NCBI GenBank assembly: GCA_038231275.1
Contig: JBBRLQ010000008.1
Span: forward strand, 192,001 to 256,000
DNA from: Polyangiales bacterium
GTDB taxonomy: Bacteria; Myxococcota_A; Polyangia; Polyangiales; Polyangiaceae
Length of the DNA stretch: 64,000 nt
Reading direction: 5' to 3'
Below, one piece after another: positions 1-64,000 of the stretch. Each line of letters opens with the position of its first letter. The stretch's first letter is position 1. The position numbers were made by a program, and so were the translations under genes. The notes under the pieces are model-generated. The model saw nothing but the letters and a program-made list of their open reading frames with translations, made no database searches and had not been told where the DNA came from.

Positions 1-1
1 C

Positions 2-1516
2 CGTCGCGCCTGCCGCCTCCAGCCACGCGTGACCGTAGTCGGTTCGCGCGAACCCCTTCTTCCACCACTCGATCGCTTCGAGGCGGCGCGTGATCGTGAC
101 GCGCGGAGACGACGCGAGGGGCTTTCGCTGCGCGAGGATGCGCGTCGGCTCGACCGACCCGCGCTCCATGTGCTGGAGCGACGCGAGGCGCGGTGATTTT
201 TCCGCGCGCGCGCCGTACGGAAGGAGCACCGCGCGATCGAGCGGCGACCAGCGGTTCGTGAGCGCGAGCTGGCCCACCGTACCCTCCCCCAGCTCCGCCA
301 CGAGCTCGGCGACGAGGCGCGGGAGCGCGCGCTCGGCCTTCGCTTCGGGGACGAACAGATCGAGCGCCTGCGCGCCGCGCGGGGCGAGCTCCGGAGCGCG
401 GAGGGCGGCGCCGAGCACCGGAGCGTCGACCGTGAACGACTCGAGCTTCGCGCGCAGCACGGCGAGGAGCTCGTCCTCGTGCACGAGCGGCACCGGGAGC
501 GCGACGGCGATCGTGCGCACCGGCGGCCCCTCTTTTACGAGCGCGCGATCGAGCTTGAGGACGAGCTCGATGCGCGTGGCCCCTACCCCGCGACCTTCGA
601 GGCGCGCGGCGAGCTGCGTCGACAGGCGCTTGGCGACGAAGACGAGCGCGTCGGTGCTCGTCACGCCGTACTCGAGATCGACCTTCTCCTCCGGCACCTC
701 GGGCGGTACGTACGGAGTCAGCGGCGCGCGATCGTCTCCGCGAAGGAGCTCCAGCACCTCCGCCGCGTTCGGGCCCAGACGAACGCCGAGCCCTGCGCGC
801 GGGAGGGCTTGCACGTCTCCCACCTTGCGGAGGCCGGTGCTCGTGAGCCAGCGGAGCGTCTCGTCGTCGAGAGGGAGCGCCGACACCGGCAGCGGGGCCA
901 TCGCGCGCGCGCCATCACCGGGCGCCGCGCGCGTCACGTCCACGCGCGAATACCAGGCGATTTGCGCGGCGATGCGCGGACCGTCCGCCACCCCGACGCG
1001 GCACGCGTGACCGAGCGCGCGCACGCGCGACAGGAGCGCGTTCGCCAGCGCTTCTTCGCCGCCGTGCAGGTGCGCGCACCCCGTCACGTCGACCCACACG
1101 CACGTGTCTTGTTTGGCGTCTTGTTTCGACCACGCTCGAGAAGCTCGAGACGCGCCGTCTTGCGCGGACATCGACGTCGTCGCGCCGAACGCGAGGAGCG
1201 CCTCCGCGAGACGCGCCAGCGCCGCGGCCACAGCCCCTTCGTGCACCACGCGCACCGACAGGCTCGCGGCGCGCGCGCGGGCGGCGGCGATCGTGCTTCC
1301 TGATCGGACGCCTTGCGCGTACGCCTCCGGCGACACCTCGTCGAGCTTCGTGTTGCCGAGGAGCGAGCGCTCGTCCTTCACCGCCCCGCCCGGCCGCGCG
1401 ACGACGAGCGCGATGACCCCGTCACCCCCTGCGAGCGACGCGTCCGCCTCGCGCGCGATCTCGAGGCGGACGCGCGGAAGGACCACGGCGAGGATGCGGC
1501 GAGCGCGCGCGATCAT
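2..1516 (-). CDS. imuB: ImuB-like inactive Y-family DNA polymerase (3' end runs off the window)
   Basis: ATG at 1516 overlaps the imuA stop (ATGA). Hand translation begins MIARARRILAVVLPRVRLE...EVSPEAYAQGVRSGSTIAAARAR and the window-edge end reads EAIEWWKKGFARTDYGHAWL, both typical of ImuB. Not in the ORF track because there is no stop in the window. The middle was only spot-checked. Confidence 0.85.
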   Translation of the reverse strand, partial: MIARARRILAVVLPRVRLEIAREADASLAGGDGVIALVVARPGGAVKDERSLLGNTKLDEVSPEAYAQGVRSGSTIAAARARAASLSVRVVHEGAVAAALARLAEALLAFGATTSMSAQDGASRASRAWSKQDAKQDTCVWVDVTGCAHLHGGEEALANALLSRVRALGHACRVGVADGPRIAAQIAWYSRVDVTRAAPGDGARAMAPLPVSALPLDDETLRWLTSTGLRKVGDVQALPRAGLGVRLGPNAAEVLELLRGDDRAPLTPYVPPEVPEEKVDLEYGVTSTDALVFVAKRLSTQLAARLEGRGVGATRIELVLKLDRALVKEGPPVRTIAVALPVPLVHEDELLAVLRAKLESFTVDAPVLGAALRAPELAPRGAQALDLFVPEAKAERALPRLVAELVAELGEGTVGQLALTNRWSPLDRAVLLPYGARAEKSPRLASLQHMERGSVEPTRILAQRKPLASSPRVTITRRLEAIEWWKKGFARTDYGHAWLEAAGAT

Positions 1517-2238
1517 GCCACGACCCCCAAGCCGCCGGTGCCGACGCCCGGACGCCATCCGAGCGTCTTCTTGAGCCCCACGCGCCCGCGCTTGTCCTTC
1601 GCGACGCGCACCGTCAGGCTCTCGGGCCCGCGCGTCAGCTCGAGGCGCAGCGCCACCGGCCACTGCGCGCGACGCGGCCGATCGCTGTCGGTGATCAAGA
1701 GCACGCGCGCGCCCCCTTCCTCCGCGAGGAGCGCGAGCTTTCGCACGATCACCTCCGGCTCGATCGCGCGTCGCGACGCGTGACGTTCGAGAGAAGGCGG
1801 AGGCGCCCTTCGCCCGTCGCAGGCGTCCATGTCGACGACCAAGACGTCGAGCGCGCGCGCGCCAGCGACCTTCACGGCGATCCGCCCGAGCTCCGCGCGC
1901 GGCGGCCTTACGACGAGCAGCCGCGCGAGATCCACGCCCGCGCGCGCGAGGCCCGGCGCGTAGAGCGACCCTTCTGGATCGATCCACCCGCACCACGCCC
2001 GCGCGTCCTTCGCCTGCGCCGCGCGGATGGCGGAGAGGGCCACGCTCGTCGCCCCACCGAGCGCGCGCGAGGCGGTGAGCTCGATCACGCCGCGCGGGAG
2101 GCCGCCGTCGGGGAGCACATCGTCGAGCGGACCGCCGAGCGCGAGCGGCGCAGGCTCCCGCAGGAACGAGGCGATCTCCGAAGCGTGCGAGACGCGCGAG
2201 CCGAGCTCGGCGAGGAGAGTATCGAGCGCGGCAGACAT
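1513..2238 (-). CDS. imuA: ImuA (RecA-like translesion-synthesis accessory protein)
   Basis: LDDVLPDGGLPRGVIEL, degenerate Walker A (GGATS), WIDPEGSLYAPGLARAGVDLARLLVVRP; translationally coupled to imuB. Confidence 0.9.
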   Translation of the reverse strand: MSAALDTLLAELGSRVSHASEIASFLREPAPLALGGPLDDVLPDGGLPRGVIELTASRALGGATSVALSAIRAAQAKDARAWCGWIDPEGSLYAPGLARAGVDLARLLVVRPPRAELGRIAVKVAGARALDVLVVDMDACDGRRAPPPSLERHASRRAIEPEVIVRKLALLAEEGGARVLLITDSDRPRRAQWPVALRLELTRGPESLTVRVAKDKRGRVGLKKTLGWRPGVGTGGLGVVA

Positions 2239-2258
2239 ACTGAACAGATTATCAGTAT
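2237..2258. promoter_or_regulatory. LexA (SOS) operator overlapping the imuA start
   Basis: ATACTGAACAGATTATCAGTAT: CTG-N10-CAG with palindromic flanks. The minus strand CTGATAATCTGTTCAG resembles the Myxococcus LexA box (CTRHAMRYBYGTTCAGS). AT-rich island in GC-rich DNA. Confidence 0.85.
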
Positions 2259-2287
2259 TCGACCTCCGCGCAAGCGGCGCGTGCGCG

Positions 2288-2911
2288 TCACTGCAGCGTG
2301 TACGTCAGCACCTCGTTCGCGCCCACGAACTCGAGGATCGTCGTCCCGCTCACGACCGAATAGTTTCGCGCCGTGACCCCCGCGGACGGGCACGTGAACG
2401 TGTAGGTCACCAAAAATCCACCCGCGGTGCCCGCGTCGTTTGTGACCGTCGACGTGACGAACGTCCCGCTCGCCTCGACCTCGACGGCCGGCGACGGCGC
2501 CTTGGAGTGAACTTGCACCGCCGTCCCCGCGAACGCCTGGATCTCTTGCAGCGTCACGCCCGTCACGTTCGTTGAGCCGCCAGGACCCGTATACATGGTG
2601 TCCTTCGTCAGGGAATACGTCCCGTCCGTGATGATGCCTCCGATCGGCACCGGCACCGCCTCAGCCACCTGCTGCTGGCTCACGATCGGCGCGCTCGTCA
2701 GGAGCAACGTCGTGCACGAGCCCCCATCGGGGAGCCTGCCGCCGTCGCCAAGCGTGCCACCGTCACCGGCCGATCCGCTGCTGCCGTGACCTCCGCCGGC
2801 GACGTTTCCGCTCGACGTCTCGGCCGCCGCGGGGTGGTTCGTTTTCGCCGAACAGGCGGCGGCGAAGAGGGCCAAAAGAAGCGGGTTCACGAAGCGCGTG
2901 CAGGAAAGCAT
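2288..2911 (-). CDS. hypothetical lipoprotein
   Basis: Signal/lipobox LLLALFAAAC, G/S/D-rich linker, beta-rich C-terminal domain. Confidence 0.75.
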   Translation of the reverse strand: MLSCTRFVNPLLLALFAAACSAKTNHPAAAETSSGNVAGGGHGSSGSAGDGGTLGDGGRLPDGGSCTTLLLTSAPIVSQQQVAEAVPVPIGGIITDGTYSLTKDTMYTGPGGSTNVTGVTLQEIQAFAGTAVQVHSKAPSPAVEVEASGTFVTSTVTNDAGTAGGFLVTYTFTCPSAGVTARNYSVVSGTTILEFVGANEVLTYTLQ

Positions 2912-2990
2912 GGGTAGAGGCTAACCCCGGGCGCCGCAAAGGCCAGTTCCTGGACATTCGCGGCGCGTTGCCCCATCGACCGCGCGCCCC

Positions 2991-5093
2991 CTACCTCTTC
3001 GGTAGCGCCTCGCCGATCCCCACGACCTGGTCCGCGCCCGCCGGCACCGTGATCGTCGACGCCTTGAAGTCGTCGCCCACCGGCTCGTACGGACCGCCGA
3101 GGCACTGGGCGAGGAACGCCTCGGCCACCGCGTTGAACGCCGTCCGGTTCACCGGCCGCGCGAACCCGTGCCCTTCGTCGGGAAAGAGCACGTAGGTGAC
3201 GGGGATCTTCTTGTCCTGCATCGCCTTCACGATCTGATCGCTCTCGGCTTGCTTCACGCGCGGATCGTTCGCGCCCTGTCCGATGAGGAGCGGCTTCTGG
3301 ATGCTGCCCACGCGCGTCAGCGGCGAGCGCTCGGTGAGGAGCTTCTTGCCGTCGTCGGTGCGAGGATCGCCGACGCGCTTGGACATCTGATCGAGCTCGG
3401 CGGCCCAGTACGGCGGAATGCTCGCCAGGAGCGTGACGAGGTTCGACGGGCCGACGATGTCGACGCCGCACGCGAATTTTTCGGGCGTGAACGTCAGGCC
3501 CACGAGCGTCGCGTACCCGCCGTAGCTGCCGCCCATGATCGCGACCTTCGTCGGATCGGCGATCTTCTGCGCGACGGCCCAGTCGACGGCGTCGAGGAGA
3601 TCGTCGTGCATCTTCGCCGCCCACTCCTTGTTGCCGGCGTTCACGAAGCCCTTCCCGAAGCCGGTGGAGCCGCGGAAATTCACGCTGAGCACCGCGTACC
3701 CGCGGCCCGCGAGCCACTGGTGGTAGCGGTTGAAGCCGTAGTCGTCGCGCCCCCACGGGCCGCCGTGCACGAAGAGCACCATCGGCAGCGCGTGATCGGG
3801 GCGGCCGCTCACCTTGGGATCGGTCGCCTTGGGGAGCGTGAGGTAGCTCACGAGATCGAGCCCGTCCCGGGACTTGATGATCGCCGGGTGCATCTTCGCG
3901 AGCTCGAGCGACTCGAGCGCCTTGGAATTCGTGAAGAGGAACGTCGCCTTCTTCGTGTCGCGATCGTACCGGTAGTAGCGGACCGGCCCGTCGGACAGGA
4001 TGTACGAGACGATCCAGCGCTTTTCGTCGAGCGATCGGCTCAAGATCTGGAGGTCGCCGTCCGCCACCGTGGCGAGCGCGGCGAAGTCCTTCTCGAGCGA
4101 CGGGTCGAGCACCTTCCAGCGCGCGCGATCGTAGGTGAAGCGCACCGCCTCGACGCGCTTCTCGGTCGGGTGACGGAGGACGTCGCCGACGTCGACCTTG
4201 GGGTCCTCCGCCACGACCGTCGATTTCCCCGTCGCCAGATCCACCGAGAGGAGCGCGGAGGTGTCGCGACCGCGGCTGTCCTTCATGAGGACGTTCTTCT
4301 CGGCCTTGTCGAGGTCGAGGGGATCGGTGGTCAGCGTGTCCTCCATCGGGACCTTCGACCACGACTTCCACTCGCCCTTCGGCGCGGGGGCGAGGATCTC
4401 GGTGCTGCCGTCGGGCAGCGGCTTCATCGCGAGGCGCACCTTGAAGTGGTCGTCGGTGAGGAAGCCCGCGTAGCCGTCGTTCTTCTGAACGAGCTTGCGC
4501 TCGCCGGTGCGAATGTCGACGTCGTAGACGTCGTGGTAGCGCTTGTCGCGATCGTTGAGGCCGACCTCGACCTTGCCGGGGACGAGGTGGCTGAGGCCGC
4601 CGATCTCGGCGTTCACGCCGTCGATGGGGGTCAGATCCTTGGTCGCGTTGGCCTTCAGATCGACCGCGAAGATGTGCCAGTTCTCGTCGCCGTCCTTGTC
4701 CTGCAAATAGAGGAGGTGGTCGCCCGTGAACGTCCACTCGTAGCGACGGATGCCGCGCTTTTTGTCTTGCGTGACCGGCTTGGCGGTGGCGACGTCGTCG
4801 GCCGATCCGACCCACACGTTGAGCACGCCGTCCACCGGGGCGAGGAACGCGAGGCGCTTACCGTCGGGGCTGATCTTGGCGAGCGCGTGGTCGGGATCGG
4901 CGAAGAGCGCGCTGCGGTGCGCGAGGCTCGCGTCGGCGCGCGGCGGTGGCTTGGTGGCGACCGGTGGCGCCGTGGTGACGGGCGGCGGCGTGGTGACGGG
5001 CGGCGCGATCGGCGCGACGGGCGGAGGCGTCTCTCCGCACGCGGCCGCGAGGATGGGGAAGAAGGCCAAGGCGAGCGCGGGACGGAGATTCAT
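2991..5093 (-). CDS. S9 family peptidase (dipeptidyl/acylaminoacyl peptidase), lipoprotein
   Basis: Start MNLRPALALAFFPILAAAC (lipobox); beta-propeller region; VHGGPW, GGSYGG nucleophile, NDPRV Asp, DEGHG His. Confidence 0.93.
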   Translation of the reverse strand: MNLRPALALAFFPILAAACGETPPPVAPIAPPVTTPPPVTTAPPVATKPPPRADASLAHRSALFADPDHALAKISPDGKRLAFLAPVDGVLNVWVGSADDVATAKPVTQDKKRGIRRYEWTFTGDHLLYLQDKDGDENWHIFAVDLKANATKDLTPIDGVNAEIGGLSHLVPGKVEVGLNDRDKRYHDVYDVDIRTGERKLVQKNDGYAGFLTDDHFKVRLAMKPLPDGSTEILAPAPKGEWKSWSKVPMEDTLTTDPLDLDKAEKNVLMKDSRGRDTSALLSVDLATGKSTVVAEDPKVDVGDVLRHPTEKRVEAVRFTYDRARWKVLDPSLEKDFAALATVADGDLQILSRSLDEKRWIVSYILSDGPVRYYRYDRDTKKATFLFTNSKALESLELAKMHPAIIKSRDGLDLVSYLTLPKATDPKVSGRPDHALPMVLFVHGGPWGRDDYGFNRYHQWLAGRGYAVLSVNFRGSTGFGKGFVNAGNKEWAAKMHDDLLDAVDWAVAQKIADPTKVAIMGGSYGGYATLVGLTFTPEKFACGVDIVGPSNLVTLLASIPPYWAAELDQMSKRVGDPRTDDGKKLLTERSPLTRVGSIQKPLLIGQGANDPRVKQAESDQIVKAMQDKKIPVTYVLFPDEGHGFARPVNRTAFNAVAEAFLAQCLGGPYEPVGDDFKASTITVPAGADQVVGIGEALPKR

Positions 5094-5121
5094 GGGCCCG
5101 AAGGGTACGACGGAACGTCGC

Positions 5122-6186
5122 TCAGCGGGAGCCGCAGAGCGAGACGCAGACGTTAGGCCCGCCGTCGGGATAGGAGCACGTCCCGGCGCACTCCCCGGGG
5201 AAGTCGCACTGGCGGCCGGCCGACAGCAAGCCCTCGCAAACGCGCGGTGCACCGAGGGAGAAGTTGCACATCATGGGTGCGATGCAATTGTCCGGACGCT
5301 CGCACGGGGTTCCTGGGCCGCCCGGCGCGCCAGCAACGCACTTCTGGCCGATGCAGATGGCGCCGTCGACGCAGACCTCATCGTAGCGCACGCACTTGGC
5401 GCCGAGAGCGAGGCGGGGCTTGCACGCGCCGTCGAAGCAGTCGGCGTCAGGAGCGCACTCGGGGTGAGCGCCGAACGTGGCGACCACGTTGCCGCCGCTC
5501 ACGGCCGCGCCGCACGTGTGGCCCGCTGCGGCTGGGGCGGCGCAGCGCCCCTCATGAGGTGGAGACGCCGCGACGTCGTAGCCGACGCACGCGAGGCCGG
5601 GCTTGCACTCGTCGTGGACGAGGCAGGGCTGACCTAGGTCCGCGATCCCCTCGTAGGCCGAGCCGCACGGCGCCCGTATGCGAGCATCCCAGATCACCGC
5701 TCCAAACGCGTCTCCCACGGTGGTGCACGCCGCGCCGGAGATCACGGCGTCGAGGGCGGCCCAGCACGCGGGAGAGCCGCGGTCGATGAAACGTGGACGC
5801 CCGAGATGGGCTCTGCACCTCGCGACGCGTTCCGCGGCAAAGTCGGGAGGCTCCCTCTCGGCGCGCTCGCCGGCGCTACAGCACCGCGAAAGGAGCGCGT
5901 CGAACGCGGCCTCGACGTGTGTGCAGTATGCATCTGCCGTCACGCCGAGAGCGGGAGGCGGGCCGGCTTCCGCCTCCGTCGAACGAGGCGCGCCCGGCGT
6001 GGTCCCGGGCACGGTTGACGTCGACGTTGGTGCGGGCGCAGCTTGCGTCGCGTCTTGGGACGCGCCGGGCGGATCGGCGATCCTGCCCCCGCACGCCACT
6101 GCGATGCACCATGAGGAGACCGGGAACAGGAAGAGCAAAGGAAAGCGAGCGCGCATCGGCTCGCTACTCAGCAACGTTCGTGCCAT
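5122..6186 (-). CDS. Cys-rich myxobacterial lipoprotein (Dickkopf-like repeats)
   Basis: IAVAC lipobox; repeated G-x-x-C-x4-C-x2-G-L-x-C motifs; start could be 6156. Confidence 0.7.
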   Translation of the reverse strand: MARTLLSSEPMRARFPLLFLFPVSSWCIAVACGGRIADPPGASQDATQAAPAPTSTSTVPGTTPGAPRSTEAEAGPPPALGVTADAYCTHVEAAFDALLSRCCSAGERAEREPPDFAAERVARCRAHLGRPRFIDRGSPACWAALDAVISGAACTTVGDAFGAVIWDARIRAPCGSAYEGIADLGQPCLVHDECKPGLACVGYDVAASPPHEGRCAAPAAAGHTCGAAVSGGNVVATFGAHPECAPDADCFDGACKPRLALGAKCVRYDEVCVDGAICIGQKCVAGAPGGPGTPCERPDNCIAPMMCNFSLGAPRVCEGLLSAGRQCDFPGECAGTCSYPDGGPNVCVSLCGSR

Positions 6187-6347
6187 TCGTTGCTTGCGGT
6201 GCGATCGAGGCGATGACGCGCATTCTTGACTGGGCCGTCAGAGAGCGCACGCCTCAGCGCGTGCGTTTTCGGCGGCAAAACGGCGTGCGTCGCGCTTCGG
6301 GCGCACGCTCGCGGCGGGCAGGGTACGCCCAAAGCCACCCTGACGCG

Positions 6348-7178
6348 TCACCTCTTCGACTTCGATCGCGGTCGCGTCTTCAGCTTGGATGCGGGGCGAC
6401 GCGCGGTCGCCTGGAGCGCGCGGAACGTCCTGTCCAGGAGCTCCGTGCCGGGCACCCCTTCCTCTGCTTCCGGGTGGAGCTCCGACCACTCGAGCGCGAC
6501 GACGAGCGGGACCCAGTCGAATTTACTCTCGGGATCGCCGGTCGCCTGCGTCATCGCCACGTCGGGGTTGGCGGCGAGCAGCAGCTTCGAGATGGTAGGG
6601 GCGCTCGGCGTCGAGCACGCCTCGGAAGGATTCGTCACCAGGTACTGCCGGCAGATCAGCGGGCGCTCGGGGTGAATGGAGCACGACTCGTCCTCGAGGA
6701 ACGGGCACGCAATCTGGAGATTGAAATAGCGCATGTGGAACGACTCGAACTCGCCGTCCGATTTTCCTTCGAGGCGTCGCGGCTCGAGCAGCGTATCCAA
6801 GAGCCCCGCCGCCTCCACCTTCACGCGGGCGTCGGCGAAGCGACGTTCGATGACCTCGCGGCGCGCAGCCGGCAGGTCGAGGACCAGCTCGCGGAGCACG
6901 TACGTCTCGGTCTGGCTGAGCGGCACGAGCTGGCGGCAGCACGCGCCGCAGCCTGCCTTGCACGAGATCGGCCGTCCCTCCGCCTCGCTGGCGACGACCG
7001 CGCGGCCGACGACCTCCTCGGTGAGGTCGCGCAGCATCGGGAGCACGTGACGTGGTCGCGCCCCTTCGGCAGGCACCTCCGCGGACAGGCGAAATTCGTC
7101 GTCGCCGAACGTCATCTTGACCTCCGCGCGGAGCGGCGGCGCGGCGTCGAGGCTCGGGTGGAGGAATCGGGAGCGCAT
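6348..7178 (-). CDS. YkgJ-family cysteine-cluster (Zn/Fe-S) protein
   Basis: SCKAGCGACCRQ and CPFLEDESCSIHPERPLICRQY motifs. Confidence 0.9.
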   Translation of the reverse strand: MRSRFLHPSLDAAPPLRAEVKMTFGDDEFRLSAEVPAEGARPRHVLPMLRDLTEEVVGRAVVASEAEGRPISCKAGCGACCRQLVPLSQTETYVLRELVLDLPAARREVIERRFADARVKVEAAGLLDTLLEPRRLEGKSDGEFESFHMRYFNLQIACPFLEDESCSIHPERPLICRQYLVTNPSEACSTPSAPTISKLLLAANPDVAMTQATGDPESKFDWVPLVVALEWSELHPEAEEGVPGTELLDRTFRALQATARRPASKLKTRPRSKSKR

Positions 7179-7245
7179 GGCGCTGCAGCGTAGCGTGCCC
7201 CGGGGTGGGAGCTCGGACGATCTCCATGCTAGATCCGCTCTCGGA

Positions 7246-8593
<1,348 letters not shown>

Positions 8594-8607
<14 letters not shown>

Positions 8608-9820
8608 CCTCGTGAACGCGCGACGCAAGAAGGGCGAGCTCGTGCTGGTGAAGCTCGACGACGACGGTCGCGCGCGCGCCTCGGAGCTGGCGGCGCAGAT
8701 CGTGGCGATCGTCGAAGCGCACGTAGGTCGATCGCGCGGCGAGGTAGACGCGGCGCTCGCGGCGCTCGACGCGGGCGCGCGTGATCGACGCTTGAAGGAC
8801 GGCCTCGTGAAGCTCGCGCTCGATCGCTGCGAGCTCGACGCGGACGCGTCGGCCGACCCGGCCGCGCTACGAAAGGCGCTTTTTACACGTGCCGCGGAGG
8901 TCCGCCGTACCTCGGAGGTCCGCGCGTTCGACCGCGCGGCGATCGTGGCGGAGATCGCACAGGCGCACGGCCTCGACGCGGCGGCGACCGAGCGGGCGCT
9001 CTTCGCGGATCTTCGGGAGGCGCACGAGCTCCGCGCGTTCACGGCGCCGACACCGCGCGCGCTCGTCGAGGCGTGGGAGCACGCCCAAGCGCAGGCGGTG
9101 CTGCTGCGCGCGGTCAAGCTGACCGTCGAGGTCACGTGCGCGTCGGCGGGGGCCGTGCGGGCGCTCTTCCGGCGCCTCAAGTTCCTGCGGCTCCTCTTCC
9201 AGGTCGAGCGCCTCCCCTCGCCGCACTCGTTTCGCATCGCGATCGACGGCCCGTTCAGCCTGTTCGACTCGGTCACGAAGTACGGCCTCCAGCTCGCGCT
9301 CGTCGTGCCCGTGCTCGAGGGCTGCGATCGCTTCCGCCTCGAGGCCGACGTGCGATGGGGACAGAAGCGCGAGCCGCTTCTTTTTCGTCTCGAAGGAGGA
9401 GCGGTGACGACCCCGACCTCCGACCTCGCGCTTCCCGACGAGGTCGCCACGCTGGTCGCCGCGTGGAACGAAGAGCGCTCCGGCTGGCGCGTCTCTCCCT
9501 CCGCCGACGTCCTCGATTTGCCCGGCGTCGGCGTGTGCGTGCCGGACTTGGTGTTCGAAAAGAACGGCGCGAAGGTGCACCTCGAAGTGATGGGCTACTG
9601 GTCGCGCGACGCGGTGTGGCGCCGCGTCGAGCTCGTCGAAAAAGGGCTCGCCGCGCGCGTGCTCTTCGCGGTCAGCTCGCGCCTGCGCGTGAGCGAAGAG
9701 GTCCTCGGCGACGCGCACCCCAGCGCGCTCTATGTCTACAAAGGCCAGCTCGGCCTTCGCGCCATCGAAGAGCGCCTCGACCTCCTCGCCGCCCGAGCGG
9801 CCGCGCCCGCCGCGTGCTAG
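8594..9820 (+). CDS. DUF790 family (Bax1-like) endonuclease
   Basis: MLTADL start, AQAQAVLLRA, IDGPFSLF..TKYG, PDLVF...HLEVMGYWS (PD-(D/E)xK-like); overlaps the helicase stop by 14 nt. Confidence 0.9.
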
Positions 9821-9840
9821 AACCTCCTGGAAAGCTCGAA

Positions 9841-10683
9841 ATGATGGCGGATCCGAAGCTCGCGCGCCTCGAAGCGCTCCTCGGCGACATGGGCGCCGTC
9901 CTCGTCTGTTACTCCGGCGGGATCGACAGCGCGTTCGTCCTCGCGGTCGCGAACAAGGTCCTCGGCGAGAAGGCCGTCGGCATGACGGCGGTGAGCCCGA
10001 GCCTGGCGCCCTTCGAAAAAGAGGCGGCCGAAGCGGTCGCGCGCCAGATCGGCGCCAAGCACGTCCTCGTCGACTCGCACGAGATCGACGACGAGAGCTA
10101 CCAGGCGAACAACCCCGACCGCTGCTTCCACTGCAAGAGCGAGCTCTATCGCATCAGCGCGCTGAAGAGCCGCGAGTGGGGCATCCCCAACGTCGTCAAC
10201 GGCACCAACGCCGACGATCTCGGCGACTACCGCCCCGGCCTCGAAGCCGCGAAGAACGCCGGCGTCAGGAGCCCGCTCGTCGAGCTCGGCTTCACGAAGG
10301 AGGACGTCCGGAACGGCGCGCTCGCGCTCGGCATGAGCATCTGGGACAAGCCCGCGTCGGCGTGCCTCTCGAGCCGCATCCCGTTCGGCACGCGCGTCAC
10401 CCGCGAACGCCTCGCGCAGATCGCCGCGCTCGAGGCCGATCTCCGTCGCATGGGCCTACGCCAGGTGCGCGTCCGCTGGCACGGCCTCGATCCATCGAAC
10501 GACAAAGCGCTCGCCCGCATCGAGGTCGCGCGCGACGAGCTCACGAGCGCCTTCGATCACAAGGACGCGATCGTAGAGGCCGGCAAGCGCTACGGATTCT
10601 CGTACGTGACGATGGATCTTCAAGGATACCGCGTCGGAAGCCACAACGAGCTCCTCGTCGGCAAGAGCCTGCGCGTCGTTTGA
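9841..10683 (+). CDS. larE: LarE ATP-dependent sulfur transferase (PP-loop)
   Basis: YSGGIDS PP-loop, RCFHCK, GTNADDLGDYRPG, WDKPASACLSSRIPFG, DLQGYRVGS. Confidence 0.9.
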   Translation: MMADPKLARLEALLGDMGAVLVCYSGGIDSAFVLAVANKVLGEKAVGMTAVSPSLAPFEKEAAEAVARQIGAKHVLVDSHEIDDESYQANNPDRCFHCKSELYRISALKSREWGIPNVVNGTNADDLGDYRPGLEAAKNAGVRSPLVELGFTKEDVRNGALALGMSIWDKPASACLSSRIPFGTRVTRERLAQIAALEADLRRMGLRQVRVRWHGLDPSNDKALARIEVARDELTSAFDHKDAIVEAGKRYGFSYVTMDLQGYRVGSHNELLVGKSLRVV

Positions 10684-10726
10684 CCGCAAAAGTTCCAATT
10701 TCCCCAGGCGGTGCAATACTTCTAGG

Positions 10727-11959
10727 GTGAAACGTATCGTCGGCGCTTGCGTGATCGTTTCGTCGTTCATGGCCGCTGCGGCCGCGTGCGGAGGGGATGA
10801 CCCTGTCACCGGAGGCGGCGACGCGTCCACGGACACCTCTCCTCCCCTCGACGCCGCGACCGACACGACGACCAACGACGTCACCCCGCCGCCGGACGCC
10901 AACGACTCCGCGGTCACCGACGCCGCCTCCGACACGGCCACCGGCTCCGACGCGGACGCCGGCTCCGACTCCGCGGCCGACTCCGGTGCCGACGCCGACT
11001 CCGCGACCGACGCCGGTGCCGACGCCGACTCCGGCCCCGACTCCTCCCTCCCGTGCAGCACGATCCCCAACGTCGGCAGCATCTACTACAGCCGCTACCC
11101 GATCCCTCTCCCCGACGGCGGACCCAAGACCGACGGCGAGCTCTGGGTCGTCAAAGGCGACGGCTCCACCGACGTGAAGCTCGGCGCCGGTCGCCGCCCG
11201 CGCCTCTCGCCCGACGGCAAGCGCCTCATGTTCCTGCGCGACAACGCCAACGTCATCGCCGGCAACCTCTACGTCCGCGATCTCCCCACCGACGGCGGCG
11301 CGCCGGTCGACACGCTCGTCTTCGCGAACGACAACAGCGTCGTGGGCTACGACTGGCGATCCGACTCGCAGTCGATCGTCTTCGACTACAAATGCGACAT
11401 CTACTCCGCCAACGCGGACGGGACGAACCGCGTCGTCTTCAGCTCGTACCGCGACGCCGACTGCTACTCGGACTATCCCGTCGTGAACCGCGTCGATGGG
11501 CGCGTCGCGTTCCACAATTTCTATGACGGCCTCGATCTCGCCAGCGGCGTCGACGGCGGCGCCGCGAAGATCCCGAACACGTTCGCGGGCTCCGATCTGC
11601 CGCCGGGACCGATCCACACCGAGGCGGACATGTCGCCCTCGTGGACCGCGGACGGCCAATGGATCGCCTTCCTCAAGGTCCCGCCGCAGGACATCTACAC
11701 GCCCGGGATGATGGGGCCTGCCTGGAAGCTCAAGCCGGACGGCACCGGCCTCGCGCTCGTCTTCAATTTCGATCCGGGCGACGGCTTCTTCCACGGCGGC
11801 GCGATGACGCCCGACGGCGTCTATTACGTGAGCGCCGGGATCTACAAGGGCGTGAACGGAATCTACGCCGTGCCATTCGACGGCTCGGGCGCGATCAAGC
11901 GCGTCTGCACCAGCGCAGGCCCGCTCGTCGACTTCGTCGGCAGCGTGACCGGTCCGTAG
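10727..11959 (+). CDS. TolB/PD40-like beta-propeller lipoprotein
   Basis: AAAAC lipobox; DA/DSG acidic linker; PRLSPDGKRL and PSWTADGQWIAF repeats. Confidence 0.8.
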   Translation: MKRIVGACVIVSSFMAAAAACGGDDPVTGGGDASTDTSPPLDAATDTTTNDVTPPPDANDSAVTDAASDTATGSDADAGSDSAADSGADADSATDAGADADSGPDSSLPCSTIPNVGSIYYSRYPIPLPDGGPKTDGELWVVKGDGSTDVKLGAGRRPRLSPDGKRLMFLRDNANVIAGNLYVRDLPTDGGAPVDTLVFANDNSVVGYDWRSDSQSIVFDYKCDIYSANADGTNRVVFSSYRDADCYSDYPVVNRVDGRVAFHNFYDGLDLASGVDGGAAKIPNTFAGSDLPPGPIHTEADMSPSWTADGQWIAFLKVPPQDIYTPGMMGPAWKLKPDGTGLALVFNFDPGDGFFHGGAMTPDGVYYVSAGIYKGVNGIYAVPFDGSGAIKRVCTSAGPLVDFVGSVTGP

Positions 11960-11977
11960 GGTCGGCGTCCTAGCGGC

Positions 11978-13081
11978 TCAACCCGGGTGCTGGAGCCACC
12001 ACGTCCGCGCGACGGCCTGCACGATCGGGGTGCGGAACGCCGGATTGGGGTGGCTGCGGAGGAAGCCGATCGGGTTCAGCGGCGAGACGCCTGCGGCTCG
12101 TTCCATGCGCGCGAAGTAGTCGAGGAGCGCGAGGCCGCCCGCCTCCGTCCAGCGAAAGCCGATCTGCATGCGCGCGCGACCCGTGTCGAGAACATTGATG
12201 CACCCCGCGCCGTCGGCGGCGACCTCGTTCGGCTGGTTCAGGCCGGGGAGGAGGTTCGTCGCGATGTTGGCGAGCAGCGCGGGGCTGGGCCCGTTGCCCG
12301 GCGCCTGCCCGTTCGCGCAGCCTGTGTGCCCGAGGTAGTGGTGCGCGAGCTCGTGGCCGAACGTGAACGCCACGATGTCGTCGTAGATCTCGTGCGCCCG
12401 CGAGAGCCTCCGCGGATCGGCGAGCACGTTCATCGGAATGATGCCGAGCGGGAGCGCGGGGCTCGCCTTGTCGCTCTTCACGATCTGCGGGATGACGGTG
12501 CTCGAGTACTGCTCGTAGGTGCTCGTTCCGTAGAGCTCGTCGGTCGCCCTCGTCTGCGCGATGGCGTCGACCGCCTCGAGGAGACCCTCGGTGCCGGCCA
12601 AGAACGGCCCGCCCTTCTCGTCACACCCCGCGAACGCGTTCACCTCGTTGGGGTTCGGATCGAACACGAGCGGGATGCCGCGCACACGGGCTGCGTTGGT
12701 CGGCGACAGCTGCGCGATCAGCTCCGCGAGGACGCCGCGCACTTCGTTCTGCCACGCGAGAGGCCCCACGAGCGGGATGAGGAGCGGCCGCTGCGGACCC
12801 GGCTGAGGATTCGGCCGCGGCTGGGGCTGCGGCTGGGGCTGCGGGTACGGCTGCGGTTGGGGGTACGGCTGCGGATACGGCTGCGGTTGGGGGTACGGCG
12901 GTGGGTACTGCTGCGGTGGGTACTGCTGCGGTGGGTATTGCTGCGGCCCACCGTATTGCGGCTGCGGCTGCGGAGTTGGCGCGGGCGTCGGCGAGGCCCC
13001 CGCGCACGCCCCGACCATGAGCGAAAGGACCGCCAGTAGAGAGATGAGGAGGGACGGACGACGAACGCGCGAGCTAGGCAT
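11978..13081 (-). CDS. M48 family zinc metallopeptidase lipoprotein with Pro/Gln-rich linker
   Basis: VGAC lipobox, VNAFA, GHELAHH (HExxH), NEVAAD, SHP motifs. Confidence 0.88.
   Translation of the reverse strand: MPSSRVRRPSLLISLLAVLSLMVGACAGASPTPAPTPQPQPQYGGPQQYPPQQYPPQQYPPPYPQPQPYPQPYPQPQPYPQPQPQPQPRPNPQPGPQRPLLIPLVGPLAWQNEVRGVLAELIAQLSPTNAARVRGIPLVFDPNPNEVNAFAGCDEKGGPFLAGTEGLLEAVDAIAQTRATDELYGTSTYEQYSSTVIPQIVKSDKASPALPLGIIPMNVLADPRRLSRAHEIYDDIVAFTFGHELAHHYLGHTGCANGQAPGNGPSPALLANIATNLLPGLNQPNEVAADGAGCINVLDTGRARMQIGFRWTEAGGLALLDYFARMERAAGVSPLNPIGFLRSHPNPAFRTPIVQAVARTWWLQHPG
12790..12975 (-). repeat. coding low-complexity tandem repeats (YPPQQ x3, QPYPQP)
   Basis: Degenerate ctgcggtgggta / ggctgcggttgggggtac units within the M48 gene. 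Confidence 0.8.
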
Positions 13082-13159
13082 CGATTTCACCCGGGAACGA
13101 TAGCTCGCACCTTGCCAAATGGCGCGGCGCGAACAATACTTGGACAACATATGGACAAC

Positions 13160-13582
13160 ATGGCGAGCGATTTCGAGGTCGAGGTCTTCTACGACGGCGC
13201 GTGCCCGCTCTGCATGCGCGAGATCTCGATGCTGCAACGGTTGGACCGGCGCGCGCGCATCCGATTCACCGACATCGCGTCGGGAACCTTCGATCCCGCC
13301 ACGCTCGGGCTCACGATGGACGACATGATGAAGCGCATCCGTGCGCGCTTGCCGAGCGGCGAGCTCATCGATGGCGTGGAGGTCTTTCGCAGGCTCTACG
13401 CGGCGGTCGGCTTCGAGCGAGCGGTGGCGGTGAGCCGATTGCCCGGAGTCTCGAGCATTCTCGACCTCGGCTACTCGCTCTTCGCGGCGAACCGCCTGCG
13501 CCTCACGGGTCGTTGCGAGGCGGGGCAGACGGGCGCAACGTGCGACGTCACGACTCCCCCAGCGCGCCCGGCGGCAGGCTGA
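13160..13582 (+). CDS. DCC1-like thiol-disulfide oxidoreductase (DUF393)
   Basis: FYDGACPLC (DxxCxxC), [17 protein letters not shown]; alternative start 13151. Confidence 0.9.
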
Positions 13583-15281
13583 CCGCGTCCGCACCGGCGA
13601 CGCCGCGGAGCGCGTTCGTGAAGGCGCGTGCGTCTTGGAAGCGGTCCTCGGCGGCCGGCGCGACGGCGCGCGAGATGATCTTCTTCCAGTCCGGCGGGAT
13701 GACGACGCTCTGCACGCCGCTCTCGGCGACGCCCGGGGCCATCGACGGTTGACGCCATAGCTCGCTCGGCGACGTTGGCGGCGGCTCGCCGGTGAGGCAC
13801 TCGTAGAGCACCGCGCCGAGCGCGAAGATATCGCTGCGCGCGTCGACCGTGCCGCCCTCGGCCTGCTCGGGCGACATGTACCCCGGCGTTCCTACCGCCG
13901 AGCCCATGTTCGTGATGCGCGTCTCCTCCCATTCGACGCGCGCGATGCCGAAGTCGAGCACCTTCACGCGCTCGGTGTGCGGATCGCCCGGAATGGGGCA
14001 GAGGAAGATGTTCGACGGCTTCACGTCGCGATGCACGACCCCGGCCGCGTGAACCGCCCCGAGCGCGTCGGCGATCTGCAGCGCGAACGGCAGGAGCTCG
14101 GCGGGCGTGAGGCGGCCCTTCGTCTTGAGGCGCGCGGCGAGCGACTCGCCGGCGAGGAGCTCCATCACCATGTACGACGTGCCGTCGGCCAGGTGACCGT
14201 GATCGAGGACCTCGACGACGTTGGGATGCCACGCCAGGCCCAGCGCCTCGGCCTCGCGGCGAAGACGATCGGACGCGACGGCGTCGTGCGCGGCGGCGGC
14301 GCGGAGGAGCTTGATCGCGACCGGAACGCCGTCGGCGCTGCGCACGGCCTCGTAGATGACGCCGCTCGCGCCCGAGCCCATGCGTTGGCGGATCTTGTAC
14401 TGCCCGGCGACGACGGTCCCCACGAGATCGCCGGCCGCCTCGCGCTCCGGGTTGTCGCGGAGATACAGGCCGCGCTCGAGGGCGTTGACGCGTGCGACCT
14501 GCGCGAGCGTCTCGGCGCGGCGCCTGCGATCGCGCGCCCACGACGCGCCGAGGAGCGCGCCGGCGCACGTGGCGACCGCGAGCGCCGTCTCGGTGCCGAT
14601 CGTCGGATGAAAGAGCACGGGCAACGCGAGGAGGCCGGCGCCGAGCGCGCACCCGATCGCGATCGCGCGCGGGCTGCTGGGGACACTCCACCGCACCTCG
14701 AACGTCTGCGCCACGACGCCGGTGTCGCTCGGCGTCGACGCGTGTGCGACGACCTCGACGTTGCTGTAGCCGAAGAGCGCCGGGATCGCGCGGAGCTCGG
14801 CGGCGCGCTGGACGGCGAGGAGACCGTCCTTCTCGAGCGCCGGATCGTGCGCGAGCACCACCCTCCCCTCCCAAAGGCCCGGGCGCGCGTTCGTCGTCTC
14901 CCAGCGCGTCGTTCGGCCGTACTCGCTGTCGGCCCCTTCGAGGCGCGGGAACGCCTCCTCGGGTCCCTTTGCGCCGCGCAGCGCGCGCATCCACACGCCG
15001 ACGTTGTCGGGCTCGAGGAGCCGCGGCCAAGACTCCCCCACCGCCTCGCGCGACAGGCGAGCGACGAACGAGACGAGCCCATCGTGGAGCGTCGTCAGAG
15101 GAATCTGGCGCGTCTCGTCCTCGAGGTCTTGCCTCGCGACCGTCAGCGCCGCCAGCCACGCGTCGGCGACCTCCGCCCCCTTCCGCGCCTCGAGCTCCTT
15201 GAGGAGAGCCTTGAGCTTCGAGGCGGTGCACTGCCCCGCGGGGAAGGAACGGCGGTTCACGAGGATCCTCCCAGGAAGCAT
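13548..15281 (-). CDS. membrane Ser/Thr protein kinase with N-terminal putative sensor domain
   Basis: [30 protein letters not shown]; two hydrophobic helices precede the kinase domain. Confidence 0.9.
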
Positions 15282-15389
15282 CGCACCAAAGACGAGCGCG
15301 CCATAGTCCGCACGAGGGCGAAATGTGGGGGGGCGTGGGCGAGCGGCCCCCCACTAAAGGTTTGCGCAGGCGAACCGTTCGCCAGGCCG

Positions 15390-16253
15390 ATGTCCACCGA
15401 GAGTACGACGGTCGTGGTGGTCGAGGATGACGTCGCGATTCGCGGGTTTGCCTCCCACGTCTTGCGAAAGCGAGGCTTCACGGTGCTCGAAGCGGCGACC
15501 GCCGAGGTCGCGCTGGTGGTGCTCGGGACCCTCGAGCGCGGCGTGGCGCCGGTGATCCTCTCGGACAAATGCCTCCCGGGCATGACCGGCCTCGACATGA
15601 TCGAGCGCGCGCGCGACGTCGTGGAGGATTTCGAGGTGGTGCTCATGACCGCCTTCGCCGACAACGAGGCGCTGATGCGGAGCGTGGAGCTCGGTGTCTT
15701 CCGGTGCATCACCAAGCCCTTCCACGTCGCCGAGCTCGTCTCGGCGATCACGGCGGCGCGTGATGTCCTGGTCGCACGCTGCGGCGAACGCGCACAAGCG
15801 CACTCTCTCGAGGAGCGGAACGCCGAGCTCGAACGACGCCTGCGCGAAAGATCCGGGCGTCCCGCGAAATCGCACCGCCACGGAGCGCTGCCGCCGGGGC
15901 TTCGCATCCTCTTCGTCGACGACGACGCGCTCGTCCAGCGCGCCTACTCGCGTCTCTTCCCCCGTCAGAACGTGCGCCTGTCCACGAGCCCGCTGGCCGC
16001 GCTCGAGAGCCTCGCCCTCGAGCCGGCGGACATCATCGTGTGCGACATGCACATGCCGGAAATGGACGGCGTCACCTTCTGGAAGCGGCTGAACGAACTG
16101 GATCCGAAGCTCGCGGCGCGCGTCGTCTTCGTCTCGTCGGGGGAGGCCCAGTCGACGCGGGGCTCCACCGTCACGGCGAAGGTGCCGCTCGTGCAGAAGC
16201 CGTTCCAGGCCTCGGAGCTCGAAGGGACGGTCCTGCAGCTGCTCGCGTCGTAA
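15390..16253 (+). CDS. response regulator with two receiver domains
   Basis: VVEDD..SDKCLPGMTG..TKPF and FVDDD..CDMHMPEMDG..QKPF joined by a coiled-coil linker. Confidence 0.9.
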   Translation: MSTESTTVVVVEDDVAIRGFASHVLRKRGFTVLEAATAEVALVVLGTLERGVAPVILSDKCLPGMTGLDMIERARDVVEDFEVVLMTAFADNEALMRSVELGVFRCITKPFHVAELVSAITAARDVLVARCGERAQAHSLEERNAELERRLRERSGRPAKSHRHGALPPGLRILFVDDDALVQRAYSRLFPRQNVRLSTSPLAALESLALEPADIIVCDMHMPEMDGVTFWKRLNELDPKLAARVVFVSSGEAQSTRGSTVTAKVPLVQKPFQASELEGTVLQLLAS

Positions 16254-16279
16254 CCCCCGTTTCGGGCTACGTTTCGCGG

Positions 16280-17590
16280 ATGGGCGAGCCGCTCTTGCAC
16301 GGTGCCGTCGTGCGTCGCGTCGACATCGCGGACGCGGTGGCGGCGCTCGAAGTGCGCGCTCCGGGAGAGACGAGCGTGGTCCTCGTGGGCATCGCGCGCG
16401 GGCTTCGTGGCGTGGGGATCGTGTCGAGCGACGAGCGCAGGGCAGCGTGGGAGACGCGGCTGCCGGCGGGAGCGACGCGCACACGCGGGGGCGCCGGAGC
16501 GCGCGTGGAGGGAGGGCGCATCGTCGGCGTGTCGGCGCGAACGGTAGGAATCGAAGCGGAGGGAGTGACCTTCGTGATCTCGATCGGCCCCCTGCGGATC
16601 GCCATCGCCGAGGGGACCGTCGACGGGCCGGACGGCGAGGACGTGCGGGCGGAGTACGAAGCGCGCGGCAAAGAGCTGCTCGCGGCGTTGCGTGCGGAGG
16701 CGCACGAGCGACGACGCGACGGCATCCTTCGCGCGATCCAGCGCGGCGTGTCGAAGCTGCAGCGGCGCATCGGCGCGATGCGCGGGGATCTGGCGCGCCT
16801 CGCCGACGCCGAAGCGCTCGCGGCGCAGGCGCAGTGGCTCATCGCGGCCGCCGTGCGCGCGCCGCGGGGCGCCAAGGAGCTGGAGGTCACCGACTGGTCG
16901 ACCGGCGAGGCACGACCGCTCGTGGTCCCGCTCGATCCCGCGAAGCCCGCGCGCGCACAAGTGGATGCGATGTTCCAGCGCGCGCGACGGCTCAAGCGCG
17001 GCGCGAAGATCGCCGAGGAGCGGATCGCGAAGGCCGGCGTGGTGGTGGAAGGGCTCGACGCGGCGTCGGAGCTGGCGCGCCGCGCGGAGGATGGGCGCGG
17101 ACTCGACGTCGCGCTCGCCAAGGCCCGCGCGCTGGCGCCGAGGGACGTCGCGCTCGACGCGGGACCGACCGGGCCCGGCTCTGCGCCGAAACAGACGAAG
17201 AGCGCGCCGTTTCGTACGTTCGTCGCGTCGGGCGGCGCGCGCATTCTCGTCGGCAAGGGGGCCGCGCAGAACGATCAGCTCACGTTCCAGAACGCGCGCC
17301 CCCACGACCTGTGGCTCCACGCGAAAGGACGCACCGGCGCGCATGTTGTCGTGCCGCTCGCCAAGAACACGACCTGCCCCGGCGATCTCCTCGTCGACGC
17401 GGCCCACCTCGCCGCCCATTTCTCGGAGGCCCGCGGCGACGGCGTGGTCGAGGTCCAGTACACGCCGCGCCGGTACTTGCGAAAGCCGCGCGGCAGCGCG
17501 CCAGGGCTCGTCGTCGTCGACAGAGAGAAGGTGCTGCCCGTGCGGCTGGAGGCCGGCAGGGTGGAGAGGCTCCTCGAGGCCGAAGAGTAG
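16280..17590 (+). CDS. NFACT RNA-binding domain protein (RqcH/FbpA family)
   Basis: C-terminal ILVGKGAAQNDQLT..DLWLHAKGRTGAHVVV..AAHLAAHFS..VQYT..KPRGSAPGLV; coiled-coil middle with VPLDP. Confidence 0.85.
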   Translation: MGEPLLHGAVVRRVDIADAVAALEVRAPGETSVVLVGIARGLRGVGIVSSDERRAAWETRLPAGATRTRGGAGARVEGGRIVGVSARTVGIEAEGVTFVISIGPLRIAIAEGTVDGPDGEDVRAEYEARGKELLAALRAEAHERRRDGILRAIQRGVSKLQRRIGAMRGDLARLADAEALAAQAQWLIAAAVRAPRGAKELEVTDWSTGEARPLVVPLDPAKPARAQVDAMFQRARRLKRGAKIAEERIAKAGVVVEGLDAASELARRAEDGRGLDVALAKARALAPRDVALDAGPTGPGSAPKQTKSAPFRTFVASGGARILVGKGAAQNDQLTFQNARPHDLWLHAKGRTGAHVVVPLAKNTTCPGDLLVDAAHLAAHFSEARGDGVVEVQYTPRRYLRKPRGSAPGLVVVDREKVLPVRLEAGRVERLLEAEE

Positions 17591-17635
17591 GGTCGCCCCT
17601 CGGGAACTTCACCGCCTCGCGCGTGTCCACCCTGC

Positions 17636-19483
17636 ATGGCGCACGATCCGCTCGTCCTCCGCGCGTTCTGGGGTGACGATCTGCTGAGCACGATTCACGT
17701 AGACCGCCCCCGCGCCGTGTGGGCGCGCGAGTTGCCGCTCCCCGAAGGAACGACCGACTGGTGCGTCCTCGACGAGACGGCGCGGCTCGTGGGCCCCGAT
17801 GGCGCGGCGCAGACGATCCCCGCGGATGGAGAGGCGCGCGTGGAGGTCGGCGGCGTCACGCTGGTTGCCGAGCGACCGGGACCGCGCGCGTTCGCGGGAG
17901 CACCGCGACGGTCACGCGCGAAGGCGCTGCTCGCGGCGTCGGTGATCGCACACGTGGGCCTCTTGGCGATCGCCGCGGCCGCGCCCGAGACCTCGAAGGC
18001 CGACACCGACCGCGCGCGGCTCGCCGACCTGAAGGTCTACACGCTGGCCATCGCGCTTCGCGACGATCCGCGCTCCGATCCGCCGAACACCGTGGAGCCC
18101 GAAGAAGGCTCGATGGGGACGCGCGCGAAGGGCGAGGAGGGGCGACACTTCGCGGTGAAGGGGCCTGTCGCGGGTCCGGGGCTCGATCCGGCGGCCGCCC
18201 GCGCCGGCGCCCTCCGCGAGGCGGCGGAGTTCGGAATGATCGGGCTCCTCGCCACGGGCGAAGGCGGCGGAGGCACGGGGGGTGGATTCGGGCTCGGTGG
18301 GATCGGCACGAGCGGCGGAGGCGGAGGAGGCGGCACCGGCGCCAAGGCTTCGCCGTTCGTCCCTTCTCAGACCGCCGGTGTGCGCGCCGGAGAGTGGGAC
18401 GACAACGCGTCGTTCCGCGAGTTCACGGGATTCCTCGCGACGACCGGCCGCTCCTCGGGACGGTCGTGGACCCGCACGCTCGACGTGCGCGATCGTCAGT
18501 TCGTCGTCGTGCGCGACGCGAACGGAAAGGCGGTGCCCTCCTGTTGGCTCGACGTGCGCGACGCCCAAGGTCAAAAGACCCAGCTTCGCACCACCGCCGC
18601 CGGGCGCGCGCTCCTCTTTCCGCACGCCGAGGGCCTGTCCGCGCCGCTCACCGTCACCGCGCGCTGCGGCGTCGCCAACGGCGTCGCGACGGCGACCACG
18701 CTCGAGCCGGACGGCGCGATCGTGGTCGATTTGCCGGTGGCGCGCGCGGTCCCTTCGGCGCGGCGCGTTCAGCTCGGCTTCATCCTCGACACGACCGGCT
18801 CGATGTCCGAAGAGATCGCCGAGATCAAATCCACGATCCGGCAGGTGTCGCAGCTCCTCGGTCACGAGCAAATCGCCCTCGAGGTCGGCCTCGTCGAATA
18901 CAAAGATCACGGGGACGAGTTCGTCACGCGCGCGTACAAGCTGTCGCCGGATCTCGCGGCGTTCTCGCGGACGATCGATCACCTGTCGGCGGGAGGCGGC
19001 GGCGACGCGCCCGAGGCGGTGGAGGACGGTCTCCGCGCGGGTCTGGACGATCTCGGATGGTCGCTCGACAGCACCGTGAAGATGGCGTTCCTCGTCGGCG
19101 ACGCGCCGCCGCACGAGGATCAAGACGATCGGTACGCCCGCCAGGCGAAGCGGTACGCGCACGCGGGCATCCCGGTGTTCACCATCGCCGCGTCGGGCAT
19201 GGACACCTACGGACAGGTCGTGTGGCGCCAGGTCGCGCAGTACACCGGCGGCACGAACATGTTCGTCCTCCGCGGCGGCGCGGGCCCGCAGTCGGCGGGC
19301 GCCGGCGACCCGCTCACGAGCTGCGGCACGCGACAGACGCAGTACACGAGCGGCAACCTGCACCAGCTCGTCGTCGACAAGGTGAAGGGGCAGCTCGCCG
19401 CCGTCGACGCCGATCCGATGAAGATCCGCGGAAGAGGCCAGGACGAGCACCCGAGCGCATGCGCCCGCCTCGCGCAGCGCTAA
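17636..19483 (+). CDS. membrane-anchored VWA-domain protein
   Basis: TM segment ALLAASVIAHVGLL; EAAEFGMIGLL and Gly-rich linker; VWA MIDAS DTTGSM, GGGDAPE, VGDAPPH. Confidence 0.82.
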   Translation: MAHDPLVLRAFWGDDLLSTIHVDRPRAVWARELPLPEGTTDWCVLDETARLVGPDGAAQTIPADGEARVEVGGVTLVAERPGPRAFAGAPRRSRAKALLAASVIAHVGLLAIAAAAPETSKADTDRARLADLKVYTLAIALRDDPRSDPPNTVEPEEGSMGTRAKGEEGRHFAVKGPVAGPGLDPAAARAGALREAAEFGMIGLLATGEGGGGTGGGFGLGGIGTSGGGGGGGTGAKASPFVPSQTAGVRAGEWDDNASFREFTGFLATTGRSSGRSWTRTLDVRDRQFVVVRDANGKAVPSCWLDVRDAQGQKTQLRTTAAGRALLFPHAEGLSAPLTVTARCGVANGVATATTLEPDGAIVVDLPVARAVPSARRVQLGFILDTTGSMSEEIAEIKSTIRQVSQLLGHEQIALEVGLVEYKDHGDEFVTRAYKLSPDLAAFSRTIDHLSAGGGGDAPEAVEDGLRAGLDDLGWSLDSTVKMAFLVGDAPPHEDQDDRYARQAKRYAHAGIPVFTIAASGMDTYGQVVWRQVAQYTGGTNMFVLRGGAGPQSAGAGDPLTSCGTRQTQYTSGNLHQLVVDKVKGQLAAVDADPMKIRGRGQDEHPSACARLAQR

Positions 19484-19530
19484 GTGGAGCCAAGCGCTGC
19501 GGAGCGAAACGCTCTGGGGGAAAGGCCTGC
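19478..19530 (+). repeat. short dispersed palindromic repeat, family B copy 1
   Basis: CGCTAAGTGGAGCCAAGCGCTGCGGAGCGAAACGCTC, 33/37 identical to 52343-52379. Confidence 0.8.
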
Positions 19531-19568
19531 TCGGCTTTTCCAGTCAGGCCCTGGGCGCGCGCGACCGA

Positions 19569-21203
19569 TCAGTGTGCCTTGCGGCGCGTCGCGGGGCTGA
19601 GAATGAATGTGCCGGGCTTGAGCGGCTTTCCCCATGAGGCCGCCGTGAGGACCGGCTTCACGCACGCGTCGAACGTGTGGCTGTACGAATCGGTCGGGTG
19701 CCCTATCCCGGTGACGCTGCCGCGCCCGTCGACGGCCACGGTATACGACGTCGTGAGCGTGAGCACCTCGCTGCCTTGGTTGAAATCGGCGCTCGGCGTG
19801 GCTTGTGCGCACTGATCGACCTTGGCCATGAGCGGCGCCATCACGAAGTAGAGGTGCTCGACGTGGTAGACGCCCATCGCCTGGACCGCGAGCGTGGTAC
19901 GTCCGGCCGACGGCGACGACGCGAGGCTCCCCGCGTCCTCCTCTTGTGGAGGCGCAGGCGGCGCAGATGGTGGCGCGCCTCCCCCATGCACGACGACGGC
20001 GCCCGCCGAGGACGACGCAGACGGCGCGGCAGCGAGCGCGGCCGATCCATCCGGGGCGAGCACGGCCAAAGGCGCAGCGTCACCGGCCGCGGCATCCGAC
20101 AACGGCTTGGTCGCGGCTGGCCGCCGCCCGACGAGCACCTCGTTGTAGAGCCCCGCGATCACCACCGCGGCGCCCAGGATCGCTACGATCACGAGCAAGA
20201 CGCGCGATCCGTGCCCCGCGCCTTGCGTCGCCGCGGCAGGAGCGTGCATCGGACCGTATGTCGGCGCGTGGATCGGAGCGTACGTCGGCGCGGCGACCAT
20301 CGGCGGTTGGGAGAACGCCGCGGCCGGCGGGCTGGAGTGCTGCGCCGCCGAGAAGCTCGACGCCCAGGGCGCGAGCGCCGCGAGCATCTCGTCCGCCGAG
20401 CCGAAACGCGCGTTCGGATCTTTCGCCATCGCGCGCTCGACGATCTGCGCGAGCCCCACCGGCACGTCGGGTCGCAGCTGCACGATCGGCGTCGGCTGCT
20501 TCTCGTCGATCGCGAAGACGAGCTCGGGGAGGCTCGAGGCGTTGAACGGCAGGCGACCCGTAAGTGCATTATACATGCAAATTCCGACACCGTAGAGATC
20601 GGTGCGCGCATCGACGGGGCGCCCGCGGATCTGCTCGGGCGCCATGTACGCAGGCGATCCGACCATCGCGCCGGTGGCAGTGAGCTGAGCCGCGCGCGGA
20701 TCGCCGGCCTGCTTCACGACGCCGAAGTCGACGAGCTTCACGATGTCCGCCGCGGCCGAGGTGCTCGTGAGGAACACGTTGTCCGGCTTCACGTCGCGAT
20801 GCACGAGCCCCGCGCGGTGCGCGGCCGAGAGCGCCGACAGGACTTGCGCGGCCACGTGCACGACGCGCGCGGCCGGGAGGGCGCCTCCTTTGGCGACGAC
20901 CTCTTGGAGCGACGCGCCCTGCAGGAGCTCCATCACGAGGAACGGCGGCGGGCCGAGCTGGAAGTCGGTCACCTGCACGATGTTCGGATGCCCGAGCGCG
21001 GCGGCGGCCTGCGCCTCGCGCTGGAAGCGAGCGATCGCGTCGCCGATCAGGGCGAGCTCGTCGTAGACGACCTTCACCGCGACACGGCGGCCGAGCCCCT
21101 CTTGCACCGCCTCGTAGACGGCGCCCATCCCGCCTGAGCCGAGGAGCCGCGTCACGCGGTACCGCCCGCCGAGGAGGACGCCGGTGAGATCCCGAGGGGT
21201 CAT
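19569..21203 (-). CDS. Ser/Thr protein kinase with TM helix and small C-terminal extracytoplasmic domain
   Basis: GSGGMG, VAVK, HRDVKPDN, DFG, GSPAYMAPE; TM VLLVIVAILGAAVVIAGL. Confidence 0.92.
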   Translation of the reverse strand: MTPRDLTGVLLGGRYRVTRLLGSGGMGAVYEAVQEGLGRRVAVKVVYDELALIGDAIARFQREAQAAAALGHPNIVQVTDFQLGPPPFLVMELLQGASLQEVVAKGGALPAARVVHVAAQVLSALSAAHRAGLVHRDVKPDNVFLTSTSAAADIVKLVDFGVVKQAGDPRAAQLTATGAMVGSPAYMAPEQIRGRPVDARTDLYGVGICMYNALTGRLPFNASSLPELVFAIDEKQPTPIVQLRPDVPVGLAQIVERAMAKDPNARFGSADEMLAALAPWASSFSAAQHSSPPAAAFSQPPMVAAPTYAPIHAPTYGPMHAPAAATQGAGHGSRVLLVIVAILGAAVVIAGLYNEVLVGRRPAATKPLSDAAAGDAAPLAVLAPDGSAALAAAPSASSSAGAVVVHGGGAPPSAPPAPPQEEDAGSLASSPSAGRTTLAVQAMGVYHVEHLYFVMAPLMAKVDQCAQATPSADFNQGSEVLTLTTSYTVAVDGRGSVTGIGHPTDSYSHTFDACVKPVLTAASWGKPLKPGTFILSPATRRKAH

Positions 21204-21314
21204 CCTCCACGACAGTAGAGCAGAAGACGAGCAGAAGACGCGCAGAAGAGGTTGAACCGACAGACAAGGACCATCGAGGAGCCACGAACGGGGCGAAAGT
21301 GGTACAGATCCGGA

Positions 21315-23810
21315 GTGCGCCTCGGGGACACGATCGGACGCTGGTTCGGCAGGGTCGAGGTCGTCATCGCCGGCGCCGAAGCGGCGCTGCGCGAAGGGGA
21401 TCAGGCGCTCGCGGCGGGCGACGCGATGCGGGCGCGCGCAGCGGCGAGGGAGGTGCTCGAGCGGGTGCCGCACTCGCCGCTGGGGCTCGCGCTGCTGGCC
21501 GACGCGTGCGAGCTCGGAGGCCTCGACGCGGAGCTGCAGCTGACGCTCGAAGAGCTGTCCGAGCGCGCGGCGCAGCGAGCCGACGTCTGGGTGCGGCTCG
21601 GCGGCGCGCGCGACAAGACACACGCGCCGCGGGAGGAGGTGCGCGACGCGTACGTGCGCGCGCTCGCCGTCGCCGAGCCGGGGAGCCAGGCGCGACGCGA
21701 CGCGCTGCTGGCGCTGGCCGATCTCGATCTCGCGCAGGACGACGGCGCACGCGCGGAGCTATGGCTCGATCGCGCGGCGTCGAACGCGGCCCCCGACGTG
21801 ATGCTCCGCCGCGCCGAGGCGCGCCTCGCACAGGGGGACGTCGTGGGCGCGCGCAAATGGCTCTCGACCCTCGCGAGCGACGCCACCGACGGGCGCGCGG
21901 CGCTGGCGCGAGGGCGCGCGTTCGCGATGGGTGGAAGCGCCGAAGCGTTCCCGTCGCTGTTGCGCGCGTACATGCTCGACACGCCCGGCGCGAGCGAAGC
22001 CCTCTCGTCGACGCTCGCGTGGGTCGCCGCCGATCCGGAGACGCGCGCACGCACCCGCGCCGTCGTCGACGCAAAGGGAGAGGCCACGCTCGCGCGTTTC
22101 CGCGCGGCCTTCGCGCGCGCCGACGGTCATCGCGACGAGGCGCGTGCGGCGCTGCTCGACGCGGTCTCCACCGGCGACGCGTCGGCCGCGCGTCCGCTGC
22201 TCGACGCCGCGCTGCAGGATCGCGACATGGGCGCGCTGCGTGGCGCGCTCACCGCGCTCGACGCGGGCAGCAGCGCCGACGAGCCGATCGCCGTCGACGC
22301 GCGGAGGCTCCTCGAAGGCGACACCCCCGAGCGTGTGCTCGATGCGCTCGCCACCGTGACCCACGAGCGCGTCCTACCGTGGGCGACCGAGGCCGCCGCC
22401 GACGTCGCGCGCGCGTGGGCACCTGCCGGCGCGCCCGCGGCGTGGCCCGCGCTCCTCGCACGCCTCGATGGCCATGCGCGCAGCCTCCACGATCTCGACG
22501 CGCTCACCGACGTCGCGCGCCTGGTCGTCGAGCGCACGCGCCCGGTCCGCGTCGCGATCGTCGGCGAGTTCAACGCCGGGAAATCCACCTTCATCAACGC
22601 CCTCATCGGCGCTGACGTCGCGCCCACCGGCGTCCTCCCGACGACGGCGACCCTCCACCACCTCCGGTATGCGCCCGATCCCATCGCCCGGATCCTCTTC
22701 GTTCTGCCGCACGAGCCGCCGGAGCGCATCGTGCGCGTCGAAGATCTGCGCGCGACGCTCAAGGGTGTCGGCGATGCCCCGGTTCGGCGCGTCGAAATCC
22801 ACCTCCCCATCGCCTCGCTGACGCGTGTCGAGATCCTCGACACGCCCGGCTTCAACGCCCCCGACAAGCGACACTCGGAGGTCGCGCGCGAAGCGTTCGA
22901 GGAGGCCGACGCCGCGATCTGGCTCCTCGACGCGGCACAGCCCTTGAAACAGACCGAGCGCGCGGTGCTCGAGGAGGCGAAGGCCGCGCGCCTTCCGGTG
23001 CAGATGCTCGTGAACAAGGCCGATCGCCTCGGCCCCGACGATCTCGCGAAGGTGATGGAGACGCTCCGCATCGCGCTCGACGAGGTCGGCCTCGCGTCGA
23101 CGACGCCCCCGATCGCGCTGTCGGCGCGGCTCGCCCTCGCGGGACGCCTCGGCGACGCGGCCGCGCTCGAGGCGAGCGGGTGGAGCAAGGTGCAATCGCT
23201 CCTCGACGAAGAGATCGTGGCACGAAGCGCCGACGTGAAGGAGCGCGCGCTGCGGCGCCGCGCGGCGAGGCTGGTCGCGAGGCTCGGCGCCAGCGCGGCG
23301 CGCGCGATGGAGGCCGAGCAGGCCGAGCGCGCACGAGAAGAGGCGCGGGTCGTCGCGCTCCGCGAGGCGGTCGCGCGCGTGGACCGCGAGGCCGAGGCGC
23401 TCGGCAAGCGCATCACCACCGCGCTCGAGACCCCGATGACCGCGTGGCGCCGCGATCTGCGCATGGTCGCGGCCGGACGCGACGCGGCCGCCGCGCAGGA
23501 TCCGAGCCTCGGCCAGTACCGGACCGATCGCGCGCTCGCCCACCTCGCGGGTCCCCTGGAGGCCGAGCTCGCGCGCCTGGTGCCCGACACGAGCGCGCGT
23601 CGCCTCCCGGTCCGCGCCATCGCCCGCGCCGCGGTGCGCACCTACGCGTCCGCGCCGACCTCCGAAGCGGCCGCGCCGACTCCCCTCGTGAGCGCGTCGA
23701 TCGCGACGTTGGGCGAGGTCCTCAGCCGCGCCGCCGTGCCGACTCCGAGCACCGCGATGGCCACCGGCCTCGTCCGCGAGCTGCGTGCCCTCTCCGAAGC
23801 CCTTGCGTGA
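21315..23810 (+). CDS. TPR-like repeat plus dynamin-family GTPase
   Basis: N-terminal helical repeats; GEFNAGKSTFINAL (G1), PTT (G2), DTPG (G3), NKAD (G4); helical C-terminus; start uncertain (21252 or 21315). Confidence 0.85.
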   Translation: MRLGDTIGRWFGRVEVVIAGAEAALREGDQALAAGDAMRARAAAREVLERVPHSPLGLALLADACELGGLDAELQLTLEELSERAAQRADVWVRLGGARDKTHAPREEVRDAYVRALAVAEPGSQARRDALLALADLDLAQDDGARAELWLDRAASNAAPDVMLRRAEARLAQGDVVGARKWLSTLASDATDGRAALARGRAFAMGGSAEAFPSLLRAYMLDTPGASEALSSTLAWVAADPETRARTRAVVDAKGEATLARFRAAFARADGHRDEARAALLDAVSTGDASAARPLLDAALQDRDMGALRGALTALDAGSSADEPIAVDARRLLEGDTPERVLDALATVTHERVLPWATEAAADVARAWAPAGAPAAWPALLARLDGHARSLHDLDALTDVARLVVERTRPVRVAIVGEFNAGKSTFINALIGADVAPTGVLPTTATLHHLRYAPDPIARILFVLPHEPPERIVRVEDLRATLKGVGDAPVRRVEIHLPIASLTRVEILDTPGFNAPDKRHSEVAREAFEEADAAIWLLDAAQPLKQTERAVLEEAKAARLPVQMLVNKADRLGPDDLAKVMETLRIALDEVGLASTTPPIALSARLALAGRLGDAAALEASGWSKVQSLLDEEIVARSADVKERALRRRAARLVARLGASAARAMEAEQAERAREEARVVALREAVARVDREAEALGKRITTALETPMTAWRRDLRMVAAGRDAAAAQDPSLGQYRTDRALAHLAGPLEAELARLVPDTSARRLPVRAIARAAVRTYASAPTSEAAAPTPLVSASIATLGEVLSRAAVPTPSTAMATGLVRELRALSEALA

Positions 23811-23837
23811 GCCTCGATTTCCAGGCACCACAATCCC

Positions 23838-24326
23838 ATGCGCTTTCGTCACCCCTTCGCCGCTGCGCTGATCCCCGTGCTGGGCCTCGCGCTCGCCGCG
23901 TCCGAGCGCCCCGCGGTCGCCGATCCGCTGCTGGAGGTCGGGGGAGACAAGATGAGCGTCGAGGCCGAGCGCCTGGACGTCGACGTCAACGCCGGCGAGG
24001 CGGTGCTCACCGGCAAGGTCATCCTCTCGAAAGGCGATCTGAAGGTCAGCTGCCCGCGCATCGATCTTAAGTTCAACACCTCGCCCCACATCACGTGGGC
24101 GAAGGGCTCCGGCGGCGTTCAGGCCGACGTACGCGGCGTCCACGCGGAGGCGCCGGAGGTCGAGCTCGATCTCGTCAAGTCGTCGCTTGAGCTTCGCGGC
24201 GGCGTTCGCCTCACGCGCGGTCAGGGATGGCTCCAGGCCGAGAAGGCGACCATCGACATCGCGTCCGCCAAGGTCACGCTCACGCAGGTGAAGGGCTCGA
24301 TCCCGGTCCCGCCTCGAGGCCCGTGA
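23838..24326 (+). CDS. lptA: LptA/OstA family LPS transport protein
   Basis: Signal peptide; VEAERLDVD..AVLTGKV..GGVRLTRG beta-jellyroll pattern; upstream of lptB. Confidence 0.8.
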   Translation: MRFRHPFAAALIPVLGLALAASERPAVADPLLEVGGDKMSVEAERLDVDVNAGEAVLTGKVILSKGDLKVSCPRIDLKFNTSPHITWAKGSGGVQADVRGVHAEAPEVELDLVKSSLELRGGVRLTRGQGWLQAEKATIDIASAKVTLTQVKGSIPVPPRGP

Positions 24327-25075
24327 GCGAAGCGGCCTTGCGCATCGAGGACCTCCGCGTCGTCCGCGGGGGCAAGGCGATCGTCCGCGGCGTCTCGCTC
24401 GACGCGCACGCGGGCGAGGTGCTCGGCTTGCTCGGTCCGTCCGGCGCGGGCAAGTCGACCCTCTTCCGCGCGATCGCCGGCGAGCTGCCGTGCGAGGGCG
24501 GGCACGTCCACCTCGGCGCCGACGACGTCACGGCGTGGCCGCTCTGGCGCCGCGCGCGTGCCGGGCTCGGCTACGTCCCGCAGACGCCGAGCGTCCTCTG
24601 GGATCTCACCGTGCGCGGCAACCTCGACGCGTTCCACCGCATCGTCCTCGAGCGCGCGCCCACGGCGAACGAGATCGATCTCGCCGCCGACCGCGTGAAC
24701 CTCACGAGCCGCCTCGACGTGAACGCCGGCGAGCTGTCGGCCGGCGAGCGCCGTCGCCTCGAGCTCGCGCGCGCCATCACCCGGCAACCCAAGGTCCTCG
24801 TCTGCGACGAGCCGTTCGCCGGCGTCGATCCGCAAGGCGCCGCGCACCTCGGCGAGCTCCTCCGCGAGCTCGCCAAGACCGGGGACGTGGCCGTCATCCT
24901 GGCCGACCACCACGTCGCCGAGGCGCTCCACATCTGCACCCGCGCGACGCTCCTCCTCGACGGCCAAATCGCCGCGAGCGACGAGCCGGAGGCGTTCCGA
25001 GACCACCCCCTCGTGCGTGGCCGGTACCTCGGCAGCTGGCAGCGATCGTTGCCGCCGCCCGCCCCCAGCAAGTAG
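24323..25075 (+). CDS. lptB: LPS export ABC ATPase
   Basis: GPSGAGKST, GLGYVPQ, LSAGERRRLE, DEPFAGVDP, DHHV; upstream of rpoN. Confidence 0.9.
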   Translation: MSEAALRIEDLRVVRGGKAIVRGVSLDAHAGEVLGLLGPSGAGKSTLFRAIAGELPCEGGHVHLGADDVTAWPLWRRARAGLGYVPQTPSVLWDLTVRGNLDAFHRIVLERAPTANEIDLAADRVNLTSRLDVNAGELSAGERRRLELARAITRQPKVLVCDEPFAGVDPQGAAHLGELLRELAKTGDVAVILADHHVAEALHICTRATLLLDGQIAASDEPEAFRDHPLVRGRYLGSWQRSLPPPAPSK

Positions 25076-25149
25076 CTCCGCGGTCGCCGTTCTCACTAGA
25101 GGAGGAGGGAAAACCCGCCCGCAAACGCCTGCGCAGCGCGTTTGACGCC

Positions 25150-25165
25150 TGGCACGAAAGTCGCT
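25150..25165 (+). promoter_or_regulatory. sigma-54 -24/-12 promoter upstream of rpoN
   Basis: TGGCACGAAAGTCGCT versus consensus TGGCACG-N4-TTGCW; exact GG-N10-GC spacing. Confidence 0.7.
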
Positions 25166-25238
25166 GTGCGAGGCGCGCGGCGGGTGTTACCTTAAAGAAT
25201 CGCAGGGCACCTTCGGGGGATCGCGGAGCTCGGTTCTG

Positions 25239-26777
25239 ATGGAAATCAAACAGCAACTAAAGCTCAGTCAGCAGCTGGTCATGACCCCGCAGTTGCAGCA
25301 GGCGATCCGCCTCCTGCAGCTTTCGCGCCTGGAGCTCATCGACGAAATCCGCAAGGAGCTCGACGCCAACCCCGTGCTCGCGGACGACGAGATCGATCCG
25401 CGTGCCCGCGGCCAGAAGACGGAGACCGGAGCCGCGCCCAACGAGCAGATCGACCCAGGCGTCGCCGCCAGCGCCGGCGAGGAGCGCATCGAGCGCCTCG
25501 AAGACCGCATGCGCGCGGCCGATCCGAACACCACTCACCCCGACGAAAAACGCACGCAAGAGATCGACTGGGAGCAGTTCCTCGAGAACCGCACCCTCCA
25601 GCAGCCGCTGCCCGCCAGCCGCGGCGGCTTCGAAGAGCTCCCGCCGATCGAGGCGAGCCTCACGAAGCAGCAGAGCCTCGTCGACCACCTCAAATGGCAG
25701 CTCCAGCTCTCCGACTTCGGAGACGACGAGCGCCGCTTCGCCGAGCTCGTCCTCGGCAACCTCGACGAAAACGGCTTCCTCGATCTCAAAGGCACCGAGC
25801 GCGAAGACGGAACACGCACCCCAGACCTCACCATCGAAGAGATGGCCGAGGCCGCCGAGCTGAACCCCGAGGACGCGCCCGAGGTCCTGCGCATCATGCA
25901 GGAGTGGGATCCGGTCGGCGTGTGCTCCCGCGGCCTCAAAGAGTGCCTCATGGTCCAGGCCGAGGTGTTCGGCTACGACGACCTCGAGGTGCTCATCATC
26001 GACAAGCACCTCCACAACCTGGAGAAGCACAACTACCAGGCGATCGCGCGCGATCTGAAGGTGCCGGTCGAAGAGGTGTACGAGGCCGTCAAGGAGATCC
26101 AGAAGCTCGAGAGCCGTCCGGCCCGCAATTTCAGCGAGACCGACGAGAAGAGCATCGCGATCACCCCCGACGTGTACGTCATCAAGGACGGCGGCAAGTT
26201 CGTCGTCTCGGACAACGATCGCGGCGTGCAGCGCCTCTACATCAACGAAGCGCTGACGAAGCAGCTCCTCAAGGATCCGAACGCCAAGGAGTTCATCGGC
26301 GAGAAGCTCCGCAACGCGCAGTGGCTGATTCGCGCGATCGAGCAGCGCCGAAAGACGATCATCCGCGTCACCGAGTGCATCGTCGAGAAGCAGCGCGACT
26401 TCTTCGAGAAGGGAGTGGCCTTCTTGAAACCCATGATCCTGCGCGACGTCGCCGAGACCGTGGGCATGCACGAGTCGACGATCAGCCGCGTCACGACGAA
26501 CAAGTACGTGCACACGCCGCAAGGGCTCTTCGAGCTCAAATACTTCTTCAACTCGTCGATCCGGCGCGTCGCGGAAGAAGACATCGCGAGCGAGAGCGTC
26601 AAGCAGGCGATCAAGAAGATCATCGACGGCGAGGACAAGCAGAACCCGCTCTCCGATCAGGCGATCGTCGAGATCCTCGCGAAGAACGACGGCATCCAGA
26701 TCGCGCGCCGCACGGTCGCCAAGTACCGCGAGATGCTCGGCATCCTCGCCTCCAGCAAGCGCAAGAAGCTCTTCTAG
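25239..26777 (+). CDS. rpoN: RNA polymerase sigma-54 factor
   Basis: MTPQLQQAIRLLQL, HESTISR, RpoN box ARRTVAKYRE. Confidence 0.99.
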   Translation: MEIKQQLKLSQQLVMTPQLQQAIRLLQLSRLELIDEIRKELDANPVLADDEIDPRARGQKTETGAAPNEQIDPGVAASAGEERIERLEDRMRAADPNTTHPDEKRTQEIDWEQFLENRTLQQPLPASRGGFEELPPIEASLTKQQSLVDHLKWQLQLSDFGDDERRFAELVLGNLDENGFLDLKGTEREDGTRTPDLTIEEMAEAAELNPEDAPEVLRIMQEWDPVGVCSRGLKECLMVQAEVFGYDDLEVLIIDKHLHNLEKHNYQAIARDLKVPVEEVYEAVKEIQKLESRPARNFSETDEKSIAITPDVYVIKDGGKFVVSDNDRGVQRLYINEALTKQLLKDPNAKEFIGEKLRNAQWLIRAIEQRRKTIIRVTECIVEKQRDFFEKGVAFLKPMILRDVAETVGMHESTISRVTTNKYVHTPQGLFELKYFFNSSIRRVAEEDIASESVKQAIKKIIDGEDKQNPLSDQAIVEILAKNDGIQIARRTVAKYREMLGILASSKRKKLF

Positions 26778-27007
26778 GCGTTCTCACGCTCTCGCCGGGA
26801 CGGCCGAGCCCTCGTATCCGGGTCGAGCAAGGTCCGTCCAGCGCCAAAAAACTGCGGAATGTCCGACGCTTCCGGGGGGTTACCCGCGCGTGACAAACCC
26901 GTGCGTGTCGTGCGCCTTTTTGTGCACGGGCCCCTCCGTAGACGGGGCTATTCTGAAGACATGGAGCGGCGGGGCTCGCGCCCAGCTGCCCAGGGAGGCT
27001 GAGCCCA

Positions 27008-27352
27008 ATGAACATCGCGATCACGTTCCGCCAGATGGATGCAACCGAGGCGATGCGTGCGTATGCAACGGACAAGATCGGAAAGGTCCAGAAGTTCCTC
27101 CGTCAGCCCATGAAGGGGCACGTGACGCTCAGCCTGGAGAAACGGCTCCACACGGCAGAAGTCGACGTCCACTCGGGCTCGGAGCATTACCACGCGACCG
27201 AGAAGAGCGAGGACATGTACGCCTCGATCGACAAGGTGATCGACAAGGTCGAGCGTCAGATCCGCGAGCATCACGGCGTCGCGAGCGGCCGGAAGAAGGG
27301 CGCCGAGCGCGCGAGCGAGCACCTCATCGCGGACGAGACCGGCGAAGAGTAG
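27008..27352 (+). CDS. hpf: ribosome hibernation promoting factor / RaiA
   Basis: MNIAITFRQMDAT..DMYASIDKVIDKVERQIR; rpoN-adjacent. Confidence 0.95.
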   Translation: MNIAITFRQMDATEAMRAYATDKIGKVQKFLRQPMKGHVTLSLEKRLHTAEVDVHSGSEHYHATEKSEDMYASIDKVIDKVERQIREHHGVASGRKKGAERASEHLIADETGEE

Positions 27353-27370
27353 AGGCGCGAGGAAGTGAGG

Positions 27371-27397
27371 GTCCGTCCACGCCTTTCGTGGACGGGC
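27371..27397 (+). terminator. stem-loop after hpf (possible terminator or processing site)
   Basis: GTCCGTCCACG-CCTTT-CGTGGACGGGC; weak U-tract. Confidence 0.45.
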
Positions 27398-27508
27398 TCC
27401 CTTCGGCTGGGTAAGGTTGTCGCAAGGGACGCCGCCGCCGACGGAAATGGTCGCGTTGGGGGGCTTTCGCGGCGAAAGCGGCGGCACCACCTTTCCTAGG
27501 CCTACCCC

Positions 27509-28009
27509 ATGCGACTTACCGAGCTTCTCACCCCCGCGCGCGTAGGAATCGAGCACGTCGCTCCGACCGGAAGCGAAGGCGGCGCCGACCGCGCGAAGAA
27601 CGGCTTGTTCGATAAATCAAAGGCGCTCTCGCTCCTTGCGGGAATGCTGGCGACGGGCGCGTCGGTGTCACGCGCCGAGGTGGAGCGTGTGCTCGTCGAG
27701 CGCGAGGGGCTGCAGTCGACCGGCATCGGCGAGGGGGTCGCGATCCCGCACGGCGCGCTCCCGCAGCTCGACGCGCAGAGCGCCGCACTCCTCATTGTGC
27801 CCGAAGGCGTCCAGTTCGATGCCATCGACGGCGCCCCCGTGAACATCCTCTTCGCCGTCATCGGCCCCAAGCGCGCGACGGGCGAGCACCTCAAGACGCT
27901 CGCGCGCGTGAGCCGTCTCCTCCGGAACAAGGGCTTTCGCGACCAGCTGGTGGGTGCATCGGCGGCGCAAGTCGCGTACGATCTGATCGCTGCCGAGGAG
28001 CAGAAATGA
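27509..28009 (+). CDS. ptsN: PTS IIA (Ntr-type)
   Basis: REGLQSTGIGEGVAIPH, FDAIDGAPV, HLKTLARVSRLL. Confidence 0.93.
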   Translation: MRLTELLTPARVGIEHVAPTGSEGGADRAKNGLFDKSKALSLLAGMLATGASVSRAEVERVLVEREGLQSTGIGEGVAIPHGALPQLDAQSAALLIVPEGVQFDAIDGAPVNILFAVIGPKRATGEHLKTLARVSRLLRNKGFRDQLVGASAAQVAYDLIAAEEQK

Positions 28010-28025
28010 GCGATCCGGGGGGACC

Positions 28026-29197
<1,172 letters not shown>

Positions 29198-29201
<4 letters not shown>

Positions 29202-30280
29202 GCACCGTCTCCACCACCTCCGCCTTTCCCACCGATCCGCGCGCGCGTCCGCTGGTCGTCGTCGTCACCGGAATGAGCGGCGCCGGCAAGTCGACCGCGC
29301 TGCACGCACTCGAGGATCTCGGGTTCTTCTGCACCGACAACCTCCCGACGGTGCTGGCGCCGCAGGCCGTCGCGCTCTGCGAGCACGGCGGCATGACGCG
29401 GGTCGCCCTGGGCATCGACGCGCGCGTCCGAGCGTTCCTCGGCGAGACGGGCAACGTGCTCGCGATGCTCGAGAACGGCGGCCAGCGCGAGGTGCAGATC
29501 ATCTTCCTCGACGCGTCCGACGAGACGCTCCTGCGTCGCTTCAGCGAGACGCGGCGACGGCATCCGCTCGACACGAGTGGGCAGGACGGCGCCGGCGCAG
29601 TGCTCGAGGGAGTCGCCCTCGAACGCGAGCGCCTCGCTCCCCTGCGCGCGCGCGCAACGCGGGTCTTCGACACCACGCTCCTCAGCGTCCACGAGCTCCG
29701 CCGCGCGGTCATCGCGCACTTCGGGCCTGCCGGCGACGGCACCCCCGAGGGCATGAGCACGCGCATCGTATCGTTCGGCTTCAAGTACGGCGCGCCGGTC
29801 GACGCCGATCTCGTGCTCGACGTTCGATTCCTCGAAAACCCTTATTTCGTGCCGGAATTGAAGAATTTGCCCGGCACCGATCCCGCTGTGGAGCGCTTCG
29901 TCCTCGCGCTGCCGGAGACGCGCGAGTTCGTGCAGAAGACGCTGGAGCTCCTGCGCTTTGTGCTGCCGAAGTACGCACGCGAGGGGAAGAGCTACCTGAC
30001 GATCGGCATCGGCTGCACCGGCGGGCGCCATCGCTCGGTCGTCGTCGCCGAGCGGCTCGCCGCCGATCTCACCGCGGCGCTCGGCGGCGACATCACGCTC
30101 GTCCACCGCGACGTGCTCCGCAAAGGGACCGGTGGCATCGCCGCGCGGTCCGCGTCCCAGCCGCCGCCGCCGCCCCACCTCGCGATGCCCGAAGAGCACA
30201 GCGAGCTGAAACACGCCTTGTCCCCGCTTCCGCAGCCCGTCCACCAGAGCTTTCGTCCGCCCAAGGGAGGCAGCCTATGA
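29198..30280 (+). CDS. rapZ: RNase adapter RapZ
   Basis: TGMSGAGKS, DNLP, SFGFKYG, DVRFL, GCTGGRHRSV. Confidence 0.97.
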
Positions 30281-30555
30281 GCGAGCGCGAGGTCAAGCGC
30301 TTCGAGATCGTGAACAACCTCGGGCTGCACGCGCGCGCGGCGACCAAGCTCGTCCAGCTCGCGTCGAAGTACCCGTGCGACGTCGAGGTCGCCAACGACG
30401 AGCAGACGGCGAACGGCAAGAGCGTCATGGGCGTGCTGCTCCTCTGCGGCTCGCGCGGGACGACGATCGAAGTGCGCGCGACCGGTACGCAGGCGAAGGA
30501 ATGCGTGGAGGCCATCGGCCAGCTGATCGCCGGAAAATTCGGGGAGCCTGCGTGA
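30277..30555 (+). CDS. ptsH: phosphocarrier HPr
   Basis: GLHARAA (His15), KSVMGVL (Ser46). Confidence 0.96.
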   Translation: MSEREVKRFEIVNNLGLHARAATKLVQLASKYPCDVEVANDEQTANGKSVMGVLLLCGSRGTTIEVRATGTQAKECVEAIGQLIAGKFGEPA

Positions 30556-30556
30556 G

Positions 30557-32521
<1,965 letters not shown>

Positions 32522-32530
32522 GGTCTTCGA

Positions 32531-32634
32531 CGTCTCCAGACGCCCATCGCGCTTTGCGCGATTCGCCGACAGGCGATGGGGGGAGGCTCACGCCGAAGGC
32601 GTGAGGGGGCCCTCGGCCCCACCAGACGAAGGTA
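32531..32634 (+). repeat. structured multi-hairpin element, family A copy 1 (3' of ptsI)
   Basis: Four hairpins plus conserved GGGGGAGGCTCACG and CCCCACCAGrCGAAGGTA blocks shared with 47912-48027. Confidence 0.8.
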
Positions 32635-32640
32635 AACATG

Positions 32641-32681
32641 AAGTCGCCTTCAACGATTCTCCGAATCGTTGAAGGCGACTT
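32641..32681. repeat. perfect 19-bp inverted repeat with 3-nt loop
   Basis: AAGTCGCCTTCAACGATTC-TCC-GAATCGTTGAAGGCGACTT. Confidence 0.95.
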
Positions 32682-32701
32682 GATGTAACTTCCGCCCCCG
32701 C

Positions 32702-35122
32702 ATGGGTCCGGGAAACGCATTGAGACCGCTCGCTCGTCGGTTGGCCGCGCTCGCGATGGCCGCAGGAGCCGCGGGGATCGTCACCGCCGCCGCGCCCGGT
32801 TGCGCGAGCGACAAGGGGGGAATCGGGTCGGTCTGTCCGCCCGGGACGACCTGCCAGACGCGTCTGACGCTCCTCCACACCTCCGACATCCACTCGCGCC
32901 TCCTCCCCTACGATTTGCTCATCACGCAGGTCGACGGCGATTTGGGCCTCGGCAGCACCGGCACCGTCAAGAACGTCGGCGGCGTCGCGCGCATGGGGTA
33001 CGTCCTCGGCCGCGAGCGCGCCCGCGCCGATCGGGTCCTGCACCTCGACTCCGGCGACTGCTTCCAGGGCGCCCCCATCTTCAATTTTTACTCCGGCGAG
33101 CCGGAGGTGCGCTCGGTCAGCCTCCTCGGCACCGACGCGGAGGTCATCGGCAACCACGAGTTCGATCGCGGCGCCATCAACGTCGCCCGCCAATACCAGC
33201 GCTGGAGCAATTTTCCGCTCCTCGCGGCCAACTACAAATTCGACGACCAGACGCTCCCCAACGCGACGCTGATCAACACGGTCCTGACGCCGTTCACCGT
33301 GTTCAACCGCGAGGGACTCAAAATCGCCGTCATCGGCATGGGGAACATCTCCACGCTGACGAGCGTGTTCGATCAGCCGAACAAGACCGGTATCCTGCCG
33401 CTGAGCACGATCGAGACGGCGCAGGGCTATGTCGATTTGCTGCGTCCCAGCGTCGACCTCATCGTCATGCTCACGCACCTCGGCCTCGAGGTCGATCAGC
33501 GCATGGTCCGCGGCACGACGGGGATCGACATCGTCCTCGGGGGCCACAACCACATCGTCATCAACCCGCCGCAGGTCGTCCAGGATTGCAGCGCGGATCC
33601 GCAGAACCCCGGCTACGTGTGGGCGGTAAACCCGAACCTGCCGATCGATCCGGGAAACCCCGTCTACGACGCGAAGGACGTGAACCACCTCCATCCGAAC
33701 GCGTTCCCGCGCCCGTGCAAGCCGCGCAAAGTCACGATCGCGCACTCGGGGGCCTTCGCGAAGTACGTCGGCCGCCTCGACCTCGTCCTGTCCAACGATC
33801 CCGCGTCGATCTCGCCGACGGCCAACCCCGGCGACTACGATCCGCTGAACGGCTTCGAGGTCCTCTCGTCGCAGTACCTCGCATTCCCGATCGACGACTC
33901 GATCCCCGAAGATCCGGTCATGCTGGACATGCTCCAGCCCTATCGCCGCACGCTCGATCGCGTCGCCGATCTCGACATCCTCGTGGGCTTCTCGCCAGGC
34001 GGCGCCAAGCGCACCGCGCCGCAGGGCGGGGACGCGGCGCTCGGCAACCTCATCGCGACGGCGATGTGGCTGCGCCTCGGGGTCCAGACGGACTTCTCGC
34101 TGACCAACACCACCGGCATCCGCGCGGACTTGAACCCCGGGCCGATCACGATCGAGGAGATGTACAACATCTTCCCGTTCGACAACTCGATCTCCAAGAT
34201 GCAGCTCTCCGGCCTCGAGGTGCAGCAGCTCTTCGACTACGCGGCACGCCGAAGCGGCACCCGCGGCTGCGTCTCGCAGGCGCAGATCGCCGGCGCGCGC
34301 GTGCGCCTCAACTGCGACGGCTGCGCGAGGCCCGATCACCAATTCGGCTGCAACATCGACTCCGACTGCCCGCTCGCGTCGCAAGGCGCGTGCGACTCGA
34401 CCACGGCAGGCATCAATGGCTTCACCCACCAATGCCGCCCGGTCGGCTGCGCCGAAGAGGTTTACATCGGCCAGCAGATCGACGCGAACAGCAACCCGCG
34501 CCCGTGCAACGCGGACCAAGAGTGCTCGACCGACGGCACCACCCACGTGGGCCAGTGCTTCAAGGTGACGCTCGGCCAGCCCGGCAAATGCCAGTCGATC
34601 ATCTCGCCAACCAACCTGTACGAGCTCGCGACGAGCAACTACCTCGCCGGCGGCGGCTCCGGCTACCGGGTCCTCCAGCGCAACACGACCCAGTTCGACA
34701 CGCAGATCCAGCAGCGCGACGCGCTCATCGACTACCTCCGCCAGGGGCGCCCCTGCGGCTACGATGCAGCAGCAGGCACCGCAGAAGGCCTGAAATCCTG
34801 CTCGATCGACGCCGACTGCGGCAACACCTCGTTCGTCTGTGCGTGCGCCGGCCACTCGCAGGCCGATCGCACCGGCGGCAGCTTTGCGTGCAAGATCGAC
34901 GGGCAATGCGACTCTGGCTCGGGGCGCTGCGTCCTCAGCGACTGCCGCAACCAGGTCGCGCAGTTCCACGAGAAGGTGTGCGCCGGCTCGCCCGACGCCG
35001 CGCGTTGCCAGATCGACCTCAACAGCTGCTCGCTGTCCGGCGAGGAGTGCAAATTTCTCTCTTGCGTCGATACGACGATCGGCAACCTGACCGACAACCG
35101 CCTGGAGATGATCGGCCGATGA
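32702..35122 (+). CDS. 5'-nucleotidase/UshA-family metallophosphoesterase lipoprotein with Cys-rich insertions
   Basis: HTSDIHS, DSGDCFQG, GNHEFD, THLG, GGHNH; C-domain NTTGIRADL, NIFPFDN, NYLAGGGSGY. Confidence 0.93.
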   Translation: MGPGNALRPLARRLAALAMAAGAAGIVTAAAPGCASDKGGIGSVCPPGTTCQTRLTLLHTSDIHSRLLPYDLLITQVDGDLGLGSTGTVKNVGGVARMGYVLGRERARADRVLHLDSGDCFQGAPIFNFYSGEPEVRSVSLLGTDAEVIGNHEFDRGAINVARQYQRWSNFPLLAANYKFDDQTLPNATLINTVLTPFTVFNREGLKIAVIGMGNISTLTSVFDQPNKTGILPLSTIETAQGYVDLLRPSVDLIVMLTHLGLEVDQRMVRGTTGIDIVLGGHNHIVINPPQVVQDCSADPQNPGYVWAVNPNLPIDPGNPVYDAKDVNHLHPNAFPRPCKPRKVTIAHSGAFAKYVGRLDLVLSNDPASISPTANPGDYDPLNGFEVLSSQYLAFPIDDSIPEDPVMLDMLQPYRRTLDRVADLDILVGFSPGGAKRTAPQGGDAALGNLIATAMWLRLGVQTDFSLTNTTGIRADLNPGPITIEEMYNIFPFDNSISKMQLSGLEVQQLFDYAARRSGTRGCVSQAQIAGARVRLNCDGCARPDHQFGCNIDSDCPLASQGACDSTTAGINGFTHQCRPVGCAEEVYIGQQIDANSNPRPCNADQECSTDGTTHVGQCFKVTLGQPGKCQSIISPTNLYELATSNYLAGGGSGYRVLQRNTTQFDTQIQQRDALIDYLRQGRPCGYDAAAGTAEGLKSCSIDADCGNTSFVCACAGHSQADRTGGSFACKIDGQCDSGSGRCVLSDCRNQVAQFHEKVCAGSPDAARCQIDLNSCSLSGEECKFLSCVDTTIGNLTDNRLEMIGR

Positions 35123-36657
35123 AGACCCGACTCGCTCCCCTCTTGGCGTCCGCTTTCGGCGCCGCGCTCGCCATCGCCGGCTGCGGCGACACGTACGGCC
35201 ACCTCGGCACGACGTCGTATCTCCAGGTGGCCATCACCGGCGGCGACCCCGGCGCCCGCGATCGCCTTTTGCCGCTCACGTTCGATCAGTCGGCGCCGAT
35301 CACGATCAAGGTCACCGCCACGCGCGGCGACGGTCAGATCGACACCTCGTACAACGGCTACGTCCGCATCAGCGTGAAGCCGGGCACCGTCGTGAACCTC
35401 GCGGGCCCCGGCACCGACGGCCGCAACGTGCTCCTCCACGGCGGCGTCGTCGACGGGATCGGCGTCTCTGTCGCCGGCTCCTTCGGCCCCACTCACATCT
35501 GGGCGGAGGACATCGGGTACACGCCGGCGGATCCGAAGCGGACGCCGCCGCCCCTGTGCTCCAATGGCGCCGACGACAACAACAACGGCGTCGTCGATTT
35601 CCCCGCCGATCCCGGCTGCGCGTTCGCGAACGACGACACGGAGGATCTCGGCACCTACGCGTCCGGCGCGAGCAGCACCCTCTACTTCACATCGCCGCGG
35701 ATCGCGGACGTCCGCGGCGTCGCCCAAGGCGGCGCGGCGACCTCGTTCCCGCACCAGCAGGTCACCGTCGACAGCGGCTGGGACTCCGAGAAGCGCGAGT
35801 TCAGCCATTCGATCGTCATCACGCGCATCGCCTCCGACGGCTTCTACGCGACGGACATCGATGACACGCGCGGCTATTCGAGCATCTTCGCGTACAACTT
35901 CACGGCGCCGCCGCAGATGCGCGTGTGCGACCGGATGAAGTCGTACGGCGGCACTGCGGCCGACTTCTTCGGCTTCACCGAGATGGGCTTCCCGACGTGG
36001 GAGCTCGAGGAGTGGAATCCGCTGAAACGCCCGTGCCTGGTGCCCGAGCCGCACGTCTTCACGTCGCAGGAGCTCGGGCGCGACGACAAGGCCGCCTACG
36101 TCACGACGACCGCCCTCACCAAGAACATCGCGGGGATGGTCCGGATGACGAACGATCCGCTGAAGGGCGTCGACGTCCACATCGGCAAGCACTTCGGGCC
36201 GAACTACCCGGACCCGGCGACGCTCGCGATGACCGACGACGCCACGAACTGCGACTTCAACAGGGACGGCAAGGTCGACTTCAACACCGATCCCGAGAAG
36301 ACGTGCGCAAACAACTGCACGTACGATCTCGAGTGCACCGAGTACTCGAACTTCTTGTCGCGTAGCGCCTTCACGCTGTTCATTTCGGCTCCGGATCCCA
36401 TCACCGGTTCGCCCATCACCGGCACCATCCAGGGCAACGCGTCGTCCTCGGCGCAGTTCGATCCGGTGGCGAACCGAGGCAAGAGCATCCACTCGTTCAC
36501 CGGCACGCTCCGCTACTTCTCCGGCGGCACGCAGTACACGATCGAAGCCCGCTGCGAAGACGACATCGTCATCGACCAAAACACGCCCCCGATCGACAGC
36601 GGTCGCGCCTGCGTTCACGCGCGAACATCCTCCGACAACAGCTCCGCCTCCAACTGA
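35119..36657 (+). CDS. lipoprotein with putative OB-fold and Ca-binding/Cys motifs
   Basis: AIAGC lipobox; start overlaps upstream stop (ATGA); CSNGADDNNNGVVDFPADPGC; ITRIASDGFYATD..SIFAYN..RVCDR..GTAADFFGFTEM. Confidence 0.8.
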   Translation: MKTRLAPLLASAFGAALAIAGCGDTYGHLGTTSYLQVAITGGDPGARDRLLPLTFDQSAPITIKVTATRGDGQIDTSYNGYVRISVKPGTVVNLAGPGTDGRNVLLHGGVVDGIGVSVAGSFGPTHIWAEDIGYTPADPKRTPPPLCSNGADDNNNGVVDFPADPGCAFANDDTEDLGTYASGASSTLYFTSPRIADVRGVAQGGAATSFPHQQVTVDSGWDSEKREFSHSIVITRIASDGFYATDIDDTRGYSSIFAYNFTAPPQMRVCDRMKSYGGTAADFFGFTEMGFPTWELEEWNPLKRPCLVPEPHVFTSQELGRDDKAAYVTTTALTKNIAGMVRMTNDPLKGVDVHIGKHFGPNYPDPATLAMTDDATNCDFNRDGKVDFNTDPEKTCANNCTYDLECTEYSNFLSRSAFTLFISAPDPITGSPITGTIQGNASSSAQFDPVANRGKSIHSFTGTLRYFSGGTQYTIEARCEDDIVIDQNTPPIDSGRACVHARTSSDNSSASN

Positions 36658-36669
36658 GACACGAAACCG

Positions 36670-38511
36670 ATGCGCTCTGCCCGCCTCCATTCCGCCCTCC
36701 CCAACCTCGCCTTCGTCGCGGCGTTCTGCGTGCCCGGGCTCGCGCTCGCGCAGGCCCCGACCGCCAATCCGCCGGCCACGTCGGCGACGCCCACGACGCC
36801 GACGACGCCCGCGAGCGGTGTCTCTGCGACCGGGAGCTCGTCCGTGCAGATCGGCACGGGGGCGCAGACCGACACGGCCGCGGGGACCACTGGCGACGTG
36901 AAGCCCGGCGACGCGAACCCCACCGACGTGACGCCGAAGCCGGACCCCGACACGACCGGCTCGGCCGGCGCGCGCGCCGTCGGCATGGCGCCGCCCGGCG
37001 TGAACCCTGGCAACTTCATGGACACGCGCCTGTCGTGGACCTTCGGCGACGACGACTTCCTCCACCGCACGGGCGAGCTCGTGCCGCTCTCGCCGACGTT
37101 CTCGGTCGGCGATCGCTCGCAGTATCGCCTCTTCTTCGACAACCTGAACTCGCGCTTCAGCGGTCGTGAGAACCTCACGCACCTCGTCATGTACAAGAAG
37201 ATGCCGGGCTTCATCGACCGGCTCACCACCGAGGCGGCGCTCGTCCTGCGGTTCGACATGGCGAACCTGTCGGCCAACACCGGCAACCTGAACTCCGCGC
37301 TCTACGACGCGGGCTCGTACATCCGCATCTTCTACAACACGAACACCAACCGCGAGAAGGAGGGCATCAGCGCCGTCTTCTTCCCGCTCGACACCGACCG
37401 CTTCCGCCTCGGCTACCTCTACGACATCTCGTGGGGCGGCACCGCGGCGTCGATCAACCAGTCCATTTTCCCGCGCATCCAGGGCGCCTCGCCCGGCATG
37501 AAGGTGCAGTTCGACGGCGACGGCTACTACGCGTTCGCCGGCTTCAAGACTGCGACGATCATCCAGCCGCAGCAGATCTTGAACAGCGGCACCACGAGCG
37601 ACGTCGAGCTCACGCGCGTCGGCGAGACGAACTTCGGCGGCCTCATCGGCGGCGGCGCGGACATCACGAAACACTTCCGCTTCGACGCGGGCGGCGGCTG
37701 GTTCCAGCAGGGCAAGTTCGACCTAGACGACGTCCGCGGAAAATCCGTTTACACACGCGGCCTCTCGGGTCGCTTCGTCGCGCACAAGGACATGCCGGTC
37801 CCGCAGTCGGTCGACTTCCTCCTCTATCGGAACGATCCGATGAAGCCGATGGTGCTGTTCGCACCGGAAGTCTATAACCCCAACGAGCTGGCCTACAGCG
37901 TGAGCGTCGAGGGGAGCTACCTCCTCCAGCACCTGAAGGACTTCGACAACGCGGGGCAGACGAAGGACCAGGGCGCGGCGGCGCTGGCGATCCAGGGCGT
38001 CGTGAAGGCCGGCTACGCGCGCTTCAGCGCGACCGGCATCACGCGCAACCTGAACTACGTCGTCCGCAACGTCCCCGGCTTCATCCCGTTCGAGACGTTG
38101 CCCGGCAACGTGAAGACGGACCCCGAGCTCTTCGGCGCGCTCGCCGCGGACTACCACATCGCGAAGCTGAAGCTGACCCCGGGCATCGCGGGCGGCATCC
38201 AACTCCCCTCGACGTTCAAGAGCGAGTTCACCGACGGCGGCGTGCCGGCGTCGCGCACGATCGTCGTCCGCCAGCAGGGCGACGAGTCGATCCTCCCGTA
38301 CAACAAGGACCGAACCGCGATTTACCAGATGCGCCTCAGCGTGCGCTGGCAGCTCTCCGAGATCCTCCAGGTCGTGGGGTGGGCCCAGTACGTGCGCGAC
38401 AACAACGCCACGCGTGTGGAGCGTGATCGTGTCGACGGCACGGCGTCCTTGCGTGTCTTCCAGAGCCCGGACCGCCTCGGCGTCGGGACGTCCATTCAAG
38501 CGCGGTTCTAG
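36670..38511 (+). CDS. putative outer-membrane beta-barrel protein
   Basis: Sec signal (LALA-Q), T/P-rich linker, alternating amphipathic strands, C-terminal TSIQARF beta-signal. Confidence 0.75.
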   Translation: MRSARLHSALPNLAFVAAFCVPGLALAQAPTANPPATSATPTTPTTPASGVSATGSSSVQIGTGAQTDTAAGTTGDVKPGDANPTDVTPKPDPDTTGSAGARAVGMAPPGVNPGNFMDTRLSWTFGDDDFLHRTGELVPLSPTFSVGDRSQYRLFFDNLNSRFSGRENLTHLVMYKKMPGFIDRLTTEAALVLRFDMANLSANTGNLNSALYDAGSYIRIFYNTNTNREKEGISAVFFPLDTDRFRLGYLYDISWGGTAASINQSIFPRIQGASPGMKVQFDGDGYYAFAGFKTATIIQPQQILNSGTTSDVELTRVGETNFGGLIGGGADITKHFRFDAGGGWFQQGKFDLDDVRGKSVYTRGLSGRFVAHKDMPVPQSVDFLLYRNDPMKPMVLFAPEVYNPNELAYSVSVEGSYLLQHLKDFDNAGQTKDQGAAALAIQGVVKAGYARFSATGITRNLNYVVRNVPGFIPFETLPGNVKTDPELFGALAADYHIAKLKLTPGIAGGIQLPSTFKSEFTDGGVPASRTIVVRQQGDESILPYNKDRTAIYQMRLSVRWQLSEILQVVGWAQYVRDNNATRVERDRVDGTASLRVFQSPDRLGVGTSIQARF

Positions 38512-38647
38512 GATCGGTACCGACGGAATCGACGAGTTCGCGAAGGCCGTCCACTGCGGAAACGGGGCCAAGATGCGCTCCGCGAATGCGTGCGTGTCTG
38601 GTGGTAGACACGCTCACAACTTCGATCGTGACGCTCGCATAAGCTCG

Positions 38648-39460
38648 TCAGGGGCAGGCGACGTCCACATTCGGACCGTTGGGTGTGCCGATGTAGAGGC
38701 CGCCGTACGTCTGGCTCGGATAGCGCCAACTGGACCACGTCGTGCGGGCCGAAGGTGCGCACGACGCGGGAAATTCCAAGCTCGCGCCCGGCAACCACGG
38801 CAACGTCGTGTCATAGGTAATCGAATCGAGGAGGACGCCGCCGATCGAGAGAGCCACGGTGTCACCGGAGTTCTTCAATGCGTCGCCGACGCTTCCTTGC
38901 CACGCGAGCACCATGCCGCTCAGACCGTGATTGATGGTCGCGTCCGTGCTATCCGCGACGAGAAACGAGCCCCCCCCCGCCAGGTAGGTATCGCTCGTAA
39001 CGTCGACTGTGTCCGACGTTGGCCCACGCGGTGACTCGACGTGCAGGCCGCGCAGGTTGAGGCGGCACGCACGGGTGCTCTTCACTTCCAACCACTCGCC
39101 GTGGTCACCGCTGCCCGACTGCGAAGCGACCATGAGCTCTACGATGACGAGGTCGCCGGGGGCGAGCGAAGCGCAATCCACCGGCCCCGTGTCCGCCGCT
39201 CCGTCGGCGGGGGCTTCGGAGTCGGTCGCGCCGTCGCGGGCTGGCGGAGGCGGCGCCGTGTCCTCGATGCCGCTGTCCAGAGAGCGGCCAGCCTCCTGAC
39301 CGATGCCGCCGTCTCGCAGAACCCGCCCGCCAGCGTCGGTCGCCGCGTTCTGATCATCTGGAGATGTCGCGGGGCGAAGATCGTCGAGATCACTTCCGCC
39401 GAGGATCTGCGCGCATCCGCCGAGGAGGCTCGCGGCCGCGAGCAAGAGGGGGGCGCGCAT
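38648..39460 (-). CDS. lamin-tail-domain lipoprotein
   Basis: LGGC lipobox; GDLVIVELM..GEWLEV..NLRGL..LKNSGDTVAL..GTPNGPN. Confidence 0.82.
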   Translation of the reverse strand: MRAPLLLAAASLLGGCAQILGGSDLDDLRPATSPDDQNAATDAGGRVLRDGGIGQEAGRSLDSGIEDTAPPPPARDGATDSEAPADGAADTGPVDCASLAPGDLVIVELMVASQSGSGDHGEWLEVKSTRACRLNLRGLHVESPRGPTSDTVDVTSDTYLAGGGSFLVADSTDATINHGLSGMVLAWQGSVGDALKNSGDTVALSIGGVLLDSITYDTTLPWLPGASLEFPASCAPSARTTWSSWRYPSQTYGGLYIGTPNGPNVDVACP

Positions 39461-40482
39461 CAGAACGACCCCGAAGCGCCGAAGCCGCCGCCGCCCGCGA
39501 AGACGAGGGGACGAAACGAAGCAAACTGCCTGGGCGATTCCTTCGAAGTGACGACGAGCAGGGTTCCGGCGCCGATCCCAGCGGCGCCCAGGACGATGCC
39601 GAGCGTGCTCATGAGCGACAGCGTTCGAAACCGCTCCGCGGAGGCCAAACCTTGCTCGTCACACACGTGCGCGGCGCTGCAATGGTCCAGCGCCTCGCCC
39701 TTCTGTCGAATGGCGAGGAGCCCCGCCGCGCTGCCCGCGACGAGCACGGTGATGCCTGTCCCCAACGTGATCCAGCCCGCGACGCGTGCCGTCGAGGGCG
39801 AAGCTGCGCGACCGGACGCAATGCCGTCGACAGGCGCACCCGCGGGCGGCAGGCGCGCCGCGGGCGGCGGTGGCACGGCTGACACACCCGGATCGAGTGG
39901 CGTGGGCGCGACGACGACCTCGCGCGTCTCACCGTCTCGTAGATCGATAGCCTGGGCGCGCTCTCTCCGCTCGGCAGCGCGGACCACGAGGGTGTGCTTG
40001 CCCGGGTTGGCGCGTACGGCATGCTCGAGCGGCACCGGCGTCCCGTCGATCAGCACGCCCGTCCCCTCCGGCGATCCCGGCTCGAGTGAGACGGTCACAT
40101 GCGCCAAACGCCGCTCCATTCGGGCCGCCTGCTCCAGGACGAGAGGGCCGCGATCGTCGCCCGGCGTGAGCATCGCCGAGAGCCGCTCGATCTTCGCGAG
40201 AGCGCCGAGAAGGTCCCCGGCGTGCTCATCGCATTGAACCAGGTTGAAGAGCGTCCCCGCGGCAGGGTCGAGGCGCATGCTCTCCTCGAACTTCGGGCAC
40301 GCGGTCGCGAAGTCTCCGCGACCTACGGCCTCGCGCCCTCCGCGAAATAGAGCGTCGGCCGCGGCCTTCTCCGCCGCCTTGTCACCAGCGCGCGCGTCGG
40401 CGAGCGCGACCAGCGGCCCAATCGTGAGGACGAGAGCACACGCCGCGAAACGGCAACGCTTGGACTTATTCTCGGCGGTCAT
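39460..40482 (-). CDS. TPR / PEGA-like domain membrane protein
   Basis: ADALFRGG..ACPKFEESMRLDPAAGTLFNL TPR; VLIDG..NPGKHTL PEGA-like; C-terminal hydrophobic hairpins. Confidence 0.82.
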   Translation of the reverse strand: MTAENKSKRCRFAACALVLTIGPLVALADARAGDKAAEKAAADALFRGGREAVGRGDFATACPKFEESMRLDPAAGTLFNLVQCDEHAGDLLGALAKIERLSAMLTPGDDRGPLVLEQAARMERRLAHVTVSLEPGSPEGTGVLIDGTPVPLEHAVRANPGKHTLVVRAAERRERAQAIDLRDGETREVVVAPTPLDPGVSAVPPPPAARLPPAGAPVDGIASGRAASPSTARVAGWITLGTGITVLVAGSAAGLLAIRQKGEALDHCSAAHVCDEQGLASAERFRTLSLMSTLGIVLGAAGIGAGTLLVVTSKESPRQFASFRPLVFAGGGGFGASGSF

Positions 40483-42064
40483 AGGGGTTCACTCGAACGA
40501 GGGGCCCGCCCGTCGCGCGCTTCGCGGCAGGAGTGGACGTTGGTGGAGCGGCCACCGCGTCACGTGGGGCCGTCGGCATCCCGTGCTCGGCGACGTGGCC
40601 GCGGCGGCTTTTCATGTTGGTCGTCGCGCGCGCCGGCTCGGGAATGGGGATGCTCCGTGACGCGAGCGCGACGTCGTCAACGCGAGCCGGCCGCTCGGGT
40701 CGTGGGACGATGACAGCATCTCCCGGTGAAACAAGCGCCGGAGCCGAGACCATCGCAGAGTCCGTTGCGGCACCACCTGGTATCCTCGCGTCGCCGATCT
40801 CGTCGTCCACGAAGAAGCGTCCCGCGCCGAACGCAAATAGCATGAGCGCCACCGAGCCCGCGGCGGCGATGGCGGCCGTCGCACGTACCGACGGCGGCGC
40901 GAATCCCGCCTGAGCGGACGGGGCGAGGGCATGACCCGCTGCGCGTGAAGTACCAGACGCGAAGAGCGGATTCATGCTCGCTTCCGCCGGCACTGGCACC
41001 GGTGCCGCCGCCGCGGGAGGCATCACCAACGTGGCTCCGAGGTCCTCCAGGACCGGCCGAACGGCGATGGCCGCGTCGTCGATGGGCTCCTTCGAAGCTT
41101 CGGCTTCCTGCTGAAGGGTCGTGCGCGCGGCGGACACGGCTTCCAACATCGCTTTCGCGGCGGCCCAGCGATCGCTTTTCTCGAAGGCGAGAGCACGGGA
41201 GACGAGCTCCGCCACATACCGAGGGACACCGGGGCAAGCCGTCGCCGGGTCCGCAGGCTGCTCGGTCAGGGAAGCGGCGGCGGCGAGCTTGTCCGCGTCG
41301 GTACGGCGCGGTGACCTCCCGGTGAGCATGGCATGGAGGACCGCTCCACACGCGTAGACATCAGATCGGGGATCGACGTCCGAGAGAGTGCCGCGCGCCA
41401 GCTCCGGCGACATGAAGTCCGTGCGACCGAAAGCCGCGGCCAAAGGCGCGCCCTGCCCCGGCGCGCAACGCGCCGCACACTCCGCGACCGCCGCGCTGCC
41501 AAAGTCGATCACCTTGATCCTGCCGTCGGAGAGTCGGACCACGTTCCTTGGTGCGAGGTCGCGGTGTTGAATTCCTTGCGCATGCGCGACGTCGAGCACG
41601 TCGAGCACGTGCCACGCGATTCTGAGCGCTTCGTCGACGGGCAGAGGGCCAGACGTCTCGAGGATCTCGTCTACAGTTTGCCCCTCCAGCATTTCCAACA
41701 CGAGAAAGACCGCACCTCCCTCCGCGACGTCATCGTCGAGCACACGCACGACTCCCTCGTGCGGTACGAGGTTCCCGGCGTACCCCTCCCGCAGAAACGT
41801 AGCGCGCACGGTGGGGTCCGCCGCGAGCAACGGATGCATCATCTTCAAGATGGCTCGACTTCGGTTGCGATGCGTCGCCACATAGACCGCCGACGTCGCG
41901 CCCGCGCCCAGGAGGTGGTCGAGGCGCCATTTCCCCCCGACGAGCCGGCCGACGCGCTCGCCGGCATGCTCGCGAAGGACGATGCGCGAGTCGGACGCGG
42001 CAAGGCTCGGGAACGGGGCGGTGGTCGTGGCGTTGTCGGGAGGGTTCTCGGCGCGCGTTTCCAT
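40466..42064 (-). CDS. atypical eukaryote-like protein kinase
   Basis: GAGATS, AILK, HRDLAPRN, DFG, GRTDFMSPE; TM helix near the C-terminus. Confidence 0.85.
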   Translation of the reverse strand: METRAENPPDNATTTAPFPSLAASDSRIVLREHAGERVGRLVGGKWRLDHLLGAGATSAVYVATHRNRSRAILKMMHPLLAADPTVRATFLREGYAGNLVPHEGVVRVLDDDVAEGGAVFLVLEMLEGQTVDEILETSGPLPVDEALRIAWHVLDVLDVAHAQGIQHRDLAPRNVVRLSDGRIKVIDFGSAAVAECAARCAPGQGAPLAAAFGRTDFMSPELARGTLSDVDPRSDVYACGAVLHAMLTGRSPRRTDADKLAAAASLTEQPADPATACPGVPRYVAELVSRALAFEKSDRWAAAKAMLEAVSAARTTLQQEAEASKEPIDDAAIAVRPVLEDLGATLVMPPAAAAPVPVPAEASMNPLFASGTSRAAGHALAPSAQAGFAPPSVRATAAIAAAGSVALMLFAFGAGRFFVDDEIGDARIPGGAATDSAMVSAPALVSPGDAVIVPRPERPARVDDVALASRSIPIPEPARATTNMKSRRGHVAEHGMPTAPRDAVAAPPTSTPAAKRATGGPLVRVNPYDRRE

Positions 42065-42215
42065 GGGTGCCTCGTCTTACGTCGCCGGCGGGTGCTTTCC
42101 TGCCCGCCACGCCACGCGCGCATCTATGGGTATTTGCGAGGAAATGACCGTCGATCCACCCGATACTTTCGCCGCGCGGGCCTCCGCATGGAGGTCTAGT
42201 CGCTCCCTGCGCCCG

Positions 42216-43121
42216 TCACCAAAGGAGCGCGCGGATCGCGAGGTCCACGAGATCCTCGGTGAGGTCGACGCGGCGGCGAAAGTCGGTCGTCTCGCGCAAC
42301 GACTCGTTCATCATTGCGACGTGGGCGGCGGCCTGGGCTTTCTTGAAGTGTTCGTCGCGTGCGGCCTCGCGGTCGCGATCGCGCGCCGCGAGCTGCTTCT
42401 TCGCAAGCTCGAGGCCGCCGCTGGCGACCCACTCGACCGCTTGCGTGAGCTCGCCGGAATCGAACCAGGTTCCGTGTAGTTTGCATACGTCGACGACGAC
42501 TCCGCTCTTTCGGCCGAAATTCACGCGGTTCATCGGCTGGTGGCACTGCGGGCACTTCAGGTAGCGGACCGCGCCCTCCTCGACGGCGTGGCGCGCGCGC
42601 TCGAACGGGCGCGCGTCCTTCACCGGCAAAGGGCCGCTCGTCTCGCGCTCCTCGACGATTCGCGCGAGCGACGCGTGGTCGACGAAGACGCCGCCGCACG
42701 CGGAGCACTCGACGAGGCCGCGATCACCGAGCGTCGAGAGCTTACCCTCGCAGCGCGGGCACGGCGCGCCGGCCGGGTCGAGGAGCGGCTCGAGCTCGAG
42801 CGCGTGGCCACACCGGGCACACGCGCGATCGCCGGTCTTCTGGAGCGCGAAGCAGGTCGGGCAGCGTACCTTGGAGAGGCGGACCTCGCAGTGGGGGCAG
42901 GTGGCGATGCTTGGCGGGCACATGCCTCCACAAAACGGGCACGCGATCTCCGGAGACTCGAGGATCGGGCGATCCTCCGCCGCGCGGTACGGGCTGGCGC
43001 TCTTGGCCTGAACGGGCGCCTGCGCGCTCGCACGGTTTTCGACGCCGCACGACGCGCAGCGGACGAGGCCGCCGGGGAAGACATGCACCTCGAGCTCGGC
43101 GTCGCACCCCGCGCAGCGCAT
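42216..43121 (-). CDS. multi zinc-ribbon protein (double zinc ribbon plus zf-TFIIB-like)
   Basis: Many CxxC pairs; CPQC..MNR..VDVCKLHGTWFDSGEL. Confidence 0.85.
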   Translation of the reverse strand: MRCAGCDAELEVHVFPGGLVRCASCGVENRASAQAPVQAKSASPYRAAEDRPILESPEIACPFCGGMCPPSIATCPHCEVRLSKVRCPTCFALQKTGDRACARCGHALELEPLLDPAGAPCPRCEGKLSTLGDRGLVECSACGGVFVDHASLARIVEERETSGPLPVKDARPFERARHAVEEGAVRYLKCPQCHQPMNRVNFGRKSGVVVDVCKLHGTWFDSGELTQAVEWVASGGLELAKKQLAARDRDREAARDEHFKKAQAAAHVAMMNESLRETTDFRRRVDLTEDLVDLAIRALLW

Positions 43122-43134
43122 CGCGGCCGTCCCT

Positions 43135-44916
43135 CTACCCGTTTCGCTGGCGTCGGGCGCGGCGCGCGAGGGGCCCGAGGCCGCCGCCGATGCCGGCGCC
43201 GAGGAGGCTCACGATGAAGAGCCCGGTGTCGTAGAGCCCGCCGGCGACCGCGTGCGAGTCGCGCAGAAGCACCGTGAAGAGGACGCGCATCAGGAACGCG
43301 GCGGCGCCATAGGCGACGAGCGCGGCGGTCGCGGTCCTGCGGAGATCCGCGGCGAGCTGGAGGGCGCGCATGCTGTTCGGCCAAACGACCTTGTGGACGT
43401 GGAGCGCGAAAAGGACCGTCGGCGTCGCGGCGGCGAGCATGCTGCCGAGGATGAGGAGGACGCTCTCGGTGATCGTCAGCTCGCCGGCGTGGAAGAACCG
43501 CACGACGCCCGCGAGCGCGTCGACGAAGCCGCCCGTCAGCCACAGGCCGACCACGCCGCCGAGGAGTACGATCGTCGGCCGCGCCATCTTCGCCGCGCCC
43601 GGAGCCGGCGCCGTCGGCGTGTGCGCGAGGCCGGCGAACATCGTCCGCGCAGTGGCGTCGAGGCTGAGCGCGCTGCTCGACGGCGGCGCGTCGACGTGGA
43701 TGCGCGAGAGGCTCGCGCCCGGATCGAACGGCGCCAGCGCGCGCTCGAGATCGGTCATCGTCTGGAAGCGATCGCGCGGGTCCTTGGCCATCGCGCGCTG
43801 GATGACCAGCTCGACGCCCTCGGGGAGGCGCGGCTCGATCGTGCGCGGGCGGATCGGCTCCTCGGTGAGGACGGCGGTGAGGATCGCCCCCGGATCGTCG
43901 GCGTCGAACGCCTTCTTGCCGGTCACGAGGTGGTAGAGCGTCGCGCCGACCGCGTAGACGTCCGCGCGCTGGTCCACCGACGCGTCGCCGCGCGCTTGCT
44001 CGGGCGCCATATAGCTCGGCGTGCCCATGATCATCCCGGTGCGCGTGAGGTTCGTGTTCCGCTGCGCCGCCTTGCTGATGCCGAAGTCGAGCACCTTGAC
44101 GCGCCGGTTTGCGCCCTCGCCGACCAGGAAGACATTCTCCGGCTTCATGTCGCGGTGGACGATCCCGCGCGCGTGCGCCGCGACGAGCGCGTGGCACACC
44201 TGCCGAATGATCCGCACCGCCTCCATCGACTCGAGCTTGCCGGCCTTGTCGAGGTACGCGCCGAGCTCGACGCCCTCGAGGAACTCGCCGACCAGGTACG
44301 GCCGCCCGTCGACGGTCCGATGAACGTCGAACACGTCGACGACGTTCTCGTGGCTGATCGCGCTCGCGCTCTCAGCCTCGCGCTGGAAGCGCGTGACGAC
44401 CTCCGGCTGACGCGCCAGATCGGCGTGCAGGACCTTCACCGCGAACCGCCGATCCTTGAGGCGCAGGTGACGTGCCTCGTAGACGCGCCCCATTCCGCCT
44501 TCGCCGACGACGCGCACGATCTGGTACGTCTCACCGAGGAGCTTGCCGAGGAGCGGATCCTCCTGGGCCTCGTCGTCGCTGAGCGGCGTCGCGTCGCGCG
44601 GGCAGAGGAGGAAGTCGCCCGGGTAGCGCGTGTCGCACGACGTGCAGTGCTTGGTCAGCGGCAGGTCGCCGCCGAGCGCGGGAGCCCGGTAGGACGGGGC
44701 GGGAGAGACCGACGGCGACGCCTCGGGCGGAAAAGGAGGAGGCGCCGGGACCGTGATCGGGCGCATGCCGATAGGGGTCGCGCCCGCCGGCGAGCGGGGC
44801 ATCGGATCGGTCGATGGACGCGGAATTTCCCTGGCGCTGGCCGGAGTTGGCATCGTCTGCGAAATCCGCTCCGGAGTGAACTCGCCGGGCTTGTCGCCTG
44901 AGAGCGGCGTGGACAT
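43135..44916 (-). CDS. Ser/Thr protein kinase with N-terminal zinc-ribbon and C-terminal TM helices
   Basis: CTSC..CPRD, GEGGMG, FAVK, HRDMKPEN, DFG, GTPSYMAPE; about four TM segments; start uncertain. Confidence 0.92.
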   Translation of the reverse strand: MSTPLSGDKPGEFTPERISQTMPTPASAREIPRPSTDPMPRSPAGATPIGMRPITVPAPPPFPPEASPSVSPAPSYRAPALGGDLPLTKHCTSCDTRYPGDFLLCPRDATPLSDDEAQEDPLLGKLLGETYQIVRVVGEGGMGRVYEARHLRLKDRRFAVKVLHADLARQPEVVTRFQREAESASAISHENVVDVFDVHRTVDGRPYLVGEFLEGVELGAYLDKAGKLESMEAVRIIRQVCHALVAAHARGIVHRDMKPENVFLVGEGANRRVKVLDFGISKAAQRNTNLTRTGMIMGTPSYMAPEQARGDASVDQRADVYAVGATLYHLVTGKKAFDADDPGAILTAVLTEEPIRPRTIEPRLPEGVELVIQRAMAKDPRDRFQTMTDLERALAPFDPGASLSRIHVDAPPSSSALSLDATARTMFAGLAHTPTAPAPGAAKMARPTIVLLGGVVGLWLTGGFVDALAGVVRFFHAGELTITESVLLILGSMLAAATPTVLFALHVHKVVWPNSMRALQLAADLRRTATAALVAYGAAAFLMRVLFTVLLRDSHAVAGGLYDTGLFIVSLLGAGIGGGLGPLARRARRQRNG

Positions 44917-45004
44917 TCGCTGCATGATACCAGCCGTTGCCTCCCGTCGCGCTCCCAAACGGGGCGTCGCGATTTCGTCACCGGGGGCCGCCTCGTGATC
45001 GCGA

Positions 45005-45032
45005 TTGACGGGGGCGAGCCCCCGCCTATACT
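45005..45032 (+). promoter_or_regulatory. sigma-70-type promoter of rpsO-pnp
   Basis: TTGACG-N16-TATACT. Confidence 0.75.
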
Positions 45033-45184
45033 GCGCGCCGGTCCGCCCGGATGCTCCGGGCCCGCTGCCGCAACACCTCGAAATTCGGGGCGTTCCGGCG
45101 AGAGGTCGAGCGGTCTTTCAACGGCCTTCACGGGCCTCACTACTCGACCCCAAAAACCCGCATCGCACAGGAAGTTTCGCCCCC

Positions 45185-45454
45185 ATGCCGCTTCACACCG
45201 ACAAGAAGGTCGACCTCATCGAGAAGTTCCGCACGCACGAGTCCGACACGGGCTCGCCCGAGATCCAGATCGCGCTCCTCACCGAGCGGATCGGGTACCT
45301 CACGGAGCACTTCAAGACCCACGTGAAGGATCACCACTCGCGCCGGGGCCTCCTCAAGATGGTCTCCAAGCGCCGCGGCCTCCTCAACTACTTGAAGAAG
45401 ACGAGCCTCGAGCGCTACCGCAAGACCGTCGCCGCGTTGAACCTCCGCAAGTAA
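45185..45454 (+). CDS. rpsO: 30S ribosomal protein S15
   Basis: [26 protein letters not shown], 89 aa. Confidence 0.99.
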
Positions 45455-45461
45455 CTCCCTC

Positions 45462-45503
45462 GAAGCGATCCGGGCATGGTGTCCGGGTCGCTTCTTCGCT
45501 TCT
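45462..45503 (+). terminator. stem-loop terminator after rpsO
   Basis: GAAGCGATCCGGGCA-TGG-TGTCCGGGTCGCTTC followed by TTCGCTTCT. Confidence 0.6.
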
Positions 45504-45655
45504 GCATCGTGCCTTGAAAACCTAGTCACTTGAACGGAACGCCTCCATCGCCTTGATCTTCGATTTCTGCGCCTGACGCCCTCGTCTTTCCGACGCCGCG
45601 TCGCACCCAGAAACCGAGGAACAAAGGTTGGAGCGGTCCGAGAAAGGTCCGTCCC

Positions 45656-47899
45656 ATGGCCTTCGTCCGCGAATCCGTCCTCATCAACGGCAAGCCCCTC
45701 ACCTTCGAGACCGGCCGCCTCGCCAAGCAGGCGCACGGCTCGATCCTCATCAGCTACGGCGAGAGCATGGTCCTCGTCACCGCGGTCAGCGGCGAAGAGC
45801 GCCCCGGTCTCGATTTCTTTCCGCTCACCTGCGAGTACGTCGAGAAGACGTTCGCGGCCGGCAAGATCCCCGGCGGCTTCTTCAAGCGCGAGGCGCGCCA
45901 GCGCGACGAGGAGATCCTCACCTGCAGGTTGATGGACCGCCCGTGCCGCCCGCTCTTCCCCGAGGGGTACCGCAACGACACGCAGGTCATCGCGACCGTG
46001 CTGTCGGCCGACAAGGTCCACCAGACCGACGTGCTCGCCGTCACCGGCGCGAGCGCCGCGCTCCACATCTCGGACATCCCGTGGGCGGGTCCGCTCGCCG
46101 CCATCCGCGTCGCGCGCGTCTCCGGTGAGCTCATCGTCTTCCCGACGTTCGAGCAGCAGGCCGCCGCCGACATCGACATGGTCGTCGCGTGCACGAAGGA
46201 CGCGATCTGCATGGTCGAGGGCGGCGCCGCCGAGGCGAGCGAGGCCGACCTCATCGACGCGCTCTTCTTCGCGCACCGCGCCGCGCAGCCGGTCCTCGAG
46301 CTCATCGAGAAGCTCCGCGCCGCCGTCGGCAAGACCAAGCGCGTGTGGGAGCCCAAGGTCCTCGACGCCGCCATCGCGAAGCGGGTGGCGGATCTGTGCG
46401 ACAAGGGCATCATCGAGTCGTCGCTCATCAAGGACAAGAAGGCCCGCTACGACGGCTACAAGGCCACCAAGACCAAGATGGTCGAGACGCTCACCGCCGA
46501 GATCGGCGCCGAGAAGTTCGCGGCCAACGAGAAGCTCATCAAGGGCGAGTTCGACGAGCGCAAATACGTCGTCGTCCGCGAGTACGTCCTCACCGAGAAG
46601 AAGCGCATCGACGGCCGCGACAGCAAGACGATCCGCGCGATCGCCACCGAGGTCTCGATCCTCCCGCGCGTGCACGGCTCCGCGCTCTTCCAGCGCGGCG
46701 AGACGCAGGCCATCGTCACCACGACCCTCGGCACTTCGGCCGACGAGCAGAAGATCGACGCGCTCACCGGCGAGCGGTGGAAGCGCTTCCTCCTCCACTA
46801 CAACTTCCCGCCCTTCTCGACTGGCGAGACCAAGCCGATGCGCGGCCCCGGTCGTCGCGAGATCGGCCACGGCGCCCTCGCCGAGCGCGCGCTCTTGCGC
46901 ATGATCCCGGAGCAGGAGAAGTTCCCGTACACGATCCGCATCGTGAGCGAGACGCTCGAGTCGAACGGCAGCTCGTCGATGGCGGCGGTCTGCGGCGGCA
47001 CGATGTCGATGATGGACGCCGGCGTCCCGATCAAGTCGCCGGTCGCGGGCATCGCGATGGGCCTCATCTCCGACGGCAAGCGCACGGCGATCCTGAGCGA
47101 CATCCTCGGCGACGAAGATCACCTCGGCGACATGGACTTCAAGGTCTGCGGGACCACGAAGGGCATCACCGCGATCCAGATGGACATCAAGATCGCCGGG
47201 CTCTCCCGCGAGATCATGACGCAGGCGCTCGACCAGGCTCGCGACGGCCGCATCCACATCCTCGGCAAGATGCTCGAGACGCTCGACCAGCCGCGCGCCG
47301 ACCTATCGAAGTACGCACCGCGCATCACCACCCTCAAGGTGAAGCCCGATCAGATCCGCCTCGTCATCGGACCCGGCGGCAAGACGATCAAGGGCATCAT
47401 CGACCAGACCGGCGTAGCGATCGACGTCGAGGACGACGGTACGGTCAACGTGGCCTCGAGCGATCCGGAGGCCGTGAAGAAGGCCCTCGACATCATCAGG
47501 GGCCTGACCGCGGAGCCGGAGGTCGGCGCCACGTACAAGGGCGCCGTCCAGCGCATCACCGACTTCGGCGCGTTCGTCGAGCTCCTCCCGGGGACCGACG
47601 GCCTGCTCCACATCTCGGAGATGGCGCACACGCGCGTCGACAAGGTCACCGACGTGATGAAGGAAGGCGACATCGTCGAGGTGAAGGTCCTCTCCGTCGA
47701 TCGCGACGGCAAGGTCCGCCTCACGCGTCGCGAGCTCCTCCCCTTGCCGGAAGGCGAAGAGGGCGAGCGCGCGAAGGAGCGCATGCTCGCGGCCCGCGAG
47801 TCGGGCGGAGCGCCTCCGCGCCGCAGCGGCGGGGGGGATCGTGATCGCGGGCCGCGGGGTGGTGGCGACAGGGGCGGGCCTAGGGGCCCGCGGCGGTAA
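45656..47899 (+). CDS. pnp: polyribonucleotide nucleotidyltransferase
   Basis: ETGRLAKQA, IPGGFFKRE, RREIGHG, SNGSSSMA, EDHLGDMDFK, KH and S1 domains. Confidence 0.99.
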   Translation: MAFVRESVLINGKPLTFETGRLAKQAHGSILISYGESMVLVTAVSGEERPGLDFFPLTCEYVEKTFAAGKIPGGFFKREARQRDEEILTCRLMDRPCRPLFPEGYRNDTQVIATVLSADKVHQTDVLAVTGASAALHISDIPWAGPLAAIRVARVSGELIVFPTFEQQAAADIDMVVACTKDAICMVEGGAAEASEADLIDALFFAHRAAQPVLELIEKLRAAVGKTKRVWEPKVLDAAIAKRVADLCDKGIIESSLIKDKKARYDGYKATKTKMVETLTAEIGAEKFAANEKLIKGEFDERKYVVVREYVLTEKKRIDGRDSKTIRAIATEVSILPRVHGSALFQRGETQAIVTTTLGTSADEQKIDALTGERWKRFLLHYNFPPFSTGETKPMRGPGRREIGHGALAERALLRMIPEQEKFPYTIRIVSETLESNGSSSMAAVCGGTMSMMDAGVPIKSPVAGIAMGLISDGKRTAILSDILGDEDHLGDMDFKVCGTTKGITAIQMDIKIAGLSREIMTQALDQARDGRIHILGKMLETLDQPRADLSKYAPRITTLKVKPDQIRLVIGPGGKTIKGIIDQTGVAIDVEDDGTVNVASSDPEAVKKALDIIRGLTAEPEVGATYKGAVQRITDFGAFVELLPGTDGLLHISEMAHTRVDKVTDVMKEGDIVEVKVLSVDRDGKVRLTRRELLPLPEGEEGERAKERMLAARESGGAPPRRSGGGDRDRGPRGGGDRGGPRGPRR

Positions 47900-47911
47900 G
47901 GCTGCCGCCGC

Positions 47912-48027
47912 TACCTTCGCCTGGTGGGGGACCTTGCGGTCCCCCCTCACGAGCGTTTCGCTCGTGAGCCTCCCCCGCGCGTCGCGTTGCGAGGTCGTGC
48001 TTCGCACGACGGGGCGGGAGGGAGACG
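47912..48027 (-). repeat. structured multi-hairpin element, family A copy 2
   Basis: Reverse complement aligns to 32531-32634 with compensatory stem changes. Confidence 0.8.
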
Positions 48028-48030
48028 CGA

Positions 48031-49392
48031 CTAGCGTTTGGTTAGGATGAGGTAGCGCTTGCCGGATAGGCGGAGCGTCGACGTGACTTCGTAGCGTTCT
48101 CGGATGAGGGAAGATGCTAGGAGGCGGTCTTCGACGACGCGCGGGGGATCGTAGAAGACGAGTGCGTCGGGGTTGCGGGCCAGAAGGAACGCGGGGTCGA
48201 CGCGCTTGGAGGTGTGGCCGCCGGGGAGGACGGCGATGGTGGGATCGGTGAGGCCCGCGAGGTCCACGATCGTGGCCTCGGTGGCCGCCGAGAGCCAGCC
48301 CACGTCGAGGACGGCGACGATGTGTGCATCCTGCAACAATGGGCGCGCCGACGCGACGAGCTCTGCGCGATCTCGGCCGACGTGGCGGCCTGCCGGCGCG
48401 GCGACGACGTCGATGTAGATCTCGAAGCCGAGCGCCAAGGCGGAGCGGACGGCGAGGCTCCACCGGCGCGCGTGGGGGGCGAGGAGGACCGACGCGAGCA
48501 GCAGCGACGGCGCGATGGGGACGAGGAGGCGCGCGTACGGCATCCAGTCACCACCGACCGCCGCGACGACGAGGACGTGAACGAAGCCGGCAACGGCGAG
48601 CGCGCGGGCCTCTCGCGACGCGCCTTTGAGCGCCCGCGGCGCCAAGGCGAGCAGCGGGCCGCCCGTGACGAGCGCCGCAACGAAGGCGTACGTGACGCCG
48701 TGGTCGAGATCGCTCGGCTTCGCGAGGACCGCCAAGGGCGCCGCACGTCCGAAGCAGACGAGCCGCACGAGCACGCACGCGGCGAACGGCGCGAACGCCG
48801 CGAGGCCCGCCAGCGCGCGCGCGCGCGAGGTGCTCGCGAACAGGACTGCCAGCGCCACCGCCCATGGGGCCATCTCCGGGCGCAGCGACGCCGCGAGGCC
48901 GGCCACTACTGCCGCGCGCATGGGCCGGGCAGCGCTCGTGGCGGCCGTCGTCGCGAGCGCGAGCGCCAGCGCGGTTTCCATCCCGCTCACGGCGTGCGCG
49001 CCGATCGGCACACAAAGCGCGAGCGCGACGAACGCGACGATCTTTGCCGCGCGAGGCGCTGGCGCCGAGACGATGGCCGCGCCCCACGCCGCGGCGGCGG
49101 CGAGCCAGACGGCCAACCCCATGCACTTTGCACGCATCAGCACGTCGAGCGCGCTCCCGCCGGCCAGCGGCACCAGGAGCGGCGCCCATGGAAGTGGCGT
49201 CACGCCGTCGGTGGCGGCGCCTCCGGCATTGAAGACGTAGCCCTCGCCGGCGAGCAGATGGCGCGCGTACCGCACGGGAATGAGCGCGTCGTCGACGGTG
49301 AACCCCCACATTGCGATCGCCGGGATCGACGCCGCGACGATGCCGAGGATCGCCCCTAGCAAGGCGGGACGGGCGTGTCCAAATCCCTCCAT
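48031..49392 (-). CDS. polytopic membrane protein, probable GT-C glycosyltransferase (AftB-like)
   Basis: VDDALIPVRYARHLLAGEGYVFN, SGMET, RPE, GGDWMPYAR, DLAGLTDP.IA motifs; many TM helices. Confidence 0.7.
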   Translation of the reverse strand: MEGFGHARPALLGAILGIVAASIPAIAMWGFTVDDALIPVRYARHLLAGEGYVFNAGGAATDGVTPLPWAPLLVPLAGGSALDVLMRAKCMGLAVWLAAAAAWGAAIVSAPAPRAAKIVAFVALALCVPIGAHAVSGMETALALALATTAATSAARPMRAAVVAGLAASLRPEMAPWAVALAVLFASTSRARALAGLAAFAPFAACVLVRLVCFGRAAPLAVLAKPSDLDHGVTYAFVAALVTGGPLLALAPRALKGASREARALAVAGFVHVLVVAAVGGDWMPYARLLVPIAPSLLLASVLLAPHARRWSLAVRSALALGFEIYIDVVAAPAGRHVGRDRAELVASARPLLQDAHIVAVLDVGWLSAATEATIVDLAGLTDPTIAVLPGGHTSKRVDPAFLLARNPDALVFYDPPRVVEDRLLASSLIRERYEVTSTLRLSGKRYLILTKR

Positions 49393-49471
49393 CCTCCGCA
49401 GAAAACTACGTTCCGTCGCGCGCACTACCTACGATTCGTACTCGGCACGCCATCGGCGGGCCATCCAAAGA

Positions 49472-51820
49472 ATGCGCTCCTTCGAGATCTTCGTCGGCCA
49501 CCGAGCTTCTCAACCCTCCACGGGCTCCCTCGAGCGCGGGGCGCCATCCTCTGGCGTCGTGCGCGGGAACCCCACGCTGCGCCGCGCGCGCGAGGTCCTC
49601 GACGTCTTCGTCGAAGGAGCCAACGTGACCGCGCGCATCGAAGGGAGCCACACCTCGTGCATCCTGCGCGACCTGGGTCTGGCCCTCGCCGACCTGGCGC
49701 GGGCGCCACGCGGGAAGGCGCTGGTGCGCTTTTACGACGACGCGTGGGAGCTGGCGATCGAGCGCATCGGTGCGCGCGCGATGCTGAGCGTCTACCACGG
49801 CGGCCAGGACCCGCGCGTCGCCGTGTACGATCGCGCGGTCGTCTTCTCCGAGGTCGTCGACAGCGCCCGAGAAGCAATCGCCGCGGCGATCGAGCGCGGC
49901 ACCGCCCCTCCGGCGGTCGAAATCGAGCTCCGCGAGGCAGGACAGGCGCTCGCCGCGGTGGATCGCGCGTCGTGCGAGGCGCTGGCGCCCGAGCCGGAGA
50001 CGAGCCTCGTGCAGGTCGAGCCGGAGCGCGACGCGCCGATCGCCTTCGCCGCCGAGTTCATGATGCGCCTCGGCGACACCGAGAGGCGCGACGTCCTCGT
50101 CGAGCGCACCGATCTCCACGCGCTCCTCTTCCGCGGCAAGGTCCGCGCGGAGGTTCGCGGGCGGTCCGTCGACGCGGGCGAGGGGCATCCGTTCCTCTTC
50201 GCCGAGCGCCTCATCGAGCTCTCGCGCGACGCGCTCCGCGCCTGGGAGCGCGGTCGTCCGATGAACGTGCGCGTGGAGGCCGGCGGCATCGTGGTCGGTC
50301 TCCGCGTGTCCGCCGAAGGAGACTGCGCGCTCACGCAGGGCGCGGCGACCTTCCCCGCCCTCTCGGTCCCCGACGTCGTCGAGGCCGCGCTCAGCTTCGG
50401 CCGCACCCTCGTGCGCGCCTTGGTCCGCCGCGATCGCGCGAGCCGCGCGAACCTCCGCCTCTCCGCGCTGCGCCAGAAGCTCCGCGACACCGCCGATCAC
50501 CTTCGCGAGGCGCGCCTCGAGGACGCAAAGATCAACGACGCGCCGGAGGCCTACCGCGCCTTCGCCCTGTCCGCGCAACTCCGTACGAGCCCAGCCAACG
50601 GCACGTCTGCCCCCGGGCGCCTCCGCTACACGCCACGTTGGCGCGCCATCGTGCCGCAGATCGATCTTCGCTCCACGTTCCTCTGCGGCGATCGTCTCGT
50701 CGTCGGCGCCGCGCAGGAGACCTTCTGCCTCGATCGCGTGAGCGGCGAAGTCCTCTGGCGCGCCGCCACCGAGCGCGCCACGTGCGTCGTGACCCCAGGC
50801 GGCCTCGCGCGCCTGTCCGCGACCGGGCAGCTCGACGTCCACGACTTCGGCACCGGGGAAATTTCCCTGCGAACGGAGCTCGCGCCGCGCCTCGGCGGCC
50901 CCAGCGCCGGCGCCGTCGTGCACGTGACTGGCCTGCCCCGCCTCCTCATCGTCACCGAGGGTGAGCGACACCTCGTGGCTGTCGATCTCGCGAGCGGCGA
51001 GCCGCGCTGGCGCTTCGCGTGGGCCCCCGCCAGCAAATCGCGCGCGGCGACCTCCGAGCGCGCCGCACTCCGCATGAAGCGCGCCGGCAAGCTCCTCTAC
51101 TTCACGTGCGGCGACAGCGCGCTCACCGCGCTCGACGTCTTGACCGGCGCCGTCGTCTGGCGCCTCCGGGATCGCCTCCGCTTCCAGGCCGCGCCGACCC
51201 TCGACCACGACGCCCTCTTCGCGCTCGCCGGCGGCGCCAACTGCGCCGCGCGCCTCCACGCCGTCGACGCGTTCTCGGGCCGCACCCGCTGGTCCGCGCT
51301 CGTGGAGGACGGCTCCTCAGGATGCACCGTCGAGGGCTCTCCCCTCGTCGCAGCCGAGGCCGTCGTCGTCGCTGCCCGCGATCGCCACGGCCTGCGCCTC
51401 TTCGCCTACGATCGGGACACCGGCGTGCTCCTCTGGTCGACCAAAGGCACCGCGGCCCCCGTTGGCACCAGCTGGCTCGTGGTCGACGATCTCCTCCTCG
51501 GCAACACCCCCACCGGCGATCTCGTCGCGTACTCGGCTGCCACCGGCGAGCTCCGCTATCGCCACGTCCTCGGCCGCGCGCTCGACGCCGACACCCCACG
51601 CCGCCTCGAGCCCGTCCTCCGCTCCGGCGCCCTGTTCGTTCCGTACACCGACGTCCACGTCTTCCGCCCCGGCGACGGCGCGCTCCTCGGCACCATCGCC
51701 CCGTGCGAAGCGATCCCCGATCTACTCCGCGTCGACGAGCGCTGCGACGTCTACGTTGCCGAAGAGAGCGGCCACCTCGCGTGCTTCGCGGCAGGACCAA
51801 AGCTCAGTCTCGTAAGGTGA
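49472..51820 (+). CDS. PQQ-like beta-propeller repeat protein with large N-terminal domain
   Basis: Repeated ALD..TG.V.W motifs in the C-terminal half; no evident signal peptide. Confidence 0.8.
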   Translation: MRSFEIFVGHRASQPSTGSLERGAPSSGVVRGNPTLRRAREVLDVFVEGANVTARIEGSHTSCILRDLGLALADLARAPRGKALVRFYDDAWELAIERIGARAMLSVYHGGQDPRVAVYDRAVVFSEVVDSAREAIAAAIERGTAPPAVEIELREAGQALAAVDRASCEALAPEPETSLVQVEPERDAPIAFAAEFMMRLGDTERRDVLVERTDLHALLFRGKVRAEVRGRSVDAGEGHPFLFAERLIELSRDALRAWERGRPMNVRVEAGGIVVGLRVSAEGDCALTQGAATFPALSVPDVVEAALSFGRTLVRALVRRDRASRANLRLSALRQKLRDTADHLREARLEDAKINDAPEAYRAFALSAQLRTSPANGTSAPGRLRYTPRWRAIVPQIDLRSTFLCGDRLVVGAAQETFCLDRVSGEVLWRAATERATCVVTPGGLARLSATGQLDVHDFGTGEISLRTELAPRLGGPSAGAVVHVTGLPRLLIVTEGERHLVAVDLASGEPRWRFAWAPASKSRAATSERAALRMKRAGKLLYFTCGDSALTALDVLTGAVVWRLRDRLRFQAAPTLDHDALFALAGGANCAARLHAVDAFSGRTRWSALVEDGSSGCTVEGSPLVAAEAVVVAARDRHGLRLFAYDRDTGVLLWSTKGTAAPVGTSWLVVDDLLLGNTPTGDLVAYSAATGELRYRHVLGRALDADTPRRLEPVLRSGALFVPYTDVHVFRPGDGALLGTIAPCEAIPDLLRVDERCDVYVAEESGHLACFAAGPKLSLVR

Positions 51821-51922
51821 GCGAAAAGCGCACCGCACCGCTGCGCCTCTCGAGGGCTGGTCAATGAAGGAACCAGGTCCTCGATTTGCGGGCATCGGGC
51901 ATTCGTGCGACGATCTTTCGGA

Positions 51923-52348
51923 ATGCCCGATCGGCAGGTCTGCATCGACTGCGGGACGCTCTCTCCCGAGACGGAGACGAACTACACCCTCATCAGCTCC
52001 CAGTTCGGCTGGCGGCTGACGCGGACGCGTACGGCCGACGGCCAATTCAACATCGAATGGCGCTGCCCCGCGTGCTGGAAAGACCACAAGCGCGCGAAGC
52101 AAGCGACCGACGAAGCGCGCAACGCGACGAGCAGCATCCCCCCACCCTCGCCCGGGCGTCCCCTCCCGAGCTTCCCCTCGCGCCCGCCGCTCCCGGAAGA
52201 AGAGCCGACCCTCCAGCGCGCGGCCATCAGTCGACCGCCGACGCCGGGAGCGCCCCTCCGCCCCCGCACCGGCCCATCGTCGACGCCCGCCGACGGCTCT
52301 CCCATCCCCGGCCGCCTCCCCCCAAGCCGCCTGCCGCCGCGCCGCTGA
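51923..52348 (+). CDS. small zinc-finger protein with Pro-rich tail
   Basis: CIDC...WRCPACW then a P/S/R-rich tail. Confidence 0.7.
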   Translation: MPDRQVCIDCGTLSPETETNYTLISSQFGWRLTRTRTADGQFNIEWRCPACWKDHKRAKQATDEARNATSSIPPPSPGRPLPSFPSRPPLPEEEPTLQRAAISRPPTPGAPLRPRTGPSSTPADGSPIPGRLPPSRLPPRR

Positions 52349-52391
52349 TTGGAGCGAAGCGCAGCGGAGCGAAACGCTCCTGAAAGGCTGC
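52343..52391 (+). repeat. short dispersed palindromic repeat, family B copy 2
   Basis: CGCTGATTGGAGCGAAGCGCAGCGGAGCGAAACGCTC..GAAAGGCTGC. Confidence 0.8.
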
Positions 52392-52409
52392 ACGCGGCGC
52401 CGCGCGGCG

Positions 52410-54458
52410 TCAGGTGACCTTGTGCATCAACGTCCGTAGGGGCCGGATGAGGATCGCGCTCACGACGACGCCGACGATGCTGGTTATGACGAAGAGCCAG
52501 AAGTAGCTCGACGGCGTGATCTTCCCCCACGACTCGCCGATGGCGCCACCCATGTATTGTGCAACCGAGCTCGCGAGCAGCCACACGCCCATGAACAGCG
52601 ACGCGAAGCGCACCGGTGCCAGCTTCGTCACCATCGATAGACCGACCGGCGACAAGCAGAGCTCGCCGAGGGTCGCGAGGAAATAGCTCAAAAACAGCCA
52701 GAATCCGCTCACGCGGGCGAGCCAGCTCTTCTTCTCCAAATCCTTCAGCGGCTTCCGCCATTCGGGCGCGGCGCCCGCCCCCACGAGCGCCGTCTTGGTC
52801 GGCGCGTCGAGGGGAGCCGTGAACGTGAACTCTCCCTCCGGCGCGATTACGACGTTGTGCGCCTTCTGCTCCTTCTCGTCGAACGGCGCCTCGAACGTCC
52901 GCATCACATCGAGGTGCACCTTCACGGGATCCTTGTCGGTCGCCTTCGCCGCCGCGGCCTCCGCCTTCTCGACATCCTTGAGCCACGTCGCCGGCACCGT
53001 GCGTTTCAGCGCGTCGTTGACGACGAACGGCGGGAGCACGCCGCGCACGACGAGCTCCTTCTTCGCCGCGTCGTAGGTGAGGCGCTTGGCGTCGACGAAC
53101 GCGTCGTCCCCCTTTTCGCCCGCCCACGCGAGCGCGTCGCCCTCGGCCTTCAGCTCCGGCGGCAACGTCTCCAGCGCCACGCGGCTCTCGTGCGCGTTCT
53201 CCGACGCGGCGCCGGCGACCATGGTGCCGAAGCTGAGGACCATGAAGATCATCGCAAGGAACATCTTCGTCGGCGTCGACGGCTCCTTGCCGCCTCGCGC
53301 CAGGTACACCCAGAGACCGGCGTAGATCGGCGCCAAGACCACGATGAAGATGGCGTTGGCGGACTGCCACCACGCCGCCGGGTACTCGAACGTGCCGATC
53401 ATGCGATCGGTGTGCACGTCGGCCCAGATGTTGAGTGCGTTGCCCGCTTGCTCGAAGGCCATCCAGAAGAGGACGGCGAACACGAAGAGCACGAAGATGA
53501 CCGTGCTGCGATCGCGCGATGCTCCCTTGATCGTCGTCAGCGTGTAGCCCATCCCGCCGCTGATGGCGGCGAAGGCGATAGGCATGATCGCGTCCTGGAG
53601 CGGGGCTACGCCGCGGACGACCATCAGGATGTAGTAAATCGGCACGCCGACGCCGATCGCGATCATGACGAGCGGGTAGATCTTGGCGACCATGCCCGCG
53701 ATGCCGCCGGCGCCCGCTTCGCGCTCCTCCTCCACGTTGGAGCTCTTCTTCGTCGCGCCGAGATCGGCCTTGGACGCCTTCTCGATCGTCAGCTCGTTGC
53801 CGGCGGCGGCGATGTCCTTCGTGATGCGTGCCTGACCGAGCAGGAAGACGGTGAGGCCGATGATCATTCCCACGCCGGCCGCCATGAAGCCGTACTTGGG
53901 CGCGAGCTTCTGAGCGAGCGTGCCGCAGATGAGCGGTGACAGGAATGCGCCGAGGTTGATGCCCATGTAGAAGATGGTGAACGCGCCGTCTCTGCGCGCG
54001 TCGCCCTGCCTGTACATCTTGCCGACCATCGTCGAGATGTTCGGCTTGAAGAAGCCGTTCCCGAAGATGATGAACCCGAGCGCCGGGTAGAAGAGCGCCT
54101 CGACGCCGAGCATGAAGTAACCGGCCGCCATCAGCGCGCCGCCGATGATGATGCTGAAGCGCAGCCCCAGGAGGCGGTCGGCGATGTAGCCACCGGCGAG
54201 CGGCGTCAGGTAGACGAGGCTCGTGTACCACTTGTAGACCGACGACGACGCCTGCGGTTGCCACTGCAGGTAGTTGATCATGTAGAGGACGAGCAGCGCG
54301 CGCATCCCGTAGTAGCCGAAGCGCTCCCACATCTCCGTGAAGAAGAGGAAGTAGAGGCCGCGCGGATGACCCTCAGGCTTGTCGGGCGGGCCCGGGGCGG
54401 CAAGGGACTTCAGCGTGGTCTCGACCAACTTTTCGCCAGACTTCGCGGAATCGCTCAC
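52410..54458 (-). CDS. proton-dependent oligopeptide (POT/PTR) MFS transporter with large loop insertion
   Basis: GHPRGL..EMWERFGYYGMR (ExxER), GNGFFKPNIS, FYMGINLG, GELCLSPVGLS; GTG start with GGAGGT RBS. Confidence 0.95.
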   Translation of the reverse strand: MSDSAKSGEKLVETTLKSLAAPGPPDKPEGHPRGLYFLFFTEMWERFGYYGMRALLVLYMINYLQWQPQASSSVYKWYTSLVYLTPLAGGYIADRLLGLRFSIIIGGALMAAGYFMLGVEALFYPALGFIIFGNGFFKPNISTMVGKMYRQGDARRDGAFTIFYMGINLGAFLSPLICGTLAQKLAPKYGFMAAGVGMIIGLTVFLLGQARITKDIAAAGNELTIEKASKADLGATKKSSNVEEEREAGAGGIAGMVAKIYPLVMIAIGVGVPIYYILMVVRGVAPLQDAIMPIAFAAISGGMGYTLTTIKGASRDRSTVIFVLFVFAVLFWMAFEQAGNALNIWADVHTDRMIGTFEYPAAWWQSANAIFIVVLAPIYAGLWVYLARGGKEPSTPTKMFLAMIFMVLSFGTMVAGAASENAHESRVALETLPPELKAEGDALAWAGEKGDDAFVDAKRLTYDAAKKELVVRGVLPPFVVNDALKRTVPATWLKDVEKAEAAAAKATDKDPVKVHLDVMRTFEAPFDEKEQKAHNVVIAPEGEFTFTAPLDAPTKTALVGAGAAPEWRKPLKDLEKKSWLARVSGFWLFLSYFLATLGELCLSPVGLSMVTKLAPVRFASLFMGVWLLASSVAQYMGGAIGESWGKITPSSYFWLFVITSIVGVVVSAILIRPLRTLMHKVT

Positions 54459-54517
54459 TCGTACCTCCGGGGCCCGCGTACGGAAAACCCTGCGGACTCG
54501 CTTGTCAAGCGCGTCGA

Positions 54518-55783
54518 TTATTTCTGCAGGGTTTTGGCACGCAGATCCCGTCGCCAGCGGATCTCGGAGGCGCCGGCGAGGGCGGCGTGCTCGGCGAGGG
54601 CGGCGTCCAGCGCCGGCGCGAAATCGGGGTGGGACGACGCACGGAAGCCCGCCTCCAGCTTGAGCAGGTCCACGTGGAGGATGCCCGTCGCGCGGGCGAT
54701 GCGCGGCTCGATGCGGCCGACGAGCGCGTCGCCGAAGAGGAGCGGGAGCACGTAGTAGCCGTGCTTGCGCTTCGCGACCGGCGTGTAGACCTCCCACTTG
54801 TACTCGAAGGAGAAGAGCTCGAGCACCAGGCGGCGGTCCCACATGAACGTGTCGAGCGGCGCGATGAAGGTGACCGCGCGCGACCTTCGTGGCGCCCGCC
54901 GCGTCGCCTCGAGGAGCTCGCGATCCGACGCGGGCAGGTAGCGCTCGCCCGACACGCCCTCGACGACCACCGGAACGAGCTCCCCTTCGGCCACGAGGTC
55001 GCGTGTGATGGTGCGCCGATCGGCGGGCAGCGCAGAGCCGAGCCAGACGAGCGGCGACCCTTTGAGGCCGAGGAGGCCCACCGCGCGGTATCTCGACAAG
55101 ACCCGATGGCGCGTGGCTTCGCGCAGAGGCACGCGCTCGGCCAGGAGCGACGCCGGGAAGAGCGCTTCGGTGAGGTGGTACGTCTTCGTGTTGCCGCGGC
55201 GTCCGGCCACCGAGATCTCGCCCGTGCAGAACATCGCCTCGAGCACCGCCTTCGTCGCAGTGGCCCGCCCCCATCCCCACGCGACTTGCACGTCGCCCTT
55301 CGTCGCGAACGCCACCGCGGCGAGCGGCCCCTCGCGGGCGAGGCGCGCGCGGATCGCCTTTCGCACGCGCGGGTGGTCGGCGAGGATGGCCCCCTTCGCC
55401 TCGTAGCGAGCGCGCGCGTGCTCCCACGCGATGCGGTGGAACGGCAGCTCCGCGGTCGGCAGGACGTTGAGCGACTTGTTGAACGCCTCGAAGAGCGCGC
55501 GCGACTCGGGCGCGCCGTACAAGAGTCCGTCGATCCACTCGGGCCGATGCCCGCGGATTCGCGCCGCCAGGACCAGATCGTGGTTCTTGGCGCCGGTCGT
55601 CGCGAGAGGATCGAGCTGAAGCGAGCCGAAGCGCTCGACGACACGCAGGATGGACTCCGGCGACCCCGGCAGCGCGCGGGGCGGTGAGAGCTGCTGACGC
55701 GCGACGAAGAAGCGGCGCGCGTGCGCGGCGTCGAGGCGGAGCGGCGTGGGACCGGTCGAGAGCACGAGCGCGTGATTCTGCAT
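54518..55783 (-). CDS. YcaQ/AlkZ-like (HTH_42) crosslink-repair DNA glycosylase
   Basis: LQLDP (QxD), FIAPLDTFMWDR, FEYKWEVYTPVAKRKHGYYVLPLL; start uncertain. Confidence 0.9.
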   Translation of the reverse strand: MQNHALVLSTGPTPLRLDAAHARRFFVARQQLSPPRALPGSPESILRVVERFGSLQLDPLATTGAKNHDLVLAARIRGHRPEWIDGLLYGAPESRALFEAFNKSLNVLPTAELPFHRIAWEHARARYEAKGAILADHPRVRKAIRARLAREGPLAAVAFATKGDVQVAWGWGRATATKAVLEAMFCTGEISVAGRRGNTKTYHLTEALFPASLLAERVPLREATRHRVLSRYRAVGLLGLKGSPLVWLGSALPADRRTITRDLVAEGELVPVVVEGVSGERYLPASDRELLEATRRAPRRSRAVTFIAPLDTFMWDRRLVLELFSFEYKWEVYTPVAKRKHGYYVLPLLFGDALVGRIEPRIARATGILHVDLLKLEAGFRASSHPDFAPALDAALAEHAALAGASEIRWRRDLRAKTLQK

Positions 55784-55815
55784 GCCGCGCCCCGATTTGG
55801 GTACCCTCATCGCCG

Positions 55816-57363
55816 ATGGCCGATCCTCGCGCGGACGATGCGGAAGGTGCACGCGAGGTGCCGCGCGCCGAGCAACCCGAGCATGCCGAGCACGGCGACG
55901 CGCAGGCCGACGCCGCGCTGAAGCGCCTTGGGTACGCGCAAGAGCTCCTACGCGCGATGGGCGGATTTTCGAGCTTCGCGCTGAGCTTCTCGGTCATCAG
56001 CATCCTCACCGGCGTCACGACGACGTACGGGATCGCGCTCGCTGGCGGCGGACCGGCGGCGCTCGGCTTCGGGTGGCCGCTCGTCGGCCTCGGCACGCTC
56101 GTCGTTGGCCTCGCGATGGGAGAGCTCGCGAGCGCGTTCCCGACCGCCGGCGCGCTGTACCATTGGTCGTCGCTGCTCGGCGGCGTCGGCTGGGGATGGT
56201 TCACGGCGACGATGAACCTCGTCGGCCAGTGCGCGATCGTCGCGGCGATCGATCTGGGATGCGCGCACACGCTCGGCGCGACGCTGCACTTGTCGGCTTC
56301 GTGGGACATTCCGCTGCTCGGCGCGGTCCTTGCGACGCACGGCCTCCTCAACGCGCGTTCGGTACGCCTCGTCGCGGTGCTGAACGATCTCTCCGTCGCC
56401 GTCCACATCGTCGGCGTCCTCGCGCTCGTCGGCCTCTTGCTCGTCGTCGGCAAGGTCCATCCGGTGTCGTACCTCGCGCGCACGGGGTTCACGACGCGGC
56501 CCGACGGGCATTACGGCCTCGGGTTTTTGAACGCGCTGCTCCTTGGGATGTGGACGTTCACGGGCTTCGACGCGTCCGCCCACGCGAGCGAGGAGACGCA
56601 CGATCCTGCGCGGCGCGCGCCGTGGGGGATCGTGTCGGCGATCGTGGTGAGCGCCATCGCGGGCTTCGCGTTCGTCGCGGCGCTGACGTTGGCGGTGCCC
56701 GATCTCGCGGCGATCGCCGCCGACGAGAACCCGCCGATCGCGATCGTGCGTCACGCGCTCGGCGAGCTCGGCGGGAACCTCGCGATGGGCCTCGCCATCC
56801 TGGCGATGTGGTTCTGCGGCCTCTCCAGCGTGACGAGCGCGTCGCGGACGCTCTACGCCTTCGCGCGTGACGGGGGACTCCCCGCGAAGCTTCGTCGCGT
56901 GAGCCCCACCCACAGGACCCCCGAGGTGGCCATCGCCGTCGCCGTGCTCGCACCGCTTCTCCTCGTCCTCGCGACGCGCGCGCTCAGCGACGCGGTATTC
57001 CTCGCGGTCGCGTCGCTCGCCACGACCGCGCTTTATGTCTCGTACGCGACCCCCATCGCGCTCGGCGCGCTCGCACGACGATCGGGTCGATGGAAGAGGC
57101 GCGGCCCCTGGCATCTTGGCGGGCTCGGCGCGCCGCTCGCGTGGCTCGCCGTCGCGTGGGCCGTGTTCGTCCTCGTCGTGTGCGCGTTGCCCCCCAACGG
57201 CCTCGCCGGCGCGATGCTGGCGGGCCTCGTCGTGATCGTCGGCGGCGTGTACCACGTCGCAGTACGAGGGCGCTTCGCGGGGCCGAAGGTGCGCCTCGGC
57301 GATCTCGAAGGGAGCGCGCCGGCGTCGTCCGGCGTCACCCACGACCGGCGCGAAGTGGAGTAG
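55816..57363 (+). CDS. APC-family amino acid permease
   Basis: LGYAQEL.R, FALSFSVISI, ELASAFPTAGALY, GFDASAHASEET, SRTLYAFARDG. Confidence 0.93.
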   Translation: MADPRADDAEGAREVPRAEQPEHAEHGDAQADAALKRLGYAQELLRAMGGFSSFALSFSVISILTGVTTTYGIALAGGGPAALGFGWPLVGLGTLVVGLAMGELASAFPTAGALYHWSSLLGGVGWGWFTATMNLVGQCAIVAAIDLGCAHTLGATLHLSASWDIPLLGAVLATHGLLNARSVRLVAVLNDLSVAVHIVGVLALVGLLLVVGKVHPVSYLARTGFTTRPDGHYGLGFLNALLLGMWTFTGFDASAHASEETHDPARRAPWGIVSAIVVSAIAGFAFVAALTLAVPDLAAIAADENPPIAIVRHALGELGGNLAMGLAILAMWFCGLSSVTSASRTLYAFARDGGLPAKLRRVSPTHRTPEVAIAVAVLAPLLLVLATRALSDAVFLAVASLATTALYVSYATPIALGALARRSGRWKRRGPWHLGGLGAPLAWLAVAWAVFVLVVCALPPNGLAGAMLAGLVVIVGGVYHVAVRGRFAGPKVRLGDLEGSAPASSGVTHDRREVE

Positions 57364-57374
57364 CCTATGGCTCC

Positions 57375-58901
57375 ATGGGAGAGCCCATCTCTGGCCACTC
57401 CCGCGAAGGCGAGACCCTCTGCGGCAAGTACCTGCTCGGCGTGCGCCTCGGCCAAGGCGGCATGGGTCAGGTGTACCGCGCGCGCAACCTGCTCGTCGGG
57501 CGCGACGTGGCGATCAAGGTCCTGCGCCGCGAGCACGCCGAGAACGAGATCCTCGTCGGCCGCTTCCTCCGCGAGGCGCAAGCGGCGAACATCGTCCGGC
57601 ACGTCAACGTCGTCGACGTCCTCGACATCGGCAAGGACGAGCAAGGCGTCCCCTTCATCGTCCAAGAGCTCCTCGACGGCAAAGACCTCGGGAAACACGT
57701 CAAGGCGAGCGGCGGCAAGCTGTCCTTACGCGAGACGATGCGCTTCCTCGGTCCGGTCATCGAGGCGGTCGCGTCCGGCCACGAGCGCGGCGTCGTTCAT
57801 CGCGATCTGAAGCCGGAGAACGTGTTCCTCGCCGACATCGGCGGCAAGACGGTGCCCAAGCTCCTCGACTTCGGCATCTCGCAGATCCGTCCGAAGCCCG
57901 GCGACGTGAAGATGACGCAGGTGGGCACGATGATGGGCACGCCGCAGTACATGTCGCCGGAGCAAGTGAAGGGGCGCGAGATCGACCCGCGCACCGACGT
58001 GTGGTCGATCGGCGTGATGCTGTACGAGGTCCTCTCGGGCATGCGTCCCTTCGACGAGGACGTCCCCGCCATCTACGTCGCCATCTGCGGACACGATCCC
58101 ACGCCGCTCGAGACGTGCGCGCCCGACGTACCGGCCGGGATCGCGGACGTCGTCTCGCGGTGCATGCAGCGCGACGCGACGCTTCGGCCTGCCGACGCCC
58201 GCGAGCTCGCGCGCGCGCTTCATTCCGCCTACCAGGCGGCGCGCGCGGCCGGTCCCGCGAGCGCCTCCTTGCCGGCTGCCGCGCAGAGCGGGCGGAGCGG
58301 GCCACCCGCCCTGGACGAGCCGCCGCCAAAGGTGCCGTCGCTGCTCCCGCCGCCGACCTCGACGCCGCCACAGAAGGCCGCCGCATTCCAACCGACCTCG
58401 CCGCCGTCGGCGCCGACCTCGGCACCCGCGCGCACGAGCATGCCGCAGCTGACGGTGAACGTCCCGTCGGACTTCGACGACGACGACGACGACGCGGTGG
58501 CCCCACGCCGCTCGGGTCTCACCCTCGACGCGCCAGTATCGTCCGAGCGCCCGCGCGCTGTGTCGTCGTACACGGTCGCCCCGCGCGAACCGCACCCGGT
58601 GCCCGAGGGAGAGAGCGCCGCGCCGTACCTCGCGGGCGGCATGCTCGCGCTCGGCCTCGGCGTGGGGCTCGTGGGCTCTCTCTTTGGCTACGACGCCGCG
58701 CACGCCGAAGCCTTCGTCGCGGGCCTGCCCGACGGCGCGCGAATGGCGGTCGGGGCGCTGCTGTTCGGCCTCGGAGTCTTCGTCGGGTTCCGCACCTTCC
58801 GCGCCGCGCGCGACGCCCCCGACGAGAGGGGCATGGCGATCGGCGGCGGCGTGCTCGTCGGCGTCGTCGTCTTCGTCGGGCTCAAGCTTCTCACCGCGTG
58901 A
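57375..58901 (+). CDS. Ser/Thr protein kinase with C-terminal TM helices
   Basis: GQGGMG, VAIK, HRDLKPEN, DFG, GTPQYMSPE. Confidence 0.93.
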   Translation: MGEPISGHSREGETLCGKYLLGVRLGQGGMGQVYRARNLLVGRDVAIKVLRREHAENEILVGRFLREAQAANIVRHVNVVDVLDIGKDEQGVPFIVQELLDGKDLGKHVKASGGKLSLRETMRFLGPVIEAVASGHERGVVHRDLKPENVFLADIGGKTVPKLLDFGISQIRPKPGDVKMTQVGTMMGTPQYMSPEQVKGREIDPRTDVWSIGVMLYEVLSGMRPFDEDVPAIYVAICGHDPTPLETCAPDVPAGIADVVSRCMQRDATLRPADARELARALHSAYQAARAAGPASASLPAAAQSGRSGPPALDEPPPKVPSLLPPPTSTPPQKAAAFQPTSPPSAPTSAPARTSMPQLTVNVPSDFDDDDDDAVAPRRSGLTLDAPVSSERPRAVSSYTVAPREPHPVPEGESAAPYLAGGMLALGLGVGLVGSLFGYDAAHAEAFVAGLPDGARMAVGALLFGLGVFVGFRTFRAARDAPDERGMAIGGGVLVGVVVFVGLKLLTA

Positions 58902-58942
58902 CCGGCTTGCCACTCCCGCCAACCTCCCTTATTTCTGCGCGC

Positions 58943-59971
58943 GTGAGAGCGAGTGCGAAGCACGTCACCCTGAGGGCGGCGATCACGATGGCGATGGTGA
59001 TCGCCGCCGGACCTGCGAGCGCAGGCCCCGAGACCGCGCTGCGTGAGTTCGCGGGAGGCCAGGTAAAGAAGGGCGTCCGCACGATCGGCATGGGCGGCGA
59101 CGGCGCCACCACCGGCAACTACGCCCTCGTCTACAAAGACGCCGGCGGCGCCATCTTCGATCAGGGCATCGTCCGCTTCCAGGACACGGGCAACCTCTTC
59201 ACGTTCAGCGCGGTCGGCTTCACGACGCCGCGCTTCTGGGACGACGCGGCGTTCTACGTCATCGCGCTCGGCCAGCAGGGCAACGGCGTTCGCGTCTGGG
59301 ACTACTCGGCGCGGAGCGCGTCGAAGCCGCCGTCGCTCGGCGATCTCTCGGACACCTCGGTCTTCGTGAAATTCGCCAAGCCCCTCGGCAAGGCGTGGAG
59401 CCTCGGCTTCATGGGAGCCTTCGAGCTCTCGCAGGCGTCGCTGGTCCCCTTCAACGGAGCCGCGCCGATTCGATTCCACACGTCCTACCTCCCCTCGGGC
59501 GGCGCGGGCCTTCACTTTCACCCCGACGAGCACTGGCAGGCGGGGATCCGCGTCATCCTGAACCACGACAACGAGACGCGGACGCAGGGGTCGACGACCA
59601 AGACCGGCCTCCTTCGATCGTACGAGTACCGCGCGGGCATCGCCTACTCTCCGTGGGCCGGCACGCTCTTCGACGTCGGCGCCGCCGTCCTCGACCGCAA
59701 CAACGGCCTCGAGAACACCTCCTCCCTCGATCTCCATCCCACGATCGGCGCCGAGCAGGCGCTCGTGCGCAAGCGCGTGTGGGTGCGCGGCGGGCTCGAC
59801 GAGACGACGTGGACCACCGGCTTGAGCCTCGCGGTGATGCCGGTGAAGATCGATGTTGCGTACCTCTACAACCTCGCCGCCGCGCGCACGCAAGACGTGT
59901 TCGGAAAACGAAATACGAGCCTCATCGCGACGCTCAACATCCACTACGAAGCGATGCTCTCCAAGCATTGA
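58943..59971 (+). CDS. putative outer-membrane beta-barrel protein
   Basis: Signal-like N-terminus (AGPASA); RTIGMGG motif reminiscent of FadL/PorV-type barrels; amphipathic strands; start uncertain. Confidence 0.6.
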   Translation: MRASAKHVTLRAAITMAMVIAAGPASAGPETALREFAGGQVKKGVRTIGMGGDGATTGNYALVYKDAGGAIFDQGIVRFQDTGNLFTFSAVGFTTPRFWDDAAFYVIALGQQGNGVRVWDYSARSASKPPSLGDLSDTSVFVKFAKPLGKAWSLGFMGAFELSQASLVPFNGAAPIRFHTSYLPSGGAGLHFHPDEHWQAGIRVILNHDNETRTQGSTTKTGLLRSYEYRAGIAYSPWAGTLFDVGAAVLDRNNGLENTSSLDLHPTIGAEQALVRKRVWVRGGLDETTWTTGLSLAVMPVKIDVAYLYNLAAARTQDVFGKRNTSLIATLNIHYEAMLSKH

Positions 59972-59974
59972 CGC

Positions 59975-60011
59975 AAAAAAACGGGCGCCCCGGTTTTCCG
60001 GAGCGCCCGTT
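59975..60011 (-). terminator. intrinsic terminator for the minus-strand gene 60041-60985
   Basis: AACGGGCGCcCCGG-TTTT-CCGGaGCGCCCGTT hairpin with A7 on its left (U-tract on the minus strand). Confidence 0.8.
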
Positions 60012-60040
60012 GGAGGAGCGAGACGAGGTGCTCGTGACGT

Positions 60041-60985
60041 TCAGCGCGGGGGGCGGGCGAAGCGCGGGTCGCTGCCGGGGAAGGGGTTCGCGGTGTCGCG
60101 GCGGTTCAGCTCGCCGTTGCTCCAGCTGTCGTCGAAGCGATCGCCGCGCTCCGAGAAGAAGGCGACGCCGATGACGCCGACGTTGCGGGCGGTGCCGGTC
60201 TGCGCGGCGTACGAGTCGGCGACGGCGCCGAAGCGGAAGGCGGCGACGGCGTTCTGCGACTGGCGGAAGCCGTCGATCTCGAGGGTTGCGAAGGGCATGA
60301 GCACGTAGCCGCGGTTCGAGAGCGTGCCGGTCTTGCCGTTGATGACGTCGAGGCCGTCGACAGTGGCGACCGCCTCGAAGCGGTGGCCCGTGTGGTTGGT
60401 GAGGACGATCGTGTAGCGGTCGCCGGCCTGGCCGATGACGTACGTTCGGTCGCCGGCGCGAACGGCCTCGAGCGCGTCGCCCGAGCCGTCCTTGATCGCT
60501 ACGGAGATGGCGCCGTTGGCGGCGGAGAAGTCACGGCGGCGCTCGACGTTGCGCTGGTGGAACGTCGCCTGGGCCTCGACGCCGCGGCGATCGTTGTAGA
60601 AGAGGTTCGCGACCGCGAAGGGGCGATCGGAATCGGAGCGCGCGAAGGTCACGTCGTGGACGCGCGACTCGCGGCTCTCGCCCCACTCGGTGCCGAGACC
60701 GGGGCGGTCACGCGGCGGCTCGGGGCTGGGCGAGACCGATCGGCTCTCCGCGGCGGCGCCGGCGGTCGGCGACAACGTGGACGGCGGGGCCGGGGGCGGC
60801 ACGTCGAACGAGGTGCCCGAGGGGGCGGAGTCCGCCGAGCTCTTCGCCGAGCGGGGCTGGGACTGCGCGCTGCCCTCGTAGCTGCCGCCGCCGTTGCCGG
60901 GAGCCGCGGGGGCCTTCGCCGAACCGCCGCACCCCGAAAGGAGCATCACCACCACCACGCACCAGAGCCAAACTCGCTTCGTCAT
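60041..60985 (-). CDS. conserved hypothetical lipoprotein
   Basis: LSGC lipobox; GDRYTIVLTN..VDGLDVI..GYVL..IDGFRQS..SYAA..NVGVIGVAFF. Confidence 0.8.
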   Translation of the reverse strand: MTKRVWLWCVVVVMLLSGCGGSAKAPAAPGNGGGSYEGSAQSQPRSAKSSADSAPSGTSFDVPPPAPPSTLSPTAGAAAESRSVSPSPEPPRDRPGLGTEWGESRESRVHDVTFARSDSDRPFAVANLFYNDRRGVEAQATFHQRNVERRRDFSAANGAISVAIKDGSGDALEAVRAGDRTYVIGQAGDRYTIVLTNHTGHRFEAVATVDGLDVINGKTGTLSNRGYVLMPFATLEIDGFRQSQNAVAAFRFGAVADSYAAQTGTARNVGVIGVAFFSERGDRFDDSWSNGELNRRDTANPFPGSDPRFARPPR

Positions 60986-61048
60986 CTCACTGCCTCCTGC
61001 CCTCTTCAACGGGGGCGGGACGGCCGTTCTTACACCGGCGCGTGTCCT

Positions 61049-62788
61049 TCAGTTGGCGAGGGTGACGATTGCCGATTTTAGGTGTGATTCCGAGCCTATG
61101 CCGGGCGGGAAATCGAGGGGGTCGGCGGTATCTTTAACGCTCGCGACCTCTTTTTTGGCGAGGCGCGCGGCGTCGAAGAGCATCTTCCGGAAGCGGCCCT
61201 TCGAGATTCCGCGGTGGTTGGTGCACGCGAGGAGCTTGCCGCCCGGGCGCAGGATGCCGAGCGCCAGCGCGGCGAGCTCGGCGTAGTCCTGGTCGGCGAC
61301 GAAGCGGCGTCTTTTGGTCGACGAGTAGCTCGGCGGATCGAGGAGGACGAGATCGTGCCGCTTCTGCTGCGCCTTGTCCTTCGCGTCTCTTGCCTGGCTC
61401 CCCTCTTTCGCGTGGCGCGCGAGCCACGCGAACGCGTCCTCCGCGACGAAGGTGTGATCGGCGCCGTCGAGGACGCCTGCCTCCCTCATGTTCTCGCGGC
61501 CGCGCTCGAGCGCCGCCACCGACGCGTCGACGCTGATCGTGCGCCACGCGCCGCCGACCGCCGCCGCGACGCTGAACGCGCAGGTGTACGAGAAGAGGTT
61601 CACGACGCTTCCGCCCGCGGCGAGCTCGCGCACGCGACGCCGGTTGGCGCGCTGATCGAGGAAGATGCCGGTCGAGAGGCCATCGCCGAGGCGAACGACG
61701 TAGGGCACCCCTTCCTCGTGAACGACGAGCGGATCGGCCGCCGGAGCGCCGCGGACGGGCTCCTTCGGCGCGAGATCCTCACGCCGCGTGTCGACGAGCG
61801 TGTTCGCTTGTTTGGGCCGCACCTTCAAGTACACGCCGTCGAAGCCGATGGCGAAGAGCGCGTCGAGAACGCGATCGCGACGCGCCGGATCGCGCCACGG
61901 CCCGCTCTCGTCGTCGTAGAGCTGCGCCACGAGGTGATCGCCATACGCGTCGACGGCCAAGTGGGGCAGCGCATCGCCCGCCTCGTTGACGAGGCGAAAC
62001 GCGCTCGTGGCGCGCTCGCCCGCGCCGGCGTGACCCAGGCCGTAGCGCGCACGGGCGGCCTGCGCGAGTGCGCGCGCGAGGGCGGGCGCGTCGTCGTAGA
62101 TGCCCGCGCCGAGATCGCCGTTCGCGAGCCACGCGTCGAGCTCTAGGGGCGTCTTCGCCTTCCACTCGCCCGCCGGCGTGCCCGGAAGCGTCAACGACGA
62201 CGCGTGCAGCATCAGGCGCGACGCCGCCGCGCCTCGGTACATTCGGTCCCCCGCGATCGGCGCGCCGGCGTACGCCAGCTGCACACGTGCCTGGTGAGTG
62301 CGCCCCGTCTCGAGCACCACCTCGATCATCGTTCGATCCGCGCTCGGCGCCCGCGCCAGGACCTTCACGTGCGAGACGGCTTCGAGGCCTCCCCTCTCCT
62401 TTGGCCCTGCCACGCGCATTCGGCCGTGCTCGCCCGGGAGAAGACGATCGCGCAAGGTCGCCTGCGCCTTCTTCGCGGGCCACCCCGTCACGCAGGCGAC
62501 GTAGCGCTTCTCGACGGTGCGACCCTCGAACGCGGCCGCGATCGCCGCGTTCGCCTCTTTGCGCGCCGTGAGGAGGAGCACGCCGCTCGTGTCGCGGTCG
62601 AGGCGCTGGTGAACGCCGAGGTACGCGCGCGGCGACTCGGCGCGGAGGCGCGTCACCACGTCGTCGGGGCGGTCTGGATCGGCGGCCTGCGTAGAGATGC
62701 CGGTCGGCTTGTCGATGACGACGACGTCCGCGTCCTCGTGCAGGATCCACGCGGCGGGGAAATGCGGGAAGGCGATCCTGCGGTCCAC
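61049..62788 (-). CDS. fusion of RluA-family pseudouridine synthase and RlmI/RlmK-like SAM methyltransferase
   Basis: IDKPTG, HQRLDRDTSG, TGRTHQ, MLHA; then FRLVNEAGD, TGIFLDQR, NLFSYT, LDPPSY. Confidence 0.92.
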   Translation of the reverse strand: MDRRIAFPHFPAAWILHEDADVVVIDKPTGISTQAADPDRPDDVVTRLRAESPRAYLGVHQRLDRDTSGVLLLTARKEANAAIAAAFEGRTVEKRYVACVTGWPAKKAQATLRDRLLPGEHGRMRVAGPKERGGLEAVSHVKVLARAPSADRTMIEVVLETGRTHQARVQLAYAGAPIAGDRMYRGAAASRLMLHASSLTLPGTPAGEWKAKTPLELDAWLANGDLGAGIYDDAPALARALAQAARARYGLGHAGAGERATSAFRLVNEAGDALPHLAVDAYGDHLVAQLYDDESGPWRDPARRDRVLDALFAIGFDGVYLKVRPKQANTLVDTRREDLAPKEPVRGAPAADPLVVHEEGVPYVVRLGDGLSTGIFLDQRANRRRVRELAAGGSVVNLFSYTCAFSVAAAVGGAWRTISVDASVAALERGRENMREAGVLDGADHTFVAEDAFAWLARHAKEGSQARDAKDKAQQKRHDLVLLDPPSYSSTKRRRFVADQDYAELAALALGILRPGGKLLACTNHRGISKGRFRKMLFDAARLAKKEVASVKDTADPLDFPPGIGSESHLKSAIVTLAN

Positions 62789-62840
62789 GCCGCGCTGTCT
62801 ACCACACTGGAGCAGAAGTCTCGCGGGGGCTCGAGGACGA

Positions 62841-63593
62841 TCAGCCGCCGTCCTTGCATGCGTCCTTGGGGACCGACGCGGTGACCACTGCCGCCGCGCA
62901 GAACGCGAACTTGGTGCCGCACGCGGCGACCGATCCCGCGTCGCCGCCGTCGGCAGGCCCCGCGGAAGCGCACGCCGTGTCCATGCCCGTCACGATCGCG
63001 TCGTTCCACTCCAGCACGAACGTGCCCGCGCCGGGTCCCCCGTCGGGCTTCGCGTAGAAATCGGCCACGCACGCCGTCACGCCCGCGTCGTCACCGACGC
63101 ACTGGGTGCAGACGTCGGTGCGCACCTTGTCCTGCGCGGCGGTCGGCGTGGCGGACGCGAGTCGGTCGCGGACGCACCGATCGAGCGCCGTCCCGTTGTC
63201 GCGCACGCAGGCGATCTTTCCCAAGCAGTCGACGAGGCCCACGCGTCCCGCCTTGCTGTACGCCGCCGAGACCTTCTCGCACTTGGCGAAGTTGTCCAGA
63301 TCGCACCCCTGGAGCTGCGGGCTGCACCGACCGCAGTACGCGACGAGCGCCTTGCAGTACGCGTCGGCGCCGGCGTAGGCCGGGCATGCGAGCGCTGCGT
63401 CGCTCGCGGCTTCGGGCGAGCCTCCGTCGTTCGCGATGGCGTCGGGCGCCGCGTCCACGTCGCCCCCCTCTGCTCCGCCGTCTCCATCAGCCCCCTTGAA
63501 GTTGATCGAGTCGTCGCCGCTGCACCCGCCGTAGGCCAGCGAGGCGGCCGCGATCGGGAAGACGAGAAGTGAGAAGCGCCACGCGTACGACAT
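62841..63593 (-). CDS. Cys-rich hypothetical lipoprotein
   Basis: AYGGC lipobox-like, acidic linker, many cysteines. Confidence 0.75.
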   Translation of the reverse strand: MSYAWRFSLLVFPIAAASLAYGGCSGDDSINFKGADGDGGAEGGDVDAAPDAIANDGGSPEAASDAALACPAYAGADAYCKALVAYCGRCSPQLQGCDLDNFAKCEKVSAAYSKAGRVGLVDCLGKIACVRDNGTALDRCVRDRLASATPTAAQDKVRTDVCTQCVGDDAGVTACVADFYAKPDGGPGAGTFVLEWNDAIVTGMDTACASAGPADGGDAGSVAACGTKFAFCAAAVVTASVPKDACKDGG

Positions 63594-63746
63594 GGGGAGG
63601 ACCTCCGAACGGTGGAAACTACATCTTTCGTACCACCCGCCTCGCCGGTGTTTTCCCGACGGATCGAGGCTACGAAGACGCGCGTTCACGATCGCGGCGT
63701 GACGGCTCCGTCATGAACGAAGAGTCGTCCCTGGACGCGTCGGTGT

Positions 63747-63998
63747 TCACCCCGGCTCGAGACCGGAGTCCTTCGGCGCTTCGGTCGCGGCGATCTCGTG
63801 CCCACTCAACCGCGACACCGCCCGCGTGAGCTCCCGATCGCTGTCGGCATCGTGCGCGCGCTCGAGCCGGTCGAGCCCGCGCTTGTGGAGGACGATCGTC
63901 GCCTCCTCGAGCACGAGCCCCTCGCCGGTGCGCACGCGCACCCGCACCGGCACGCGGTAGCAGCGCGGCGCGTTGGTGAAGCGGACGCGGCGCGTGGC
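63747..63998 (-). CDS. C-terminal part of a hypothetical protein (5' end outside the window)
   Basis: Frame open to the window edge: ATRRVRFTNAPRCYRVPVRV...EEATIVLHKRGLDRLE. Confidence 0.6.
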   Translation of the reverse strand, partial: ATRRVRFTNAPRCYRVPVRVRVRTGEGLVLEEATIVLHKRGLDRLERAHDADSDRELTRAVSRLSGHEIAATEAPKDSGLEPG

Positions 63999-64000
63999 GA

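Follow-up and report, generated by a model that had tools for sequence, protein, structure and literature searches.

What is a repeat of about 110 nucleotides that folds into a series of hairpins, lies directly after the stop codons of two genes and keeps its stems while their sequences change? Two copies of such a repeat lie in a stretch of 64,000 nucleotides from a Polyangiales bacterium (contig JBBRLQ010000008.1, positions 192,001 to 256,000; hereafter the window). A preliminary description, made from the letters alone, took them for either a structured RNA motif or a REP/REPIN-like element mobilised as single-stranded DNA. Our follow-up points elsewhere. With a probability that we put at roughly 85%, the repeat is a structured, ~110-nt subterminal end of an insertion sequence (IS) of the IS1182 family (DDE type), and it has multiplied mainly as a single-ended derivative that carries no transposase.

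Two copies in the window

Both copies, called A and B below, were found where they had been placed before, with every listed hairpin present (Table 1). Aligned pairwise, they have a mean column identity of 78% over 143 columns, and both are solo modules. The distance from the same-strand stop codon to the start of the 85-position core is 21 nt for copy A and 17 nt for copy B. A Pfam search with the gene ahead of the head of copy B returned no family at E ≤ 1e-5. The module is laid out as a pyrimidine-rich head, hairpins H1 and H2, the linker motif GGGGAGG, hairpins H3 and H4, and a tail of the form CCCAC-MAAAC-RAAGG; the head boundary is not sharply defined across the family.

Table 1. Features of the window that bear on the two copies (window coordinates; a dot marks a feature given without strand)
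Feature	Position	Strand	Evidence or remark
ptsI (PEP-utilising enzyme I)	30557..32521	+	ORF; Pfam PF02896, PF05524, PF00391
ptsI stop TGA	32519-32521	+	just upstream of copy A head
Copy A head, pyrimidine-rich leader CGTCTCC..CGCCC	32522..32545	+	sequence
Copy A core	32546..32620	+	fold; covariation of all four helices
Copy A H1	32546-32562	+	
Copy A H2	32563-32576	+	
Copy A G-rich linker with GGGGGAGG	32577-32586 (GGGGGAGG = 32579-32586)	+	
Copy A H3	32587-32605	+	
Copy A H4	32606-32620	+	
Copy A tail ACCAGACGAAGGTA, outward-pointing module end	32621..32634	+	conserved across copies
Copy A tail-side hairpin	32636..32686	.	arms 32636-32659 / 32663-32686, loop TCC
pnp	45656-47899		stop inside copy B tail-side hairpin; Pfam RNase_PH, KH, S1, PNPase domains
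Copy B tail-side hairpin	47890..47911	.	8 Watson-Crick pairs plus one G-T
Copy B, whole	47912..48030	-	covariance-model match G000:C8:239908-240027
Copy B tail	47925-47912	-	
Copy B H4	47945-47926	-	
Copy B H3	47968-47946	-	
Copy B GGGGGAGG	47976-47969	-	
Copy B H2	47992-47982	-	
Copy B H1	48010-47994	-	
Copy B head	48030-48011	-	
Gene ahead of copy B head	48031..49425	-	stop TAG 48033-48031 just before head
Empty site of G001 copy L240 (same genus)	52342..52402	.	59 nt of unrelated spacer; TGA stop vs TAA in G001

A conserved fold

Both copies fold better than expected. On the described strand the RNA folding z-scores are -3.6 (A) and -4.6 (B), with none of 200 dinucleotide shuffles as good; on the opposite strand they are -2.4 and -5.3, and as DNA both copies score between -4.3 and -5.6.

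Covariation was scored on 98 copies from 87 loci (seven genomes and three named assemblies), in an alignment that was fitted to the structure of the covariance model and favours that structure. The model has 112 positions and 24 pairs and was built from the copies found with nhmmer. Its structure was supplied by hand, because the consensus fold of a MAFFT-only alignment yielded no more than H1, the outer portion of H4 and a 3-pair helix that the model lacks. In the 98 copies 92.6% of the cells are paired (79.9% in shuffles), and 17 of the 24 pairs show changes on both sides, including all eight in H3. For covariation the score is 0.316, which none of 500 shuffles (0.115) reached; controls with slid partners score 0.046-0.081. 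Thus the compensatory changes that had been proposed from the two window copies are seen in all four helices of this structure-fitted alignment.

Could the module then chiefly serve its host, as a structured RNA kept by selection (a 3'-UTR stabiliser, a small RNA or part of a terminator), with any link to a transposase being secondary? The strong covariation speaks for this, as does the strand: by G-U pairs (124 vs 57) and folding energy, the plus strand is the better RNA in 85 of the 98 copies. This asymmetry fits selection on the RNA of one strand as well as it fits selection on DNA. Rfam offers no such RNA, with no match in the window at the gathering score, so that no Rfam family accounts for the repeat. 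A search of four loci at E ≤ 1 gave only four matches to miRNA families, at a chance-level 23-27 bits (gathering scores 68-88), and all of these fall on the hairpin that flanks copy A and none on the module.

A dispersed family within the Polyangia

The genome that hosts the window (G000) is a 9.28-Mb draft in 164 contigs with 69.2% GC. Iterated nhmmer searches find 42 copies in it at E ≤ 1e-3, and the covariance model finds at least 44, with 150 of some 26,000 first-look candidates scored. The pair in the window therefore belongs to a dispersed family with a conserved structure, and the earlier suspicion of a repeat of the mobile-element type, not a one-off, was well founded.

We searched 60 relatives with the covariance model. 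It matched six of 36 genomes of the same family (G001 with 43 copies, G002 with 34, G003 with 22, G015 with 6, G026 with 3 and G032 with 56) and none of 24 genomes from other families of the order. A further genome, G004, holds one diverged copy that the model overlooked. In a pattern scan of public assemblies the matches listed were mostly due to chance; among the first 100 loci of these, strong covariance-model scores were obtained for L113, L158, L170 and L172, from assemblies whose titles name Labilithrix, Polyangiaceae and Myxococcales. This places the hosts of the family in the Polyangia (Myxococcota).

In the flanks of L032 and L226, extra partial tails (CCCCACAAAC and similar) are repeated beside the copies, as if a single spot had been hit several times or partly duplicated in tandem.

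Filled and empty sites

Comparison of orthologous sites tells us whether the copies have moved. Among 25 loci of G001 compared with G000, seven are filled, eight are empty with both flanks aligned and ten have no clear assignment; the eight empty sites leave 3-114 nt between the aligned flanks, and one of them lies in the window (L240, Table 1). Four of five G002 loci are likewise empty in G000. All of these empty sites come from other species, at ~70-90% flank identity, and not from isogenic strains. Sister species thus differ in whether an orthologous site holds a copy, and the copies must be mobile or have been so until recently.

Copy A itself is an old insertion: G003, which belongs to another genus, is filled at the same ptsI site. 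Such persistence is also what one would expect of an RNA that serves the host. The patchy distribution of the family and the turnover of its sites within a genus argue against that role.

Some of the compared intervals differ by more than the module. Between flanks that enclose one copy in G001 (L223), G000 has ~3.7 kb (window positions 38509-42217; G000:C8:230509-234217), and between those of L222 it has 1.4 kb (G000:C29:83049-84467), with a weak partial nhmmer match at the edge of the interval (C29:83065-83118, E 0.8). The two flanks of L081 (G001:C121) map to separate G000 contigs, C1 and C7, which may reflect a break in synteny at the element or the way the contigs were assembled.

Modules beside IS1182-family transposases

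If the copies are mobile, which enzyme moved them? Four loci in three genomes place modules next to transposase genes, all of them truncated or decayed. At G015:C216 a minus-strand module, a 166-aa DDE remnant (PF01609, PF13751) and a plus-strand module follow one another; at G015:C200 the same arrangement encloses a 297-aa transposase ORF; and at G000:C27 it encloses the decayed remnant of a transposase C-terminus (66% identity, one TAG), with CTAG at both outer ends of the pair. At G001:C124 a minus-strand module is directly followed by an internally deleted transposase of 218 aa with DUF772 and DDE_Tnp_1_6 domains, which scores 170.9 bits against the IS1182 model NF033551. Overall, the proteins that adjoin modules carry DUF772, DDE_Tnp_1 and DDE_Tnp_1_6 and match NF033551. 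The starts of transposase genes are seen beside the heads of two copies, and at the transposase loci the tails point outward. Because modules adjoin or flank remnants of IS1182 transposases, we read the module as the subterminal end of one IS1182 lineage, with the tails as its outer tips.

G000 has a single full-length IS1182 element, G000:C94:171-1849, which is flanked by CTAG. Its transposase gene (G000:C94:236-1708) scores 336.8 bits, above the cut-off of 270, and the product is 44% identical to the G001:C124 transposase. The outermost sequence of this element, ACAGGCTC at the border with CTAG, is common to one module subfamily. Its left tip is 65 nt from the ORF, and this element gave no covariance-model match and is without a module. 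Across 61 draft genomes, a search with the 218-aa query found no intact transposase flanked by modules, and the same query had no match at E ≤ 1e-10 in G002, G003, G026 and G032, which do carry modules. Repeats are often left unassembled in draft genomes of this kind.

The parent IS would consist of two inverted modules, heads inward and tails outward, with the transposase gene between them. Head-to-head pairs would then be internally deleted, MITE-like copies of it. The four internal hairpins may form a structure that is read by the transposase or by a strand-specific intermediate, and the copies have very probably been moved in trans, now or formerly, by an IS1182-type transposase that reads stem-loops.

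Eight of the 44 copies in G000 form four pairs, all head-to-head, and the other 36 are solo. For the solo copies no second inverted end was found within 160 nt; three of 36 score above the 95th percentile of their own shuffles, about as many as chance would give. Around the heads of 96 copies the flanks are C/T-rich, and TAA, TAG and CTAG show no peak at a fixed distance. In the head flanks of L081, L229 and L237 (G001) there are long tracts that resemble CT/GA dinucleotide repeats, e.g. (CT)n of more than 30 nt. No direct repeat of the target site emerged from the comparison of filled and empty sites, and none was seen for solo copies; only at the C27 pair and the C94 IS does CTAG stand on both sides, where it looks like a 4-bp duplication.

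The family is small, non-coding, multicopy and polymorphic for insertion, as MITEs are. We rejected a full identification as MITEs, since inverted repeats at both ends and direct target duplications both fail for most copies.

The single-stranded mobility considered in the preliminary description would make the module a REP or REPIN, moved by a RAYT or by a Y1 transposase of the IS200/IS605 type. Like these, the module is a short, GC-rich, hairpin-forming intergenic repeat that is enriched between convergent genes and sometimes occurs in inverted pairs. Its hairpins are stable and many have GNA triloops, which are especially stable in DNA. G000 also has one strong match to Y1_Tnp (PF01797, C70:2681-3043, E 2.6e-38). 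Against this, a search of 37 genomes, with G026 and G032 outside it, found Y1_Tnp in G000 only and not in G001, G002, G003 or G015, i.e. in one of the five element-bearing genomes searched. Moreover, the module has no GTAG-type REP head; at ~110 nt and with four hairpins it is far larger than a REP (four times longer), and it is physically joined to remnants of IS1182 DDE transposases instead. We consider movement of this kind the least probable of all the explanations weighed here, and the REP/REPIN assignment had to be given up. SINE-like retroposition was dropped after the DDE link was found; the distribution of reverse transcriptases does not track the element.

Placement at gene ends

The preliminary description had both copies in sense orientation just after a stop codon. 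This is correct for the two window copies and fails as a rule for the family. With genes called in G000 by third-position GC (6,567 frames, 81% of the genome), only nine of 42 copies have a same-strand gene end within 100 nt of their head. It is the tail that has a preferred neighbour: in 34 of 42 copies it is turned towards the 3' terminus of an opposite-strand gene, at a distance of at most 65 nt in 27 of them.

Beside the tail there is usually a further hairpin. A near-perfect one lies within ~25 nt of the tail in 71 of the 91 copies whose flank is long enough. Within the main subfamily each locus has a different one, while other subfamilies have a conserved hairpin of their own, ending ...TTAG or ...CTA. 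In G000 the stop codon of the neighbouring gene often falls in the loop or the outer arm. Perfect hairpins of at least 10 bp that cover a stop codon or coding end are found at 13 of 39 gene ends near elements and at 10 of 5,101 others in this genome.

The window copies illustrate two forms of this. In copy B the outer arm (47890-47898) consists of the last pnp codons and the first two bases of the stop TAA (47897-47899), and the inner arm (47903-47911) is an inverted copy of it. The hairpin of copy A has 24-nt arms with 23 matched pairs and one mismatch, and no converging gene; the copy at the ptsI site of G003 has no counterpart of this hairpin.

Do the flank hairpin and the tail together make a terminator? 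In the sense of the neighbouring gene they can resemble an intrinsic one, which would again suit a host function. However, only 11 of the 71 hairpins are followed by at least five T in 8 nt (28 of 71 by at least four), and a consensus scan shows neither a terminator nor a promoter at either window copy. We have therefore rejected the intrinsic terminator. The orientation of the module to the upstream gene is also inconsistent. Taking these points with the turnover of sites described above, we judge a chiefly host-serving RNA very unlikely, and the subterminal end of an IS1182-family element remains our preferred reading of the module.

Built hairpins or targeted hairpins?

The origin of the tail-side hairpins admits two main explanations. 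Either the hairpin pre-existed, for example as the terminator of the gene, and was merely targeted in the manner of IS1272, with nothing built; or it was made during insertion from the target flank itself.

Orthologous sites bear on this most directly. At all three informative sites of the main subfamily the native coding end supplies the outer arm, and orthologues without the element lack the inner arm, which argues against a pre-existing hairpin. At L238 the final 15 nt of the gene form the outer arm and its stop TAG sits in the loop; the inner arm occurs only in the element-bearing G001, being missing from G000, G002, G015 and G032. L074 has the same pattern (inner arm missing from G000, G003 and G032), and at L223 the inner arm is missing from G000. 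In addition, the two tails of a head-to-head pair have different hairpins, each matching its own flank, so the hairpins are not a direct duplication of one target hairpin. The rarity of perfect stop-overlapping hairpins away from elements also counts against targets that were there beforehand, and 12-16 nt of coding sequence copied perfectly in inverted orientation must in any case have had a template.

Other sites favour targeting. A gene end that encodes …NIPL-stop is a hot spot: G001 and G002 have a hairpin with an element, and G000 has the same hairpin without one (C1:406658-406690). G032 and G004 hold other family members there, each with a hairpin of its own, and both hairpin and element are lacking in G003, G015 and G026. 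Judged by these outgroups, the hairpin of G000 is a derived feature, and this again tells against a pre-existing target. At L089 the site in G000, which lacks the element, shows a canonical hairpin and T tract, and G002 has the element with a different hairpin; the G000 terminator hairpin is gone from the filled site, i.e. it has been replaced. The conserved hairpins of several subfamilies also suit pre-existing targets, and so do the published target sites of IS1272 and TnSha1, which are pre-existing hairpins (PMC4923244, PMC5678879).

Four other stop-overlapping hairpins of G000 (C5:136299, C2:379001, C7:125338 and C9:241573) have no adjoining element in five relatives, which counts against hairpin-building. 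We rejected their origin as footprints of lost elements; the sole covariance-model match lies at the other end of the gene. A further weakness of the hairpin-building account is that every comparison is between species and none between strains.

How might an insertion make a hairpin? In the main subfamily the joint may be completed by fold-back copying of 9-24 nt of the target flank, a step that would build a new stem-loop over the stop codon of the neighbouring gene. The loops, 3-9 nt long and non-palindromic, are more in keeping with snap-back priming than with a covalent hairpin. The complete scheme would be as follows: a single IS1182-type end moves alone; 9-24 nt of flank, typically the last codons and the stop, are duplicated in inverted orientation to complete its insertion, so that a new stem-loop replaces the usual direct duplication; and the four hairpins are the signal for a stem-loop-specific transposase. 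We offer this scheme tentatively and, taken as a whole, lean against it. The opposite account, in which the tail-side hairpin was there first and nothing was built, is a serious contender, though one that falls somewhat short of an even chance. On the narrower question of hairpin-building alone, as against pre-existing target hairpins, the balance is close to even.

Comparison with described elements

In staphylococci two IS1182-family elements, IS1272 and TnSha1, are described as inserting at hairpins downstream of genes, several of which are confirmed terminators, with no sequence specificity and no target duplication; the family's transposases are reported there to recognise DNA stem-loops at gene ends and not a sequence, by a targeting mechanism that the same papers call unsolved (PMC5678879, PMC4923244). 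The likeness to our family is threefold: the same transposase family (NF033551), placement at stem-loops just 3' of genes, and no target duplication. Site L089 resembles their stem-loop replacement, the G000 terminator hairpin being absent from the filled G002 site. There are also differences. IS1272 has 16-bp terminal repeats, in contrast to a 110-nt module of four hairpins here, and pre-existing targets that are partly deleted, whereas our copies keep an intact hairpin beside the end, with an inner arm that is new at each informative site. A further contrast with IS1272 is that most copies of our family lack a transposase and consist of one end.

MITEPye1 of Paracoccus yeei is described as an IS1182-derived MITE with terminal repeats of 18 bp at both ends and direct repeats of 4 bp (PMC11578231), and ISPse1, of the same family, is listed with 16/16 repeats and a 4-bp duplication (PMC3281130). 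As described there, MITEPye1 is, like our module, a non-coding derivative that borrows IS1182-type ends, and the 4-bp repeats of both elements have their likeness in the CTAG on both sides of the G000:C27 pair and the C94 IS. Compared with these descriptions, the window copies differ in being single-ended and in having no detectable duplication.

IS1182-derived MITEs and the preference of IS1182-family elements for hairpins are thus already in print. New here are the long covarying four-hairpin end, its spread as a single end, and the flank-derived hairpins. A literature search found no description of these three features; it also found nothing on an 87-bp Myxococcus repeat and nothing relevant on MITEs of the Myxococcota.

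Implications

One use of this result is in annotation. An apparent new structured RNA has become an identified part of a mobile element, which helps the annotation of Polyangia genomes and keeps such repeats out of catalogues of non-coding RNAs. For students of transposition the family provides dozens of natural IS1182-type insertions in a distant phylum, featuring long ends built of covarying hairpins, single-ended copies and joints with a hairpin apparently made from the flank.

If hairpins are indeed built upon insertion, this transposon would create stem-loops that overlap stop codons at gene ends, and it could alter the 3' ends of mRNAs genome-wide. If single ends move and build hairpins as proposed, DDE transposition would have an outcome not described before, and new hairpins at gene ends would have a natural source.

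Other repeats in these genomes

Other mobile or repeated sequences were met at or near the sites compared. At site L074 the space between the convergent genes is occupied in G003 by another insertion, which has ~35-nt inverted repeats (L283, G003:C327). An unrelated MITE of the classical kind, whose terminal inverted repeats measure 32 bp, lies at G000:C5:136083-136219 (L285:234-370); it is missing at the same site of G001, and copies of it occur elsewhere in G001 and in G002.

G000 also has a second palindromic repeat, which is REP-like, GGCCTGACCGG..CCGGTCAGGCC. It is not found on C70, the contig with the only Y1 transposase gene. It lies just after stop codons, e.g. at C3:197321, C7:323534, C8:88652 and C10:132741, and its 11-mer occurs 57 times in G000, both strands counted.
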